IMG/VR virus record: IMGVR_UViG_3300027969_000040 | DNA length: 64,000 nucleotides | Source of the DNA: a virus | Taxonomy: Duplodnaviria; Caudoviricetes | Direction: 5' to 3' (one strand) | Shown here: in pieces, positions 1 through 64,000 of the stretch | Layout: every line of letters starts with the position of its first letter | Numbering within the stretch: the stretch's first letter is position 1 | Notes under the pieces: generated by a model | Databases searched by the model: none | What the model was told of the DNA's origin: nothing | Seen by the model: the letters and a program-made list of their open reading frames with translations, nothing else | Translations under genes and position numbers: made by a program

Positions 1-68
1 TGTGCCAGTGTGGGATTTGCCTGTGTCCAGGCCGCGGCCGTGTCGCGTCTAAATTTAATTTTTGCCAT

Positions 69-2951
69 TTATGCTCCGTTTCCGTCTATTAGTAGTTCAC
101 CAAGTGCTGGTGTATAAGCGTTGCCGCCGTCTATTTCAAAATTCTCAAATGCTGTTACTCGCGCCGCAAGTTCATCAAGTGCCGCTGATATAGTATTTAT
201 TGCTGGCTCATTCCAATGATCAGTATCATCTGGTGTGTAGCTTGTTGATCCGCCGCCAGTGTAGGCTGTGGTCTGCGTTGTGCCGTCTGGGAATACTAAA
301 CCACCATCTGTTTTAAATGCCCAAGTTTTGGTGTCAACGTTTACATTTGTCTGAATAAAAAAGCCACCCCCGGCTGGTATACCGCTGCCAGGTCCATAAG
401 TTGCGTCCACTACTCCTGCCCACGATTTGGTATCGTAACTGGCTAACCCGGCATATAGATTTTGATTGCCACTTAGATTTACAGCACCGTCCCCGTATGG
501 ATTGCCAAGTTTTCCACCGTTGGGGAATGTTAGCACACCATCTGTGCCAAAGGTCCAATTTTTGGTATCAGCTGATAGTTTGATAGTTGCGGTAGATTTA
601 ACAGTTGATGGATATTCTGGACCTGGGCCTGTAGCGAAGTTAGCAGTCCACCCTGCTGGCCCGTTTGAAATATCGTCCAGTATAAAGGTAAATGTATATC
701 CTGGAATACCGTGATCAGCTTGGGTAAAGTTCCAAGAATCGCCTGATTGATAACCTGGATTGTGATCCCATACTGTGTCGCCACCACTGATCATTGTTTC
801 ATAACCATCACCGTTTGTGTTAGGTTGGAATATCACTGTATAATACCAAGCATCACCACCGCCACCTGCGTGATAAACAGGCACTAGGGTTGCTGTAAAT
901 GTTATAGGTGCTGGTGCGGGCAATGACAAACTACCAGTAGTTCCAAAGTTCCAAGACTGACCATATGCAGAAGATAGTGAAACTGACTTGGTGTTGGCGT
1001 TATAACTGTCACGGATGGCAATGAGTGAGGCTCTCATGTCATTATAGAATTGAACTGACATTGGTGGCTGAATAATCAATGTTGCACCACCAGTATTTTG
1101 TATAGTCCAAGCATTTAGCAAGAAGTCAATATAGCCTTGAGCAGTGGCACCAGTTGGATACCAGTCGACCATTGGCCAACCGCCAGGCGGTACAAGATTG
1201 TTATTAATTGTGGCTGTTATATAGCCACCACGAATAAATTCCCATCCAGCCAATGCTGAGTCATAGGCCGCAGTGCTTGGGCGTAGTTCGCCGCTGTTTG
1301 GCAATGACAGTGTGCCGCCTGTGCCAAAGGTCCATCCACTAAATGCTACAAGAGGTTCGCTACCGTCACCTAGATCATTAGTAACTCTTTGTCCAATCTT
1401 AAAGCTGTTGTTGTCTAATTCAGTTAGGTATTCACTGGTCAGTGCTGACTCACCCTCACCTAAACTATTGATAACTTGAAAGGAGCTGAGAATTCCGTTG
1501 GTACTAACTTCAAATAGAGCTTGACTTGTTAGTGACGGACCACCTTCAGAAAGACTATTAGTAACTCCGTTTGTAATAACAGTTTTAGCCAGAGCCACTT
1601 CAAGTTGACTTCCGCTGCTGGCTCCAAACTCAGTGGTGACATAATTGCTAATTTTATTACCGGCAATCTTAAGAGCACCGTTGGGGAATGATAGTGCGCC
1701 ATCTGTGCCAAAGTGCCATTGATGAGTGATAGGATTTAGTGGATCGTTAGCATCTACTGCTTCTAATGAAATACCTTCTTCACTGTTGATGTGGAAACCC
1801 ATTCCTGCTTGTATACGTGAGTTACCATTGCCAAACAGTATTGGCTCACCACTTGGTAGTGTTAAACTACCGTCAGCGCCAAAGTTCCAACTGTTTCCAC
1901 CTTTAGAAATAGTAATGCCAGCACCGTCACCTACTGGAACATATTGCGGGAAGTTTGTATAGGTATTCGGAGTAGCGCCAGTGTAGATGAATATTAATGG
2001 ATTTGATTCATAGGTAGCAAATCTGTTGCCCATACCTGTGGCTAGAACATTCCATACACCATACGGATTTCCTCCAAATTCTGCCTGGACTTGTTGAATA
2101 GAAGTAATTGAATAACTGTCACCTTGGTTGAACCAAACTTTTACTCCAATGCCTTGTGATAAGTAGCTTGCTATTTTTGTTCCATCAGCATCTGACAGTA
2201 ATAGTGTTATTCTATTTGTTCCAAACCAATAATCAGGTTGTCCACCTGGAGCGACGGGAGTTTGAAAAGTTCTACTGATGAGTATGCCAAGAGTTCCAAT
2301 AGCACCAACGTAATCATTTATAGTGCCGCTGTCTGGCAATGTTAGATTACCATCTGTGCCAAACGTCCAACCGTGAGCAGTAGGAGTAGGACCACTGTAG
2401 GTATATATTTGAATATCTTTGTCAACAGCACCGTCTATGATAAATGCATCTGTTTCGTCAGCGGTGGCAATTGTGGTGCCTTGTGGGAATGTTAACGCAC
2501 CACTGTTGTTAAACTCCCAAGTGTTGTTATTCACATTTACACTGATGCCATCGTGGAAGATGTCAACAAAGTTAGTGTTAGTGTTAAGCCCATATCCACT
2601 GGGGACTGGTGTTGCTTGTAGACTTAATCCATAAGCACCTGAAATAGTGTGATAGTTGCCCGCGGCCTTTTGTACTGTTAACACTGTGGATAACGGATGT
2701 AAGGCTGGCTCGGCAGGATGTGTTAATGTTAACGTTCCATCAGATAACATTCTAAACGAAGAAGCACCGTTGACCAGTCTATCACCAGATCCACCGGCTG
2801 TTACTAATGCTGTGCCGCCCGGATTAACCCCGTCACTTAGATAAAGGGTGCCAACTGTCGGGTCGTAAAAGATTGTTCCGGGGTCACCAACAAATGTTTG
2901 AACAGAAGCGTTTGGTACTAAACCGGCTCTTATTTTTTTTACATATGCCAC
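69..2951 (-). CDS. Modular fibre/adhesin-like virion protein with 8 W-x-F-x-x-x-G-x-L-x-[LF]-P repeats
   Basis: 960 aa, Gly/Thr/Ser/Asn-rich; recurring WTFGTDGxLTLP-like boxes; C-terminal IDGG motifs. Confidence 0.6.
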   Translation of the reverse strand: MAYVKKIRAGLVPNASVQTFVGDPGTIFYDPTVGTLYLSDGVNPGGTALVTAGGSGDRLVNGASSFRMLSDGTLTLTHPAEPALHPLSTVLTVQKAAGNYHTISGAYGLSLQATPVPSGYGLNTNTNFVDIFHDGISVNVNNNTWEFNNSGALTFPQGTTIATADETDAFIIDGAVDKDIQIYTYSGPTPTAHGWTFGTDGNLTLPDSGTINDYVGAIGTLGILISRTFQTPVAPGGQPDYWFGTNRITLLLSDADGTKIASYLSQGIGVKVWFNQGDSYSITSIQQVQAEFGGNPYGVWNVLATGMGNRFATYESNPLIFIYTGATPNTYTNFPQYVPVGDGAGITISKGGNSWNFGADGSLTLPSGEPILFGNGNSRIQAGMGFHINSEEGISLEAVDANDPLNPITHQWHFGTDGALSFPNGALKIAGNKISNYVTTEFGASSGSQLEVALAKTVITNGVTNSLSEGGPSLTSQALFEVSTNGILSSFQVINSLGEGESALTSEYLTELDNNSFKIGQRVTNDLGDGSEPLVAFSGWTFGTGGTLSLPNSGELRPSTAAYDSALAGWEFIRGGYITATINNNLVPPGGWPMVDWYPTGATAQGYIDFLLNAWTIQNTGGATLIIQPPMSVQFYNDMRASLIAIRDSYNANTKSVSLSSAYGQSWNFGTTGSLSLPAPAPITFTATLVPVYHAGGGGDAWYYTVIFQPNTNGDGYETMISGGDTVWDHNPGYQSGDSWNFTQADHGIPGYTFTFILDDISNGPAGWTANFATGPGPEYPSTVKSTATIKLSADTKNWTFGTDGVLTFPNGGKLGNPYGDGAVNLSGNQNLYAGLASYDTKSWAGVVDATYGPGSGIPAGGGFFIQTNVNVDTKTWAFKTDGGLVFPDGTTQTTAYTGGGSTSYTPDDTDHWNEPAINTISAALDELAARVTAFENFEIDGGNAYTPALGELLIDGNGA

Positions 2952-2966
2952 AATTGGTATCCTTTT

Positions 2967-3278
2967 TTAAAACGAATCGTTTTCGTCACCGGCAAGTTGA
3001 TTTGGTTTTTGAGGCAACCCTGCGTTCTTTTTAAGCTGTTCTAGTTCATCGCTTTTTTCATCGGTATTATCGTAGATATTGTCTATTCCGCTATGCTTCT
3101 TAATTAGTTCCATTTTCTGCTGTAACGGCGATACCATAGAGTTAAACTCAGGATTGTCTTCGCCCTGTGCAACACTATTTGTATCTGCACTATCAGTCGA
3201 TGCAATTGACAAAGGCGTTTTGGAATTGTCTAATTCCATTTTATCAGCTAATTGTCTGAGTAAGTCGGAAATTTTCAT
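2967..3278 (-). CDS. Hypothetical late protein, possible internal head protein
   Basis: 103 aa; TATAAATA upstream at 3302-3309; LEQLKKNAGL motif. Confidence 0.6.
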   Translation of the reverse strand: MKISDLLRQLADKMELDNSKTPLSIASTDSADTNSVAQGEDNPEFNSMVSPLQQKMELIKKHSGIDNIYDNTDEKSDELEQLKKNAGLPQKPNQLAGDENDSF

Positions 3279-3304
3279 GTTTAATCCTATTAAAGTTTAT
3301 ATAT

Positions 3305-3760
3305 TTATAGTTGGGAATAGTAACCCGGTACTACTACCAGATCCAGTGGAACTTGGTAATTGCCATCTGTGTACAACGGTTTTTCGTCGCCGCTTTCAAC
3401 ATTCTGTATTCTAAATGCTAGCTTGTATATACGTTGATCCAATTGATCAACAGTTTCTTTAGTGATAGTAAATGACCCTATACCAGCAGAAACATTACCA
3501 CCAAGATTGCCATTAAAATCCAATATATATGTTTCAATTTTTTGGCTATTTAAGTGATCATTGACATCAACATACACATTATGTCCCGTTGCATTTATTT
3601 TTTTTTGGTCCTGGTTTTTTATTTTTACTTGTATGGGATTGTCTATACCTTGATAGATCTTAACAGGGCGGTCATACATATGCAAATTCCTTGTAGTATT
3701 AATAGAAGAATCCAGAAATTGAACCTCTATAGAGTTTGGGTATAAATAGATTGTTATCAT
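3305..3760 (-). CDS. Hypothetical structural protein (beta-rich)
   Basis: Start moved to MITIYLYP because GATAAATA at 3769-3776 lies just upstream. Confidence 0.55.
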   Translation of the reverse strand: MITIYLYPNSIEVQFLDSSINTTRNLHMYDRPVKIYQGIDNPIQVKIKNQDQKKINATGHNVYVDVNDHLNSQKIETYILDFNGNLGGNVSAGIGSFTITKETVDQLDQRIYKLAFRIQNVESGDEKPLYTDGNYQVPLDLVVVPGYYSQL

Positions 3761-3779
3761 TATTTTAATATTTATCTGA

Positions 3780-4172
3780 GTGGAAGAAATAAAAACATTA
3801 CTTGACAAGTACCCATTTATTACCTTTCTCGTCTATGGCGGGAATGAGTATATTGGTATAATACAAAATTGCGATGAGCAAATTACTACAATTTACGATT
3901 TTGGTAGTCTCCGCGCTGCTGAACAGAAGAAACGCTTTTTAGAACTTGGAGAACAATGGTGGTGGGAGAGTAATAGAATTATCCCTATCAACGTTTTTCT
4001 TAAATCTGAATGGTCAGAGTTTAAGTTTTGCGTTAAAACTATGAATAGTAAGGATGTAGATATCAAGGTTGGCCCACAAATCAACCTTAAAGAAATGGCT
4101 TCAAAACGAAGCAAACGCCGCTCAATTACTTTGATACGTAAAATTAGCGGAACAAACGGATCTAATCAGTAA
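3780..4172 (+). CDS. Hypothetical protein
   Basis: 130-aa ORF with GTG start; TATAAATA at 3741-3748; converges on the next gene. Confidence 0.65.
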   Translation: MEEIKTLLDKYPFITFLVYGGNEYIGIIQNCDEQITTIYDFGSLRAAEQKKRFLELGEQWWWESNRIIPINVFLKSEWSEFKFCVKTMNSKDVDIKVGPQINLKEMASKRSKRRSITLIRKISGTNGSNQ

Positions 4173-4725
4173 TTAGATTCATGTTTACAACCACCAGATG
4201 GCTGTAACCCACTGAGTGGCTCTTTTTAAAATAATAGCTATTGTCCTGGGGCTTTTCCCAAACTGTTTTAGCAACATCTGCCCAAGGTAATCCTATTAGA
4301 TGTCTTTTAGCAGGACGTATAATAGCCAAAAACATAGCTAATCTTGCAATACTATTCACAGCCTCTGGCATACGTATCAACGTATCATAGTGGTTACCTA
4401 TGTGAATTAACTGAGCACAGAATTCTGGCTCATACAATCTATGCCAAGTTGGATCTTTTTGCATTAACTCTATTAGATGTTCTTCGTTGCGTATTTGATT
4501 ATATAACCCAACATTAAGAAAATCTAACTTGATGTATCCTCTTTCTTCAGCTTGATGGTAATCAATAGCTGCACGATTAGTAATAGGATCACAAGGAATT
4601 TCAGTTACATAGACTCCTGTGTTATGTGCTTTAGTATGAGAAATACTAGCACCCACGTGAGGGATTATATCTAAGATCTTTTGCCTATCTGCAAAATCAA
4701 TATCAACGTCTGTATTAAATTTCAT
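4162..4725 (-). CDS. Miniature DNA polymerase III alpha (DnaE)-like catalytic core
   Basis: DVDIDF, HNTGVY, KLDFL and FKKSHSVGY match DnaE motifs PDIDxDF, HAxGvv, KxDxL and FNKSHxxxY in order; only 187 aa. Confidence 0.75.
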   Translation of the reverse strand: MKFNTDVDIDFADRQKILDIIPHVGASISHTKAHNTGVYVTEIPCDPITNRAAIDYHQAEERGYIKLDFLNVGLYNQIRNEEHLIELMQKDPTWHRLYEPEFCAQLIHIGNHYDTLIRMPEAVNSIARLAMFLAIIRPAKRHLIGLPWADVAKTVWEKPQDNSYYFKKSHSVGYSHLVVVNMNLITD

Positions 4726-5459
4726 AATCCTGCTGCTAATAAAATAGACTTAGCCCACTCAACATCCTTGGTAGTATCTTTAAATTTACCATTCCAGAAC
4801 GGCGGATCAATCCAACTGATAATTATTTTAACTTGCTCGTCATCCAGATTGCCAAGAAAGTCGACACCTGTGTCGCAGTTGTACAGCACCCATGGACTAA
4901 TACGCCCTGCCGATATGTGATGACATATGCGATTGACATTGCCATATCTAAAATAATCAGTATAACCATTCTTCAGCTGAGGATTACTTTCTGCATATTC
5001 TTGCATTTCTTTTAATCCGCGCTCTAATGCATCTTGCACTGATTCGTTGCGCAATTGAGTATACAACCATTCGTCGTATAACTTATCCGAAGTCCAATAG
5101 TCTAATTTTTTATTATTTTTTAATAGCCATTGTGTGAACGAATTTACATTGATGCATCTGATATCCACACAATATCTGCCAAACTTTACAAAAGCGGTAT
5201 AGTAAGGACTATCACAAAAATCTTGATATGTTTTGTGACCATTGGATGTTTGTGTACTATTGTAAAACAGTTGATAAGATCTAAATCCCCATTGTACACC
5301 AGTTTCAGACTGTTGTTGATGTCTGCGTTTCTTTTCACAGGCATGGCTAACTAAGGTAGACTCTTTAGTAAATCCCTTGTTACAAAATTTGCATACATGC
5401 TTAGGATCTGCTGCGGGCACTTTAGTTGTTTTCCAAACATCAATTATATCCGAGATCAT
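4722..5459 (-). CDS. Zinc-finger protein (C2H2/C2HC-like N-terminus)
   Basis: CKFCNKGFTKESTLVSHAC; ATGA overlaps with both neighbours. Confidence 0.7.
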   Translation of the reverse strand: MISDIIDVWKTTKVPAADPKHVCKFCNKGFTKESTLVSHACEKKRRHQQQSETGVQWGFRSYQLFYNSTQTSNGHKTYQDFCDSPYYTAFVKFGRYCVDIRCINVNSFTQWLLKNNKKLDYWTSDKLYDEWLYTQLRNESVQDALERGLKEMQEYAESNPQLKNGYTDYFRYGNVNRICHHISAGRISPWVLYNCDTGVDFLGNLDDEQVKIIISWIDPPFWNGKFKDTTKDVEWAKSILLAAGL

Positions 5460-5911
5460 AGCTCTGCTTTAATTCGCTTTTCGTCCCAACCCATATCACG
5501 GGCCATTTCTCTAAATTGCTCCATGGTATTCAATTCGACCATTATTTCAATTTCATTGGGCTTCAAGCCATGGAAATGTTCTTCAACAAACTTATATGCA
5601 CGTTGATCGCCCTTCTTCTTGGTACTAACCCAATAGTGACGTTTAGGGCCCAGTCCGGGGCTAACTGTAGTACACAGTAGCCATTGTAACTTAGGATGTT
5701 TACCCAAGTCAAAAAAGTTTTGATTGACTCTTTCATTTTGAACACGCAAATACCATTCTTGTAATTCTGGTGATCCGTCAACACTACCTCCCCATTTAAG
5801 CATGAGATAGGTACTAAACTTTTTAACTTCTTCCTCAGTGAGGCTATCGTAGAATCCACGATCTTTAGAATCAAAAGCCCGCATTTCATTTGCAATGTCT
5901 AGTTTACTCAT
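5456..5911 (-). CDS. Putative clamp-loader small subunit (T4 gp62-like)
   Basis: Size and pattern FSTYLMLKW...NERVN..FFDL..HPKLQW resemble the gp62/clamp-loader A family as recalled. Confidence 0.5.
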   Translation of the reverse strand: MSKLDIANEMRAFDSKDRGFYDSLTEEEVKKFSTYLMLKWGGSVDGSPELQEWYLRVQNERVNQNFFDLGKHPKLQWLLCTTVSPGLGPKRHYWVSTKKKGDQRAYKFVEEHFHGLKPNEIEIMVELNTMEQFREMARDMGWDEKRIKAEL

Positions 5912-5913
5912 AT

Positions 5914-6168
5914 TTACTTTTTGCTCAGGTAATACAATAGTATAACACGATCCAATGCATCTTGCAAGGCAGGATCCGTTTTGGCTCGACGATGAATGTC
6001 ACTCCACATCTTACTTTCCATAATATGATCGTGCAGCGACCTGCCATCCTCGGTACGAGGATCATGCTCGCGCTCTAATGTGCGTTCACTAGATCCTATT
6101 GTCCTTGAGTAGATGGTATGTCCGCCGTTGGGACTTTCAAATATCTTTATCTTACCAGGCTTTTCCAT
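5914..6168 (-). CDS. Hypothetical protein
   Basis: 84-aa ORF tiling the operon. Confidence 0.6.
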   Translation of the reverse strand: MEKPGKIKIFESPNGGHTIYSRTIGSSERTLEREHDPRTEDGRSLHDHIMESKMWSDIHRRAKTDPALQDALDRVILLYYLSKK

Positions 6169-6661
6169 AATCGACTACTTCGCTAACTCTGCTGATATCT
6201 TTAACAAAAAATACACACAAAGGTTTGTCAACTTCTGATTCGACGGGCACCGCAAGCATTTGCCCTGGTTTAAGTTTTGGAAAATACCATTTAACATCTT
6301 TGTAAATGTCAACGATCTCCACTGGATGGAATTCGGGTTTAAAGCTACTGAGAGGATTAAAACAGAATGCGCTAAAGCCTCTATCGTTGATACTAGTTAG
6401 TGGTATTACTTCAAGATCACCTAAATCATTTTCTCCAATTAACAGTTGCCAGTCCACTGGCATTTTAACTGTCCAAGGACCAATTTTAAGTACTAGTGCA
6501 GGACTGTTAAAGCTCTCCAAAAATATCAAGGGTATGTAAAAGTAATCAGGATTCTTAGGATCACTGTTGTCTAGCACACAAAAACGAAGGTCATCCACTT
6601 CCTCTGGGATTTCATTCATATCGTATGCTCTGTTGTTATCTAAATTTAATATTCGTGACAT
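6152..6661 (-). CDS. Hypothetical protein, possibly Hint-like beta fold
   Basis: 169 aa, beta-rich, in operon with UvsW. Confidence 0.6.
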   Translation of the reverse strand: MSRILNLDNNRAYDMNEIPEEVDDLRFCVLDNSDPKNPDYFYIPLIFLESFNSPALVLKIGPWTVKMPVDWQLLIGENDLGDLEVIPLTSINDRGFSAFCFNPLSSFKPEFHPVEIVDIYKDVKWYFPKLKPGQMLAVPVESEVDKPLCVFFVKDISRVSEVVDYGKAW

Positions 6662-6679
6662 GTAGTTCCATTGTTATAA

Positions 6680-8146
6680 TTATTTGCTTAAGAAGTCAAC
6701 TTTTTCAATTGCAAAAGGATAGTTGGCTTCTTTATAGAAAGTCTTTCTTTGCGTTAAATGCCGTTTGGCAAATTTGCAGGTGCTGGTTATATCCCAGATC
6801 TGTACGAAGTCCTTGTCTTCAGCTTTTCTAATGCCTCGCCCAATGCTCTGTATAACTCTGACAAAGCTCTTTCCGGGCTCCAAAAGAACCAGATTAAAAA
6901 TCCTAGGGATATTAATACCCACAGCGGCCACACCATAAGTCGCCACAATAATCTTGTTAGTACTTGTTTTAATCTCATCATATTCGTCTTGCCTAGTAGT
7001 TGCTTTAGTTGCACCCGATACAAATACTGCACTGTCACCTAGTAACTCTACTAGACGCTTGCCTGGCGCGACTCGGTCAACCAATATCAATGTGTTGCCG
7101 GACTGCTGTATTTTTTGTACTAACTCACTAATATATTTGAGTCTGGGTTCCGACTCTAATAGATATTTTAATTCACTTTGATAACTCGAATACTCACTGT
7201 GATCCATTAGCTGAAGTATGTTAACGTGACATTGTGCTAACACTCCTTGAAGTTGCAATTCGCTTGCACTTAACTTACCAATAACCTCACCAAGGCTACA
7301 TCGTAAACTTATAGCTTCACTTTTATCTTTTGGTATAGTACCAGTTAATCCCCACCGAATTGGGATCTGTGCCATAACACCAGTTAACAGTGATTTTAAT
7401 GCGTCAGCCTTGGCCATATGCACTTCGTCCACAATCACACAGACAACATCTTCCAGGAATTCATTAATAGTTATGCCAGCATCACCACTCTTGGTATTTT
7501 TTAGTAAAACATTTAAACTTTGCCAGGTGCATATAGTATGTCTGCGCCCAAACTCTTTACGATCACCAAAGAACACACCAACATCCAACTCCATATTCTT
7601 GTAGTCAGCTTCGGTTTGTGTAACAAGACTTTTGTTTGGTACAATTACAATACTGCGTCCATAATCACTTACTGCCGAACTTAATGCTGCTGTGATAATT
7701 GTCTTACCGGCACCGGTGGCAATTTCTTGTATACATTGTGTATTGTTTAGAAATTTATTAATAATTTCAATTTGATAATCACGCAATATCACAGGTTGTC
7801 CTGCCGTTGGATGACCTTTGGGCCAAGCAATATGCTGATAGCTAGATTCAGTTACTGTGTCAAAACTAAATTTATTAACGTATGTTCTAGTATCATTTAA
7901 CTCAACATGATATCCTTGCTGATCTAGCCAAGGTAGTATTTCTGGAAGAAGATTAATATAAGTGCTGCCACTTAGTTGAAAGAAACTAACCTTGCCATCC
8001 CATCTACCGAGACGAACTGCCGGCAAATATCTTGCGCCGGGTATTTCAAATTTGTATTTGTTAACTAATTGTCTGCGTGTTTCTACGTCGAGTCCCTTGA
8101 TACGAACATTTACTTCATCATTTATTTCTAATATACATTCAGACAT
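6680..8146 (-). CDS. uvsW: UvsW-like SF2 DNA helicase
   Basis: LRDYQ, ATGAGKT, VIVDEVH, GLTGT, QSIGRGIR helicase motifs. Confidence 0.9.
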   Translation of the reverse strand: MSECILEINDEVNVRIKGLDVETRRQLVNKYKFEIPGARYLPAVRLGRWDGKVSFFQLSGSTYINLLPEILPWLDQQGYHVELNDTRTYVNKFSFDTVTESSYQHIAWPKGHPTAGQPVILRDYQIEIINKFLNNTQCIQEIATGAGKTIITAALSSAVSDYGRSIVIVPNKSLVTQTEADYKNMELDVGVFFGDRKEFGRRHTICTWQSLNVLLKNTKSGDAGITINEFLEDVVCVIVDEVHMAKADALKSLLTGVMAQIPIRWGLTGTIPKDKSEAISLRCSLGEVIGKLSASELQLQGVLAQCHVNILQLMDHSEYSSYQSELKYLLESEPRLKYISELVQKIQQSGNTLILVDRVAPGKRLVELLGDSAVFVSGATKATTRQDEYDEIKTSTNKIIVATYGVAAVGINIPRIFNLVLLEPGKSFVRVIQSIGRGIRKAEDKDFVQIWDITSTCKFAKRHLTQRKTFYKEANYPFAIEKVDFLSK

Positions 8147-8157
8147 AGTTTAATAAT

Positions 8158-9291
8158 TTAATTTGTATTGTATACGAATTCAGAACAATATACAACCTTT
8201 TCCGAACATTGAATCAATTGAACTTTCTTAGGTCCTACCATTAATGCATTCATTGAAACCAATAACGGAATAGAGTCTGCCCATTTTGGATTCCATTGAG
8301 GCAGATACACACATAATTCATTGTTTACAGTCAGAGTCTTATATTTTTTAACTGGATCAATCATTAACAATTCATCTTTATTAAAGACTTTTTCAAGTTG
8401 CGTCAATGCTCGTTGCCCAGATTCTGGGTTTTCGTAAACGTAAATAGGCCAACGATTAGTTATGTTAGCATATTCTAATATATCAGTTAAGCTGTCATTT
8501 AACGATAGTGGTGCATGTATTGTTTGATGTGTTAATAACTGCTGAACTCGTGTACTGTATTTCTCTAATAGATTGTCAAGAATACTTTGATTTACTGTAA
8601 ATCCCAATCTGTTACTATTATCAATTAGTCGCAATAAATTATCTGTACCAAATCCGCCCAAGTTGGCTTCTATGTACTCTACCAGACTGGTTGCAGCATT
8701 AGTGATAGTTAATCCTGTATCCGTTTGCCTAAGTTCAATTGCATAGGGTTTGTCGTGCTCAGCTATTATTTGTTCGGTCAATTCAGACAACGAAGTATCG
8801 AGATCAAATCCATGTTTACTTACTAAACCTTGCAGCCATAATACGCGAGGCTCAGTTACGCTAGCTGCCCAGGCCCTGGCTGCTCTATCAAATTTAAATT
8901 CCCCGGCAATATTCTTAGAGGATTCTTTAATTTCTTCAATTAGTTTTTCGTTGTAAGGAAATCTGATATAGATTTTGCCTTCTTGAAATCTAATTGTTTT
9001 ACTCCGATCCACGGTCCTAGTAGGCATCTTGAATACAGCATTATCCTCGTGGATCCCTAATTCAATGCCTACTGTTGCCAACTGCCTTTTATATTTGATT
9101 ACTATTTTATGTGCTAAGACAGCCTGACGGTCAGTGAATGAAACACCTCGACCAATTTGCTCAGATAAACTTTGTATTATTTGAATATCGTATCTAGCTA
9201 GATTTATGCTTATTGCTTTGTTTGCTACAAGTTGACTTCCTGATATAGCTTCGATGTAATCTTCAATGTAAGGAAGCGATATTTTTTGCAT
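8158..9291 (-). CDS. Hypothetical protein
   Basis: 377-aa ORF directly upstream of uvsW. Confidence 0.7.
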   Translation of the reverse strand: MQKISLPYIEDYIEAISGSQLVANKAISINLARYDIQIIQSLSEQIGRGVSFTDRQAVLAHKIVIKYKRQLATVGIELGIHEDNAVFKMPTRTVDRSKTIRFQEGKIYIRFPYNEKLIEEIKESSKNIAGEFKFDRAARAWAASVTEPRVLWLQGLVSKHGFDLDTSLSELTEQIIAEHDKPYAIELRQTDTGLTITNAATSLVEYIEANLGGFGTDNLLRLIDNSNRLGFTVNQSILDNLLEKYSTRVQQLLTHQTIHAPLSLNDSLTDILEYANITNRWPIYVYENPESGQRALTQLEKVFNKDELLMIDPVKKYKTLTVNNELCVYLPQWNPKWADSIPLLVSMNALMVGPKKVQLIQCSEKVVYCSEFVYNTN

Positions 9292-9310
9292 AATTGCACA
9301 CTTGAATTAT

Positions 9311-9730
9311 TTATTGGTAGTCGGTACGATTCTTGGCTCCTACTAATCCTGCTAGTAATTGAAAGTCCTCCCATGCCTGTTTTAAGGAAGGGTTTCTTTC
9401 TAGTTCAGAGTCTGGCAGAAATGTTTCTAGCCAAAACTCTGAGCGTCGTCTGGGATAAGCACCAAATTTTCGAGGCTGGTGCAGTTTTCCATCATTGTAC
9501 AACATTATACTAACTGCACGGAATTTGTTCTCGTCGTCATCTCCAAACTCAATCCATTCTGGATTGCTGCCTGCTGAAAATCCCCGATAGCCATGCCAAA
9601 TGCCTTTCCATTGATCATCGTCATTGGGGTTAAAATCAGTACGGGAGATGATAATTAAAACATCCTCGATGTCTACCAGACCCTCAACGATATCTTTAAC
9701 ACATCTACTGAAAGACAATCCAACTTTCAT
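9311..9730 (-). CDS. Hypothetical protein
   Basis: 139-aa ORF tiling the operon. Confidence 0.7.
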   Translation of the reverse strand: MKVGLSFSRCVKDIVEGLVDIEDVLIIISRTDFNPNDDDQWKGIWHGYRGFSAGSNPEWIEFGDDDENKFRAVSIMLYNDGKLHQPRKFGAYPRRRSEFWLETFLPDSELERNPSLKQAWEDFQLLAGLVGAKNRTDYQ

Positions 9731-9731
9731 T

Positions 9732-10268
9732 TTATTTCCAGTCTTTAAACAAATTACGATTGTCTATTGCATCTCTTAATGCACGATTAACAAATTCATT
9801 AAAGGTAATATCCATTTCGTGCGCCAGACGGGCATATTTTACAAACTCCTCGTCTGTTATATCAATTTCCATCATGACATGAGTATCGTAATCTTGCCCT
9901 GCAACAATAGCCAATGCTTTTTGTATAAAGTCGTCATCTACATCAAGATCTACAAATTCAATAGGTTTACCTGCATCATCTTCCCATGCCATATCTGTGA
10001 CACCTCGAGATTTCATCTCAGCATCATGAGCATCCTTGTATTCAGAATTGATCATGCGGTAAGCACGATTATATCTAAAGTCGTGTGCTTCTACCATGTA
10101 TGGTACCTGAGTCTTTGTATCAAAAGTAATAGTTAAACTATGACCATTATGATCCCCATTCCAGGAATCCAATGAATATGCATCAGTTCCAAAACAACTC
10201 CAACCGTATGTGCTACCTTCTGTAACACGGTAGTCGACTATCTCCATCCAATCTTTTAACGTAATCAT
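9732..10268 (-). CDS. Hypothetical protein with possible C-terminal ribbon-helix-helix domain
   Basis: C-terminal MEIDITDEEFVKYARLAHEMDITFNEFVNRAL has an RHH-like strand-helix-helix pattern. Confidence 0.55.
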   Translation of the reverse strand: MITLKDWMEIVDYRVTEGSTYGWSCFGTDAYSLDSWNGDHNGHSLTITFDTKTQVPYMVEAHDFRYNRAYRMINSEYKDAHDAEMKSRGVTDMAWEDDAGKPIEFVDLDVDDDFIQKALAIVAGQDYDTHVMMEIDITDEEFVKYARLAHEMDITFNEFVNRALRDAIDNRNLFKDWK

Positions 10269-10738
10269 GATTTATGTTCCTTAGTTAATTCACACAATAA
10301 AATAAAATGCTCATATGCAGCTTTCACTGCTGGATTTGAGTATAACACATCTGCTTCCTTTTGTAAAGCCTTTATGCCTGCTTCGGCAATATTGTGTGAA
10401 CTGCCGTAACTTAGTGGGCATAGTTCATCACCAAACTCTTTTGCTAGTTTTTTCCATGCCTTGCGTTGCCCTTCTGTTATCGGAGTTCGCACAGGTTTCA
10501 GTTCACTAGCCTTGTGCATAGCCTGAATCATAGCATCTTCGGCTACACGACTAGCAGCAATTAGTCCGGCGTAGTCTGGGTTGATGTTAAATTTGCGGGA
10601 CTGTCCATCAGGATACACCATCAAAAGGTGTGTACCTTTACCAAAACTATCCATCCAGTCGCTGTTGTATTCAGCAACAGGCACATACCGCCTGCCCACT
10701 TTTTCATAGTATATCTTCTTGGTCATTGTGTAATCCAT
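10265..10738 (-). CDS. Hypothetical protein
   Basis: 157-aa ORF; start may be slightly downstream (MTKKIYY). Confidence 0.65.
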   Translation of the reverse strand: MDYTMTKKIYYEKVGRRYVPVAEYNSDWMDSFGKGTHLLMVYPDGQSRKFNINPDYAGLIAASRVAEDAMIQAMHKASELKPVRTPITEGQRKAWKKLAKEFGDELCPLSYGSSHNIAEAGIKALQKEADVLYSNPAVKAAYEHFILLCELTKEHKS

Positions 10739-11009
10739 TGCTACGTTTATCGGTTGTATGTTCTACGTCTTGATTAAATTTTCGTTCTTTAATTGTTTTT
10801 TCACCAAATACTTTTTCACTGTGGCAAATTATACATTTTGGGTTACCACAATCTAATACATGATGCTTGTTTAATCTATTCGGCTCGTTAATATATTTTG
10901 TATGGCCCATATGCCCCAATTCTTTAGCAATTTTTAATTGCTTATTGATGGCATTGTCATCTTTGAGCAGGCGTTTACTACGTTTGAATTTATCTTCTTC
11001 AGTGCTCAT
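10704..11009 (-). CDS. Hypothetical protein with Cys/His cluster
   Basis: HHVLDCGNPKCIICH, possible zinc site. Confidence 0.65.
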   Translation of the reverse strand: MSTEEDKFKRSKRLLKDDNAINKQLKIAKELGHMGHTKYINEPNRLNKHHVLDCGNPKCIICHSEKVFGEKTIKERKFNQDVEHTTDKRSNGLHNDQEDIL

Positions 11010-11287
11010 TCTTCAACTCCAAAATGTTTCAATAAATTGTTACCCGAAAGATATTGCTCTACTCGTTTAACTGTATCTAAACAAATATCATCAAACCCAT
11101 CATGTTCTTCAGTATCAACAATAACACCCAACAACTCGTAGGATTGTTTTTTATTAAGTATAACACATTCTTGCAGAATTAACTCAACAAACTTTTCTAA
11201 ACTATATTCCCACTTGGCTCTATCCAGGCCAAGACCGTAGACATCAAGATGACTTTCTCTTTCAAAGTCTTTAATTCGTTCGTTCAT
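11006..11287 (-). CDS. Paralog-array protein (MNERIK...KHFGVEE)
   Basis: 93 aa; termini shared with neighbours. Confidence 0.75.
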   Translation of the reverse strand: MNERIKDFERESHLDVYGLGLDRAKWEYSLEKFVELILQECVILNKKQSYELLGVIVDTEEHDGFDDICLDTVKRVEQYLSGNNLLKHFGVEE

Positions 11288-11529
11288 TCTTCAACTCCGA
11301 AATGTTTTAGTATATTCTGCTCACAATGAACAGGTATGTACGTTACTGAATCTTGAACCCAATGTCTTTCTGGAGTATGCGGTAGAGTTTTAGCAACCAA
11401 CGCACATTCTTTCACAATCAACAGGGCGAACCGTTCAATTGCTTCTTGTTCGTAGGTGCCTAACTCATCCCAACAACCACTTGCTGTTAGACCTGCTTGA
11501 TATAATAGGTCTTCATATTTTTGGTTCAT
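11284..11529 (-). CDS. Paralog-array protein
   Basis: 81 aa; last 41 aa identical to 11965-12189. Confidence 0.75.
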   Translation of the reverse strand: MNQKYEDLLYQAGLTASGCWDELGTYEQEAIERFALLIVKECALVAKTLPHTPERHWVQDSVTYIPVHCEQNILKHFGVEE

Positions 11530-11744
11530 TCTAAAACTCCATATTCTGCTTGAAGGTCGTACAATGCTTTGCGTACCTTTACTGCAACTGGTTTATACTT
11601 ATCAGGATGTATGGGATGATAAGTGTATTCCATACCCGCCCATGTCTTGCTACCTGTCAATAGTCGATCAACCTCTGCTAGAATTTCAAATCTAGGATCA
11701 TTCCACATCTTGACGACATTATCAGGTACGATTGGTGTGTTCAT
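11526..11744 (-). CDS. Hypothetical protein within the array (ends YGVLE)
   Basis: 72 aa; degenerate junction motif. Confidence 0.65.
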   Translation of the reverse strand: MNTPIVPDNVVKMWNDPRFEILAEVDRLLTGSKTWAGMEYTYHPIHPDKYKPVAVKVRKALYDLQAEYGVLE

Positions 11745-11746
11745 TT

Positions 11747-11968
11747 TTAAGGATAATAATATGGTTCTGCACTACGATAGACCTCAACGGTGTCTAACAT
11801 ATTTTTTGCTCGGTCAATAGCCATTCTCTTGGCCGTTTCATTATTATTATGATTATTTACGGGATATGCCTGATCAAACTGCCAAATCAAGAAATTTTTA
11901 TAATACACATCATAGCATTGTAGATGGGCGTCATATATTACTTTGGTCTGTTTGAATAGTCTTTTCAT
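11747..11968 (-). CDS. Hypothetical protein within the array
   Basis: 73 aa; ATGA overlap. Confidence 0.6.
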   Translation of the reverse strand: MKRLFKQTKVIYDAHLQCYDVYYKNFLIWQFDQAYPVNNHNNNETAKRMAIDRAKNMLDTVEVYRSAEPYYYP

Positions 11969-12189
11969 TCTTCAACTCCAAAATGTTTTAAGATATTCTG
12001 CTCACAATGAACAGGAATATATGTTACTGAATCTTGAACCCAATGTCTTTCTGGGGTATGCGGTAGAGTTTTAGCAACTAAAGCACATTCCCGCACAATC
12101 AACTCGGCGAACTTTTCACACCATTTATCGAATGGCATGGATAAAGGAACACCTGTTTGTTCCATCAGTTCTTTAATTCGTTCGTTCAT
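11965..12189 (-). CDS. Paralog-array protein
   Basis: 74 aa from MNERIKELMEQ; ATGA overlap with the upstream stop. Confidence 0.75.
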   Translation of the reverse strand: MNERIKELMEQTGVPLSMPFDKWCEKFAELIVRECALVAKTLPHTPERHWVQDSVTYIPVHCEQNILKHFGVEE

Positions 12190-12452
12190 TCCGTTTTTCC
12201 TCTTCTTCTGATTGCTGCTTGCAATGCACAAAAATCGTCATGTGCTTTACGGGTTGTCTCTGCGTGTTTGTTGCTATGGCAATGAATAGACCACCACTTT
12301 CGTGCAAATTCTTCAACCTCCCTAGCACACTCCTCTATAATCAACTCGGCGAACTTTTGTTGAATTCTTTCTCCGTCCGGAATAGCATTTGGATATTGCT
12401 CCATATCCAATCTACAAGCCCGATTATGTAATTCTCGAATTCGTTCGTTCAT
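12186..12452 (-). CDS. Paralog-array protein
   Basis: MNERIREL...KFAELIIEEC. Confidence 0.75.
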   Translation of the reverse strand: MNERIRELHNRACRLDMEQYPNAIPDGERIQQKFAELIIEECAREVEEFARKWWSIHCHSNKHAETTRKAHDDFCALQAAIRRRGKTE

Positions 12453-12685
12453 TCTTCAACTCCGAAATGTTTCTTTACATCTTCAACACATCGGCGCACT
12501 TCCATGTCTTCACGATTTAAGTCACCCATGAATCGTCGTTGCACTACAGCAATGGCTTCTGCCACAATCAACTCAGCAGTACGATTTTGAATCTCTTTGA
12601 TCTTGTCGTAGCCCAACTTAGTCCAAGTCTCGGGCACTATCTCATCTAAGACCTGTCCTGTAATTTGTTTAATTCGTTGGTTCAT
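12449..12685 (-). CDS. Paralog-array protein
   Basis: MNQRIKQ...KKHFGVEE. Confidence 0.75.
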   Translation of the reverse strand: MNQRIKQITGQVLDEIVPETWTKLGYDKIKEIQNRTAELIVAEAIAVVQRRFMGDLNREDMEVRRCVEDVKKHFGVEE

Positions 12686-12693
12686 ATCATTCC

Positions 12694-13089
12694 TTAATAC
12701 AAAATAGGTTCTTCCGTGGACTCATCTTTTAGAATCATCCAGACTTCTTGTTTTTCAGTATATATAATATTGTGATTCTCTAATACCCTACGTCGATCAT
12801 CCGCAGTCAACTTAGTCCAATGTTTGACAGCAAGGTAACTGCCATACGACTCAATGGGCATAGTATCACGCATCCAGCCAACCAGTGCCTTAAATGCTTC
12901 CACGGTGTTGACTGGATGACTTGAGGTCATAGCCTGCATAAAGTCATTGGCTAATACTGCACGAAAACAACTACCAGGATCGTACCCATAGACCAAATAG
13001 TTAGACATAGTATCAGCAAAGTCTTTAGGAACATTCCAACTGGCGAATGTTTCGTACAACCGATTTCTACTATAAACAGTTATATCCAT
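12694..13089 (-). CDS. Hypothetical protein
   Basis: 131-aa ORF. Confidence 0.65.
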   Translation of the reverse strand: MDITVYSRNRLYETFASWNVPKDFADTMSNYLVYGYDPGSCFRAVLANDFMQAMTSSHPVNTVEAFKALVGWMRDTMPIESYGSYLAVKHWTKLTADDRRRVLENHNIIYTEKQEVWMILKDESTEEPILY

Positions 13090-13096
13090 ATATTAA

Positions 13097-13246
13097 TTAC
13101 CCAATGAGATCGTTAATACAAAAATTCTCTACTGCACCTAAAACCAAGTCAATTGGCACTTGAAGTTCTTGAGCAATAGCATGAGTACTAAAGCCAGCTT
13201 CGTATAGCTCTTGTATTTCGTAATAGATTTCTTTCATCTTGCTCAT
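13097..13246 (-). CDS. Small helix-turn-helix protein (49 aa, absent from the ORF track)
   Basis: MSKMKEIYYEIQELYEAGFSTHAIAQELQVPIDLV...; ATGA overlap; fills the gap exactly. Confidence 0.65.
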   Translation of the reverse strand: MSKMKEIYYEIQELYEAGFSTHAIAQELQVPIDLVLGAVENFCINDLIG

Positions 13247-13710
13247 GCTGTTTCTTTTTCTAGTGCTTCTGTCAATAGTGTCAAACGCTTGCTCAAAGGC
13301 GTGCTTGTGTATGTGTCACCACAATACCAAACACCGTCCTTGATAATGTAGTAGTACTCAGCACCACAGCCGTCTGCTTGCTCCAGGAACTCTTCGAAGG
13401 TGTGTGCTACTTTGAACTCAGTACCAGTCTCGCCGCGGTCACGTGCGTAGAACGTGCAGTAGCCTGCTTCTTTGGCTGCTTCGTATGCCAACTTGTCTAA
13501 TTCGCTAGTGTGTGGGCTGAACGGATGTGCTTCACCAATTACCCGGCCCAACGAACTCATGTCGCCTAATGCTACGAGGTTGTTGGCTCGAGCACTATCG
13601 TAATGCTCTTGGAGGATTGCTCCGTTGTGTGCGAGATAGCCATCCCAGTGGCAATAAACGCTTTTGACCTTGTCACCGTGCATGACTCCAATGCGTGAAC
13701 GTGTTCCCAT
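13243..13710 (-). CDS. Phage hypothetical protein (YCHWDGY motif)
   Basis: 155 aa; GGAG RBS. Confidence 0.75.
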   Translation of the reverse strand: MGTRSRIGVMHGDKVKSVYCHWDGYLAHNGAILQEHYDSARANNLVALGDMSSLGRVIGEAHPFSPHTSELDKLAYEAAKEAGYCTFYARDRGETGTEFKVAHTFEEFLEQADGCGAEYYYIIKDGVWYCGDTYTSTPLSKRLTLLTEALEKETA

Positions 13711-13711
13711 A

Positions 13712-13984
13712 TTATTCTCCAGTGTAGAATTCGTACATCTTAACCTGTGGATCCAATGCTGTCAACTGCACAGCCGCTTCACGCAGAGACTTGTAACGAC
13801 GTTGAATTTCTGCACGGGGTAGTTCGCCGTCGCAGCTCAAGTTCTCGGGGCTTAGGTCTGCGTCTAGTGCATCAGCGATGCGTTGGCGACCTTTAGTACT
13901 TTGGAATTCAAACTGCTCGCCTTTGAAGATGGCGTTCCAACGATTCTTCTGATCTACATAGGCTGTGAGTGCGGAAACTTTCAT
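13712..13984 (-). CDS. Hypothetical early protein
   Basis: First gene after a consensus promoter; GGAG RBS. Confidence 0.7.
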   Translation of the reverse strand: MKVSALTAYVDQKNRWNAIFKGEQFEFQSTKGRQRIADALDADLSPENLSCDGELPRAEIQRRYKSLREAAVQLTALDPQVKMYEFYTGE

Positions 13985-14011
13985 CGTGTGCTCCAGTGTG
14001 TGTAAGTGTAT

Positions 14012-14040
14012 ATTATAACGTATTTCGAGCTAGCTGTCAA
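14012..14040 (-). promoter_or_regulatory. Sigma70-type early promoter
   Basis: TTGACA-17-TATAAT. Confidence 0.85.
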
Positions 14041-14045
14041 CCGTT

Positions 14046-14378
14046 TTATGCTCGCATAATTCTGTAAGAAATGTCGCCATCTTTGTTAACAGATTTAGAA
14101 ATTCCTTGCAGTTCGTAGTCTGCTTCCAGCAGAGCAAGATTACGTACATCGCGCACTTGAGGTTCTTCGATGTGAACCGTGATCCACTTTTTACGGAAGT
14201 TGATGTGAATAGCGCGGCTGTGATAGCAAAGTTCGAGTCCTAATTTAACTCGTTCTGCCTTTAGCTTCTGCGCATCAGAATAGGTGGTGCTGGCTGCATA
14301 GCTTTTGATAGCTGCATCGCGGGCGGCGCCCCAAGCATAAAAACCTGCACGTTTAGTTTCAGTTTCACGGACTTGCAT
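14046..14378 (-). CDS. Hypothetical early protein
   Basis: 110 aa; AAGGAG RBS; directly after a promoter. Confidence 0.7.
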   Translation of the reverse strand: MQVRETETKRAGFYAWGAARDAAIKSYAASTTYSDAQKLKAERVKLGLELCYHSRAIHINFRKKWITVHIEEPQVRDVRNLALLEADYELQGISKSVNKDGDISYRIMRA

Positions 14379-14407
14379 AACGACTCCTTTTTGCTGTTTA
14401 AGTATGT

Positions 14408-14436
14408 ATTATACAGCGGTTTTGCCCGTTTGTCAA
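14408..14436 (-). promoter_or_regulatory. Sigma70-type early promoter
   Basis: TTGACA-17-TATAAT. Confidence 0.85.
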
Positions 14437-14466
14437 CCAAAAAATTGCAGAAAATTGCAGGAAAAA

Positions 14467-14484
14467 TGTGGTATTTTTGCCACA
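14467..14484. promoter_or_regulatory. Putative operator palindrome
   Basis: TGTGGT-N6-GCCACA. Confidence 0.5.
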
Positions 14485-14497
14485 CTTTTCCTTCTTT

Positions 14498-14662
14498 TTA
14501 CTGGGTTTTGACGCTTTGTTGATAGCGATATTCTCGCCGTAACCACCACTTATATTTGCCAAAATACTCCTGTAGGGTTAGACGAGGTTGCCCCCAACCA
14601 TCGTGCTCGTCGCAGTTTTCACGCCACAAATCTTGCAACCAGGTACTAAAGGGCTTAGTCAT
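14498..14662 (-). CDS. Hypothetical protein (54 aa)
   Basis: Start moved to MTKPF; AAGGA RBS. Confidence 0.6.
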   Translation of the reverse strand: MTKPFSTWLQDLWRENCDEHDGWGQPRLTLQEYFGKYKWWLRREYRYQQSVKTQ

Positions 14663-14663
14663 A

Positions 14664-14882
14664 TTAATCCTTCTTAGTGATTGGGGTGGCTTTGAACAGG
14701 ACGCCAAATAGGAACTGGATACCCCAAGCCTGTAGCCATGTGACTTCTTTAACACCGTCGATAGCACCCACCAAGCATCCATTCCACAGCATCATTACTG
14801 GCCAACTTAGGACAAAGGATAGGAATACCAGTGTAGCGATCCCTGCCACGATTGCACCTAGTGCCATGAGTCCTTCTTTCAT
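14664..14882 (-). CDS. Small membrane protein
   Basis: 72 aa with two hydrophobic stretches. Confidence 0.65.
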   Translation of the reverse strand: MKEGLMALGAIVAGIATLVFLSFVLSWPVMMLWNGCLVGAIDGVKEVTWLQAWGIQFLFGVLFKATPITKKD

Positions 14883-14883
14883 A

Positions 14884-15108
14884 TTATGCTCCTAGTCTAA
14901 ATTGTTTCAACGTATCTTTTGCTTCATCGACTCCTGCAATTTCATCAGCAAAAGCCATTACCATTAAATCAATCAGAGTTCGGCACTCGCGCTGATCTTT
15001 TTTAGGCAAGGTAGCAATAAATGCCTCAACTGCATCATGCGCTTCGAGCTCCCACATGATATCACATAAGGTACGCTGTTTAGCAGTTAGTCCTGTTAGT
15101 GTGATCAT
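14884..15108 (-). CDS. Hypothetical protein
   Basis: 74 aa; tiles the operon. Confidence 0.6.
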   Translation of the reverse strand: MITLTGLTAKQRTLCDIMWELEAHDAVEAFIATLPKKDQRECRTLIDLMVMAFADEIAGVDEAKDTLKQFRLGA

Positions 15109-15257
15109 TTATTTTTCTTGTTCCTGGATTCCTGAACTGCCAACTTGCCCGAATACAAACCATTCTTAGCAGTATGAATCAGACCAAGATACTTTCCATC
15201 CTTGTCATAGTTATATGTGATAATGCCGCCGCTGCTGGAAACTTTAGTTGATTTCAT
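15105..15257 (-). CDS. Hypothetical protein (50 aa, absent from the ORF track)
   Basis: MKSTKVSSSGGIITY...; AAGGA RBS; ATGA overlap. Confidence 0.55.
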   Translation of the reverse strand: MKSTKVSSSGGIITYNYDKDGKYLGLIHTAKNGLYSGKLAVQESRNKKNK

Positions 15258-15259
15258 TT

Positions 15260-15367
15260 TTAATCCTTTACGTTACGTTTAACAGAAAAACCTTCAGACT
15301 TGTATGCGTCAACTTCGTCGGCTTCGCAAGTGAACAAAAACAAATCACCATCCCACACTTGAAACAT
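15260..15367 (-). CDS. Small hypothetical protein (35 aa, absent from the ORF track)
   Basis: MFQVWDGDLFLFTCEADEV...; strong AAGGAG RBS. Confidence 0.55.
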   Translation of the reverse strand: MFQVWDGDLFLFTCEADEVDAYKSEGFSVKRNVKD

Positions 15368-15437
15368 AATCAACTCCTTTTAAAATTTATCGGAAGGGAC
15401 TTATTGACATTGCCCTTACGCACACTGCGGGGTTAGC

Positions 15438-16460
15438 TTATGCCGCTGGCTTCATACATGTAGTCTGTGCTAGTGACTTCCAACGCAACGGAAAGCTCTT
15501 ACGCAAGTCGGCAATTTTAGTTGCCATACGCAAGCTCATTTCGCGCAGTTTCATCTTGTTCTCGTCCATGAAGTCAACGATCTCATCTTGAGCGCATTGG
15601 TCGAACTCGTATCCGTCAAACAAATCACCAGTGCGAGCAATCTGCTTAATACGCAACACTTTGTCACGCATGGTATCTAGTGTCAGATCCAAGTAATGGC
15701 AACGTGACTGCAAAGCATCCAAGTGATCCCGCAGTTTCTGCGATTTCATCTTGTCAAACTTCAAATTGGTAATAAAGATTACGCTACCTTTAAACTCGAA
15801 TTGATCTGGGATGCCCTCACGACGCAAAGTGCTGGACTCTGCCAACCAGCTAATCTTACGTTTCTTGCCAGAGTCGAGAGCACCTTTCAACAAGTTCAAG
15901 GCAACGTCATCGAGCAGAATGCTATCGCAATCGTCAAATACAACCATGCAATTGGCATCACTATACTTGTAAAGAGTTTGATACAGTCCGATAGGAGTAG
16001 CAGAACCTTTAACGACTTCTGCACGAAGACGCTTGCCGCTGATCTGATCTAGTAGACATGCTTTTTCAACTTCTTGCTCGACGCTATAGCTCTTGCCGAC
16101 ACCGGGCGGGCCCGATACAATCATAGCACGGATGTCGCCGCTGATAGCAGCCTTAGTCATATCTGTCAGAATTTCAAAACGCTCTGCAATTTCTTCTATG
16201 CGTTCTTCGTCGGTCTTGGTGCTAACAACCTCTGTCTCAACTTGAGCAAGTTCAGTGCCAGAGACAAATTCGTAGTCAGTGGGTCCGTTAACTTTGACAC
16301 GAATTTCTTCAGGGAAACCAGGAAAGTTTCCATCATTCTTGACAGTAACATAGCCACCTTTAGGTGTACTACGATATTGCTCAACTAGTGTAAACGACAT
16401 GCCGTTTACTTTCTTAGCACGATAGGTTCCGGACGTGATACGAATAGTTGCTGTTGACAT
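15438..16460 (-). CDS. AAA+ P-loop ATPase
   Basis: Walker A GPPGVGKS, Walker B VVFDDCD, sensor FITN, arginine-finger-like SRC. Confidence 0.85.
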   Translation of the reverse strand: MSTATIRITSGTYRAKKVNGMSFTLVEQYRSTPKGGYVTVKNDGNFPGFPEEIRVKVNGPTDYEFVSGTELAQVETEVVSTKTDEERIEEIAERFEILTDMTKAAISGDIRAMIVSGPPGVGKSYSVEQEVEKACLLDQISGKRLRAEVVKGSATPIGLYQTLYKYSDANCMVVFDDCDSILLDDVALNLLKGALDSGKKRKISWLAESSTLRREGIPDQFEFKGSVIFITNLKFDKMKSQKLRDHLDALQSRCHYLDLTLDTMRDKVLRIKQIARTGDLFDGYEFDQCAQDEIVDFMDENKMKLREMSLRMATKIADLRKSFPLRWKSLAQTTCMKPAA

Positions 16461-16491
16461 TAAAACTCCTGTTTTGTGTGTGTAAGTAAGT

Positions 16492-16520
16492 ATTATACAT
16501 AGAAACGACTAACTTGTCAA
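16492..16520 (-). promoter_or_regulatory. Sigma70-type early promoter
   Basis: TTGACA-17-TATAAT. Confidence 0.85.
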
Positions 16521-16529
16521 CCGTTTTTT

Positions 16530-16547
16530 TGTTGTATAAAAACCACA
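16530..16547. promoter_or_regulatory. Putative operator palindrome
   Basis: TGTTGT-N6-ACCACA, 9 bp upstream of the -35. Confidence 0.55.
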
Positions 16548-16590
16548 TTTTCTAGCAGTATTACAACGAAGTCCTGCTGCTAAAACACTA

Positions 16591-16619
16591 ATTATAGTGT
16601 CAATTTGGGATGTTGTCAA
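16591..16619 (-). promoter_or_regulatory. Sigma70-type early promoter, tandem to 16492-16520
   Basis: TTGACA-17-TATAAT. Confidence 0.8.
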
Positions 16620-16627
16620 CCGTTTTT

Positions 16628-16645
16628 TGTTGTTTTTTTACAACA
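16628..16645. promoter_or_regulatory. Putative operator palindrome
   Basis: TGTTGT-N6-ACAACA, 8 bp upstream of the -35. Confidence 0.6.
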
Positions 16646-16651
16646 AAATGC

Positions 16652-16855
16652 CTATTTCCAGTCGTCCTCGTTCCTAAAATCCATATGTGGCCATATGTTA
16701 TTATCAAAGATTTGGGCCATTTTGTCCCATAATGCTTTACGTTCCGATCCCGTCATTCCTGCTACAAAGGCAGCATCGTCGGGATGTCGATCTAGTTCGT
16801 AGTCGTGCCTGTAAGTCATGCACATATTTCGAATAATGTGTTCGCGTATAATCAT
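16652..16855 (-). CDS. Hypothetical protein
   Basis: Start moved to MIIREH; ATGA overlap. Confidence 0.6.
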   Translation of the reverse strand: MIIREHIIRNMCMTYRHDYELDRHPDDAAFVAGMTGSERKALWDKMAQIFDNNIWPHMDFRNEDDWK

Positions 16856-17103
16856 ACTATCTCCTCTACCACTCCTAGTATTTCTGCTAATATAAGTAAC
16901 CACCCGCAAACGGCTAGTGATCCCATAATAAGTGCAGAGCCTGCGGCAATACGCACCGCACTCTTTACAACACTAACATAGAAATGACCTTGACTGGTAT
17001 CCTTGGGCTGAATATTAATTAATGGTGTAGCATGCGGACAGCGCCCTTGATTAAATTCACAATTGGGATTAATTTCTTGATTGCAAGTAAAACATTTTGT
17101 CAT
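16852..17103 (-). CDS. Small protein with Cys cluster and C-terminal membrane segment
   Basis: CFTC...C...C followed by a hydrophobic C-terminus. Confidence 0.6.
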   Translation of the reverse strand: MTKCFTCNQEINPNCEFNQGRCPHATPLINIQPKDTSQGHFYVSVVKSAVRIAAGSALIMGSLAVCGWLLILAEILGVVEEIV

Positions 17104-17114
17104 AGTAATTGTAT

Positions 17115-17444
17115 TTAAGAAGCAGGAGCAGATGCTGTATGCTTGCATGCCCCTCTAAAACTAAACCCAGGACATGAACAGGCCCATTTACCATCATTAC
17201 GGGTTAGAGTATATACTGCGCCTTTGCTGCCGTTTACTTGTATTGAGTCTTCTGTTTTAACTGTTTTCAATACAGTGAAACTACGGCCTCGGCGATCAAA
17301 GGCAATTGGTTTTTTGAATGTAATTTTATCATTGGTTCCTACTGGAATGTAGGAAACCATTTTACTCATAGAGTCATCAACGTAATAAACGTGATTAGGA
17401 ATAGACGGATCTTTCCAGGCTGTTGTTTCTTGAATAACTTTCAT
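17115..17444 (-). CDS. SWIM zinc-finger protein
   Basis: CSCPGFSFRGACKH. Confidence 0.8.
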   Translation of the reverse strand: MKVIQETTAWKDPSIPNHVYYVDDSMSKMVSYIPVGTNDKITFKKPIAFDRRGRSFTVLKTVKTEDSIQVNGSKGAVYTLTRNDGKWACSCPGFSFRGACKHTASAPAS

Positions 17445-17472
17445 ACAAAGTCCAAAGTTTATTACAGCCCGT

Positions 17473-17501
17473 ATTTTACTAGATTATTGATATGTTGTCA
17501 A
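17473..17501 (-). promoter_or_regulatory. Sigma70-type early promoter
   Basis: TTGACA-17-TAAAAT. Confidence 0.75.
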
Positions 17502-17510
17502 CTAGTATTT

Positions 17511-17528
17511 TGTTGTAAATTTACAACA
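17511..17528. promoter_or_regulatory. Perfect 18-bp palindrome, putative operator
   Basis: TGTTGTAAATTTACAACA, 9 bp upstream of the -35. Confidence 0.6.
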
Positions 17529-17530
17529 TT

Positions 17531-18667
17531 TTATTTTGGAAAGACTTTCCCGTTATAACTTAAATCAATTCGGTTTGGATTGGTTTCATACCAGCCCTTG
17601 CCATTATAAATGTTTAATACAGATTGGAAGTATTCCTCGTACATAACTGCAACTTTATCTAAACTAAAATTGTCCACTGCCCAATTACGGCAAGCCTCGG
17701 TGCTAATATTATCAATATTTTTAGCAGCCCAGACAAATTGTTCAAATGTTCTGCAACGATATCCAGTTACGCCATGTAAGTTATTTTCAGCAAAACTACC
17801 CCAATCGGTTGATATAGTAGGAGTGCCGCTCATTAACATTTCAATCTGTACTCCACCAAATGGTTCAATATACATACTAGGAACAAATGCAGCCTTGGCA
17901 CGGCTCATGAGTTTTCTTCTTGCTTCGATATCTGCATAACCTACAAAATCTACATGGTCTGGAATACTTGTAAACCCCATTTCATATAAATTACCTTGTC
18001 CTGCGATTTTTAAACGGGCACCAATCGCTTCAGTTGCTTGTATAGCAATATTAACACCTTTGCCATCATAGACCCTGCCAACGTATAAAAAGTAATCTTC
18101 TTTTTCTTCGGGCTTATAATCAAAATCTGCAACATCAAAATAATTAGGAATAACAACATCATACCAATCCTGTTTACAATTTCCTACTGCTGGTAAACCA
18201 TAGTATGCATGGTAAATTGCATAGCTTTCAAAAATCTTAAATCTAGCCCAATGTCCGCCGGCATACCCTATGCCTGGTTCTACTGTTATAAGATCTGGAT
18301 GTGCATCGCAAATTGGTCTGACTCCGGATCCCCAGAAAGGTAATATGAAGTCGTTTCTTTGTTTTCTTTTTCCTACTTCTATAATAGCATTTTTATAGAA
18401 TGTTTGATAGGCATGATCATTCACATCAAATTTAAAAAAGTTCTTTCGCCAATCATAATTTCCATATGCTATTTCTAAGTCCTGGTTGGTGAGTACCGTT
18501 ACATGTTCGTCACAAACTAAATCGCTATCTTCGTGACCGTAATGTATAATGGTATGCCCGCGGGCCTTCATCATTTTACCAAATTTAACTACTTTTTGTG
18601 TATATGCGCAGGCATTATACTCTTTGCTTGTAACCGTGTGCGGTAAACCTAATATGTGAAATCTCAT
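17531..18667 (-). CDS. Glycosyltransferase, GT-B fold (GT4-like)
   Basis: [10 protein letters not shown] and [20 protein letters not shown] resemble the GT4 ExF(G)xxxxE motif. Confidence 0.85.
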
Positions 18668-18679
18668 TTTATTTTATTC

Positions 18680-19297
18680 TCATTGTCTAGTTAACATCTG
18701 ATCGATATACGGATACTTATGTATACGTTGAATGATTGCAACTATTTCATAACAGCCAACGCTATGTTGAAATGCCGACAATGAGTAATCAAATCCCATA
18801 TCGTTGTCGTAAATTCCCCTTAGTCTCCATTCGCCGAATGGCAATGCTTCTTCAATTTCTTTTAGTAGATTCCCGGGCATATAAAATTTAACATGGTCAT
18901 ACGGAGCGTAGGTGCTTGGCAATGCCATTTTCTTTTCGTATAACTGTTGATGCGGCACCACAATAATTAAATACCCACCTTCTTTTAATACGCGAAACCA
19001 TTCTGCTAATGCTGCATGTGAATTGGGTATATGTTCTAGGCAATGACTAGAATAGACTGTATCCTGACTTTGGTCAGGGAATGGTAAATGAAGTCCATCA
19101 TACCCAGGGTACCCACTATCAACACCAATAGCGTTTTCTGTAATAGGTACACACCCGCCGCGACCAGCATAACCCACTTCGATGATATTATCACCACTGA
19201 AATATCTTTGCATGAATCCAGAATCTATTAGATATTGATAACTTTTACTTGTCTCATGCCCAACGAGACGATCAAGGGCGAATGTTTTTTTTGTCAT
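18680..19297 (-). CDS. Class I SAM-dependent methyltransferase
   Basis: IIEVGYAG, LPFPDQSQDTVYSSHCLEH, RVLKEGG. Confidence 0.85.
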   Translation of the reverse strand: MTKKTFALDRLVGHETSKSYQYLIDSGFMQRYFSGDNIIEVGYAGRGGCVPITENAIGVDSGYPGYDGLHLPFPDQSQDTVYSSHCLEHIPNSHAALAEWFRVLKEGGYLIIVVPHQQLYEKKMALPSTYAPYDHVKFYMPGNLLKEIEEALPFGEWRLRGIYDNDMGFDYSLSAFQHSVGCYEIVAIIQRIHKYPYIDQMLTRQ

Positions 19298-19379
19298 TCT
19301 GTATTATTGCATATTTTTATTTGAATAGCAAGTTAATTTTATAGTAGTATTTAATGTCTATAAATATTTTATAAAAATA

Positions 19380-20159
19380 ATGTCTAACACTTCTGATTTT
19401 TTTGTATACAACCCCAGTCGCGGTTTGGGTGATTGCATATCGTGTTTTAATACTAATAAACCAATTTGGTCTCCAAGTCCACATCTTTCTGTACTAAAAA
19501 AATATAGCAGTATTCCTACTTTAGAATCACCAATTGGTCAGAGCATAGGAGTTCATTTGTTAGCAGACGCAAACTTTGGACATCATCATCTTTTTAATCG
19601 GGTACGTATGGTGTCAGGATTAGATCCGTTAGAAGAACCCAAAGCTATATTAGATTTAATCAATTATAAACCAGTTAAGAATAATATTGCTTTTAGCTTT
19701 GATGTTGGTGCTGGGGTATCTAAGCAAATTGAGTTGCATCCTAGACCTAGAATACTGTATCCAGAACATAGAGCTACCATACAAGAATTTATTTCTAAAA
19801 ATAAAGATTATTATAATTTCATTGAGGTAGGAACCAAATCGTTTGAATTTAAAGATACTATAGTAAAGACAGGTATTGGATTGGATCAGACTATTAGTTT
19901 ATTAACCGAATGCAAATATTATTTTGGAATGCATTCCGGATTAATGCACTTAGCAACTGCTATAGGATTAAAGTCAAATATTATTATTAATTTTCCAACC
20001 ATTGCAAGATTAAAAAAATCCCCGGATATATTTGTACACGGGGATAAAATGGAATGGGAAAAAACTTGGTTATATCCACAACATAGATATTTACACGAGG
20101 ATGAAATATCAAATGAATATGCTATAACTATAGATAATTTAGAATCATTGTGGCGGTAA
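19380..20159 (+). CDS. GT9-like glycosyltransferase (inverted)
   Basis: GLGDCI and GMHSGLMHLATAIG; TATAAATA at 19359-19366. Confidence 0.6.
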   Translation: MSNTSDFFVYNPSRGLGDCISCFNTNKPIWSPSPHLSVLKKYSSIPTLESPIGQSIGVHLLADANFGHHHLFNRVRMVSGLDPLEEPKAILDLINYKPVKNNIAFSFDVGAGVSKQIELHPRPRILYPEHRATIQEFISKNKDYYNFIEVGTKSFEFKDTIVKTGIGLDQTISLLTECKYYFGMHSGLMHLATAIGLKSNIIINFPTIARLKKSPDIFVHGDKMEWEKTWLYPQHRYLHEDEISNEYAITIDNLESLWR

Positions 20160-20828
20160 CACGTACCAATCATCAACATTAGAAATTTCTGTATATTTTC
20201 TAATATAACCCTTTGATGTAAGCAATTGAAATATAGTATTTCTCATTGGGGTAAAATTATGCTCACATGTAATTACTTTGATTTTATATCTATCAAAATC
20301 AAAGGTGTTTAATATATCAAACTCACTACCTTCTGTATCAATTGACAAATAATCAATTTCATTTGGTGCATTATATTTGGCCAACATATCGTTTAACGAT
20401 ATAGTTTCAACTTCGTACAATTTGCCATTCTCTCTAGAATGTGCCCACATATCATGGGCGCTAAATTCATTAATACAAGATAAATCTGGAACTAATGTTT
20501 CATTGAAAGTTAAAATTGGACCTGTTTCTTTCCAAACACATTTAGTTTCGATATGACATTTACGATTTTTAAATAAATCTTCATGCCAATTTTTTCCAGG
20601 TTCGGCCAAGATGCCTGTCCATCCAAATACTCTTTCCAACACCCAAGAGTTACTAATGTCCTTGCCGTTGGTTGCTCCAAATTCAACAAAGTATCCATTC
20701 TGTTTAAATCCAAGTTCGGATAACACAAAGACATCTTGTCGATGTTGTGACATAGCTTGTCCAGAAAATACTTCTTTAATGTCAAGGTCGCGTATTTGTT
20801 GTGCTGTCAAATGTAATTGGGTAGTCAT
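20145..20828 (-). CDS. FkbM-family methyltransferase
   Basis: FVEFGATNG, YLSIDTEGSE; start moved to MTTQL. Confidence 0.85.
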   Translation of the reverse strand: MTTQLHLTAQQIRDLDIKEVFSGQAMSQHRQDVFVLSELGFKQNGYFVEFGATNGKDISNSWVLERVFGWTGILAEPGKNWHEDLFKNRKCHIETKCVWKETGPILTFNETLVPDLSCINEFSAHDMWAHSRENGKLYEVETISLNDMLAKYNAPNEIDYLSIDTEGSEFDILNTFDFDRYKIKVITCEHNFTPMRNTIFQLLTSKGYIRKYTEISNVDDWYVLPPQ

Positions 20829-20832
20829 AAAA

Positions 20833-21594
20833 TTAAAAATATTGTGCGTTAGGGCGCGGAAAATAGCATTCATTCCTATGTCGCGGTACAACTGTATTGA
20901 TCTCCAACAAACTTGATTTTCCAAGTCCTGTTGCAAGACTATAAGCAAACCCCTGATTGCCTAAGAATAAATCTGCTCCGTTAATTATACTAGCTAACTC
21001 TAAAAAGTTATTTACCGGTCTATATGGAACAGGTACTTTAAAAGTTTCTACAAATGTTTCATGTTCTGATTTAGTTCCGACAAAAATTGCTGTTGCAGCC
21101 AAATCAATTTCTTTAATTAAATTTTTCCAAGCCTGTTCACCATGAGGAGGTAAGTAACGAGCACTTCTTGTTATCACAACCGGTGCTGCTCTAATTACAT
21201 CTGCTGTCAACCAAGGATTGTCATAATCACTTTTAGTAAAAGGAATATTAAAAGTTCTAAAATAAGACTCTAATATGTTACCTTCAAATGACCTATATAG
21301 TACTCCACGGAATTGATCCAAATCAGTATCAGGCTCATTATCGCCTTGACGCCACATAGATACTTCATTGATATAAGGCTGGCGCTCTAATAGAGGTTTT
21401 AACCACTCAAAATCTTGTGTAGTAAATCTTCCTTGATGTGCCGGATCCATGTCTGCACTTTGATAACCGTATTTAGATACACAATTTTCAATATTTTCAA
21501 TAGCCACTTTAAAATGGCCGCCGCCCATCTTTCTAACAAGATACAGACTATAAATTAAATCACCAGTGGTACCCGAGTGTTTATAAGTTAACAT
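20833..21594 (-). CDS. Divergent GT9-like glycosyltransferase
   Basis: GTTGDLIYSL, LASIINGADLFLGNQG. Confidence 0.55.
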   Translation of the reverse strand: MLTYKHSGTTGDLIYSLYLVRKMGGGHFKVAIENIENCVSKYGYQSADMDPAHQGRFTTQDFEWLKPLLERQPYINEVSMWRQGDNEPDTDLDQFRGVLYRSFEGNILESYFRTFNIPFTKSDYDNPWLTADVIRAAPVVITRSARYLPPHGEQAWKNLIKEIDLAATAIFVGTKSEHETFVETFKVPVPYRPVNNFLELASIINGADLFLGNQGFAYSLATGLGKSSLLEINTVVPRHRNECYFPRPNAQYF

Positions 21595-22445
21595 AATAAA
21601 GTTTTTAATTTTTCAATTATAGCGTCGGAAGAAAATCTACGAGTACATTCGTCGTCTCCCCTAGCGCAATGATATTGCGTAACTGGTGCTGGTAAAGTTT
21701 CTACACATCCATAGCATTCAATATTGCTAGCAATATTGATGTGTGGAACTATACGATTTCTTGGTTCTCTATATTCTGCTTTGACACTAGTGAATAATCC
21801 AACAACAGGGGTATTAGTTGTAGATGCAATATGCATAGGGCCTGCATCAATACCGACAAAGGCTTTTGCTTTTTCAATAAGTGCAGCAGTTTCATGTAGA
21901 GATAACTTATTAGTTAAGTCGTATAGTAATCCGTCGATTGCACCAAACTTATGATCAAATTCGCCGCCTATTTGTACTACTGAATGCCCGGTAACACCTA
22001 TAATTTTACTAGCAAGGTTAATATAAAACTCACTTGGTAAATTTCTATTAGACCAATAATAATATCGTTGATGTAGTACAATAAATTTTTCAGGCAAATT
22101 GTATTGCAATAAAGCATCAACCGATTCTTTCTGTACAAACAATTCAGTGTGCAAATTGGTTTCGCTATAATTCAAACCGGCACGTAATGCATATGCATTA
22201 ATAGCATGTATGTCCGGAGACATTTCATATGCCATATCTAAATTGATAGTTAAGTCATAATTATTTTCTGTTAGTGTAGTTAATTTTCCAGCTTGACTAA
22301 CGTAAATGTTATTTAAAAATACATCAGGATAGTCGGTAGCAATATCAATTATTGGTGCATTATATTTTTGATATATGGCACGTACAATACCAGTGGCCAT
22401 TATAACGTCGCCGAGAGCACCTTGTCTAATTATTAAGATTTTCAC
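21588..22445 (-). CDS. GT9 (WaaC/WaaF-like heptosyltransferase family) glycosyltransferase
   Basis: KILIIRQGALGDVIMAT, AFVGIDAGPMHIA. Confidence 0.85.
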   Translation of the reverse strand: MKILIIRQGALGDVIMATGIVRAIYQKYNAPIIDIATDYPDVFLNNIYVSQAGKLTTLTENNYDLTINLDMAYEMSPDIHAINAYALRAGLNYSETNLHTELFVQKESVDALLQYNLPEKFIVLHQRYYYWSNRNLPSEFYINLASKIIGVTGHSVVQIGGEFDHKFGAIDGLLYDLTNKLSLHETAALIEKAKAFVGIDAGPMHIASTTNTPVVGLFTSVKAEYREPRNRIVPHINIASNIECYGCVETLPAPVTQYHCARGDDECTRRFSSDAIIEKLKTLLC

Positions 22446-22447
22446 AA

Positions 22448-23170
22448 TTAATCTCTTACTGCTATCCCATTAGGAGATATATTACCTTGTACACCTAGTA
22501 CTTGTTTTTCTAGTAGCTTATCTGAATCTAAGAATTTATATAAAACATGCTCTATGTCAGCATATCCTCGGTTTGCTAAACGTTCACCCATGTACACTAA
22601 ACTTCGATCATATACATTAATAATTTCATTGGTCAGACTAGTAGGCCAGGACCAAAGGCGACTCATGTATTGCCGTTTGATTAATGTGAGCTCATATGGA
22701 AATTGACTATCTCTACTTGATCCGACTACAATTTGATTTTGTACTTTATAGCTGTCATAATATGACAAATCAAATTGATCGTTAAGTAGATATCTTCCGC
22801 TTAGTTTAAAGATGCGATCTACATTTTCAAACTTACTTACATCGATATACAAACGTTTTAGTGCTTTATTAAAACACATAACTTCTGTAACGTTTTTAAC
22901 AACATCCCAATTGTCGGTGCTGTTGTATAGACCAACTACATCGGGATCGGCAGTAAAATCCAACACACTTTCTACTTCGGAGCTCAAGGCAGATAGCTGA
23001 GTTTCAGTTAACGGTATACCCGCCATTTCTAGTAGGAAAATACGTGCGTCTGGCACAAACTTTTTTACACTAGCTATAGTGTCTAATGTTTGTTTTAATC
23101 GTTCTTCTTTTGAGTAAACACCAAATTTTGTATTAATGGCACTAGTAATTAAAAAAACTGTACGTATCAT
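22448..23170 (-). CDS. Hypothetical protein, possibly glycosyltransferase-related
   Basis: 240 aa within the GT island; FKLSGRY motif. Confidence 0.6.
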   Translation of the reverse strand: MIRTVFLITSAINTKFGVYSKEERLKQTLDTIASVKKFVPDARIFLLEMAGIPLTETQLSALSSEVESVLDFTADPDVVGLYNSTDNWDVVKNVTEVMCFNKALKRLYIDVSKFENVDRIFKLSGRYLLNDQFDLSYYDSYKVQNQIVVGSSRDSQFPYELTLIKRQYMSRLWSWPTSLTNEIINVYDRSLVYMGERLANRGYADIEHVLYKFLDSDKLLEKQVLGVQGNISPNGIAVRD

Positions 23171-23175
23171 AGGCG

Positions 23176-23337
23176 TTATGCTTCAGATTTAGAATTAGAA
23201 GTTTGTTCTAAATATTCTTTAATGACACGAAGAGCTTTTCGACTGGTGTCGTATACATATTCTTTAGTTTCATCTTCTTTTGTAACTACTAAGATAAAAC
23301 CATTTGCGGCTTTTCGAATTTCAATTGACTCAAACAT
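23176..23337 (-). CDS. Small hypothetical protein (53 aa, absent from the ORF track)
   Basis: MFESIEIRKAANGFILVV...; AAAGGA RBS; TTGATT-17-TATAAT at 23363-23391. Confidence 0.6.
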   Translation of the reverse strand: MFESIEIRKAANGFILVVTKEDETKEYVYDTSRKALRVIKEYLEQTSNSKSEA

Positions 23338-23387
23338 AATAAATTCCTTTGTTGGATTGACGATTATAACACAATGCTATTAACAAA

Positions 23388-23633
23388 TCAAGCAATTTTA
23401 TATTGCCTACTACTTTTAGAAATTTCTTTGGCAAACTCTTTGGTTACATAAAAATCAATTAATCTGCGTTGGATCATAGTAACTAGATCGCCGTGATCAT
23501 CTGCAATTACAAATCGGACTGGACATGTACCCCAGGTGCCGGAATGTTGGAAATTGGCAAACCATCGTCGATGATCTCGATTCGAAGCATCAAAAACGGC
23601 CCAGGGACGACCCATATAAGAAAGTTTAGACAT
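23388..23633 (-). CDS. Hypothetical protein
   Basis: 81 aa; TTGATC-17-TACAAT at 23661-23689. Confidence 0.65.
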   Translation of the reverse strand: MSKLSYMGRPWAVFDASNRDHRRWFANFQHSGTWGTCPVRFVIADDHGDLVTMIQRRLIDFYVTKEFAKEISKSSRQYKIA

Positions 23634-23690
23634 AGTACCTAAAAGTAGTTAATAAGACTAATTGTAACATAGATGCACTATTAGATCAAG

Positions 23691-23716
23691 AAAAACGGTG
23701 CCGGGCACCGTTTTTT
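23691..23716. terminator. Intrinsic terminator, possibly bidirectional
   Basis: aaaaacggtgc-cgg-gcaccgtttttt. Confidence 0.75.
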
Positions 23717-25244
23717 ATCGTTTTTCTCTTCCGACACTCTTTTGTTTTTCGGATGGGGGCCTATCTTTTCGGAGATGACTAGTTTTGTCTGCCGACATAC
23801 TTGCTCCGGCTGCTTTTGGTTTAGCTGTTGGTGTACCCTCGGCATCCTTACCTTTGCTTTTCTTAGTAGGGTCAACAACAAATGTAAAGTTACCTTTGAT
23901 TCCAGTACTATAGTAATTCTTACCAGCATCAAATTCAATTTCACTGATTGCACTGCCTGGCCACTTACTAGTAAACTTATGTAATGTCCATTGTTTACCT
24001 TGGAAAGTTACTTTTGAATAAACTTGCACTAATGCGCTATGATTTAATATTAATGCTGCATCATGTTTAAAATTAGTACGCTCGTTAACATAGTCTGCAA
24101 CTTTATGTGCAACTGCCGCAGTTAAGTGAAAGAATAAGTTAGTAGATTCGGGCGTCTTTGTTCCGCGCTCGGTAGCTAGCTTTATTAATGTTTTAGATAC
24201 ATCTTTTGATGTAATAAAATCGTTTAAGTCTATTATAGGATATGCCTTCATTGTACGAATAAAGTCGGCATCTTTTTCATCTATTATACCGTACTCAACA
24301 CCCAATAACATTGGCGCTTCTGCTTGTCCGGCTTCACTTACTGTATTAATAATACTAATTGCATCGTCTACCTGCTTTAGTATCTTTTTACCTTCTTTGG
24401 TTTTGACCAATTGATTGTAAGCATCAAGAATATTCTTTGTACTAGCAGCGGCACCTTTGCCACCTTTTGTACTAACTTTCATAGTTCTGCCATCCTCGGC
24501 GACTAATATACTATCACTCAGACCTTCAGTTTTGGTATTGCCAAAGCTAATTAATGTTCCTGCGTAGCCAACGCCACCTAGAAATGCTTCTTCGGCCATT
24601 TTAGCTTCACCTTCGTATTGTCCAGACTGTAATGCTATTGGCTGCAATAACTCACAGAAGTAGTCTTGGAATGTAGCCAAATCCATTTCTGTTGGAGCAG
24701 GAAAAGTGTATGGTAGTTCGCCGCCAATAGCCAAGTGTTGGGCAACTGCTACTAATATACTGTTAGGAAACTTTGCAGATATTTGCTCTACAATATCCAT
24801 CGGTGTCAGATCTTCAAGCTCGGTTAGTATGTCTTGAGGTGTAGCATGTGATTGTGTTTTAACAGCGGCTTTACTTGCATATCTATAACCAGGTATACCA
24901 GTTTGATTATCCCAATCATTTTGGGTAGGGTCAGACTGTACAGATTTAAAGTATTTAATAAATGTCATTGGCCCATCATCACCAATGAATTGAGCAACGC
25001 CAAATGCTCGTGTCTGTCCTTTTCTAAACCAATTAGTAGGGGTAGGGTCTGCATCCAATTGATCTAGCACTGCATTGATTGCTAGCTGAGTTTCTTCTTC
25101 AGTTTCGTAATTGCCACCACCATCTGGGTAGAAGTTAATACTAACGAATCGTATCTGATTGCCTTCAGGATCGGCAAATATTTCACCGGATCTTCTGGCA
25201 CCAAGACCGCGACTTTCTGTAAGGAGGTTAATTAGATCACGCAT
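23715..25244 (-). CDS. Late protein with a possible PD-(D/E)XK-like domain
   Basis: GATAAATA upstream; MRDLINLLTE start; SDSILVAEDGRTMKVSTK motif. Confidence 0.5.
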   Translation of the reverse strand: MRDLINLLTESRGLGARRSGEIFADPEGNQIRFVSINFYPDGGGNYETEEETQLAINAVLDQLDADPTPTNWFRKGQTRAFGVAQFIGDDGPMTFIKYFKSVQSDPTQNDWDNQTGIPGYRYASKAAVKTQSHATPQDILTELEDLTPMDIVEQISAKFPNSILVAVAQHLAIGGELPYTFPAPTEMDLATFQDYFCELLQPIALQSGQYEGEAKMAEEAFLGGVGYAGTLISFGNTKTEGLSDSILVAEDGRTMKVSTKGGKGAAASTKNILDAYNQLVKTKEGKKILKQVDDAISIINTVSEAGQAEAPMLLGVEYGIIDEKDADFIRTMKAYPIIDLNDFITSKDVSKTLIKLATERGTKTPESTNLFFHLTAAVAHKVADYVNERTNFKHDAALILNHSALVQVYSKVTFQGKQWTLHKFTSKWPGSAISEIEFDAGKNYYSTGIKGNFTFVVDPTKKSKGKDAEGTPTAKPKAAGASMSADKTSHLRKDRPPSEKQKSVGREKR

Positions 25245-25249
25245 ATTTG

Positions 25250-25519
25250 TTATTTATCGATCAATACTTGTAATCCAGATATCAAATCTTTAAATAACTT
25301 GTTTTTGAACTTAAAAAGTTCAAATTCAAAGCGATCGCATTGGTCACTTAAATCAATATCTGTAAGTGAACAATACATTTGAGCCGTGAGAACTTCAGCC
25401 ATTTTATCCATATAGTCTTTAGCTTGCTGTATATCCAATAGATCTACACAGCTTCCGCTATTTCTATATCTATGCCATTGTTCTAGTAAAGTTTGTGCTC
25501 TAAATTGTATATCATTCAC
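25250..25519 (-). CDS. Hypothetical protein
   Basis: 89 aa. Confidence 0.55.
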   Translation of the reverse strand: MNDIQFRAQTLLEQWHRYRNSGSCVDLLDIQQAKDYMDKMAEVLTAQMYCSLTDIDLSDQCDRFEFELFKFKNKLFKDLISGLQVLIDK

Positions 25520-25525
25520 GATAGG

Positions 25526-25978
25526 TTATACAGATATATCTTCCATTCCGGCAACTCGCAATCGGGTTATATTACTCAATTGGAATGCTTTGGTTTCAAG
25601 ACCTTTAAGTATACCTAAGTACTTATTACGCACTAGTGCCACAGAGTTAATAATTGTTTCGTAGTCAATTACTTCATCCTCGCCGTCAACATATTTTTCT
25701 GCATCACGACTAGTTAATGCACGGGCATATCCTTCCAAATATTTTTGGAAGTGCTTACGTCTAATTTTCTTTAGCTGTATGTTGAGAAAGTTTAATACAG
25801 CTTCAATTTCTTGAAGCTGATTAAATCTATGTTCTGTTATACCCGGCAGAGCTGCAATATTTTTTTCTACAATACCCGAAATTCGGCATTCGGTACGTGC
25901 TGAATTTAACTCGTTTTCGTAGTAGTCAATAAAATCAGGTATTGCATTAAGAGAATCGACAACTCGATTATACCACAT
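25526..25978 (-). CDS. uvsY: UvsY-like recombination mediator
   Basis: Helical 150 aa with AEKYVDGED...YLGILKGLETKAFQLSN; next to uvsX. Confidence 0.7.
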   Translation of the reverse strand: MWYNRVVDSLNAIPDFIDYYENELNSARTECRISGIVEKNIAALPGITEHRFNQLQEIEAVLNFLNIQLKKIRRKHFQKYLEGYARALTSRDAEKYVDGEDEVIDYETIINSVALVRNKYLGILKGLETKAFQLSNITRLRVAGMEDISV

Positions 25979-25980
25979 TG

Positions 25981-26211
25981 TTAATCTTCGTAGCCTAGAT
26001 CAATCTCTTCTTCGTCGGATTCGCCGGCATATTCTTTATATGCCCTGCTCAATACAGAATCTACACCACTCAATTCTTTAAGTTCAAGATCGTCAAGCAT
26101 ATCAACCAGCAACCCCATTAGGTTATCGGCTGCTTCTTGACGATCCTTAACTGGAATATATTGTTTAAGGATTGTGTAAACTTCGGATAGTGTGTCAATT
26201 TCGATACTCAT
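25981..26211 (-). CDS. Small acidic hypothetical protein
   Basis: 76 aa between uvsX and uvsY. Confidence 0.7.
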   Translation of the reverse strand: MSIEIDTLSEVYTILKQYIPVKDRQEAADNLMGLLVDMLDDLELKELSGVDSVLSRAYKEYAGESDEEEIDLGYED

Positions 26212-27278
26212 ATTAACTCCTCGTCGGCTATTGTAACATCTTTATTCTGCGCAATGTTAGGATTGGCCTCAATATCTGCCATCACTTTGTCCAAACATTC
26301 CTCGTCGTTGCGTTCCCACGCCTTACGGAACTTCTTAATGATCTCTCCGTCTGCTGTAGTGTACACTAAACTATTACCTTCTTTCTTGAGCATATTACGT
26401 GCTTCAATCAAATCAGTTAGTCCACTGTAAGGATTCATACCTGTTTCATATGGAATCTTAACTTGTACACTTTCAAAGGGCTTGGCATAACGTGTTTTCA
26501 TAATCTTACACGCGGCACGGATACCTTTTACTTCTGATATCTTATTGCCATCTTCATCTTCTTTGAGTTTGAGTTTCTTCATAGCAACTACAATACTACT
26601 TGCATAGATAAATCCTTGCCCGCCGCTAATCTTGTCATCTGGGTCAAACATGTCTTGGCTTGCGTATGTATGATTGGTACATACCAACCCTAAGTTCAAG
26701 TTACCAAACATGTTAACACAATTACGAACAAGACTTGTAAGTGCTTTAGGCTTTCGGCCCATATCACCTTTCATGTCACCTGCTTCAAATTGGTTAACAT
26801 CTGTTGGTGTTAACATCATACCGAGACTGTCTAATACAAACAATACCTTAGGACGATCGCCTTCTGGGATTGATTTATATTCTTTAACAAACTCACTGAT
26901 CATTCTAGCTACATCGTCAATCATAGCCATGTTAAGTTTAAGTAACTTACTCTCGGTGGTATCTACTCCAAGATCATGTAGCCATTTTTCATCTAATGCA
27001 TTTTCTGTATCAATTAAGATAACATAAATGCCCTGTGATTGTGCATTTTTAACTAGATTGCCGCTACAGATGAAGCTCTTACCTGCGCCAGACTCTCCAG
27101 CAAATACTGTTACTTTGCCTAAAGGAATTCCTTTATTAAACTCACCCGAGATAAGGTAGTTCAATGCATAGTTGTTTGTACTGATCCAGTCTGTAGGATC
27201 ATTGAATCCAAAGCCAATGCCGTCAATTGCTTTGGTGATAGTTTTTCTAAATTTACTTACGTCAAATGGTTTCGCCAT
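26208..27278 (-). CDS. uvsX: UvsX/RecA-like recombinase
   Basis: AGESGAGKS, IDTENA, FVLDSLG, ISGGQG. Confidence 0.92.
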   Translation of the reverse strand: MAKPFDVSKFRKTITKAIDGIGFGFNDPTDWISTNNYALNYLISGEFNKGIPLGKVTVFAGESGAGKSFICSGNLVKNAQSQGIYVILIDTENALDEKWLHDLGVDTTESKLLKLNMAMIDDVARMISEFVKEYKSIPEGDRPKVLFVLDSLGMMLTPTDVNQFEAGDMKGDMGRKPKALTSLVRNCVNMFGNLNLGLVCTNHTYASQDMFDPDDKISGGQGFIYASSIVVAMKKLKLKEDEDGNKISEVKGIRAACKIMKTRYAKPFESVQVKIPYETGMNPYSGLTDLIEARNMLKKEGNSLVYTTADGEIIKKFRKAWERNDEECLDKVMADIEANPNIAQNKDVTIADEELI

Positions 27279-27341
27279 ACTTTTACTCCTAATAGATAAC
27301 CCGGGCGTACGACAAAGTCGCAGAGGCCCAAGCCGTGTTTT

Positions 27342-28352
27342 TTACTTCTGACGATTACGAATCATTGCTAGGATATCTTCTGCACGTTGGCTTGAAGTAG
27401 CCGGTGCTGCAACAGGTGCTGTTGGAGTAGGTGCTGTTGGAGTAGGCTCTGCTGGTGTAAAAGATTTCTCAGCTGCCGATACATCATCTTCCCAAGGAGT
27501 AGATTCTGCCGGTGCTGCTGCTGCCGGTTTAGCTGATGGTGCAGCATCACTGAAGTTCATGCCGCTAGGCTTAAAATATTGTCCCCAACGCTCTGGATCA
27601 TATTCTGCGCCATTAACACTGGCTTCAAACATTTCCTTCATTACTTTGAGTTCAACTTCGCCTGGCTTCTTGGGCATAAATTCAGATAGATTAAACAATC
27701 CAAATTTTTCAATTGCATCTTGTTCAGCATTAGTCAATGCGCTTTCTTTACGAGCCCACTTACTAGTGTTGTAGTCACTATAACCACCCTTGGTAGTCTT
27801 AGTAACTGTAAAGTCAAGCCCAGCATTGTAGTCTGTAGGCATGTTTTCAAGATCGGGATCCATTATTGCACTTTTGATTAAGTTAAAAATCTGAGGACTG
27901 ATAATGAAACGACGTATTGGATTCTCTGGAGTCTTTTCATCGCTCAATGGATTCTCACGCACGAAACCCTGGAACAAATAGGATTTTTTCTTCCAGTATT
28001 TACGGCCCATTTCTTCCAATGCTGGGTCTTTAAACCAAGGACGGACTTCTGCCAAGATAGGGCATGGTACATCTTTACCGTACATTTCCATACATGGAAC
28101 CTGCACTTGCACAGGACGGCTATCAGCTTGACCTTTAACGCCAACAAATGACAATTTGATCATTTCACGTTGAACCCAGAAGTATGAATTTTTTGGGTCT
28201 GCGTCGGGTAAGAAACGGATTTTTGCACTAGTACCTTCTTGGATATTCCAGTGCGGATAAATGGGCGATTCGCCATTTGATTGTGAACCAGTTGAGCCAC
28301 GGTTCTCGGCTGCTTGCAATTTTGCGCGGATTTCTGCTAGAGTAGTTGCCAT
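27342..28352 (-). CDS. gp32-like single-stranded DNA-binding protein
   Basis: IRFLPD, CPIL, YWKKKSY, KGGYSDYNTSKW; beside uvsX. Confidence 0.85.
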   Translation of the reverse strand: MATTLAEIRAKLQAAENRGSTGSQSNGESPIYPHWNIQEGTSAKIRFLPDADPKNSYFWVQREMIKLSFVGVKGQADSRPVQVQVPCMEMYGKDVPCPILAEVRPWFKDPALEEMGRKYWKKKSYLFQGFVRENPLSDEKTPENPIRRFIISPQIFNLIKSAIMDPDLENMPTDYNAGLDFTVTKTTKGGYSDYNTSKWARKESALTNAEQDAIEKFGLFNLSEFMPKKPGEVELKVMKEMFEASVNGAEYDPERWGQYFKPSGMNFSDAAPSAKPAAAAPAESTPWEDDVSAAEKSFTPAEPTPTAPTPTAPVAAPATSSQRAEDILAMIRNRQK

Positions 28353-28448
28353 GATGTGTTTCCTTTATAAATTAAGATGGTCTTTAAGTTTGCTTAGATA
28401 CATTCAGAAATTAGAATGTAACATATGTATTTAGTACATACGTAAGGC

Positions 28449-28477
28449 AGTATATAATAATATATAAAGAAAGTCAA
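28449..28477 (-). promoter_or_regulatory. Sigma70-type promoter for the ssb-uvsX operon
   Basis: TTGACT-17-TATACT; CTAAATA late motif nearby at 28428-28434. Confidence 0.65.
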
Positions 28478-28479
28478 CA

Positions 28480-28505
28480 AATTTGGGCATCAATCTGCCC
28501 AAATT
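28480..28505 (-). terminator. Intrinsic terminator
   Basis: aatttgggca/tgcccaaatt 10-bp stem directly after a stop codon. Confidence 0.6.
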
Positions 28506-28506
28506 G

Positions 28507-30003
28507 TTAAAGTCCTGCTAACCGCTTTAATGCCGCTAGTTCAGCTAATGGTTTGCCGGGTAATGGCATAGGCTGTGGTAACACTCCAGGCTGAGGTGGT
28601 GCCTTTGGTTGGGGCGGTGGTGCAGTAGGAGTTGGAGTCGGTTCTGCAGGTTCCGGTGCAGGCGCCGGAGGTGGTGGTAGCTCTGGCTGAGGTTCTTGTT
28701 CCGGATCTGTTTCACTTTTAAAAGAAGAGGGATATCCATTGTCTTGTAGCCAGTCGTGTATAACCGGTCTGGCATCAACTGAGTTTCCAATATCGTCACC
28801 CAATTTTTTAATTTTCGAAAACAAATCTTCGTTATTATTTGGTATAAACGGTTTGATAGCATTAATAGCATCTAACCCATCGATTCCCACTTCAATTGGT
28901 TTCTGCATTAATTTTCCTATTCCAGAAATATCAATGTCTTCGTCACCGGTTACTTCGTCTGCCCAATCGTCAAACTCTTTAATGTATTTGTTTTCTTCAG
29001 TCATTTTGTGTTGAGTGTAAGCCCTATGAACATAAGGTAATGCGTTAGTTAATCTGTCATCAAACATCTTTTTAACAAAACGATTTTTTAATTCTTCGAG
29101 GTCGTATTGTTCTTCAATTGGTGCAGAAGGTTGAAAAGTTTCTGCGAAATTCTCATAACCTCTTGAACCTCCCAATTTTTTTAAATCCGAACGTAAATTA
29201 TGGTATCTTGAAATAGCTGCTTCTACCATTGCTTGTGTTTCATTATCTTCAAATACACGATTTTTTGTGCCACGTACAAAGAAAGCCAAGTTACCCATTT
29301 CATTCACTATGCCAACGATATGTTTACTAACGTCGTCGTGTATTAGTCCGCCGTGAGCTAAATGTTCTGCCATTGCTCGGCCAGCATTTACCCTTTTAAA
29401 GGGCAATAGAAAACGTTCGCCTAGCTCAGTTTCTATAAACATATTATGAATTTTACGTGATCTAGAACCTGGAATTTCTTCGTTAACAGGGTCGCTATGA
29501 CGTATAACTAATTTAACTGGCCCAAATTCTTGTATGCTGGTACGACTATTGTTATAGAATTGACTTTCGTTAACTGATTGAGTAGCTTTGTCGTTTGTAT
29601 CATAAGACGACATTGTATTAGCTATACTCTTTAAATCTCTAATAGTTAAATTATCTGCGCTAATATCCCTAACATCAAACTTCATCATATTACGTTTAGC
29701 AAAATATCTAAGCGACTTTAAAAAGTTAAACCATTCTTTAACATCTGCTTCTTGCTCTTGTATTTTATCAGTTAGATTTGAACTGTACCAAATTTTCAAA
29801 CTTTCTTCATCCAAAATGCTCATGGTAATATTACCATAATTTACACCGTCTGCTGATTTATAATCAAAGTTAAAAAATCTAGCTAAACTTGGATTATCGT
29901 CTTTGGGTTCTTCTACATTTTCATCACCCAAACTTATATCGTCAAATCGACTACGAATTTTATCAAAAAGTTCTTCTGCTATTCTATCTATATTATTTTT
30001 CAT
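28507..30003 (-). CDS. Putative virion/head protein with Pro-rich linker
   Basis: 498 aa; CTAAATA upstream; ends LAALKRLAGL. Confidence 0.6.
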   Translation of the reverse strand: MKNNIDRIAEELFDKIRSRFDDISLGDENVEEPKDDNPSLARFFNFDYKSADGVNYGNITMSILDEESLKIWYSSNLTDKIQEQEADVKEWFNFLKSLRYFAKRNMMKFDVRDISADNLTIRDLKSIANTMSSYDTNDKATQSVNESQFYNNSRTSIQEFGPVKLVIRHSDPVNEEIPGSRSRKIHNMFIETELGERFLLPFKRVNAGRAMAEHLAHGGLIHDDVSKHIVGIVNEMGNLAFFVRGTKNRVFEDNETQAMVEAAISRYHNLRSDLKKLGGSRGYENFAETFQPSAPIEEQYDLEELKNRFVKKMFDDRLTNALPYVHRAYTQHKMTEENKYIKEFDDWADEVTGDEDIDISGIGKLMQKPIEVGIDGLDAINAIKPFIPNNNEDLFSKIKKLGDDIGNSVDARPVIHDWLQDNGYPSSFKSETDPEQEPQPELPPPPAPAPEPAEPTPTPTAPPPQPKAPPQPGVLPQPMPLPGKPLAELAALKRLAGL

Positions 30004-30035
30004 AGGTATAACCCTGTGTTGCTATGTATATTTAG

Positions 30036-31601
30036 TTAAAACATTATGAAGGGCATAGGCATCATGGTTTCGTCGTTCACGTCTTTAAGATGATTATCCA
30101 AAGTAGGATCATAATTTTGCAAAATTGATAACATACGTATAACTAACAACATGCTCATTACCAGATCGTCAGTTTCCCCAATTTTTGCTGCAAATGAGCC
30201 ACCTGACGCAACAAATGTCTTTAGTTCACTAATTAAATTTGAACTGCCAATGAACAATTTTTTATGCTCAACCATGCTTTTAAACTTAACGCAGGCAGTA
30301 ATTTTGCTTTTATTGGTAGTAGTAAACCCTTTACGATAGCGCCTTGCTTGCCCTACTCTTGCTGGCTCACTTAAAAATACTCCGCGTATGTTTTCCTCAC
30401 CAACTTCTGCAATTGCAATCAATGCGGCTTCGCCAATTGAATTGTTTTCTACGCTATAATATATGTCAGTTTCTGTACCAATTTGTTCATACAGATAATT
30501 ACATATTTCTTTAAGCACATATATTTGTCCGGGGATAGGTGTACGATTATGTTGCCATTCGGCCACTTGTCGACACGATGGTAATTCAACTACCTGCAAT
30601 GCTGCAAAGTCTCCACCAGTACCTAAACTAGGATCTAATCCTATCATATAGGTGCATCCTTTTTTGGGTTTAGAAAACCAACGTATCTGACCTTGTTTTT
30701 CAATTGGGTTACTAGGCTCTAAATCTAATAATGTTGACGCATTTATTAATGTTTCATCATAAATCAAAAATTCGCAATCGTGTTCACGCCTGAATCTGTC
30801 TGGGCCAATACGTCCGCGTTCTTCTGATGCCCATTTTTCGTCACGATCCGGATGCTCGTCCCATGTTGACCGATATGCTTTAAATCCGTTAATACCCAAC
30901 GTAGTAGTATTACCGTACTCGTCTAGACATTTATTTGCTTCTTTCCAAAGTATAGCAAACTGATCCTCGTCGCTGTTAGGCGTTGATGTGATAATTGCTT
31001 TACCACCAGTGCTAAGTGTAGGCGAAATACTAGTCCAGAACTCTTTGGCAATGGTAGGTCTCACGTAAGCAAACTCATCCGAGTATAGTAATGATATAGA
31101 CATACCACGACCTGTTGTTTCGGTGGTTGTTTGTGCTACTATACGCGATCCATTTTCAAATTCTATACTACCTTTATTGTAGTTAGTAACTCCGGCACGT
31201 ATAAAATCAGGAACAGATTCATATGCATAGCGTATACGTTGCATAATTTCCTGAGCACCTGTGTATTTGTGTGCTGCAACCAGGATAGTGCTGTCAGGAA
31301 CAAACATAGCATACCATAATAAGTATCCAGCTGCACTAGTAGTTTTACCTGTTTGACGAGGCATTAGACTTATGCTGAAACGAAAATTATGATATGTATC
31401 AATTAATCTGGCTTGATACGGAAAAGGGTGATACAATATCCTACCTTGAACAGGATGTTGTATGTAAAAATACTTGTTCATGAAATGCTGCGGACCATCG
31501 ATTGGGTCCGCGCATTTAACAAACTCTTGTAGTTCATCCTCAGTGAAAGAGGATATAGTAAAAGGTTTTTTGACTAACGCAAATTCGGGTGCTTTACTCA
31601 T
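30036..31601 (-). CDS. Terminase large subunit (gp17-like)
   Basis: PRQTGKTT, LLYSDEFA, STPNS, IGLDPS, DDLVMS. Confidence 0.95.
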   Translation of the reverse strand: MSKAPEFALVKKPFTISSFTEDELQEFVKCADPIDGPQHFMNKYFYIQHPVQGRILYHPFPYQARLIDTYHNFRFSISLMPRQTGKTTSAAGYLLWYAMFVPDSTILVAAHKYTGAQEIMQRIRYAYESVPDFIRAGVTNYNKGSIEFENGSRIVAQTTTETTGRGMSISLLYSDEFAYVRPTIAKEFWTSISPTLSTGGKAIITSTPNSDEDQFAILWKEANKCLDEYGNTTTLGINGFKAYRSTWDEHPDRDEKWASEERGRIGPDRFRREHDCEFLIYDETLINASTLLDLEPSNPIEKQGQIRWFSKPKKGCTYMIGLDPSLGTGGDFAALQVVELPSCRQVAEWQHNRTPIPGQIYVLKEICNYLYEQIGTETDIYYSVENNSIGEAALIAIAEVGEENIRGVFLSEPARVGQARRYRKGFTTTNKSKITACVKFKSMVEHKKLFIGSSNLISELKTFVASGGSFAAKIGETDDLVMSMLLVIRMLSILQNYDPTLDNHLKDVNDETMMPMPFIMF

Positions 31602-31671
31602 AAGTTAAATGTACTTATATGTACATAATTAACTGGTGACTATTTTGTTAGCAATAGCCACCCGAATTGTA

Positions 31672-33606
31672 TTATTTTGACTTTTTAACGTCTGTGTCGG
31701 CTTTTTTAGCCAACCCCATTGCAGCAGCGTATCCAGGAATTTTCATCATTCTTTTTAATCTTTCTGGATCTTTTGCAGTTTCAGTACCTGCGGCAGCCAG
31801 TCTTGCCTGACGAGCTACAAATTCTTTTTTAGATTCCGTATTGGCTTCATCTAATATTGCGCTTTCGCGGGCGATCTTCCGAATCTCCTTGCCTGTTGTA
31901 TCAGCCACCCATTCGTAATCATCAAGTACACTCTTAACATCATAGCTATCAATGCCTAGTTGTTCTGCAATTTCATCATCTGAAAGACCTTGATTGTACA
32001 ACTTAATTATCTTTTGTTTAATGTTTGATACGCCTTCCGCCACACCTTGCTGCGGTCCTGCTTTTTTGTCAGCGGCCGCAGACGTCATTGGCTCATCTGT
32101 ATTACCGTTTTTATTCAAATCTAAAAAGTCTGGCTTAGCCTTTTTGCTTACAACTTTTAGTTCATTTAATTGTGCCATTAGTCTGCGTTCGATTTCGGCT
32201 AATTTTTGTTGTTCTGCTAGGTTTCCAATTGCAACTGGTGCACCAACTGTTTGACTATGTTTTTTTCTATGCATATCGTTACCCGAATTGAATTGCACTT
32301 CTGCACTTTGTGTAATTGGATATGGTTCGTTAGCATATTCGTCTAGTTCAATATCAACAACTTCTGGTTCCATTTCATGACTAGCACCACCATCAAGTAA
32401 GCCAGAAAGTTTTAATATTTGAGCTAGTTCTTCTGCTGCTTGCCCTTGTGCAGATACAGTCAGCGACTTACTTCCGGTTTTGGTATCCATTGAACTGTTA
32501 ATGTTCATACCAGTTTCTTCTGGCTGAGCCATCATTGCTTGGTCGTAGCATTCTTCTAGATTTTTGCTTTCGTTGGCGGCATGATGACGTTTCCATGCAG
32601 TAGAATACAATGTCTTTAATCCTTTTTCTTCGCCATATTGTTTAATAAAGCGTTCCTTATTTGCTTTAACCCAGCCCTCTTGTCCTGGCGCTGTTACTTC
32701 ATCAACTTGTTCTTCTGCCATTGCTTGATCAAATGATTCATTTAATCCGCGTGGACCAGCTGGGCCTTTGGGCATAGTAACTGGCTTTAGTCCGTTAAAA
32801 TTGTTATTACCAATTCCGGCAAGTTTTTGTATCTGTCCTATTTCTCCAGAACGAACTTGATCTAACCCTAATGGGAAGTTACCTCCTCTTGCATTACTCT
32901 TTCTCTTAATAGCAGGGATCATTACTGGATTAACAACACTACCACTTTCTTCAACTTCTTCTTCTTTCTCGCCGCCTTCGTTGGTCTTGGGAAAATTTGG
33001 ATTGTCCCATGCCTTCTTTTCTTGTCTATTTTTATACCAATCGGCTGCCTTTGTAATACCTTTACCAATTGTAGCGCCAATTGCTGCTCCACCTGCCGCT
33101 GCAAGAGTGCCCGCCATTGGATGTGATGCTAACTGATTTAGTGTATCAATATCAAATTCATCTAATTCTTTTTTTGCTGGTTCGTTTTGAGGTGCAAAAC
33201 GATTATCTTGATATTTTTTTAAAGCAGCACCTGTATGTATAGCTTCTTCTACATGATCGCCGTGGACTGGGCAATCCGTATCTTCTTTATCATCGGTGCA
33301 AGTACATTCGTCGGCTTCTTCTAATTTAGACTTTTTCTTCTTTTTCTTTTTGCCGTCTTCGTCTTGATCGCTATCATCGTCGGATTTATGTCCATCTTCG
33401 GAATCTTGATTACCATAGCTCGTACCTTTAACTCGGGTAACACCACTGGATTTTTCGTCTTTATCTTTGTAAGAACTACTAAACGGATCGTCGCGCTCTT
33501 CTTTTTTCTTGGCTACTTTATCTGCAATATCGTCGCCTTTGCCCTCACCTACAGCGGATGCCGATTCTATACTATCAATTTTTGCTATCATTTTTGCGAA
33601 ATTCAT
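31672..33606 (-). CDS. Putative internal head protein, mosaic of short modules
   Basis: 644 aa, highly charged, many [LVA]xE sites; HTH and EF-hand-like loop. Confidence 0.55.
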   Translation of the reverse strand: MNFAKMIAKIDSIESASAVGEGKGDDIADKVAKKKEERDDPFSSSYKDKDEKSSGVTRVKGTSYGNQDSEDGHKSDDDSDQDEDGKKKKKKKSKLEEADECTCTDDKEDTDCPVHGDHVEEAIHTGAALKKYQDNRFAPQNEPAKKELDEFDIDTLNQLASHPMAGTLAAAGGAAIGATIGKGITKAADWYKNRQEKKAWDNPNFPKTNEGGEKEEEVEESGSVVNPVMIPAIKRKSNARGGNFPLGLDQVRSGEIGQIQKLAGIGNNNFNGLKPVTMPKGPAGPRGLNESFDQAMAEEQVDEVTAPGQEGWVKANKERFIKQYGEEKGLKTLYSTAWKRHHAANESKNLEECYDQAMMAQPEETGMNINSSMDTKTGSKSLTVSAQGQAAEELAQILKLSGLLDGGASHEMEPEVVDIELDEYANEPYPITQSAEVQFNSGNDMHRKKHSQTVGAPVAIGNLAEQQKLAEIERRLMAQLNELKVVSKKAKPDFLDLNKNGNTDEPMTSAAADKKAGPQQGVAEGVSNIKQKIIKLYNQGLSDDEIAEQLGIDSYDVKSVLDDYEWVADTTGKEIRKIARESAILDEANTESKKEFVARQARLAAAGTETAKDPERLKRMMKIPGYAAAMGLAKKADTDVKKSK

Positions 33607-33608
33607 TA

Positions 33609-34190
33609 TTATTTTCCTTTACGTAGGTTAGGTATTGTGTTTTGCTTTGAACCAACCGGACTTGTATTGCCTTGATTGATTGCAGAAGATTTAGCCATCG
33701 GAGCGTCAGCAGCGAATTCATACTTACGGCTCTCTAATTCTTTTAGCATACTTTCTTTGCGTTTTTCACCAACCAATAGTTGAGCACCATCGTCTGATTC
33801 TAAATTGGGGTTGCTTAATACAGACCCATCTTTAGCTTTTTTTGGTTCTGGCATTGGCTCTGCGTTCTCGGCTTGTTTTTTAGTTCTTACTAAAACACGC
33901 TGACGGGGGATACCTAGCTTTTCGGCAACAACTTGTTGTAACTGATCAGTTACAACAGGATATTTAAGTGCTACATCAATCATATGGCACTCGCATGCAC
34001 CCTGACCCGGAAAATCTATGTGCTCTTGAATTGGCAAGCTCTTTGCTTTGCCAACGGTTTCGACAGCATAAATTTCCATAGCACTTTTTAATTTGCTTTG
34101 CATTTCGGTGTTATAATCACAGCCAGCAAGTTTAATATTAAACTCGTATAGCCGATTCATTTCTTGTAAATATTGGGTGAAAGGTTTCAT
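33609..34190 (-). CDS. Putative head/internal protein
   Basis: MKPFTQYLQE resembles the T4 capsid-targeting sequence; TATAAATA at 34212-34219. Confidence 0.55.
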   Translation of the reverse strand: MKPFTQYLQEMNRLYEFNIKLAGCDYNTEMQSKLKSAMEIYAVETVGKAKSLPIQEHIDFPGQGACECHMIDVALKYPVVTDQLQQVVAEKLGIPRQRVLVRTKKQAENAEPMPEPKKAKDGSVLSNPNLESDDGAQLLVGEKRKESMLKELESRKYEFAADAPMAKSSAINQGNTSPVGSKQNTIPNLRKGK

Positions 34191-34219
34191 TGGAAAGATC
34201 CTAATATAGAGTATTTATA

Positions 34220-34738
34220 TCATTTGACAGACTTTGCTGCCTTGGATGATTCTAAAATTTGTGCCAACAACTGATTACGATCTATTACTGTAGCTTGTCC
34301 ATCAATTGTGGGCAATCTAGGATCAGAATTTTTACTGTCAGATGCTTGGTCTAATCTCATTTTTTTCAATTGTAGATCTATCATTCTTAGTTTTTTATCA
34401 ATTTTTGCTTGTTTAGCTGTAATTGCATGCCCTAAGAGCACGCCAGCTGTTTGTAATATTGTGCCGCTAAACCTGGCTTCAACGTTCATCCCTAAGCTCA
34501 TTAGGTCTTCGAATTTTTCTCTAGCTATATTGCTGAGTTCATCTAACTCGTCGTCGGCGCTATCCAAATCTGATACTTGCGGTAATGCTGCATCAATCTT
34601 ATCAATAATATCATTAGCACGGACAAGTTCTGCTTGATTGTTATCAATTATAGATTTTGCAGTATTGATATGAATTTCGGGTTGTTCTATTTGCTCATCG
34701 GCAGGCAAATTGAATAGTTCTTCTAAACGTTTAGTAAT
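34220..34738 (-). CDS. Putative terminase small subunit (gp16-like); possible ATT start
   Basis: Helical coiled coil, IDKKLRMIDLQ...IDRNQLL; in the packaging cluster; the ORF track starts at TTG 34708. Confidence 0.5.
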   Translation of the reverse strand: MTKRLEELFNLPADEQIEQPEIHINTAKSIIDNNQAELVRANDIIDKIDAALPQVSDLDSADDELDELSNIAREKFEDLMSLGMNVEARFSGTILQTAGVLLGHAITAKQAKIDKKLRMIDLQLKKMRLDQASDSKNSDPRLPTIDGQATVIDRNQLLAQILESSKAAKSVK

Positions 34739-34765
34739 TTTATTTCCCCTTTTTGTTATTTATTT

Positions 34766-35197
34766 TTAACGTCGGGTACCGGTGTAAATGTCGTGTTCTG
34801 TTACAATACGAAATACCATTCCACTATTAGCGCAAAATGCACGGGCAGCAGCCCACTTGGCCATGTTTAATGCAACTGCTGCCTTATCTCTAACACTTTT
34901 AGCACTCTCAAAGTTAGTTTCCTTCATTGGTTTAACTTCGACCACCTCGGCATGTTTTTTCTGCGACTTGTCTACATAAATCATTAGAAAGTCTGGTACA
35001 TAGATAGTATTTTTTCCTGTTAACGGATTTCTATAAGGAATCATAAATGGTTCACTTGCCCATTGTATTACCGCAGGATTGTTATCACAGAATGTACAAA
35101 AAGAAAACTCCCACGAACTACGATAAGTAGGAGTTTTCTTTCCTATGTATTTTTCTATATTTTTTATTTGGTACTTACCTTGCGCATATTTGCTCAT
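34766..35197 (-). CDS. Head completion nuclease (T4 gp4, TnsA-like)
   Basis: YRSSWE, WASEP..IPY..P, YVPDF, EVKP. Confidence 0.9.
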   Translation of the reverse strand: MSKYAQGKYQIKNIEKYIGKKTPTYRSSWEFSFCTFCDNNPAVIQWASEPFMIPYRNPLTGKNTIYVPDFLMIYVDKSQKKHAEVVEVKPMKETNFESAKSVRDKAAVALNMAKWAAARAFCANSGMVFRIVTEHDIYTGTRR

Positions 35198-35559
35198 GGA
35201 AGTATCATTCTTTTTACGTATTTACTAACCCTAGGTGAATTTTTTACACCTAAAAAACTTGTTCCTACTCTATTTAAGTTTAAAAACATTGTTATGTATG
35301 CGTTTAGTTCAAAATCATCCATTTTAGTAAAGTCGGATAACACAGCCATTGGATCCAATCGTTGTGCTATACTTGTGTATATAACCGAACTAGCTAAAAT
35401 TTTTGCTGCTTGTTTATTACTACATATTTGTTCAAAGAATCCCAATACAGCATCATCAATATTTTGTGATACTGTAAATCCTGGTTGGAAGAAATTATTA
35501 AAGAACGTCGATGTTGTTGTATTTCCCGACAACGCCGATTGGGTTAAATTATTTGCCAT
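35194..35559 (-). CDS. Hypothetical virion protein
   Basis: 121 aa in the structural operon. Confidence 0.65.
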   Translation of the reverse strand: MANNLTQSALSGNTTTSTFFNNFFQPGFTVSQNIDDAVLGFFEQICSNKQAAKILASSVIYTSIAQRLDPMAVLSDFTKMDDFELNAYITMFLNLNRVGTSFLGVKNSPRVSKYVKRMILP

Positions 35560-35563
35560 ATTT

Positions 35564-37087
35564 TTATTTGATTAAATCTTTTTCTGCTTTTGCTGCCGCA
35601 AGTTGTTGCGTAACTTTGACTAACTCGTCTGTTTTTTTTGTTTTTTCTGCGGTGGCTTTGTCTTTAATGTTGGTTTGTAATTTTATATTTCTTTCTAGTT
35701 GTGCCAATAATGTTGCTTTAGTTGGATTTGTATCTGGTAATGCGTTTGCCGCTGCAAGTTTTGAACTAAGTGCTGCCAATGATGCGGTTGAGTTTTTTAA
35801 TTGTGAATCAGCTCTAGCGGCAGCATCGCTTACGTTTTTTTGCTGTCCTGTTAATGATGAAATTCTACTATCCATTGATCTTTTTTGTGCTGGTACATTT
35901 ACACGTCTCTGATTTGATGATGCTCTTTTAAACAATTCATCGTTTACTATTTTCATTGTTTTTGTCACGGCTATTTGTGCCAATGCTCTACCAATACTAT
36001 TTCTAGGAAACACTCTTGTAAAACTATTCAACTGCCCTCCTACAATTGATTTTAATCCGCGCTTTAAATCAACTTCGGTTGGTAACGGATTTTGCCCATT
36101 AATTAGTTTTATTATACTATTTTTTACATTTATTCCACCAAACGGTGTTGATATCATACCATTACTATTTAATATACTAGGTATAAAAGTATTAATGTTA
36201 GGATTTCCCTGTCTCAATGCACGAGTTACAGCAGTGTTTAAATCATTGGGTAATGCATTCTTTAATGATCCGCTTCTCAATGCGTTTAATCCTACCATAC
36301 TAGCAAACATATTATTACCAAATATACCCGAATTAGTTGCTCTTGGTATGAATGAATTAAACAGACTGTTTCCACTAGGAACTCTATAACCAGTTTTACT
36401 TCTAATAGGACTAGATGTTGTATCGTAGTGTAATGTTGCAATTCCTTTAGGGGTGTCGCCAATGCGTGTGGTGCCAGATTGATATATAACTGCTTCGTAC
36501 TCAACAGTCATTTCATGCTTCATAGTTTCATTTTCTCCCTGTTGATGCAGCCCGTGTCTGAAACTTTTAATAACAGGATTAACTAGTATATATTCGCTGA
36601 ATTGTTTTTTATGCAAACTATAAATTCGAATAGCTTTTAAGAAAGGCATTGAGTTGACAGGAGATAAACCAAAATCTGTAATCTGTTGGTTACTATATTT
36701 TTGTGCCATCCCGTCTTGAGTTAATTCATAATCACTGTCTCTATAATAATATTTAAAATATTTTTCCCAAAAATTTCTAACTACATTAGAACTATCGTCG
36801 TTGAATACTATAGTAACAGGATCGTATTTTACTTTACTTTGTACAATCGAAGCTCTGTTATATGTATTAAAAGTTTTTGTCTCCATTGTATATTTTGGTA
36901 AGTCGGCCGATTTTACCAACATACCAAGTTCGGCTGTTGCAAGAGGGTTGCTCCGATCTCCACCACCTGCTCCAGTGTTTATATCAATGAATACGTGGAA
37001 TAAAAATCCAAATTTTGGAAGTAATCTATATCCATCTCCTACATACAATTGACTTGCATGTTTATAGTCTTTTAATATTGCAGACAT
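35564..37087 (-). CDS. Tail-tube-like baseplate protein (gp48/gp54-like) with long C-terminal extension
   Basis: VKSADLPKYTM...YDPVTIVFNDD tube-like fold; coiled-coil tail; GATAAATA at 37108-37115. Confidence 0.65.
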   Translation of the reverse strand: MSAILKDYKHASQLYVGDGYRLLPKFGFLFHVFIDINTGAGGGDRSNPLATAELGMLVKSADLPKYTMETKTFNTYNRASIVQSKVKYDPVTIVFNDDSSNVVRNFWEKYFKYYYRDSDYELTQDGMAQKYSNQQITDFGLSPVNSMPFLKAIRIYSLHKKQFSEYILVNPVIKSFRHGLHQQGENETMKHEMTVEYEAVIYQSGTTRIGDTPKGIATLHYDTTSSPIRSKTGYRVPSGNSLFNSFIPRATNSGIFGNNMFASMVGLNALRSGSLKNALPNDLNTAVTRALRQGNPNINTFIPSILNSNGMISTPFGGINVKNSIIKLINGQNPLPTEVDLKRGLKSIVGGQLNSFTRVFPRNSIGRALAQIAVTKTMKIVNDELFKRASSNQRRVNVPAQKRSMDSRISSLTGQQKNVSDAAARADSQLKNSTASLAALSSKLAAANALPDTNPTKATLLAQLERNIKLQTNIKDKATAEKTKKTDELVKVTQQLAAAKAEKDLIK

Positions 37088-37120
37088 AAATGTACCTATT
37101 TTAATAATATTTATCTCATA

Positions 37121-37147
37121 AAAAAAGGATCCTAAGGATCCTTTTTT
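37121..37147 (-). terminator. Intrinsic terminator after tail tube
   Basis: aaaaaaggatcc-taa-ggatcctttttt. Confidence 0.75.
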
Positions 37148-37166
37148 TGTTACTTTAGTATTACTT

Positions 37167-37790
37167 TTAAGCAGATACACCAGTAATCATATCACCTTGG
37201 TTTCGTCCAACTGGTGTACCAACACCTTCACCAGATTCTTGCAATGCATTATCAAAGCGTATACCCAATTGAATTTGTACAACTTCGTTATTGGCATAGT
37301 TAACTTCTTGGTAGTTTGCTTCATGTATGAAACAACCATATAGTTCCCAAGTTTCTAATACTGCCGGTTCGTCTGCTCCGTTACCACCGTCTAGCATTTC
37401 TAAACGAGTGATAAATTTATAATCACTACCGCTTGCAGCAGAACTTTGCTCCATAAAGTCGAATTGCTTTTGCAACTGTTCGCCGACTAATCTGCTGACA
37501 TTGCCAGCTGCATCATCACGTAATGTAACCGATGTGTCTGCCCAGGTTGGTTTACCTGCTAATCTAACCAAGCTGTTGTAAACATGAACATCAATGTCGC
37601 CGAAGCTAACCGATGGTCTAGCAAATGACATTACTTGTTTAGTTAACTCTACTTTTTCTGGACTAACTCCAAAACTTTCAAAGCTAACTCTAAAACGATA
37701 TTGCAATTTGGGCATTAATAGGCCCTGTGTACTAGAACTGCTACTAGTGTTTAATGGTACTGTAAATCTTGTAAGCGATGCAACCGACAT
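37167..37790 (-). CDS. Tail tube protein (gp19-like)
   Basis: LMPKLQYRFRV, GKPTW...VTLRDD, WELYGCF; directly after the sheath. Confidence 0.85.
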   Translation of the reverse strand: MSVASLTRFTVPLNTSSSSSTQGLLMPKLQYRFRVSFESFGVSPEKVELTKQVMSFARPSVSFGDIDVHVYNSLVRLAGKPTWADTSVTLRDDAAGNVSRLVGEQLQKQFDFMEQSSAASGSDYKFITRLEMLDGGNGADEPAVLETWELYGCFIHEANYQEVNYANNEVVQIQLGIRFDNALQESGEGVGTPVGRNQGDMITGVSA

Positions 37791-37893
37791 ACTATTCTCC
37801 TAATTCTTATAAAAATATTTATGACATTTCGAACAAAAAACTTTTGGTTAAAAATGCCATTAACACTAGCTTTAATGAAATAATTAAATTTAC

Positions 37894-37920
37894 AAAACAG
37901 GTGCATTATACACCTGTTTT
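37894..37920 (-). terminator. Intrinsic terminator after tail sheath
   Basis: aaaacaggtg-cattata-cacctgtttt. Confidence 0.75.
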
Positions 37921-37930
37921 GATTAAAATA

Positions 37931-40900
37931 TTACTTCAATCCACTGATTGATCCAGGATTTTTAAGTCTAATTGGAATATAAATAAACTCAACATCCTTC
38001 ATTGGTTCAATTGCAACATCAACATACAACTCATTACGAGCAATACGATCTGCTGTATTATTGCTTGTATCGCATACTACTAAGTAGTCATACAATCCAC
38101 GTTTTCCAATTAAATCATTTAGAACACTTTCAACTAATTGCTTAACTTGATCGCGTACAATTTTATCATTTGGTTCAAACAAGAAACTATTAGCAACACC
38201 GCGCAATACTGTACGTAAGTAGTTAACTAAACGTGCCACATTAACACGATCCATTGCGCTACCACCGCCACCAACAGATGGAGCACGAGTCTTTTGACCA
38301 TATGCTACAATGCCGGCGCCTTGTAATTGTGTAATAGGGTTGAGTCTCTTTTCGTATAAAGTATCTCTTAACTGAGTACTAATACCTGCACGAATAAACA
38401 ATCCACTTGTTGCATCAAGATAACCAATTGCAGTAACATTATCCACTAAACCGCGGCGTGTACCAGCTGGTGCAAACCATTGATAGCTTAAATTATCACT
38501 ATGCAAGAATGTACGTAGCATCATGTGACTTGCGGGCACCGCTATTTCATTGCCTGACAAATCAGTGCTCAATGCGCTAGGATAGTACACACCCAAGTAC
38601 GGATCTGCTGTTGTTTGTGCTGCATCGTACTTGGTGATATCATTTAGATTAGCTGCCAATGTCATTGGAGTGTCACCAATAACGAAACCAGTATTAGCAC
38701 GATCGTTATTTAATGATACTAAGTTAACAATCAACTCAGGATAACCCGGGCATGTTAACAGATTGTATCCGTATGCTTCTTCTCTAAGATCATTACTACC
38801 GTCAACTGCTGCCTTCAATGCTGCAACCACAACGCTACGTTGTGCTTTGTGACCCATCATTGGAGAACCATCTTCGTTTAGACTAATTTGAGATACCCAA
38901 GTTGATGTTACATCCGGTAAATCACCTTCTGTGACATTAAATGAATTTGTATTAAAGTAGTCTTGGACAAACTTTTTAACAATATACCCACCGCGTCTTG
39001 TATTAAACAATAAGGTACCACGTGGATATAATCTGTAATCTGGTGCATCTAAGTCGGTATAATTTGAAGTTAACAATGATTTTGTAGTTGGTAGAGTACC
39101 AGTTACAGTGTCAGCTGTACCAGCATCGTCCCAACGTGCATCTCCAAAGATTATACCGTTTGAACTTGTATGATCGGTTTTGTCAATTGCGACCCAAGTC
39201 GATCCGTTATATCTATTCAATTTTGGATAATTTTCTAAATCACCAGTATCCAACCATAAGTCGCCAGGAGCCAATCCTGCATTATTACTTTGTGAAGTTG
39301 GTTTTGATGGAGTTACGATAACCCCATTAGGATCGGTTGCTGTTAAATCGTAACCGCGACCATCGCGAACTACATTTTGATAACCTTTCCATCCGTCCGA
39401 TCCACAAATCATTATATCAACCGCAGTTGCATCATCATAATACCAATATGTACCATTTGCAGGTGCAGTAGATGGTTCAGTTGAACTGAATGTATAAACA
39501 GCAGGTCTCCAATTTGTTAAATTAATTGTACTAGATACAATATTAGAAACTACACCTTCTGTTGAAGTTGTAAATCCAGCTGTTGATATTGGATTGCCGC
39601 CGCCTGTGGTGTTTACTAAACTAATAATACCACCAGCACGATGTGTAATAGAAATTGCACCATTTGCTTCAACTGTTGCCGAAACATCATCGTTGCCTGC
39701 TGCTAAAATAGACGCAACAAAATCACTAGGAGAAGCACCAGGTAAAGTACATGAATATGTACTAGGTGTTTCGCTACCGGTCACAGATACTATCATGTCA
39801 AATGTATGACCACTTGTAAAAGCAAGTGCTCCTGGGATAGTAGATCCTGTAACTTTAGTTGCACCTTTTTTACTTAGTGTATAAATGGTATAACTACCAA
39901 GACCGTTATTTTGCGAATCGGTCTTAACAAAGAATGTACCGGCTGCAATATTAACGCCGCCACCAATACGGTCCAGAGTAGCTAATACTGAATATGCACT
40001 AGGCTGTAAAGGTGCTATAACCGATTTCCATGATTCCGAAGCAGAGCTATATTTTTTAATAGTAAAATTAGCACCATTGCCTTGTTGAGATGTTTTAATC
40101 CATACACTCTTACTAGGACGAGCAATAGGATCAAATACAGTCCATTCCGGAACTTGCGCAAATGTTGCATACTCAACTGTTGCACGACCGTATGTATATG
40201 AGTCAATACCAATTGAACTTAAATTGTTTAAGACCAGTGGTTGTGCAATTGCTCCTGTATCTGTCCCAACATTAGTTGCTACAAATTCAGTAGTTGCAGC
40301 ACTATCAGCCGCTCCACATACTGTCCAATCTTGGGCGCCAGGTGTAAGAATTTTGTATCTTACACCAACAACCAATTGAGTAGAGTTAACATTTGCAATG
40401 GTCGAATCATCAATGGTGATAACACCAACACTGTTACCATCGTTAGATGTAGACGCGGCAGTTGTTCCAACTCTAGCATATAATGCTAATCGTCCACTCA
40501 CAAGGCTTGCTGTAATAGAAGTATTGCCAGACCAAGTAAGAACTTCAGAATTAATGAAATCTCTAAGATCCGACATAGTAGTAATATGGGCGCTAAAGAT
40601 AATTTCGTCGCCGTTGCCATCAAAATTAATTTTTACTCTGCTTCCCTTAGGAATATCAACCGTCGAGGTAGTGCTTGTGACCACAGGTACCGTATCTGCC
40701 CACGCAGAACTTCCTACTTGTTTCCATGTGTTGTCAGCAGCTTTATAAAATATATAATTATTATTTGAAAATACATCAACTGCATATGAACCAATTGTTC
40801 CAATTGATGATTTTGGAACAATTGATGCCGATACTGTTTGTGTCGAAGAAGTAATTAAAATTGGAGTTTTTGCTTCAAATGTATCGTTATCTGCTATATA

Positions 40901-41338
40901 TTCCCAAATACCAAAGTTACTAGTAGAAGTGTCTAACCAAACTGTGCCGTCTGCACTTTCGCCCTGCGGACGAATCGAAGTTCCTACTAAAGCGTTAAGG
41001 TCAATATCGGCACGCATTGCCCAGACACGGTTTCCCAAGCCCATAGCACTGTATGCTGCCATAACTCCATATTCATTTAACTCATGTCCGTGTAACGCAG
41101 TATCCGCGGTGCTTCTGCGGAAAATAGGATATCCAAATGTATTCGCTAATTCGCGTTGACTGCTAATACCGTATAATTTTCCTGCATTACTTTTTAAAGT
41201 TCCTGGTGCAATTTTGCCGCTGAGTGTTTTATTTTCAGCTGTAGCAAAAACTACAAAAGGTATTGTGCCTACTCCGGTGGGTAGGTATGCGCTCTCGTCA
41301 ATAATCGAGATTTCTAAGCCTGGTGATACTAATGCCAT
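37931..41338 (-). CDS. Tail sheath protein (gp18-like) with large internal insertion
   Basis: MALVSPGLEISIIDES, WFAPAGTRRG, RVNVARL, FLFEPND, EFIYIP; 1135 aa. Confidence 0.92.
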   Translation of the reverse strand: MALVSPGLEISIIDESAYLPTGVGTIPFVVFATAENKTLSGKIAPGTLKSNAGKLYGISSQRELANTFGYPIFRRSTADTALHGHELNEYGVMAAYSAMGLGNRVWAMRADIDLNALVGTSIRPQGESADGTVWLDTSTSNFGIWEYIADNDTFEAKTPILITSSTQTVSASIVPKSSIGTIGSYAVDVFSNNNYIFYKAADNTWKQVGSSAWADTVPVVTSTTSTVDIPKGSRVKINFDGNGDEIIFSAHITTMSDLRDFINSEVLTWSGNTSITASLVSGRLALYARVGTTAASTSNDGNSVGVITIDDSTIANVNSTQLVVGVRYKILTPGAQDWTVCGAADSAATTEFVATNVGTDTGAIAQPLVLNNLSSIGIDSYTYGRATVEYATFAQVPEWTVFDPIARPSKSVWIKTSQQGNGANFTIKKYSSASESWKSVIAPLQPSAYSVLATLDRIGGGVNIAAGTFFVKTDSQNNGLGSYTIYTLSKKGATKVTGSTIPGALAFTSGHTFDMIVSVTGSETPSTYSCTLPGASPSDFVASILAAGNDDVSATVEANGAISITHRAGGIISLVNTTGGGNPISTAGFTTSTEGVVSNIVSSTINLTNWRPAVYTFSSTEPSTAPANGTYWYYDDATAVDIMICGSDGWKGYQNVVRDGRGYDLTATDPNGVIVTPSKPTSQSNNAGLAPGDLWLDTGDLENYPKLNRYNGSTWVAIDKTDHTSSNGIIFGDARWDDAGTADTVTGTLPTTKSLLTSNYTDLDAPDYRLYPRGTLLFNTRRGGYIVKKFVQDYFNTNSFNVTEGDLPDVTSTWVSQISLNEDGSPMMGHKAQRSVVVAALKAAVDGSNDLREEAYGYNLLTCPGYPELIVNLVSLNNDRANTGFVIGDTPMTLAANLNDITKYDAAQTTADPYLGVYYPSALSTDLSGNEIAVPASHMMLRTFLHSDNLSYQWFAPAGTRRGLVDNVTAIGYLDATSGLFIRAGISTQLRDTLYEKRLNPITQLQGAGIVAYGQKTRAPSVGGGGSAMDRVNVARLVNYLRTVLRGVANSFLFEPNDKIVRDQVKQLVESVLNDLIGKRGLYDYLVVCDTSNNTADRIARNELYVDVAIEPMKDVEFIYIPIRLKNPGSISGLK

Positions 41339-41442
41339 GATATTCGTCCTTTGTAAACGTTGTTGTAGTTATTTATTTTCTGATTGCAAAATCATGGCTA
41401 TTAGCGATCCTTTATCCGGTCCTTTACGTATAAGTATATAAT

Positions 41443-41808
41443 ATGCCCAATCAAAAACTAATATCTAAAAAATTATGCCCTGTATGTAAATTTTATCACG
41501 TGGCTGTCAATTATCATCGGCACGGTAAAGTATATTATCGCGCAATGTGTACATCGTGTATACACAAAGGAAAAAAAATTAAACCTGAGGCTCCAAATTG
41601 GTATAAATCTGGATACAGGAAAACGGAAAAATGTGATAAGTGCGGGTTTAAATTTAAATTTTTAGGACAAGCAAACGTCTATTACACTGACGGTAACGAA
41701 AATAACGCCAATTGGTCTAATCTAAAAACTATATGTTTAAACTGTCAAGTTGAAATAAAAAATATCACTACATCATGGACACCTGGAAATATTATACCAG
41801 ATTTTTAA
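41443..41808 (+). CDS. Zn-binding protein with degenerate HNH-like fold
   Basis: CPVC...CTSC, CDKC...DGNENN..NLKTICLNC. Confidence 0.6.
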   Translation: MPNQKLISKKLCPVCKFYHVAVNYHRHGKVYYRAMCTSCIHKGKKIKPEAPNWYKSGYRKTEKCDKCGFKFKFLGQANVYYTDGNENNANWSNLKTICLNCQVEIKNITTSWTPGNIIPDF

Positions 41809-42397
41809 GTTGAGCATACATATCTTCTATGCCGTTGTTATTGTGAATAACAGCATCAAAGTTTGCACCTGCCCAAGAAGTTTCGCTAGGATGAATGTTA
41901 TGTAGTGCTTGAGCAGCGTATATATTGCCCTGATTGGCTTTGACTGCAATATCATACCACCAAGGAAGTTCACCCCGTTGTATCCAAATTATAATACCGT
42001 TTTGTTCTTTAATGGATTTAATTTCGTTGGGGAAACGGCAATCGCTAATAACTACATTGTCTTTACTGTTTCGTAGCTTATTTTCTAAGCTAGCAATCCA
42101 TATGTCATCGTGGAATGTTTTACGGCATACTTCTGTGCCCCAGTTTTGTAGCACCCATCTAGGAGTTAATTCAGATATACCAAGACGTTCACTCCACCAT
42201 AAGTCTGGTTGTTCGCGCCATTCACGAGCCTGTTTGGTACGTCCTTCAAGCAATTCTCTATCCCATCCAAAGATAGCACTTATTGCATCTTTTAATGTAC
42301 TTGCAAAACTTTCGCGGCGAAATTCATGGAAGTTAACTAGATAATCCGCTGCTGTGTCTTTTCCAGATCCAATGAATCCGCATATTCCTATAATCAT
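41792..42397 (-). CDS. Deoxynucleoside monophosphate kinase (T4 gp1-like)
   Basis: GFIGSGKDT, SFASTLKD, PRWVLQNWGTE, VISDCRFPNE, HPSE. Confidence 0.9.
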   Translation of the reverse strand: MIIGICGFIGSGKDTAADYLVNFHEFRRESFASTLKDAISAIFGWDRELLEGRTKQAREWREQPDLWWSERLGISELTPRWVLQNWGTEVCRKTFHDDIWIASLENKLRNSKDNVVISDCRFPNEIKSIKEQNGIIIWIQRGELPWWYDIAVKANQGNIYAAQALHNIHPSETSWAGANFDAVIHNNNGIEDMYAQLKNLV

Positions 42398-42423
42398 AAA
42401 AAATGCCCTCTTAAGGGCATTTT
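42398..42423 (-). terminator. Terminator overlapping a sigma70-type promoter (TTGACA 42442-42447, TAAAAT 42419-42424)
   Basis: aaaatgccct/agggcatttt stem. Confidence 0.55.
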
Positions 42424-42449
42424 AGCATATTCTTTGGTTAGTGTCAATG

Positions 42450-42821
42450 TTACACGCCGTACTTATTTTTTTTAATTTTTGCAGTAGTACTAACTCTGTT
42501 TACACCGGGCACTTCTTGACTTCGGCTACTACTCCAAGTTTGTTTACTACCGTCTCCAACTTGTGCGGCCGCTGCATTAATCATATCCATTTCTTCCTTG
42601 GTGTAAGGTGCTAGTAACGGGTCCCCTGCAATGTAATTATCTGCTTTAGTGGGATAGTCAGGAGCACCTGCTAATGCAATACCAAATCGATAGTTTTTGT
42701 ACGCCGAGCCAGAGCTTGCATTTTGGTCAGGAAAAGTAGTTAGATTTTGAATTGGTGCTTCGTGCTCGGGATTTAGTGGTGCCATCCCACCAGTTTCAAG
42801 TATAATATCTTTAATTTTCAT
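42450..42821 (-). CDS. Hypothetical late/virion protein
   Basis: MKIKDIILE start; GATAAATA at 42829-42836. Confidence 0.6.
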   Translation of the reverse strand: MKIKDIILETGGMAPLNPEHEAPIQNLTTFPDQNASSGSAYKNYRFGIALAGAPDYPTKADNYIAGDPLLAPYTKEEMDMINAAAAQVGDGSKQTWSSSRSQEVPGVNRVSTTAKIKKNKYGV

Positions 42822-42831
42822 AGTAACCTAT

Positions 42832-43965
42832 TTATCCAATTATCCAAGTTAACGGTTGGCCGCCGTCAACATAGTTCTTAAGATCGTTTTCTAATTGTTC
42901 CATCTCCGCCAATGCTTCGGATTTTAATGCATCGCCATTTAATGTAGTACCACCCTGCGGTCCTGCAATTTGTGCAAATTTACTACGTGCTTCACCTAAT
43001 ATTCTTTTAGCAAAACTATATGCATAATCTTGCAACCAAGGATATGCCATATGATCATTTAATAACATTGCATCCGGTTTATAATTGTATGTATGCAGTA
43101 ATACAGATTCCGACGGCACATCCGTTGACGGGCTCCATACTTGTGTACTACGAAGATTAAATGTTGTCACAGTAGTGTCTTGCAATTGATTTATCGCAGT
43201 AATTGTAATAGTTTTACTCAATCCGTTAACTGTTCTAATTTGATAATATCCGTTATATCCAGCAACCTTACAGTTAGAAATAGCCAAACTACTGCCTACT
43301 TGAACGTCCCACGCATCTTCGGTAACAATAGAAATTGTACTACCAACAGTTTGGGCATTAGCTGTCATGGATGACAATCTGATGTAACTATGCCCGGTTG
43401 AGGGCATTTTACGAATTAATGTTATTTTTTTAGTTGTTGGATTCCATGTAAAATTCATGTATCCACCAAACATTTTCATTGATTGTTCTTGATATTGGGC
43501 AAACAATTCATAATTGGCAAGTCCACCAAGACGGCCTGCTTGCAACATATACGTATTCAAATAACCACTGGCAAATGGCTCAAATTGACTAGCTGTGGTC
43601 CCAGTTACACTACCGATACCTCTACGAAATACTTGCTTAACTGTAATAATTTCACTAGGTAGAATATACTCTTGAGTCTCAGGTAGCAAATTTAAAAATG
43701 CATAGCTTTCCTCAACCGCATTTTGTGATCGTTGACGGTATTTTATTAATGCTTGTTTAATAGCTAAGAAGTAGTGTTCTTGGTCTAGCTCAACGTCGAC
43801 TATGCCATCAGCCAATCTAAGACGAATATAATCAATTACTTCATTACGTTTTGCATCAAGTGCCGTTAGCAAAGTTTCGTCGAACGCAATTGGTCCCGGC
43901 CCACCTAGGCTATCAGCACTAATACTTTGAGTTATTGGATCTAGTCCGGGTTTAAGTGTGGCCAT
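42832..43965 (-). CDS. Neck protein (gp13-like) with insertion
   Basis: IRLRLADGIVDVELDQEH...ARSKFAQIAGPQGGTTLNG. Confidence 0.8.
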   Translation of the reverse strand: MATLKPGLDPITQSISADSLGGPGPIAFDETLLTALDAKRNEVIDYIRLRLADGIVDVELDQEHYFLAIKQALIKYRQRSQNAVEESYAFLNLLPETQEYILPSEIITVKQVFRRGIGSVTGTTASQFEPFASGYLNTYMLQAGRLGGLANYELFAQYQEQSMKMFGGYMNFTWNPTTKKITLIRKMPSTGHSYIRLSSMTANAQTVGSTISIVTEDAWDVQVGSSLAISNCKVAGYNGYYQIRTVNGLSKTITITAINQLQDTTVTTFNLRSTQVWSPSTDVPSESVLLHTYNYKPDAMLLNDHMAYPWLQDYAYSFAKRILGEARSKFAQIAGPQGGTTLNGDALKSEALAEMEQLENDLKNYVDGGQPLTWIIG

Positions 43966-44027
43966 TTAGATAATTTCCTATTCTGTTGCTAAGTATTTAG
44001 CCATATACTTAGCAACAGATACCCAAC

Positions 44028-45203
44028 TTATGCTACTTTTAATAGTAAAACATCATGGTTGATACGCCCATTAAGTTTAACCTCAACTGCCTTAATGTCC
44101 TTGATAAAGGTACGTAATGCAACCTTGCCCGCCTTTGCAAAATCAGACAATTGCTCTGCGGGTTTACGCAATGTTTTAGAAACACTCTTATCAAGATCAA
44201 ATCCTACAATAGTAGATCCTTTGATGGCCAAAGTTTGATAGCTTGATGCTACATATTTTCCTAACTTACGTGTTTTAGGATTGTAAACCCACAACTCTGC
44301 GGCACCAATTATAGTAGCAGGATTAATGCTAACAATTTTAAGCGATTTGTCCTCTTTAGCGTATTTAAGTTTAGCAACCAGTTTTTCTTTGCTAGGTGCT
44401 TTACGAACCGCTGCTTTTTTAGTTGCCTTTTTAACATCACGATATTGCTCAATTGCTGCCAGCAATGAATCGATCCAAGCGATGATACGTCGGAAGTCTG
44501 CTGCCTTAAGGAACTTATATCCTTCAATCAACTGCTCATCTTCTTTAGACTGAGCACGAATAAATTCGTCGCGATGTGATTCAAATACTGCTTGATACTT
44601 ACCCAATTGGCTTTGCGGTACTTTGTTAACTGTTAGAAAGTCGTAGGCTTTAAAATCTGATTTAACATTAGTCACAACATCGTCAAATGCCCCTTCAATT
44701 TCTCCAATTGTGTCGGCTGTTTTTTCATTTAAACGATCTTGGATTGTGGGACGATAAACTTCACCACCTTTAATTACTACCGCAGTTTCCTCGGCAGGTT
44801 CTAAATCAATTCGAGCAATAACATTGTTAATGCTGGTATTTAAAAACTCAATATGACGAGCACGTAGAGGCATGCCAATTCGATTAGCCATTACTAGACT
44901 GCATGCTGTCATTGGCAACCATTTGTCGCTTGCACGTTCAAAACTTCTAATCTGATCTTTATCAAAGTCTTTGGTAGACTTCATCCACTCCACTACATAC
45001 TTCTTGCAATCTTTTTGATTGTAGTAGTAATTGTAATAATAAAAACTTTGTCGTAAGTGGTGATCAAACTCATCGTCTGTAAATTCTTCTGCTCGATTGG
45101 CATCCCATTGGGGCTCACCACCTGTGTATTTTTCATCTACAAACAAAGGATTACGGGTTTTATGTACTTTTGTTTTAATTTTAACGCCAGCTACTATTGC
45201 CAT
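44028..45203 (-). CDS. T4-like phage hypothetical early protein
   Basis: 391 aa; own consensus promoter. Confidence 0.75.
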   Translation of the reverse strand: MAIVAGVKIKTKVHKTRNPLFVDEKYTGGEPQWDANRAEEFTDDEFDHHLRQSFYYYNYYYNQKDCKKYVVEWMKSTKDFDKDQIRSFERASDKWLPMTACSLVMANRIGMPLRARHIEFLNTSINNVIARIDLEPAEETAVVIKGGEVYRPTIQDRLNEKTADTIGEIEGAFDDVVTNVKSDFKAYDFLTVNKVPQSQLGKYQAVFESHRDEFIRAQSKEDEQLIEGYKFLKAADFRRIIAWIDSLLAAIEQYRDVKKATKKAAVRKAPSKEKLVAKLKYAKEDKSLKIVSINPATIIGAAELWVYNPKTRKLGKYVASSYQTLAIKGSTIVGFDLDKSVSKTLRKPAEQLSDFAKAGKVALRTFIKDIKAVEVKLNGRINHDVLLLKVA

Positions 45204-45234
45204 AGATATACTCCGTTTTGTTAGTTAAGCTGCT

Positions 45235-45263
45235 ATTATAGCAGGTTCGGACCCACTTGTCAA
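45235..45263 (-). promoter_or_regulatory. Sigma70-type early promoter
   Basis: TTGACA-17-TATAAT. Confidence 0.85.
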
Positions 45264-45352
45264 GCAAAAAATGGGCCATTTTAGCAAATTTATTTATAAA
45301 AATCAAACTTAAATAAATCCATAAATAGTTATATTAGCATCGGAGATTTATT

Positions 45353-46456
45353 GTGCCAAGATTAAGTTTATGGAAAGATGGTAATCACTCTTCGGATTAC
45401 AAATTCTTTGATCGCAGGATTTCAGAGATGTTTACCATTGGAGGCACCGGTGTTTTAATACACAAATATCAAGGAACAATTGATCAAGGACCCACCAATG
45501 ATAGAACATTACCCCAATATACAAATCAAAGCGAAATGAATATACAAGATTTACTATTCTTAGAAAATAGAGATCGAAAATATGATACTAGTGTTTACGA
45601 AATGCGCGGCCATTATCAAGTAACAGATAATGATTTCGACTTAACACAATTTGGATTGTTTTTACAAACCGGTACATTATTCATGACCTTTCATATCAAT
45701 GATATGATATCTATATTAGGTCGTAAATTAATGAACGGCGATGTACTTGAAATGATGCACCTGATTGATTATGATACATTAAACACCGAGTTGCCAATTG
45801 CATTAAAACGATTTTTTGTAGTCGGCGATACTACAAAAGCATCCGAGGGATTTAGTCCAACTTGGTGGCCACATTTATGGCGTTGTAAAATTAATCCAAT
45901 GGTAGATAGTCAAGAATATAAAGATATACTAAACACTATTACAGTAAGTGATACAGATCCCACTCCAATAAAAGATATATTAAGTATATACGATAAAAAA
46001 TTATCAATTAACGAAGCAATACTACAACAAGCCGAAGATGAAGTTCCAAAAAGTGGATATTATGTTAATAACTTATATAACTACGTACCAGACGACCAAC
46101 CCACTCCTCCTACTAAAATTCAAGGAGCATTAAGTGGTGATGGAGTAACCCCCAACGGCTATCCAGTAACACAGGGTATTAGTTTTCCTGCATCACCAGT
46201 ACTAGGAGACTTTTGTTTAAGACTTGATTATTTGCCTAATAGGTTATTCAGATACGATGGTAAACGTTGGCTAAAAATTGAGGACGCTGTACGCAGTAAT
46301 TTAACTAAAGGCGCTGTTGATAATAGTACTTTACGTCATAGTTTTATTAATAATGATAATACCTGGGTTGATGTTAATGGTATCATTAATCCACAACGAC
46401 AAAATTTAAATGATGTACTCAGAATAAGGCCAGACGCTCCGCCAACACCTCCATAA
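45353..46456 (+). CDS. Neck/head-closure protein (gp14-like) with C-terminal extension
   Basis: FDLTQFGLFL...FHINDM...GDVLEM; CATAAATA at 45320-45327; adjacent to gp15. Confidence 0.7.
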   Translation: MPRLSLWKDGNHSSDYKFFDRRISEMFTIGGTGVLIHKYQGTIDQGPTNDRTLPQYTNQSEMNIQDLLFLENRDRKYDTSVYEMRGHYQVTDNDFDLTQFGLFLQTGTLFMTFHINDMISILGRKLMNGDVLEMMHLIDYDTLNTELPIALKRFFVVGDTTKASEGFSPTWWPHLWRCKINPMVDSQEYKDILNTITVSDTDPTPIKDILSIYDKKLSINEAILQQAEDEVPKSGYYVNNLYNYVPDDQPTPPTKIQGALSGDGVTPNGYPVTQGISFPASPVLGDFCLRLDYLPNRLFRYDGKRWLKIEDAVRSNLTKGAVDNSTLRHSFINNDNTWVDVNGIINPQRQNLNDVLRIRPDAPPTPP

Positions 46457-46457
46457 C

Positions 46458-48032
46458 ATGAACAATACATATTTTTACTCAGGACAGATACGTCGATTCT
46501 TACAACAATTTGTAAGAATACTTAGCAATTTCCAAGTCTCGCTCGGAAAAGATAGAGATGGGAACGTGCATCTTTTACAGGTTCCTATTTACTACGGAGA
46601 CAGTAGTAGACAAGCCTCGAGCATATTACGCAACAATAGTGAAAATGCGTTACCCACTGTTCCTGCTATGTCAATTTATATAACAGGATTCCGTTACGAC
46701 CAAAAAAGGATGCAGGAACCATTCCATGTAAGTAAAGTACAAGTAACCGAACGTGCAGTAGATCCACAGGGAAACCAAACCTCTGCAGCAGGTAATCCGT
46801 TGACTGTGGAAAGAATAATGCCAGTCCCGTATTTGCTAACTATAAAATGCGATATTTGGACTAGTAATACAGATCAGAAATTACAACTATTTGAGCAAAT
46901 TGCTGTGCTGTTTAATCCAAGTTTAGATATACAAAGCTCTGATAATTATATTGATTGGACTAGTTTGAGTTATATCACATTAACAGATGTTAACTTTTCT
47001 AGTAGAGTTGTTCCCACTGGTACAGAAGATCCAATTGATATAGGTACAATGACATTTGAATTACCGGTTTGGATTTCTCCTCCGGCTAAAGTTAAAAACA
47101 TGGGGGTTATTCAACGCTTTATTAGTAGTACATGGGATACTACTGATATTACGCATGAACTTAATCGGCCGGGTGGTGGCATAATTGGCGGCGGTGCCGG
47201 TAATGGTGGTTATGGCACTCCTAATGTAAACTCTGTTGCTGGTATTCAAGCAGGTAATCCTGCATCTATTGCCGGTATTCGAGCAGGCAATTCTGCATTT
47301 GCTGCAAGTGGGTCAGTTGGAGACGAAGGTGGTAATGCATATAGCCCCGGGGATCTAATGGCTAAGTCTGTGTATACTCCTGTTGGAATTAATATTCTCT
47401 ATCTTGGAAATACGCTGAGACTAATAAAATCAGTTCAAGAAAGTAGCTTTAAAATAGATTTGCCGGCTACCTTTACACCCGGCGGCAATTCGTATGCAAA
47501 CGAATATAGTTGGGTGCTATTGTTTAGAAACTACGGCGGATTAACTAATGGCATAAGTCGAGTTATACTTGAGCAAGATAATGCTACTATTGTTGGTACT
47601 GTTTCACATCATCCAACAGACGAAAGTTTGCTACTTTTTACTCCAATCGTCGATACACTACCGGCTAATACATTATCACCAGTTGATGCTATAATTGATC
47701 CAAGAAGTGTAGTTGTTGACTCGGATATATTAAATCCAGAGTCTGGTACCAGATTTTTAATCTTAAACGACATAGGATCTCCGGGCGACAGCGAAGGCGC
47801 AATTGCATGGAATAAGCCTAACAAACCATTTTTAGTTGCAAAATCAAATGATATAATTGAATTTTCCAATGGTCAATGGAATGTAGTATTCGAATGCCTA
47901 GCAAATACCGCAGTGGAATACATAACTAATTTAAGAACAAATACTCAATACAAATGGAAAGATCAACAATGGACAAAATCAGTAGAAGGCCGCTACGGGT
48001 CAGGGGCCTGGAGAGTCATCCCTCGTCCGTAA
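46458..48032 (+). CDS. Tail sheath stabilizer/terminator (gp15-like) with extension
   Basis: YFYSGQIRRF, VPIYYGD, MPVPY, QLFEQIAVLFNP. Confidence 0.85.
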   Translation: MNNTYFYSGQIRRFLQQFVRILSNFQVSLGKDRDGNVHLLQVPIYYGDSSRQASSILRNNSENALPTVPAMSIYITGFRYDQKRMQEPFHVSKVQVTERAVDPQGNQTSAAGNPLTVERIMPVPYLLTIKCDIWTSNTDQKLQLFEQIAVLFNPSLDIQSSDNYIDWTSLSYITLTDVNFSSRVVPTGTEDPIDIGTMTFELPVWISPPAKVKNMGVIQRFISSTWDTTDITHELNRPGGGIIGGGAGNGGYGTPNVNSVAGIQAGNPASIAGIRAGNSAFAASGSVGDEGGNAYSPGDLMAKSVYTPVGINILYLGNTLRLIKSVQESSFKIDLPATFTPGGNSYANEYSWVLLFRNYGGLTNGISRVILEQDNATIVGTVSHHPTDESLLLFTPIVDTLPANTLSPVDAIIDPRSVVVDSDILNPESGTRFLILNDIGSPGDSEGAIAWNKPNKPFLVAKSNDIIEFSNGQWNVVFECLANTAVEYITNLRTNTQYKWKDQQWTKSVEGRYGSGAWRVIPRP

Positions 48033-48445
48033 CCGAAGGAGTTGGTGCGCTAATTTACGCTAAAAATAGCCAACGATATTTATTCCTACTCAGAGCATCG
48101 GGCAGCTGGCCACTGACGTGGGGACTTGCCGGTGGTAAAATTGATTTCGATGAGAATTCATCGAAAGCATTAATGAGAGAAATTAGGGAAGAACTCGATG
48201 GAGAAATACTCGATCCAAAGTTTATACCTATAGAAATGTTCACTAGTAGCAACGAACGATTTGTATATCACACTTTTTTTATTGCAGTTGATTTTGAATT
48301 TGTACCTAAACTCAACAACGAACATTTAGGATATGCATGGGTTCCTTTGGGTGCAGTGCCCAAACCAATGCATCCAGGACTTTACAGAACATTTAATTCT
48401 GAAGAGATTTATAAAAAAATTCAGATAGCACAATTAAATTGTTAA
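47954..48445 (+). CDS. Nudix hydrolase
   Basis: Nudix box GGKIDFDENSSKALMREIREE; true start probably later than 47954. Confidence 0.9.
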   Translation: MERSTMDKISRRPLRVRGLESHPSSVTEGVGALIYAKNSQRYLFLLRASGSWPLTWGLAGGKIDFDENSSKALMREIREELDGEILDPKFIPIEMFTSSNERFVYHTFFIAVDFEFVPKLNNEHLGYAWVPLGAVPKPMHPGLYRTFNSEEIYKKIQIAQLNC

Positions 48446-48462
48446 TGCCTGTAACACCATTG

Positions 48463-49125
48463 TCATTTGGGTAAATAATAACTATCCATTTTTGTACGGT
48501 GTACTAATAAATAACCATGAGCACGTAACCATTCATAAACTCTTGCTGTAGTCGAATCAAAAAAACTACGCTCTACAATTATTCCAGGATGGTATTGATT
48601 GATTGTATTAACCGCCCCAGTTAATACTTCAAGCTCATACCCTTCAACATCTAATAATATTAAAGAACATTCTTTTAATTGTAAAGAATCTATTGTTGTG
48701 ACAGAAACCGATATATGCTGCTGTACGGGCAGAGGATAAACAGGCCTATTAATTGTTTTATCCCATATCCTATGCTGTCCTGTAGTACCTACTTCTTCTA
48801 GTATAATTATGCCAGATTGTTTTCCTAATGCAGAATCAAATTTATGTATATTATCTTTAGTACAATTAGCAGATAGACAAATAAAATTTATAGGGTGTGG
48901 TTCAAATGTATAAACCTCTTTGAATATTTCACTTAAACATCTAGGGTACAATCCTTGATGCCCGCCGGCTTGCACAACTGTACCAAAAGATTTTGATACT
49001 TTATTTAGATTGCCGCGTATCTCATACCAGCCTTGTACTATATTATCCCAGGTCCCTTCACCGGGACTGATATCATCAACAGTCCATGGACCTATATTGT
49101 CAACAAGCTGATCTCGAATATACAT
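48463..49125 (-). CDS. FkbM-family methyltransferase
   Basis: VVQAGGHQG, YTFEP, LLDVEGYE. Confidence 0.85.
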   Translation of the reverse strand: MYIRDQLVDNIGPWTVDDISPGEGTWDNIVQGWYEIRGNLNKVSKSFGTVVQAGGHQGLYPRCLSEIFKEVYTFEPHPINFICLSANCTKDNIHKFDSALGKQSGIIILEEVGTTGQHRIWDKTINRPVYPLPVQQHISVSVTTIDSLQLKECSLILLDVEGYELEVLTGAVNTINQYHPGIIVERSFFDSTTARVYEWLRAHGYLLVHRTKMDSYYLPK

Positions 49126-49817
49126 TATCGTTTAACAAAGTGGTAGTCACCGTCTGGGCCATTGTTACTAAACAGTCCCATGCATTCAAATCCAATGCTG
49201 TTCATGTATTCAATTACAGTATCCCTTAAAGGTGCACCTTTGTTATATTCAACAATTTGCAATTCTAATATAACATGCTCAACTGATTGTAATGTTTCAA
49301 CTGCACCTTTGAGTACGTCCAGTTCTGCACCCTGAACATCCATCTTAATTAACTGTGGCATAGGAAAAGACTTTTGACGTCTAACATCATCTAATGTAAC
49401 AGTAGTTAATCTGCGACGATGTGATTCATTGAACACTTCAGTGTAGTTAATTGCAGCCAATATTTCTGGGTTTTCTTTGTAGTAGCTGTTGCCGCCAGGA
49501 TGATAATCGTTTTGATAAAAATCAACTTCTTTTCCGCTAACATCGCTGCATACTCCAATATTATATTTTAACCCTTGTTCTTTGAATAGAAATTCACTTG
49601 CATCCATTGCTTCAAAAGCTACAAAATCTGTAGTAGGCCATATTAGTCGAGCTTCGTTTGTCCAATGCAATACACATGCACCAACATCATAAACAACTGT
49701 AGGATTAAAATTATATTCTCGTTGCAGATGCATGAGATACATAATATGATTCCTAGGGATAGGCCTTTGATTTCCTAACTCTCGAAGATGAGTTTGTTTT
49801 TCTTCTAATGTAGTCAT
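49125..49817 (-). CDS. FkbM-family methyltransferase
   Basis: VYDVGAC, IKMDVQGAE. Confidence 0.85.
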   Translation of the reverse strand: MTTLEEKQTHLRELGNQRPIPRNHIMYLMHLQREYNFNPTVVYDVGACVLHWTNEARLIWPTTDFVAFEAMDASEFLFKEQGLKYNIGVCSDVSGKEVDFYQNDYHPGGNSYYKENPEILAAINYTEVFNESHRRRLTTVTLDDVRRQKSFPMPQLIKMDVQGAELDVLKGAVETLQSVEHVILELQIVEYNKGAPLRDTVIEYMNSIGFECMGLFSNNGPDGDYHFVKR

Positions 49818-52800
49818 TATTTAATTTCAAAGTTGTAACTACCAATATGATTACATAAAATAGAAGTATCAGCAAAGATGCCGAATCCTTTAGCTAATGC
49901 TTTTTTACAAAAATCAACATCTTCAGAAATTGTATTACTGTGACTAATGGCTGGATGATATTCAAATTGCGGGTATCCAACGTGTTGAAATACTTGTTTC
50001 TTAACTAATACACAGCCAAATCCACAACTGGCAATACTTACTAAACCTTGATTTTTTAATCTATCATACGGAATGTTTACAACGCCACCAAATTGATTGT
50101 GTTCGTAAATTTCCACTGTTTGTGTACCAGGAATACGTTGTATATATAATCCAGAGACTATATCTTTGTCATGTGCTAATAATTTTTGTAGTGTGTTTTT
50201 TTCAAACGATATATCACTATCAACACTAAACAAATAATCAAATCCAGTAACTACCCAATCTGCTATTAGATTGCGTACTTGATCTACACGATATCCAAAA
50301 AAGTATTGGAATGTTACTTCGCAATCATCTGGAACAATTAAATCATATATGCTTTTAAATGTCTCTGGCTCTATGTATTTGGCTGTTGGTATAGCTATTA
50401 AAATTCTTTTCTTATTTGGAATAGGCATGGTATTTTTATTTGTTAATGGGTTAACTTGTTGATACACTATAGTCTCTTTATCTAGAAATCCGCCTGTGAT
50501 ACTAGTATCAGATGTAGTTACAGCAAATGGTGTATGAAATATTACATTTGTTATTAGATAATTAGTTTTATTACGACTCAATTGCAAATCAAATATATAA
50601 TTGTCACCATAATATATTTGCAATCCCTCTGGTATTGGTTGCCATGAATCTTTGTGCATAAACATTAAACATCCAAATCCGTATGTGTGTTGGTTAGTCC
50701 AAGGAATAATATCAATGGTGCCATCGACGTACAGAGGCTGATTAAAATCTGATACCCCCGGAGATAACCCAAATACGCCTACATCCGGAGTAATTAAATC
50801 TTGTAATTTTTCAAATAAACTCATATCAAACAGCACATCATCATTGACAATGCATATACGTTCGTTACGACTAATTTCTAAACCAACATTCCACGCAGGA
50901 TTAACATAAATGTTTTTACCAAAATCTTTTATTTTTATTTTTTCATGCAACAACCGAGGTGTTTGTGTATTGTCATTATCAATAATAATAATCTCATCCA
51001 CAGCAGGATGTGAACATAGCTGATTAATAAAAGAAACAAATTGTTCTTTTAATCTCCACATAGTAGGCACTACAATAGAATATTTCTTTATATCTGGTAT
51101 CATATATGATTCACTTTTTTTGTTAATAATAGCATTTGCTGTAGCAGTTTGTTCCTTGCTATTCACTTTATAATCATTTAATGGATTGGCATCATTGTAA
51201 TTATAAACTATTTGTTGTAAACATTTTACTTGTGCAGGATCTGCTGCTTCTATTAGACTATAAAAAGTAGATCCATCGCCGCCGGCTTTGAACCATTTAC
51301 CAGTACTATCTTGGAAATTACTATCTGGAATGTCCTCAATAAGATATTTCCTAAACGTTCGTAAATGCGTGTACGGTAATATCCAATTGAAATGATGTTG
51401 TCTATATGATTTGGCTTGTTTGACAGACTCTGGGTATGGCTGGCTGATCAACGGTATAGTATCAACCATACTCCAGCATGATCCATATGTAAATTCAGTT
51501 GAGCCGTCGTATATGGCATTGTAATAATTGAATATAGTATTATCATTGATTAGACTATCGTCGCCGTCGAGTATCATTACTATAGCATTAGGATTCTCTA
51601 TTTCTCTAATAGATGCAACTTGATTATATACTGCACCTAAGCGTTCGTTATTTGATACTATATCAAAACGGTTGCGTAAGTATTCGGGCAATGCATCTAT
51701 AGTAGCAAGTACAACCTCAACTGTATTGTCGGTTGATTTATCATCAATTAAAATATGTTGATAGTTATCATAATCTTGTGCAGCTACACTTTCAATACAA
51801 CGTGCTATATAATCTTGACAATTATAAAACGTGCTTACAATAATTATTTCTTGCTCTGCTCCAGTTTTATAATTTTCTAATTCAATCGAGTTATGATATC
51901 TACGCTGCCAAACTTTATGAACTTGTCGATTTATTTTTGTTACTTGTTGATATTGTTGCCTCGACAAGTACTTGCCGGCTCGATGAAAAAAGAGTTGTTT
52001 CCATTGCAATGCTACAGTATCCCAACCAGCTAAAGGTTTTATAATGTTACAATAATATTGTTTTTGTTGATGCAGGTATGTATCATTGTAGGCTCTTACA
52101 GTCATTGCCACAAATTGATCAATTTGCTGTGCTGTGTTGACATCAGGAAATAAACTATTAGGTTCAATTGGATAATCAATTAAGTAGCTGGCACCTTCAA
52201 GTGCTACTTCTTCTGCTGCACCAAATCTACAGGTGATAACCGGGGTATTGTACAATAAACTTTCTAATATAGATATACCAAACGTTTCTGGAAATGCGCA
52301 AGGGTATATCATAAAGTTTGATTGCGCCAGGATTGATCCGATTTGTTGTTGCGGTATCACTCCTAAAAATTCTATTCCCCAATTGGTATACTTAGGATCA
52401 GCAACCATTCGTCGCCAATCTTGTTCTTGTGCGTCTGGTTCTGATGCTGAACTGAATCTATAATAACCACCGATTATTTTTAATCTAGCTTCTGGAATCT
52501 GCGCTTTAACTCTAGGCCAAATTTCATTCACTAATGGTATCATACCTTTAGTTACACTGGCATTATAAACAAATAGGTTTCGATCTTTAGCAGCAATATC
52601 CACTTCGGGTACATAACAATTGGCACCATTGCGTGTTATAAACAGTTTACGCTTTAATACTTCAAAGTTTCTTCTACGACCATGATTACAATTGGCTACA
52701 TAGGTTAAGTGAAAGTCACTGAGTGTAAATATATCTGTGATGCGATTGGATACTACTAATTCTTCTATTAGGTTATCACCTAAACAAAAAGTATCGTGCA

Positions 52801-53176
52801 TCCACAATATGCGCATCTTTGCTTGAGCTAGGATTCTCTGGTATAAGTTATATGGTTGTAATGCAAATGCTCTATTATCTTGCAATTTGTGGTAATCAAT
52901 CGAATCCACAAACGGAATCACAGTTCGACTACTAATAACAATATCAAATGAATGCTCTAAAGCTAGATCAGTGAGCGGACAGTATGTAACTAAATCATAC
53001 ACACCGGCTTGTGATTGATCTATGTTACAATTATTAAATACCGTAACATCAAATCCAATTTGTGCTAGTTCCCGTGCCATAAAGGTTACAGCACTTTCAG
53101 ATCCACCGAGACCTTGTTTAAACACAGTAGTTCCATCGTATGGTAGACCGATGATATCAATAATAGCAATTTTCAT
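49817..53176 (-). CDS. Four-domain glycosyltransferase (GT4-like plus three GT-A/GT2-like domains)
   Basis: GLGGSE...ETFGISILE; IDDKSTD...LDGDD; IIDND...VNDDV; IAIPT...VDSDI. Confidence 0.85.
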   Translation of the reverse strand: MKIAIIDIIGLPYDGTTVFKQGLGGSESAVTFMARELAQIGFDVTVFNNCNIDQSQAGVYDLVTYCPLTDLALEHSFDIVISSRTVIPFVDSIDYHKLQDNRAFALQPYNLYQRILAQAKMRILWMHDTFCLGDNLIEELVVSNRITDIFTLSDFHLTYVANCNHGRRRNFEVLKRKLFITRNGANCYVPEVDIAAKDRNLFVYNASVTKGMIPLVNEIWPRVKAQIPEARLKIIGGYYRFSSASEPDAQEQDWRRMVADPKYTNWGIEFLGVIPQQQIGSILAQSNFMIYPCAFPETFGISILESLLYNTPVITCRFGAAEEVALEGASYLIDYPIEPNSLFPDVNTAQQIDQFVAMTVRAYNDTYLHQQKQYYCNIIKPLAGWDTVALQWKQLFFHRAGKYLSRQQYQQVTKINRQVHKVWQRRYHNSIELENYKTGAEQEIIIVSTFYNCQDYIARCIESVAAQDYDNYQHILIDDKSTDNTVEVVLATIDALPEYLRNRFDIVSNNERLGAVYNQVASIREIENPNAIVMILDGDDSLINDNTIFNYYNAIYDGSTEFTYGSCWSMVDTIPLISQPYPESVKQAKSYRQHHFNWILPYTHLRTFRKYLIEDIPDSNFQDSTGKWFKAGGDGSTFYSLIEAADPAQVKCLQQIVYNYNDANPLNDYKVNSKEQTATANAIINKKSESYMIPDIKKYSIVVPTMWRLKEQFVSFINQLCSHPAVDEIIIIDNDNTQTPRLLHEKIKIKDFGKNIYVNPAWNVGLEISRNERICIVNDDVLFDMSLFEKLQDLITPDVGVFGLSPGVSDFNQPLYVDGTIDIIPWTNQHTYGFGCLMFMHKDSWQPIPEGLQIYYGDNYIFDLQLSRNKTNYLITNVIFHTPFAVTTSDTSITGGFLDKETIVYQQVNPLTNKNTMPIPNKKRILIAIPTAKYIEPETFKSIYDLIVPDDCEVTFQYFFGYRVDQVRNLIADWVVTGFDYLFSVDSDISFEKNTLQKLLAHDKDIVSGLYIQRIPGTQTVEIYEHNQFGGVVNIPYDRLKNQGLVSIASCGFGCVLVKKQVFQHVGYPQFEYHPAISHSNTISEDVDFCKKALAKGFGIFADTSILCNHIGSYNFEIK

Positions 53177-53218
53177 AGTGTATTTAAGTATACACTCATT
53201 GCTGCAAAAAATAAACCT

Positions 53219-54799
53219 TTAATAAACGTTTTGTGGATTATACGGATTAGTTCCCGTTTGACCTTTAACAATGAATCCAGTTTTAATTGATGCTAGTCTA
53301 GGATCGTTTGCAGGGGTTACCGCTTCAATCGTTTGGTAATTGGTTGGATTAACATTACTGGCCACAAAGTTTTTATCCGAATTAACTAACATAAATTCAG
53401 GCTGTGCATTAACTATAATAATATTTGGATTAATATTTGTTACCGAATTTACATTAGCACCATTTGCAACAAAATATCGAGAACTCGATACTGTCGGATT
53501 GCTAAACTCATAAGCTACCCGTTGATTAAGCGTAGATTGCGGAGTTATGTAATTGATAGGACTAATTACTGTAACTGAAACAGGTATGTCATATACGCCA
53601 GATTTAGATGCTGTGCCAGTAGTTAGTATGCTAGCATTTGGATTCAGCATGGCACCGGTTGGATTTGTATAGGTATTGACTGGGCTGCCAGATGCTAGTA
53701 CATTTGATGTAATATCTCCGTAGGGTATATTCAATCCACCGTTGAAATACAATCGCGAGTAATTGTAATAATTGTTTACTGCGGCTACAGTGGATGTAAG
53801 TGGTGGTACTATAGTAGAGTATGTTGCCACCCCAACGTTGGTAATAGTATTATTGTTAGAACTTGAATCAGTTAACAACGCACCACTGGAATTAAACTGC
53901 AATAATAATTGTGTATTGCTGATATTAGTCAATGGTATTGTTGGTGTAAAGTTTGCGGTATATACAATAGATTTAGTTATACGCACATTAGTTATTTGAC
54001 CGTTAAATTGACCGGTGGCCGTTGTAAACCCAATACCCAATGTGTTTGTTGGTGCAGATGCGCTATAAGCAAATGCTACGTTAGCAGCAGTACCTGCCAG
54101 GTTACCATTTACATAAATATTTGATCTTTTTGTACTGCTGGCAAAAGTTGTTGCTACATGATACCAGCCCCCGGTGGCAACAGCACTATTAGCATAAGTC
54201 CATGTGTTATTAGTTGATACACCTCTGGTATAAACTACTGTCACTGCGCCCACTGTGGGATTGTTTATTGACAACTCAAATCCAATGGATGTAGTTACTC
54301 CACTGGTGCCTAATAGATTTTGATATGTTGTTGCTCTGCTATAGTACCAACATTCTATTGTATAATCCTGCAACCCATTATGTAGGTAAGTCCATGTAGC
54401 TGCTGTATTTGCTGTCAGTGATTGAGTAGTACCGTTAAGTAGCACACTACCGCTGGCTAATCCTGCGCCTGCAATAACAGCCTGGCCACCAACATTATTG
54501 TTAGTTAATTCTAATGCTGGTAGCAGAGGCGTACTGATAGCGTTGGCCTGATTGCTATAGGCAAACGTAGTATTACCAAAACGGCTAACTGAATCTGCGG
54601 TTTGTATTACGTTAGCTAATTCAGATCTAGTATATCTTTGCCCTACTCCTACATTGCTACTGGTTTTTATAACAGTCTCAAGCGGCACTATGTCGCCTGC
54701 TGTATTAATGCCAGCTATAGACGATGGATCATACTTGGTAACAATAGTAACAATTTGATTTACTATTAGATCTACAGAAGTTATTTGACTAAACGACAT
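53219..54799 (-). CDS. Fibre/adhesin protein with one LamG (concanavalin A-like) domain
   Basis: YTIECW...WYHVA...ITNVRITKSIVYTANF; Thr/Ser/Asn-rich. Confidence 0.75.
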   Translation of the reverse strand: MSFSQITSVDLIVNQIVTIVTKYDPSSIAGINTAGDIVPLETVIKTSSNVGVGQRYTRSELANVIQTADSVSRFGNTTFAYSNQANAISTPLLPALELTNNNVGGQAVIAGAGLASGSVLLNGTTQSLTANTAATWTYLHNGLQDYTIECWYYSRATTYQNLLGTSGVTTSIGFELSINNPTVGAVTVVYTRGVSTNNTWTYANSAVATGGWYHVATTFASSTKRSNIYVNGNLAGTAANVAFAYSASAPTNTLGIGFTTATGQFNGQITNVRITKSIVYTANFTPTIPLTNISNTQLLLQFNSSGALLTDSSSNNNTITNVGVATYSTIVPPLTSTVAAVNNYYNYSRLYFNGGLNIPYGDITSNVLASGSPVNTYTNPTGAMLNPNASILTTGTASKSGVYDIPVSVTVISPINYITPQSTLNQRVAYEFSNPTVSSSRYFVANGANVNSVTNINPNIIIVNAQPEFMLVNSDKNFVASNVNPTNYQTIEAVTPANDPRLASIKTGFIVKGQTGTNPYNPQNVY

Positions 54800-54814
54800 A
54801 ATGTATTTAACTGG

Positions 54815-57800
54815 TTATAAGTACTGATCGGGCTCAGTTGAATCATCCTGGGTACCAGTTTTAGTGATATATGTAGCCTTTAATGTCAGCTTCCTTGGAT
54901 CATTGGTAGTGGTTATTGGTTGTGCATATTGATAATTAAACGGTTTATCGTAAGTAGCCGGAAACGCTGGGTCACTGTTACGCAACATCCATTCTGCTTG
55001 ATAGTTAACAGTTATGTTGATGTCTGTTGAACCTACTATGTTATTTCCATCCACAGGTGCTCGGGCTATAGTGACTAAAGCGGTGTTGTTATTTGTTGGA
55101 TACTCGTAGATGACATTTGAGTTTGCGTTTGTTGGTCCGTACCCTAATGTATTGTATACTTGTTGATCAATGGTGTTATCAAGCACAATCACGTCTACGT
55201 TTGATCCAATTGCAGTGGTATTTGTAGATTGTAGATTGCCAAGGTAGACTAGATTAAGTGGACTGATGTATGGATATGTATAGGTGCTAGATGTAGTTGA
55301 ATATACCAGCGCAAATGCACCATTTGCTCCCCATCCACGTGAGGTATCCAGTGAACTAGTAACGCCTCCACCACCTCCACCACCGTAGAGTCCGCCATTG
55401 CTGCCAAATCCGGGCTGTGCTCCATTACCAGTTAGGCCAAGCGTAACTTCTGGACCACCACCGGTGCCGGGTTGACCTGCTGCGCCTCCTGCACCAGAAT
55501 ATCCACCTGGGCCCCAAATGTCTACTCCGCCACCACCTCCGCCAAATGTTGCACTAGAGCCACCACCTCCCCCACCACCGCCGATGCCGTAGCTGCCAGC
55601 TGCTAGCGACGAACCCGCTGCGCCGTTACCGCCAAAGCCCAGGTAACCTGCTGCACCACCACCTCCGCCGGCGTAAGGTCCACCGTTGCCGCCTGCACTG
55701 CCAATTGAGATATTAGCAGCTATAGTAAATGTTCCTGCTGTGGTAAATGTGTGTATGGTATATCCGCCGATTGATGTTACTGTACCGCCGGTGGCTATTT
55801 GTGTGCCTAGATAGCGCATGATGACTATGCCCGAACCACCCCAACCACCCGAGCCGCCGCCGCCGCCGGTATATGGCGAGCCATTGGCAGTTGCGTTAAC
55901 AGTACCAGTGCTGCCTGTGTATCCTGTAACTTGTGTTGCTGCCCATACACTGTTGTCGCCCTGGCCGCCGCCGCCTAGGCCACCCGAACTCAATAGATAC
56001 CCTGCATTGAGTGGGTAGCCAGCACTGCTGCCGCCGCCTGCATAGTATGTGGGTACGCCACTTATCGTGTATTGGCGACCTATTCCACCATTGGCAGTAC
56101 CCACAGAGACACTGTCACCCGCACCGCCTGCGCCACCACCACCTCCACCATAGGGTTGAACTGCGCCACCAACACCGCCTGTGTTGCCAAAGCCGGTATT
56201 GGTATAAGCCGTACCGTTGTAGTAGCTGGTAGTAGGCTGACTCGAAGATAAGGCTGTGTAACCAGGATACCAGCTGGCACCGCCGCTGCCACCCGAGTTA
56301 GCGTTGGGTGTAGAATCGTTAAATCCACCCCCACCACCACCATAGGCAATTACGCCGCGGACGGGGTCTATAAATGGTACAACATCGGTTTTGATTAATG
56401 GCGTGCCGGTGTTGATGGTGTATGTGTAACCGTATAGATAGTTGTTCGCACTGTTGTCTTTGTAGGTGCTGCTTTGTAGTACTAGTAGATTAGTTCTATT
56501 ATCTATATTGCCAGTGATAGCAGCAATGTTTCCCGACACAGTTTGAGTTGCGGCAAATGGTCTAGTGGGTGGAGTAAATGCGCCGGTATATACCATTCCT
56601 CTGGTAAAACGGAAGTTACTTAAATATCCAAGAAAATATTCACTACCGGTCCTAACACCGCCAATAATCATGGGTTCAGTATTGGTGGTGATAGTGACTG
56701 CGCTTGTGTATACTTGCGTCCCGTTTACATAGATAACAATATTGGTTCCAGTGTAAACCCAGGCACAGTGGCTCCAGGTGTTGGCAGTTAATGTTGTTGT
56801 GCTTTCGTAATTGGTTCCGTTATAGAAACTGATAACACCACTGGTCAATCGCAGGTAACCCTCATATTCGGTAGTGGCTGTGGCATTTACACGTTTGGCA
56901 AATACGGTCCTATAAGTACTATAGTCACCCGAAGGATTGACCCAACATTCTGCTGTCCATCCAGCAACGGGTTGCAGTAACAGGCTGGTTTGTGAGCCCG
57001 TAATGGCTGCTATATTTGCGCCACTGGAACTTTGAGTAATAGTTAATGGGGCAGTGGGTACTGTAAAATTGCCAGTGTAGACTGCTGCACCTTTGACTAT
57101 ACGTAGATTGGATATGTAACCAGTTGTTAAAAAAGTTGCTCCTGCGATACCGTTAATTTGTAGTGCCTGTGATGCGACTGATATGTTTGTAGAAATACCA
57201 GCGTTTGTGGATACTGATGTGCCATTGGAATACAATGTCAGTGTAGTACCATTTCTAACCGCAGCTACATGTATCCATGTGTTTATGGATAATCCCCCAC
57301 CGCCTTGATAAAATGTTGCTGTTGTTCCATCTGAAACACCGAATCTTAAATTAGTAGCAGTAGGACTGCCTTGTGTAAAAACCCAAGAGCTGGTTGCTGC
57401 GGTACCAGTCCATGGACCAACAAACGCACCAGCAACCAAAGCTGTAGTTATATAAACCCAACACTCAACAGTAAAACTACCAGTGCCATATGCAAAGGCG
57501 GCGTTTGCTGTTACCGTTAAATATTGGCTACCAGCAAAACTTATACTGTTTACAGTGCCCAATGGTGTAATTGCAGGTGCTGTTGCAATCACGTTTGGTA
57601 TTGATGCTGTACTGGTCACGGTAAATTGATTAACACTGGTATCAACAGCAGGTACTGTAGTCAGTGCTGTTGAGTTGGTGTACTGCAACAGGGTTGCACC
57701 ATTGAAGTAGACGCTGGCGTATCCATCAGTTGACGGTGTGGTCTGTGAAAATATGCTGGGACTTACGCTGCCGTAATATTTTACGATTGGTAAGTTATAT

Positions 57801-59332
57801 GGACCATTGTCGACTAATGTGCTGTTCTGCAAAGTCAACATTGTCGTGCCTGCAATGTTGGACAAGTTAGTGGTCTGTGGTGTAAAGTTGGCAGTATAAA
57901 CTGCTGTGCCATTTACGGTACGCAAATTGGAAATGTAAACGTTAGCCGAATATGTGTTCTGTCCAGTAGCAGCACCATCTCTTAAATTACCAATCCATAT
58001 GCTACTGCTGGTTTGAGCAATGTTGGCACCGGCACCACTAGCCGCAGCCACTGAGGTAACGTCTTGATATCCGTTTATGTATAGATAAACATTTCCATTT
58101 TGTCGAGTGGCCGCCACATGTGTCCACTGCCCGGTTGGAACACGCATACTACTGGTAGCTCTAGTGGTTGCGCCGGTTCCCCAGAAGAAATCAAGGCTGG
58201 TGCCGTTAAGTCCAAACGCCCAAGGCTGAGCTAGTGCGCCGGTTCTGGTATCAACAATGCCGGTGTAGGTGGCTCCATAAGCATTGAGATAGATCCATGC
58301 TTCTACTGTAAAGTCATTGAAAAAGAATGTTAGAGGGTAAACTGCCGATACCACCGATGGTACAGTTGTGCTAAAAGTGGCTGCGTTAACATTGTTTACT
58401 ACAGTGTTATTAACGCTAGCGTCTACTAGTTTATTAGCATCACTCTTAACCGATAGCAATAATGATGTACCAGTAACAATGCCAAGCGGCACCCGAGGAC
58501 TAAAGGCTGCGGTATATACTGCTGTACCTTTAACAATACGGAAATTGGTGATTAATCCATTAAAATATCTAGTAGAGCCGTCGGCAACACTACTACCTAT
58601 AGTCAATGTGTTGTTATCAGTATTACTCATGGTGAATGCCGTAGTAAATGGAGTACCGGCTACTGCGCCATTTACCCATGCAGTAAAGTTGGTTCCGCTG
58701 CGTACTAGAGCAAAATGATGCCAAGTATTGATGGCAAAAGTACCAGATGGGAAGTTAATGTTGGCACCTGCTGCGCCGCCATCACCAACAATAAATTGTC
58801 CACCAGATCCGCTCATGAATGCTGCATATGATGGGTTGAAAGAACTGGTAGTACCACCTTTCCAAAAGAAAACTTGTTCGCCTGTCACTGACCGAGGATA
58901 CACCCATAACTCAACTGTCCAGTTTCCTGCACCTGCTGCCAGATCAAGCGGACCACTAGTAGTTCCGGTTATTGACAAATACTGTGAGGTTCCGCTGAAA
59001 CTCAAACTGCCAGCTGCAGATGTTGTGACATTAGATGTTGTGGTTGCAACAGTAAGATAATCAAAAGTGCTATAACCATTAAACCAGTGACTGTATGTGG
59101 GCACGTAAGGCAGTATAGCACTATCGCCGCCGCGAGCCGAAACATTGCCGCCGCTGCCAACTATGACGTTGGCTGTGGATCCAGCTGGTATCCGTAGATT
59201 ACCAATGTAAACTAATCCCCCTGCTCCGCCACCTGCGCCACGCAGGTTATAGTTTGTGCCGCCGCCACCGCCGCCGGCTACTACCAGTGTTTCGACTGTG
59301 ACGTTTGATGAAAATGAGCTACTTATTGTCAT
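54815..59332 (-). CDS. Large fibre protein: four LamG-like domains and Gly-rich domains
   Basis: Four [WF]T[VA]ExW...SN[LF]R..KG.AVYT units; GGGGG tracts; HTFT motif. Confidence 0.8.
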   Translation of the reverse strand: MTISSSFSSNVTVETLVVAGGGGGGTNYNLRGAGGGAGGLVYIGNLRIPAGSTANVIVGSGGNVSARGGDSAILPYVPTYSHWFNGYSTFDYLTVATTTSNVTTSAAGSLSFSGTSQYLSITGTTSGPLDLAAGAGNWTVELWVYPRSVTGEQVFFWKGGTTSSFNPSYAAFMSGSGGQFIVGDGGAAGANINFPSGTFAINTWHHFALVRSGTNFTAWVNGAVAGTPFTTAFTMSNTDNNTLTIGSSVADGSTRYFNGLITNFRIVKGTAVYTAAFSPRVPLGIVTGTSLLLSVKSDANKLVDASVNNTVVNNVNAATFSTTVPSVVSAVYPLTFFFNDFTVEAWIYLNAYGATYTGIVDTRTGALAQPWAFGLNGTSLDFFWGTGATTRATSSMRVPTGQWTHVAATRQNGNVYLYINGYQDVTSVAAASGAGANIAQTSSSIWIGNLRDGAATGQNTYSANVYISNLRTVNGTAVYTANFTPQTTNLSNIAGTTMLTLQNSTLVDNGPYNLPIVKYYGSVSPSIFSQTTPSTDGYASVYFNGATLLQYTNSTALTTVPAVDTSVNQFTVTSTASIPNVIATAPAITPLGTVNSISFAGSQYLTVTANAAFAYGTGSFTVECWVYITTALVAGAFVGPWTGTAATSSWVFTQGSPTATNLRFGVSDGTTATFYQGGGGLSINTWIHVAAVRNGTTLTLYSNGTSVSTNAGISTNISVASQALQINGIAGATFLTTGYISNLRIVKGAAVYTGNFTVPTAPLTITQSSSGANIAAITGSQTSLLLQPVAGWTAECWVNPSGDYSTYRTVFAKRVNATATTEYEGYLRLTSGVISFYNGTNYESTTTLTANTWSHCAWVYTGTNIVIYVNGTQVYTSAVTITTNTEPMIIGGVRTGSEYFLGYLSNFRFTRGMVYTGAFTPPTRPFAATQTVSGNIAAITGNIDNRTNLLVLQSSTYKDNSANNYLYGYTYTINTGTPLIKTDVVPFIDPVRGVIAYGGGGGGFNDSTPNANSGGSGGASWYPGYTALSSSQPTTSYYNGTAYTNTGFGNTGGVGGAVQPYGGGGGGAGGAGDSVSVGTANGGIGRQYTISGVPTYYAGGGSSAGYPLNAGYLLSSGGLGGGGQGDNSVWAATQVTGYTGSTGTVNATANGSPYTGGGGGSGGWGGSGIVIMRYLGTQIATGGTVTSIGGYTIHTFTTAGTFTIAANISIGSAGGNGGPYAGGGGGAAGYLGFGGNGAAGSSLAAGSYGIGGGGGGGGSSATFGGGGGGVDIWGPGGYSGAGGAAGQPGTGGGPEVTLGLTGNGAQPGFGSNGGLYGGGGGGGVTSSLDTSRGWGANGAFALVYSTTSSTYTYPYISPLNLVYLGNLQSTNTTAIGSNVDVIVLDNTIDQQVYNTLGYGPTNANSNVIYEYPTNNNTALVTIARAPVDGNNIVGSTDINITVNYQAEWMLRNSDPAFPATYDKPFNYQYAQPITTTNDPRKLTLKATYITKTGTQDDSTEPDQYL

Positions 59333-59378
59333 ACTAGTTATTTAACTGAAAACAAATGTCACTATTTCACCCATAACA

Positions 59379-62300
59379 TTAAAATGTCATTGAAATACTG
59401 CCAGCAGTACACACATATATTTTATATCCATTTTCTGTAACAGTTGTATAAGATCCTGTAATAGAAGACGGGGCTGGATATATATCTGGCCACCAAAAAA
59501 TTGCAACTCCGCTGCCCCCGGTACCAAGGCCGTTACCACCATTACCAGTGTTGGCAGTTGCCGTGCCGCCACCTCCGCCCGAAGAGCCACCAACAGCGTA
59601 AGTTTTTGTATATGTTGCACTCGGAGTAGTAACTAGTAAGCCCAGTCCTGCAGCACCGGCTGCGCCGCCAGCAATTGCATTTCCTCCGGGGCCGCCTGCA
59701 CCACCGCCACCGCCTGCTCCTATTGTGTAACTTCCATTGCCGCCACTGTAACCATATCCGCCTGAAGTAGATCCGGGTTGAGTCGCACTTGCACCCGTTG
59801 GGCTCCCAGAACCATTGGAGCCGCCGCCGCCGCCACCTGAACCCCCGGGTGACCCATTACTGCCGTAAATGCTACTGCTGCCACCACCGGCGCCGCCACC
59901 TAATGCAATTCTATTAAAACTACTTAAAGTGCAAGTAACCGAACTGTTTGTACCATTAACATTTGGGGCGCCGCCTGTGCCAACTTGTACTGTTACAAAA
60001 GTGTTTAAATTTGCAAGTACAATGAAAGTGCCAGTTACTAAACCGCCTGCTCCGCCACCACCTGCACTGTTATCAGCTGGAGATCCGCCACCGCCGCCAC
60101 CACCGACAATCATGTAGTTTATAGTTATTGAAGTAGCCGGTGGTAACATATTAATATAACTAGTTGAAGTAAATTTATGCAACCAATAATTGGTTCCGCT
60201 GTAAGAAACGGATTGTACTAAATCGCCACCGGTGCTGCGTTGCAGGCCAGCATACCAGAAGTAAGCTACTCCAGCATTGCCTGCAACACCATATCCAACT
60301 CGGCCACCGCCACCACCATAGTTAACACTGCTATTGGCTGCATATCCACCATCTGAATATCTGGCAATGACATTGCCCAGGATGTTAACTGCTATGGGCC
60401 CGCTACTAGATGCTACTGTGGGGACGACGGTACCGTTATAAGAGACATTGACACTGGTTACAGTGAGATTATTAACGCTGGAATCGGTCAAATATGATCC
60501 GCTACTGTTAACCAATAACAATAACGATGTGTTGGTAACCGCACTCAACAGTATAGGAGTAAATGTGCTCTTGTATACTGCTGTGCCATTGACGATCCTG
60601 ATATTGGTCATGTAACCTTGATACCAAGCTACTCCAGCGGTAGTTTCGTTTGGAGTATACCCAATGCCAAATGATCCTGCTAGCCTTACTGCGCCACTCA
60701 TAGCACCAGAACCAGCTGGAGAGCCATTTATATAGAATGTGTATGTTGACCCACTTCTTACCAGTGCTATATGACACCATTGATTTAGTGTGATTGTGCC
60801 GGCACTAGTGAAAGTGCCTCCACTTTTGATATTACCATTTCCAGCAATAGACCAGTCCATTTGCAATGTGTTATTTGTGTTTATAAACATCATCCAACCT
60901 CGGCCAGGGCTTGGGCCGGCCTGACAGCTCATAAAACACACACTGGATGCAACTTGTTTGTATACCCAAGCTTCGAGTGTAAAATCAGCAGTCAAATTAA
61001 ATGCTGCATTACCGGGCGAGGTCAGTGTGGCATTGGTACCGTTAAAGTAAAAACTACCACCAGCAGCGGTAGCCGATGCGCCCGTACTAGGAACCACTGT
61101 GCTGCTAAAGGTTGCGCCACTGATAGTTGGGGTAAAATTATTACTGCTACTGTCAACTGCTCTGTTGGTATTGTTGGCAACAGTCAGCAATAGTGATGTA
61201 CCAGAAACCAGCGCCAATGGTACTGTTGGAGCAAAGCTACTGGTGTATACCGCAGTGCCTTTGACTATTCTAACATTGGTTATGTATCCACGAAAGAACC
61301 AAGTTGGGTTTGATGCGTCATTATTGGCACCAATGAACAGTGGATCAGAACTTGTTACAAGTGTTACCGCTGCGGTGGTAGCAACTTGTGCGCCGTTTAA
61401 ATAAAGATAAAAACTAGCACCGTTTCTAACAAAAGCCGCATGATACCAAGTGTTTAAACTGGTAGCAGGACCACCACTCATGCCACCAGAAGTATTCCAG
61501 CTTGCACCAATGCCGCCTACACCGTTATAACTAGCATACATTGCAAATGATCGGCCGGGGCCCGAGTGCCATAGGTATACTAAACTGCCGCCTTGGTTAG
61601 TACCAGGATAGGCAGTTTGATAAAACCAACATTCAACAGTAAAATTGCCTCCACCGAACGCCCAAGCAGCATTAGTTGGATAACTTACATAACTAGAACC
61701 ATTAAACACCAAGCTACCCGATGCTGTTGTACCTGCTGTGTTTGATGCTGATGGTACTACACTACTGCTGTAAGTTACACTGCCAACGTTGGTTAGCGTA
61801 ACTGGACTTGCGCTTGAATCCGTTATTTTATTGGCATCGCTGTTGACTAATAACAGTAACGATGTGTTGGTGATGTTAGATAACGGTACAGTTGGAGAAA
61901 ACGCAGAGGTATATACTGCGGTACCTTTTACTATACGAATGTTAGTGAGGTAACCACGATAATAACGACCAGCTTCATTATGTCTTCCTATTGTTTGACT
62001 AGTACCTCCGGCATCAATTGCACGAGTCTCACTGGCATTGTAGTCTATAACACCATTAACAAAAATTTTAAATGTAGAACTTTGTCTTGTCCAAGCTATA
62101 TGTGTCCAGGCGTTTAATGGAATGATAGTAGCACCAGATGGATTTCCTGTGGCTCCTATTATTTGCATGTAAGCATACATATTACCTGCAGATACAAATA
62201 AGCCAACATTCCACGACGTGTTTCCAGATCCTGATCTTGCATCTATTAACCCTGCATATATACCATCGGGTGCAAACGAGGTAGGATATACCCACATCTC

Positions 62301-63794
62301 TATAGTTAAATCTCCAGTACCAAACGAAAGCGCAGTTTGTGCCGAAAATGTAAGAGTTTGGCTAGTACCATTAAAAAACAAACTACCCAAGGCATAACTA
62401 GTTAAATTACTTCCACCACTGCCGCCACCAAACCCACCTTGATTTCCGGCTGCACCTCCGGTTCCGTAACCGCCCCACGTACTACTGGGTTGCAATCCGG
62501 CGCCGCCAGCACCACTAACCACGCTAGGGCTGTATCCGCCGCCGCCGCCGCTGCCGCCAGGCTGGCCAGAATCTCCGGTTAATGCACTGCCGCCTGCGCC
62601 GCCGCCAATGGCAACTACACCATTGTCACCAAATACTGATGTGCCAATTGCACTGGTGTTGCCACCATTGCTGCCCAAGCTGCCGCCCGACCCAATGGTG
62701 ACTAAACTGTTTCCACTAGTGGACGATGTTATCCCAATTGATCCCAACACCACACCACCACCACCTCCTGTGCCCGGACTGACTGCAGATACTGAGCCAT
62801 CTGCGCCTGCGCCACCACCGCCGGCTACTAATAGATAGTACAAATAAGATTCAGCAGCGAATGTCAATGTATAAAATTTATCAATACTACTGCCACTAGT
62901 TGATGTTGCATTAATTGTAATAAGGTAACCATCAGACAGGGAAGGACTTACTTGTTGGGTATAAGACAATACACCAGTGGATGAATTTATTACTAAACCG
63001 GTTGGACCATTAGCGACACTGTAAGTTATAGTACCACCATTGGAGTCTTGTGCAGTAAACGTATCAATTGAAGAATACGTGCTATTAATAATACTACCGG
63101 TGGTACCGCCGGTTAACCAATTCATATTGCCGCCGCCGGTTCCTCCAGCTGCATATATTGCAGGTGCAGTTGCTGCTGCATCAATGAAATACGTTGCGTC
63201 TCCGTTATCACCGGCACTGGTTCCCGGACCGCCACGCCCGCCCACAACAATGGTATAACTGGTACCAGGCGTCACTGCATAAGCATTATAGTAATCAATT
63301 AAGCCTCCAGCGCCGCCAGTGCCGCCGGCAGCTTTTTGTTGGCCGCCCCCACCACCACCCACACCTACCATACTTATACTGGTTACACCCTCAGGGCAAG
63401 TCCAAGTATAAGTGCCGGGGGTGGTATAAGTTACTGTTGCATATGCACTAACGTTTGAAACTATGTTACCATATGTGTAATTTAATCCCCCACCAAGTAC
63501 TGATGTAGTACTAGTAACTGCAAAACTGTTTGCGTTGGCAGTTATGCTAGTGACATCATCATCTATAATGTAAATTGACTGACCAATATTAGCACCAGCA
63601 TACCCAATTGTGGTTATAACATTCGCCAATACCGGAGTTGTAGATATTGATCTTATGTTGCTTTGGGTGAATACGCTAGTTTCACTGAGATTGAGCCCCA
63701 CTGTGGTCTTGACCAATGAGGAATCACTTTGTACAACAGTTATCGTCGTGAGACGATTGACAACTAGATCAAGATTGGATAGTATAGCAGACAC
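59379..63794 (-). CDS. Large fibre protein: three LamG-like domains and Gly-rich domains
   Basis: Three TNIRIVKGTAVY-type units; three LLVAGGGG-type Gly-rich blocks. Confidence 0.8.
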   Translation of the reverse strand: MSAILSNLDLVVNRLTTITVVQSDSSLVKTTVGLNLSETSVFTQSNIRSISTTPVLANVITTIGYAGANIGQSIYIIDDDVTSITANANSFAVTSTTSVLGGGLNYTYGNIVSNVSAYATVTYTTPGTYTWTCPEGVTSISMVGVGGGGGGQQKAAGGTGGAGGLIDYYNAYAVTPGTSYTIVVGGRGGPGTSAGDNGDATYFIDAAATAPAIYAAGGTGGGNMNWLTGGTTGSIINSTYSSIDTFTAQDSNGGTITYSVANGPTGLVINSSTGVLSYTQQVSPSLSDGYLITINATSTSGSSIDKFYTLTFAAESYLYYLLVAGGGGAGADGSVSAVSPGTGGGGGVVLGSIGITSSTSGNSLVTIGSGGSLGSNGGNTSAIGTSVFGDNGVVAIGGGAGGSALTGDSGQPGGSGGGGGYSPSVVSGAGGAGLQPSSTWGGYGTGGAAGNQGGFGGGSGGSNLTSYALGSLFFNGTSQTLTFSAQTALSFGTGDLTIEMWVYPTSFAPDGIYAGLIDARSGSGNTSWNVGLFVSAGNMYAYMQIIGATGNPSGATIIPLNAWTHIAWTRQSSTFKIFVNGVIDYNASETRAIDAGGTSQTIGRHNEAGRYYRGYLTNIRIVKGTAVYTSAFSPTVPLSNITNTSLLLLVNSDANKITDSSASPVTLTNVGSVTYSSSVVPSASNTAGTTASGSLVFNGSSYVSYPTNAAWAFGGGNFTVECWFYQTAYPGTNQGGSLVYLWHSGPGRSFAMYASYNGVGGIGASWNTSGGMSGGPATSLNTWYHAAFVRNGASFYLYLNGAQVATTAAVTLVTSSDPLFIGANNDASNPTWFFRGYITNVRIVKGTAVYTSSFAPTVPLALVSGTSLLLTVANNTNRAVDSSSNNFTPTISGATFSSTVVPSTGASATAAGGSFYFNGTNATLTSPGNAAFNLTADFTLEAWVYKQVASSVCFMSCQAGPSPGRGWMMFINTNNTLQMDWSIAGNGNIKSGGTFTSAGTITLNQWCHIALVRSGSTYTFYINGSPAGSGAMSGAVRLAGSFGIGYTPNETTAGVAWYQGYMTNIRIVNGTAVYKSTFTPILLSAVTNTSLLLLVNSSGSYLTDSSVNNLTVTSVNVSYNGTVVPTVASSSGPIAVNILGNVIARYSDGGYAANSSVNYGGGGGRVGYGVAGNAGVAYFWYAGLQRSTGGDLVQSVSYSGTNYWLHKFTSTSYINMLPPATSITINYMIVGGGGGGGSPADNSAGGGGAGGLVTGTFIVLANLNTFVTVQVGTGGAPNVNGTNSSVTCTLSSFNRIALGGGAGGGSSSIYGSNGSPGGSGGGGGGSNGSGSPTGASATQPGSTSGGYGYSGGNGSYTIGAGGGGGAGGPGGNAIAGGAAGAAGLGLLVTTPSATYTKTYAVGGSSGGGGGTATANTGNGGNGLGTGGSGVAIFWWPDIYPAPSSITGSYTTVTENGYKIYVCTAGSISMTF

Positions 63795-63803
63795 AATCTA
63801 CCC

Positions 63804-64000
63804 TCATACCGACACGCTGGCAATAATATTGCTAACGCCTCCGCCTGAAATGGTGACTGCTGCATTGACATCTGCGCTAGCCGATGTGGTTACTGTGGTA
63901 GTGTAGTTACTACCACCAAACAACATGCTGCCGCCATCAATGACCAGTTTAACTGTGGTGCTAATCCTATTTCCGCTGGCATCAAGTGCTTTAACTGCCA
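63804..64000 (-). CDS. C-terminal fragment of a structural protein running off the window
   Basis: Open frame ...AVKALDASGNRISTTVKLVIDGG...IIASVSV ending in TGA at 63804-63806. Confidence 0.65.
   Translation of the reverse strand, partial: AVKALDASGNRISTTVKLVIDGGSMLFGGSNYTTTVTTSASADVNAAVTISGGGVSNIIASVSV

Follow-up and report, generated by a model that had tools for sequence, protein, structure and literature searches.

This locus raises the question of whether an 18-bp inverted repeat (hereafter, the box) that stands before a part of the strong early promoters of an uncultured T4-like jumbo phage from a lake is a regulatory site and, if so, of what kind. The analyzed stretch of 64,000 nucleotides (64 kb; the window) contains four copies, and the genes and promoters around them are on the minus strand. 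The relevant features are listed below, with the boxes in promoter orientation.

Box Copies and Promoters in the Window

17511..17528, minus strand: dyad box 1, the perfect TGTTGT-AAATTT-ACAACA, 9 bp upstream of the -35 hexamer of P17501; the stop of a glycosyltransferase gene lies 2 bp before it
17473..17501, minus strand: promoter P17501, TTGACA-N17-TAAAAT, driving a 109-aa SWIM zinc-finger protein and two small genes
17115-17444: SWIM zinc-finger protein, 109 aa, following box promoter P17501
16628..16645, minus strand: dyad box 2, TGTTGT-AAAAAA-ACAACA, 8 bp upstream of the -35 hexamer of P16619
16591..16619, minus strand: promoter P16619, TTGACA-N17-TATAAT, the more upstream of two tandem promoters 99 bp apart
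16530..16547, minus strand: dyad box 3, TGTGGT-TTTTAT-ACAACA, 9 bp upstream of the -35 hexamer of P16520
16492..16520, minus strand: promoter P16520, TTGACA-N17-TATAAT, driving the AAA ATPase and the small genes behind it
15438-16460, minus strand: AAA ATPase, 340 aa, in the operon driven from P16520
14467..14484, minus strand: box-like copy 4, TGTGGC-AAAAAT-ACCACA, 30 bp upstream of the -35 hexamer of P14436
14459..14492, minus strand: hairpin containing copy 4, with a 13-bp stem and a T-rich tail behind it, probably the intrinsic terminator that closes the AAA ATPase operon
14408..14436, minus strand: promoter P14436, TTGACA-N17-TATAAT, driving a 110-aa gene
14012..14040, minus strand: P14040, a box-less consensus promoter used for comparison, leading the operon that ends in the 49-aa HTH gene
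about 45235-45263: box-less consensus promoter, also for comparison
13097..13246, minus strand: 49-aa three-helix HTH protein, a weak candidate for the box reader

In the scan of the window, the pattern TGTKGTNNNNNNRCMACA (TGTKGT-N6-RCMACA) was matched solely at 14467-14484, 16530-16547, 16628-16645, and 17511-17528, exactly where the earlier note had placed it. These four sites amount to seven strand matches compared with 0.15 expected, and seven matches were reached in 0 of 100 shuffles. Each of the four copies precedes a promoter of the same orientation, and the rest of the 64 kb has none; the motif scan, suggested earlier as a check on random occurrence, thus gives a non-random, promoter-tied distribution. 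Every box promoter has TTGACA and a 17-bp spacer: the -35 hexamers are at 14431-14436, 16515-16520, 16614-16619, and 17496-17501, each followed by this spacer and TATAAT or TAAAAT, and the gaps of 30, 9, 8, and 9 bp between box and -35 hexamer that had been reported were reproduced exactly from these positions. The promoters at 14012 and 45235 had been described as free of the box, and both are indeed consensus promoters without it. With core promoters that fit the consensus as they are, there is no obvious need for an activator, an observation that counts against the explanation preferred below.

Consensus and Discreteness of the Box

In promoter orientation the consensus of the box is TGTTGY-AAAAAW-ACAACA. 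Its end is typically 7-10 bp upstream of the -35 hexamer and its center falls near -54 (-53.5, assuming a start 7 nt after the -10 hexamer); other copies lie 17-60 bp from the -35 hexamer. The box is either there or not: it is carried by 10-45% of strong promoters, and arm mismatches among 745 unique strong promoters are distributed bimodally, 0-2 or 5-10. Nearly invariant are G2, G5, C14, and C17 and the entire TGTTG/CAACA arms, about ten positions outside the A/T tract. As an element, the box falls short of a true palindrome: its center is a directional A-tract (58-82% A at positions 7-11 of the non-template strand), and the arm farther from the promoter is less strictly kept than the nearer one.

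The A-rich center, the 9 bp between the box and the -35 hexamer, which are also A-rich (e.g., AAAAACGG), and the fixed orientation of the element relative to the promoter are compatible with an UP element or intrinsically curved DNA, that is, with lineage-specific docking of the alpha C-terminal domain (alpha-CTD) that needs no extra factor and in which the dyad is incidental. UP-like elements are carried by T4-type early promoters, and the box shares with the UP elements found at strong bacterial promoters and at T4 early promoters the location between -40 and -60, the non-template A-tract, and the dependence on orientation. Estrem et al. 1998 reportedly gave AAAWWTW as the consensus of the distal UP subsite, and AAAAATA fits its first seven positions. 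Set beside an A/T tract like AAAWWTWTTTTNNNAAANNN, the box center and the adjoining N9 are similarly A-rich and directional, whereas the G/C-containing arms and the bimodal presence are atypical: UP elements vary continuously and have no conserved G/C dyad arms, while the box is present or absent rather than graded. Moreover, the near-invariant G2, G5, C14, and C17 and the arms are needless for recognition by the alpha-CTD, the copies with a T-rich center (box 3 and several in the relative G001) still keep their arms, and the copies at 17-60 bp are beyond the UP zone. The box seems more specific than a plain UP element would be, and this explanation is in our opinion unlikely. The directional A-tract and the A-rich 9 bp nevertheless have the look of an UP element, which speaks against the explanation that we consider best.

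The earlier note argued that the copy 30 bp from its -35 hexamer lies on the same helical face as the others. This argument is weakened: the copy on which it relies forms the apex of a likely terminator hairpin, and its ortholog in the close relative keeps this hairpin but not the box consensus. For distant copies, four whole genomes gave a suggestive signal of helical phasing (p 0.003-0.02, n = 18), which was absent from a larger set (p 0.07-0.36, n = 62); not being reproducible between the two data sets, it was rejected as a general feature.

Distribution of the Box in Phages and Bacteria

The arrangement box-N8/9-TTGACA is found in at least 120 IMG/VR contigs, about 90% of them with a -10 box at 17 bp. 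One gene-sharing network accounts for 114 of 122 loci, and the mid-size contigs are 16-33% fragments of jumbo genomes; the carriers are nearly all fragments of one freshwater jumbo myovirus clade related to Pseudomonas phage PA5oct. Four near-complete relatives contain 14, 8, 2, and 13 boxes, compared with 0-1 for a reversed-pattern control. In 32 of these 37 cases a promoter lies no more than 60 bp downstream, and solely in one of the two orientations, and in G001 (345 kb) all 14 exact boxes (14/14) precede minus-strand promoters. The first genes behind box promoters belong to diverse families, with no regulator gene dominant. A near-identity search of 50,697 phage records gave no match, and an RNA library yielded only short pieces from relatives.

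The nearest cultured relative is PA5oct (TerL 53%). It was scanned for the box, which is absent, and carries instead a palindrome of its own, TGCAAAT-N7-ATTTGCA (18 sites against 1 for the control); the box is therefore lineage-specific. Like the box, the palindrome of PA5oct precedes host-type promoters of the early region, by about 10 bp, but its sequence and length are unrelated, the adjacent promoters are weaker, and neither box occurs in the other lineage. This palindrome goes unmentioned in the omics paper on PA5oct (PMC7318152).

That PA5oct, with a different host, has a different box would also fit a site for a borrowed host global regulator or nucleoid protein, which would be at work within the first minute of infection and tie early expression to host physiology. 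Early promoters must fire ahead of any phage protein, and those with the box are purely of the host sigma70 type; in addition, TyrR boxes share the TGT-N12-ACA spacing. However, the box together with a promoter is nearly absent from bacteria, with seven matches in 185,579 species genomes (596 Gb) and no host taxon enriched. Four of the seven represent one orthologous Chloroflexi locus before a 70-aa HTH gene beside ftsZ, and the remaining ones are a Clostridium BlaI-like gene and two phage-like MAG contigs; a clue to the host from these genomes was rejected, as the seven matches contain no host signal. To our knowledge, no regulator motif fits both the half-site and the spacing: those of CRP, FNR, Fis, LexA, DnaA, Zur, and TyrR differ, and the 434 and P22 operators likewise depart from the box in spacing or half-site. 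We thus regard a host regulator, too, as improbable.

Conservation of Sequence and Base Pairing

In a relative with 87% identity (L121), box 1 is kept at 18 of 18 positions, compared with only 10 of 17 in the spacer of P17501. Box 3 is identical (18/18), and the ortholog of box 2, TGTTGC-TAAAAA-ACAACA, retains 16 of 18 positions and stays inside the family consensus, a pattern that suggests purifying selection on the boxes. At copy 4, the ortholog TGTAGC-AAAAAA-GCCACA has kept the hairpin and lost the box consensus. This copy is the apex of a hairpin with a 13-bp stem and a T-rich tail (14459-14492; -18.4 kcal/mol, z -5.8), and therefore looks like a terminator. Thus one of the four copies in the window is better explained as a terminator, which again weighs against the preferred explanation.

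Substitutions in the two variable arm positions are one-sided: at 4:15 there are 26 pair-breaking changes against 3 compensated ones and at 6:13 there are 41 broken, 4 wobble, and 4 compensated, giving together 67 pair-breaking and 7 compensated changes. Complementarity, moreover, stops at the edge of the 18-bp box. Boxes 1 and 2 can fold into hairpins of -6 and -7.6 kcal/mol, box 3 forms no stable hairpin, and none of these three is followed by a sense-direction U-tract, so that the hairpin at 14459-14492 is the only one with the form of an intrinsic terminator. Since the sequence of the box is conserved and its base pairing is not, the box is not a hairpin signal; selection for a hairpin was ruled out by the pair counts and by complementarity that does not extend beyond the box. 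Where canonical terminators are present in the relatives, they sit just upstream of the box, which therefore belongs to the promoter module.

These observations bear on the resemblance to PeSLs, the promoter-early stem-loop cassettes of T4-type phages (Arbiol et al. 2010, PMC2839356; Comeau et al. 2014, PMC4122927). Both are repeated units in which an inverted repeat accompanies a strong early promoter of the sigma70 type; they stand between small orphan genes of T4-like phages, apparently at borders of modules that differ between relatives, and some cassettes have a terminator-plus-promoter logic. The box could then be the stem-loop of a terminator-promoter cassette, serving as an attenuator, a stabilizer of RNA 3' ends, or a recombination linker for module shuffling, and owe its constant sequence to gene conversion among cassettes instead of to a reader protein. 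Copy 4 inside its strong terminator-like hairpin, the weak hairpins of boxes 1 and 2, and the homogenized promoter spacers within some relatives agree with this explanation. The same is true of the homology to a close relative, which is interrupted some 15 bp upstream of copy 4, and of promoter-to-promoter joins in metagenome contigs from 14414 to 16511 (three runs) and from 14017 to 16613 (one). However, these joints are seen at 85% likeness and may just reflect the gene orders of other relatives, and the break adjoining the 14467 copy is the only one, the other three boxes being homologous on both flanks. The stem-loops of PeSLs are proven terminators, stable and for the most part G/C-rich, and vary in both sequence and position, whereas the box is A/T-rich, pairs weakly or not at all, has a clade-wide fixed sequence, position, and orientation, and lies apart from true terminators; a stable stem-loop terminator is lacking at three of the four copies, 14459-14492 being the exception. 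Pairing is not maintained, separate GC-rich terminators are located upstream of the box in relatives, and flanks and spacers diverge around a fixed box, the opposite of what recent copying predicts. A PeSL-type stem-loop is, in our estimate, quite unlikely.

The box is a real, discrete, and oriented element, conserved as sequence rather than as structure and restricted to one clade.

Relation to Ogr-Type Sites and Candidate Readers

The late promoters of phage P2 contain TGT-N12-ACA sites read by the zinc-finger activator Ogr (PMC3931495). In the P2 record the activator sites are centered 55-58 bp upstream of starts, with left halves TGTTGT at pV and pO/pP. All four copies in the window and the clade consensus fit TGT-N12-ACA, as do the Ogr/Delta/B sites of P2-like phages and P4, the predicted center of the box near -54 is close to the -55 to -58 of the P2 record, and both elements mark a subset of phage promoters served by the host polymerase. 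On the other hand, Ogr-dependent promoters are late and have no -35 box, whereas box promoters are early with a perfect -35 hexamer, and the present phage, unlike the phages with Ogr systems, is a jumbo myovirus of the T4 kind whose late promoters are apparently of the gp55 type. Ralstonia phage phiRSA1 has TGTTGT-N13-ACAACA, its arms being 13 bp apart instead of 6, and TGTTGT/ACAACA occurs also in phiRSY1; P2 and P4 were scanned for near-perfect TGTTGT-N6-ACAACA, and none was found. Of the known systems, the Ogr-type activators of P2, with TGT-N12-ACA sites at about -55 and contact with the alpha-CTD, offer the nearest counterpart of the box.

The Ogr family itself was rejected as the reader on searches of five related records and of the window. 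Ogr_Delta (PF04606) had no match at E <= 1 in five related records (G001-G005), two of them at least 99% complete, and the Ogr cysteine motif CX2CX22CX4C did not turn up in the window among small ORFs of the minus strand (260 aa at most); scans for cysteine motifs detected only a membrane-anchored zinc ribbon at 16852-17148 in the window and two unrelated zinc-ribbon ORFs in G001. An Ogr-like site without an Ogr gene suggests either convergence on a favored alpha-CTD geometry or a very divergent reader. The SWIM protein (17115-17444), which follows a box promoter here and in G002, was also rejected, as it is absent from G004 (13 boxes, 86% complete).

Among the candidates at 13097, 9732, and 31672 named in the earlier note, the 49-aa HTH protein (13097-13246) received some weak support and the other two gained none. 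A box lies within 1.5 kb upstream of 47% of mini-HTH genes compared with 25% of background ORFs (n = 15, a weak difference), and the 49-aa protein may tentatively be considered as the reader. A look-alike of its HTH module is part of a putative head-packaged polyprotein (31672-33606); a search for this polyprotein module in the relatives did not find it. One could imagine that the module is freed by the prohead protease, injected with the DNA, and pre-loaded on the boxes at infection, in which case a virion-delivered transcription factor would pick a subset of host-polymerase early promoters, but we consider this highly improbable.

Proposed Role of the Box

On balance, we consider it moderately likely that the box is a cis-regulatory protein-binding site in a promoter cassette common to this clade of uncultured freshwater jumbo myoviruses, with a presumably dimeric reader. 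A dimeric sequence-specific protein would read both TGTTG/CAACA half-sites across the narrow A-tract and modulate the subset (10-45%) of otherwise consensus early promoters of the host RNA polymerase. The site near -54 would place it in the zone of the alpha C-terminal domains and of class-I-type activators; because of this position, boosting or retiming via the alpha-CTD is favored over occlusion. The reader may be a host protein, a virion-delivered protein, or the product of a box-less immediate-early promoter, and we lean towards one specific to the phage lineage. The cassettes of terminator, box, and promoter also resemble PeSL units and, as a side effect, probably act as recombination linkers. 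Of the earlier proposal that a dimeric factor controls a subset of early operons, the marking of a subset, including the tandem pair before the AAA ATPase, stands. No binding protein was identified and no Ogr-type gene was found in the records searched, both of which weigh against this explanation; we therefore infer that a protein binds the box and controls these promoters, that it is a dimer, in which direction it acts, and where it comes from.

We know of no mechanism that sorts the many host-type early promoters of T4-like jumbo phages without MotA/AsiA into classes. The box, found at some consensus promoters only, offers a discrete clade-wide handle on such sorting: it looks like the docking site of a predicted DNA-binding protein that tunes some early promoters, and it predicts two classes of them together with a reader protein. 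This type of control is ordinary and familiar while the sequence is new, so the payoff is moderate; being a portable 18-bp element, the box is suited to reporters although the phage is uncultured.

Most promoters of AAA ATPase orthologs in the relatives are box-less, which is at odds with the best explanation: a forward box at 7-9 bp was found at only about 12 of 62. Tandem promoter pairs occur again before AAA ATPase orthologs in other contigs.

Distribution of the Box and Its Promoters

The degenerate pattern TGTKGT-N6-RCMACA matches the 64-kb window only at 14467, 16530, 16628 and 17511, in full agreement with the four positions reported in the earlier note. The motif scan proposed there counted 7 strand matches where shuffles predict 0.15, and no shuffle attained 7; the motif is non-random in the window. 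Genes and promoters of the box region are carried by the minus strand, and the box promoters are perfect or near-perfect versions of TTGACA-N17-TATAAT. The distances of 30, 9, 8 and 9 bp between box and -35 hexamer were reproduced.

-35 hexamers of the box promoters in the window
14431-14436, minus strand, -35 hexamer of P14436; gap to the box copy at 14467, 30 bp
16515-16520, minus strand, -35 hexamer of P16520; gap to the box copy at 16530, 9 bp
16614-16619, minus strand, -35 hexamer of P16619; gap to the box copy at 16628, 8 bp
17496-17501, minus strand, -35 hexamer of P17501; gap to the box copy at 17511, 9 bp

Consensus promoters at 14040, 42447 and 45263 are without a box in the window pattern scan; the first and the third are the promoters that the earlier note listed at 14012 and 45235 as lacking the motif. 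Upstream of the AAA ATPase operon stands a pair of consensus promoters (16492-16619), separated by about 90-100 bp that contain no ORF, and this tandem layout recurs before the AAA ATPase orthologues of distant relatives (loci L173, L176, L184 and L203). In the window promoters and the related loci, the region from +1 to +15 is CA-rich and conserved clade-wide (TATAAT-AnACAyWTAsACAs); it may act as a conserved leader, such as an enhancer of translation or a site of processing.

The box is real and reaches well beyond the window. No close match to the box region was found among 50,697 deposited phage genomes; at least 120 IMG/VR loci match a query of TTGACA with the box 8-9 bp upstream. Among the matches listed, about nine-tenths have a TATAAT-like hexamer 17 bp past the -35 box, and 114 of 122 loci are joined in a single gene-sharing network that includes the window; most of the unconnected loci are without a -10 box and look like chance matches. 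The mid-size contigs represent 16-33% of genomes of about 350 kb. The closest relative in culture is PA5oct, a jumbo phage of Pseudomonas, whose large terminase shares 53% identity with the one here. Public sequencing runs that contain the DNA come from 11 studies of lake and freshwater metagenomes.

The exact boxes number 14, 8, 2 and 13 in four long relatives, where the reversed pattern used as control occurs 0-1 times; under a strict pattern the strong promoters number 39, 38, 22 and 28, so that the box marks roughly 10-45% of strong promoters. For 32 of the 37 sites in these relatives a promoter follows within 60 bp, and in a single orientation, half of the 32 being at 6-10 bp. All 14 exact boxes of the 345-kb genome G001 are upstream of gene-strand promoters; the one-mismatch look-alikes with non-A/T centres that are strewn over its coding DNA are noise. 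Within each of the related records G001, G002 and G003 the 17-bp spacers hardly differ from one promoter to the next (both G002 and G003 have, for instance, TTGACAATAAATsnnTTTGGGTATATAAT), and the spacers of the window's own promoters are unrelated. This suggests that these three genomes either have homogenised their promoter cassettes or contain a further element that is recognised.

Constraint on the Box and Comparison with Known Elements

The logo, built from 195 distinct sites in promoter orientation, reads T-G-T-T-G-Y, five A (58-82% each), W, A-C-A-A-C-A. Since its centre is directional, the box is a pseudo-palindrome that always faces the promoter in the same way. Of the two arms, the promoter-distal one varies more, TGTTGC and TGTGGC being frequent, and complementarity ends exactly at the 18-bp limits. 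With a 9-bp gap and an assumed start 7 nt past the -10 hexamer, the box lies at about -62 to -45, centred at -53.5. We lean, with some reserve, towards reading the box as a predicted control site to which a protein binds, within the alpha-CTD zone of some of the early promoters; it is a new version of an already known kind of promoter control.

When the best 18-mer 7-11 bp upstream was scored for the 745 unique strong promoters present across all the DNA retrieved, the distribution of arm mismatches was bimodal, with 129 promoters at 0-2 and the remainder at 5-10, which makes the box a discrete element and not a matter of graded composition. A factor-free UP-like element is an alternative that we regard as improbable. 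Arm changes in the box-bearing promoters are one-sided and pair-destroying: at position 4:15, 26 pairs are broken versus 3 compensated, and at position 6:13, 41 are broken, 4 wobble and 4 compensated. On folding, boxes 1 (17511) and 2 (16628) give -6.0 and -7.6 kcal/mol, box 3 (16530) gives no hairpin, and no sense-direction U-tract follows any of the three. In the close relative, which is 87-88% identical here, boxes 1 and 3 are unchanged and box 2 differs at two consensus-permitted positions only; the P17501 spacer keeps 10 of its 17 bases. The constraint acts on the sequence of the box, not on its pairing. G/C-rich terminators with T-tails often stand directly upstream of the box in the relatives, in the order terminator, box, promoter, and the box is part of the promoter module.

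In T4-type phages, PeSL cassettes consist of a stem-loop and a strong early promoter; they lie between orphan genes, stop transcription and bring about the shuffling of modules (PMC2839356, PMC4122927). The box cassettes occur in the same setting, and hints of promoter-to-promoter junctions in metagenome contigs also speak for a hairpin or linker of the PeSL type. The stem-loops of PeSLs, however, are proven terminators, stable, rich in G/C and variable in sequence, and the box is the opposite on every count; we consider this explanation quite unlikely. The junctions join 14414 to 16511 (contigs from three runs) and 14017 to 16613 (one contig), but the contigs were matched at 85% likeness and thus may represent gene orders of other relatives; if real, they would be variants without the intervening 2.1-2.6 kb. 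In runs X2, X4 and X18 (window 13900-17700) the junctions combine the -10 side of one promoter with the -35 side of another, with a different spacer.

The site of the activators Ogr, Delta and B is a closer functional analogue of the box than PeSL. Ogr itself reportedly needs a contact site on the alpha C-terminus (Wood et al. 1997, cited in PMC1874639). In the P2 record, the annotated activator sites are centred 55-58 bp upstream of mapped starts, and their left halves include cTGTTGTg and aTGTTGTc. The P2 late promoters have TGT-N12-ACA in common and require the zinc-finger protein Ogr (PMC3931495), and Ralstonia P2-like phages have TGTTGT-N13-ACAACA (PMC5694545), which we found three times in phiRSA1. 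Outer spacing and half-site are the same in the Ogr site and the box, and the position, with the start assumed above, would be about the same. Two features nevertheless separate the box from the Ogr system: its promoters have perfect -35 boxes, and no cognate protein was found, neither a PF04606 protein in five records of relatives, of which two are at least 99% complete, nor an Ogr-type cysteine motif in the window. Near-perfect copies of the box are absent from P2 and P4. Given the shared geometry, the box may work like an Ogr site, but given the perfect -35 boxes and the lack of a PF04606 protein in those records, it is not a member of the Ogr system.

The copy at 14467 is the apex of a hairpin with a 13-bp stem (14459-14492; -18.4 kcal/mol, z -5.8); a T-rich tail comes after it, and the site is classed as terminator-like in the sense direction. 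The close relative has TGTAGC, off consensus, as the distal arm of this copy, with a new C-G pair lengthening the stem, and homology stops about 15 bp upstream of the copy. In our reading the main role of this copy is to terminate the AAA ATPase operon, whether or not it is read as a box as well. A comparable box with a T-run lies 21 bp from a -35 box in another contig. The gap between the hairpin and the -35 box of P14436 is occupied by two exact tandem copies of CTGCAATTTT (14441-14460, minus strand), the sole exact copies in the window; the TGCAAT in this repeat resembles a half-site of the PA5oct box TGCAAAT-N7-ATTTGCA, which may be a relic or chance.

The earlier note placed the distant copy on the same helical face as the others. 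In favour of this claim, boxes more than 12 bp from the -35 box are periodic in four whole genomes (n = 18; p 0.003 for 10.0 bp, p 0.019 for 10.5 bp), with a phase near that of the 9-bp position. However, periodicity is absent in a larger, more redundant set of 62 sites (p 0.07-0.36), and several boxes at 20-29 bp from the -35 box, before AAA ATPase orthologues, are coding, within a small conserved ORF. Therefore same-face placement of the distant boxes is possible but not established.

Candidate Recognising Proteins

A scan for box plus promoter that covered 185,579 prokaryote species, with one genome each, returned seven matches and no enriched host taxon. Four of the seven represent a single orthologous Chloroflexi locus, upstream of a small HTH gene beside ftsZ, one precedes a Clostridium BlaI-type gene, and two are phage-like MAG contigs. 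The lack of an enriched taxon argues against a variant of the protein-site reading in which the box serves a borrowed host factor, although a host protein whose native sites differ from the box would be compatible with this result. In Ardenticatenales/Promineifilaceae (Chloroflexi), the gene directly upstream of ftsZ encodes a 70-aa excisionase-type HTH protein (L141 701-1035; also L138, L142 and L144), and its promoter is flanked by several TGTTGY/RCAACA words, including in the spacer and leader; these look like an autoregulated operator before a cell-division gene.

The TGTTGT box is absent from PA5oct, which has about 18 copies of TGCAAAT-N7-ATTTGCA (1 in the control) as the core of a 21-27-bp palindrome. 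The palindrome lies mostly in the early region (10-43 kb of its record W01; e.g., L284 1490-1535), about 10 bp before weak host-type promoters; the published PA5oct analysis gives -35 and -10 motifs only and does not mention it (PMC7318152). Different boxes in the same place in related phages fit factor-site pairs that would co-evolve within phage lineages. Different hosts too would account for the different box of PA5oct. We think a borrowed host factor improbable.

For a phage-encoded reader of the box, the genes after box promoters are diverse. The first gene past P17501 encodes a 109-aa SWIM zinc-finger protein, which follows a box promoter in G002 too and was not found in G004, a genome with 13 boxes. 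The 644-aa putative head polyprotein (31672-33606; DUF6115) has weak HTH matches at residues 530-555, and this HTH-like stretch was not found in relatives. The 49-aa mini-HTH protein (13097-13246), proposed in the earlier note, belongs to a large family of 45-80-aa phage proteins (926 matches at E<=0.001). Its predicted structure is a three-helix bundle (pLDDT 87); the top structural neighbours, every one a DNA-binding HTH domain, have weak E-values. Homologues occur in G001, G002 and G004, in each case about 1 kb past a box promoter; none was found in PA5oct. Its proximity to the box is, however, mildly above background, a box being present within 1.5 kb upstream of 47% of the mini-HTH genes (15 distinct members) versus 25% for the background, and it is a weak candidate. 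Many members of the family end in SP(F/Y)xT(I/V)NS or SPYYGA (alignment A2); a further small ORF in G004 finishes with the same conserved tail, which may be a docking peptide that these proteins share.
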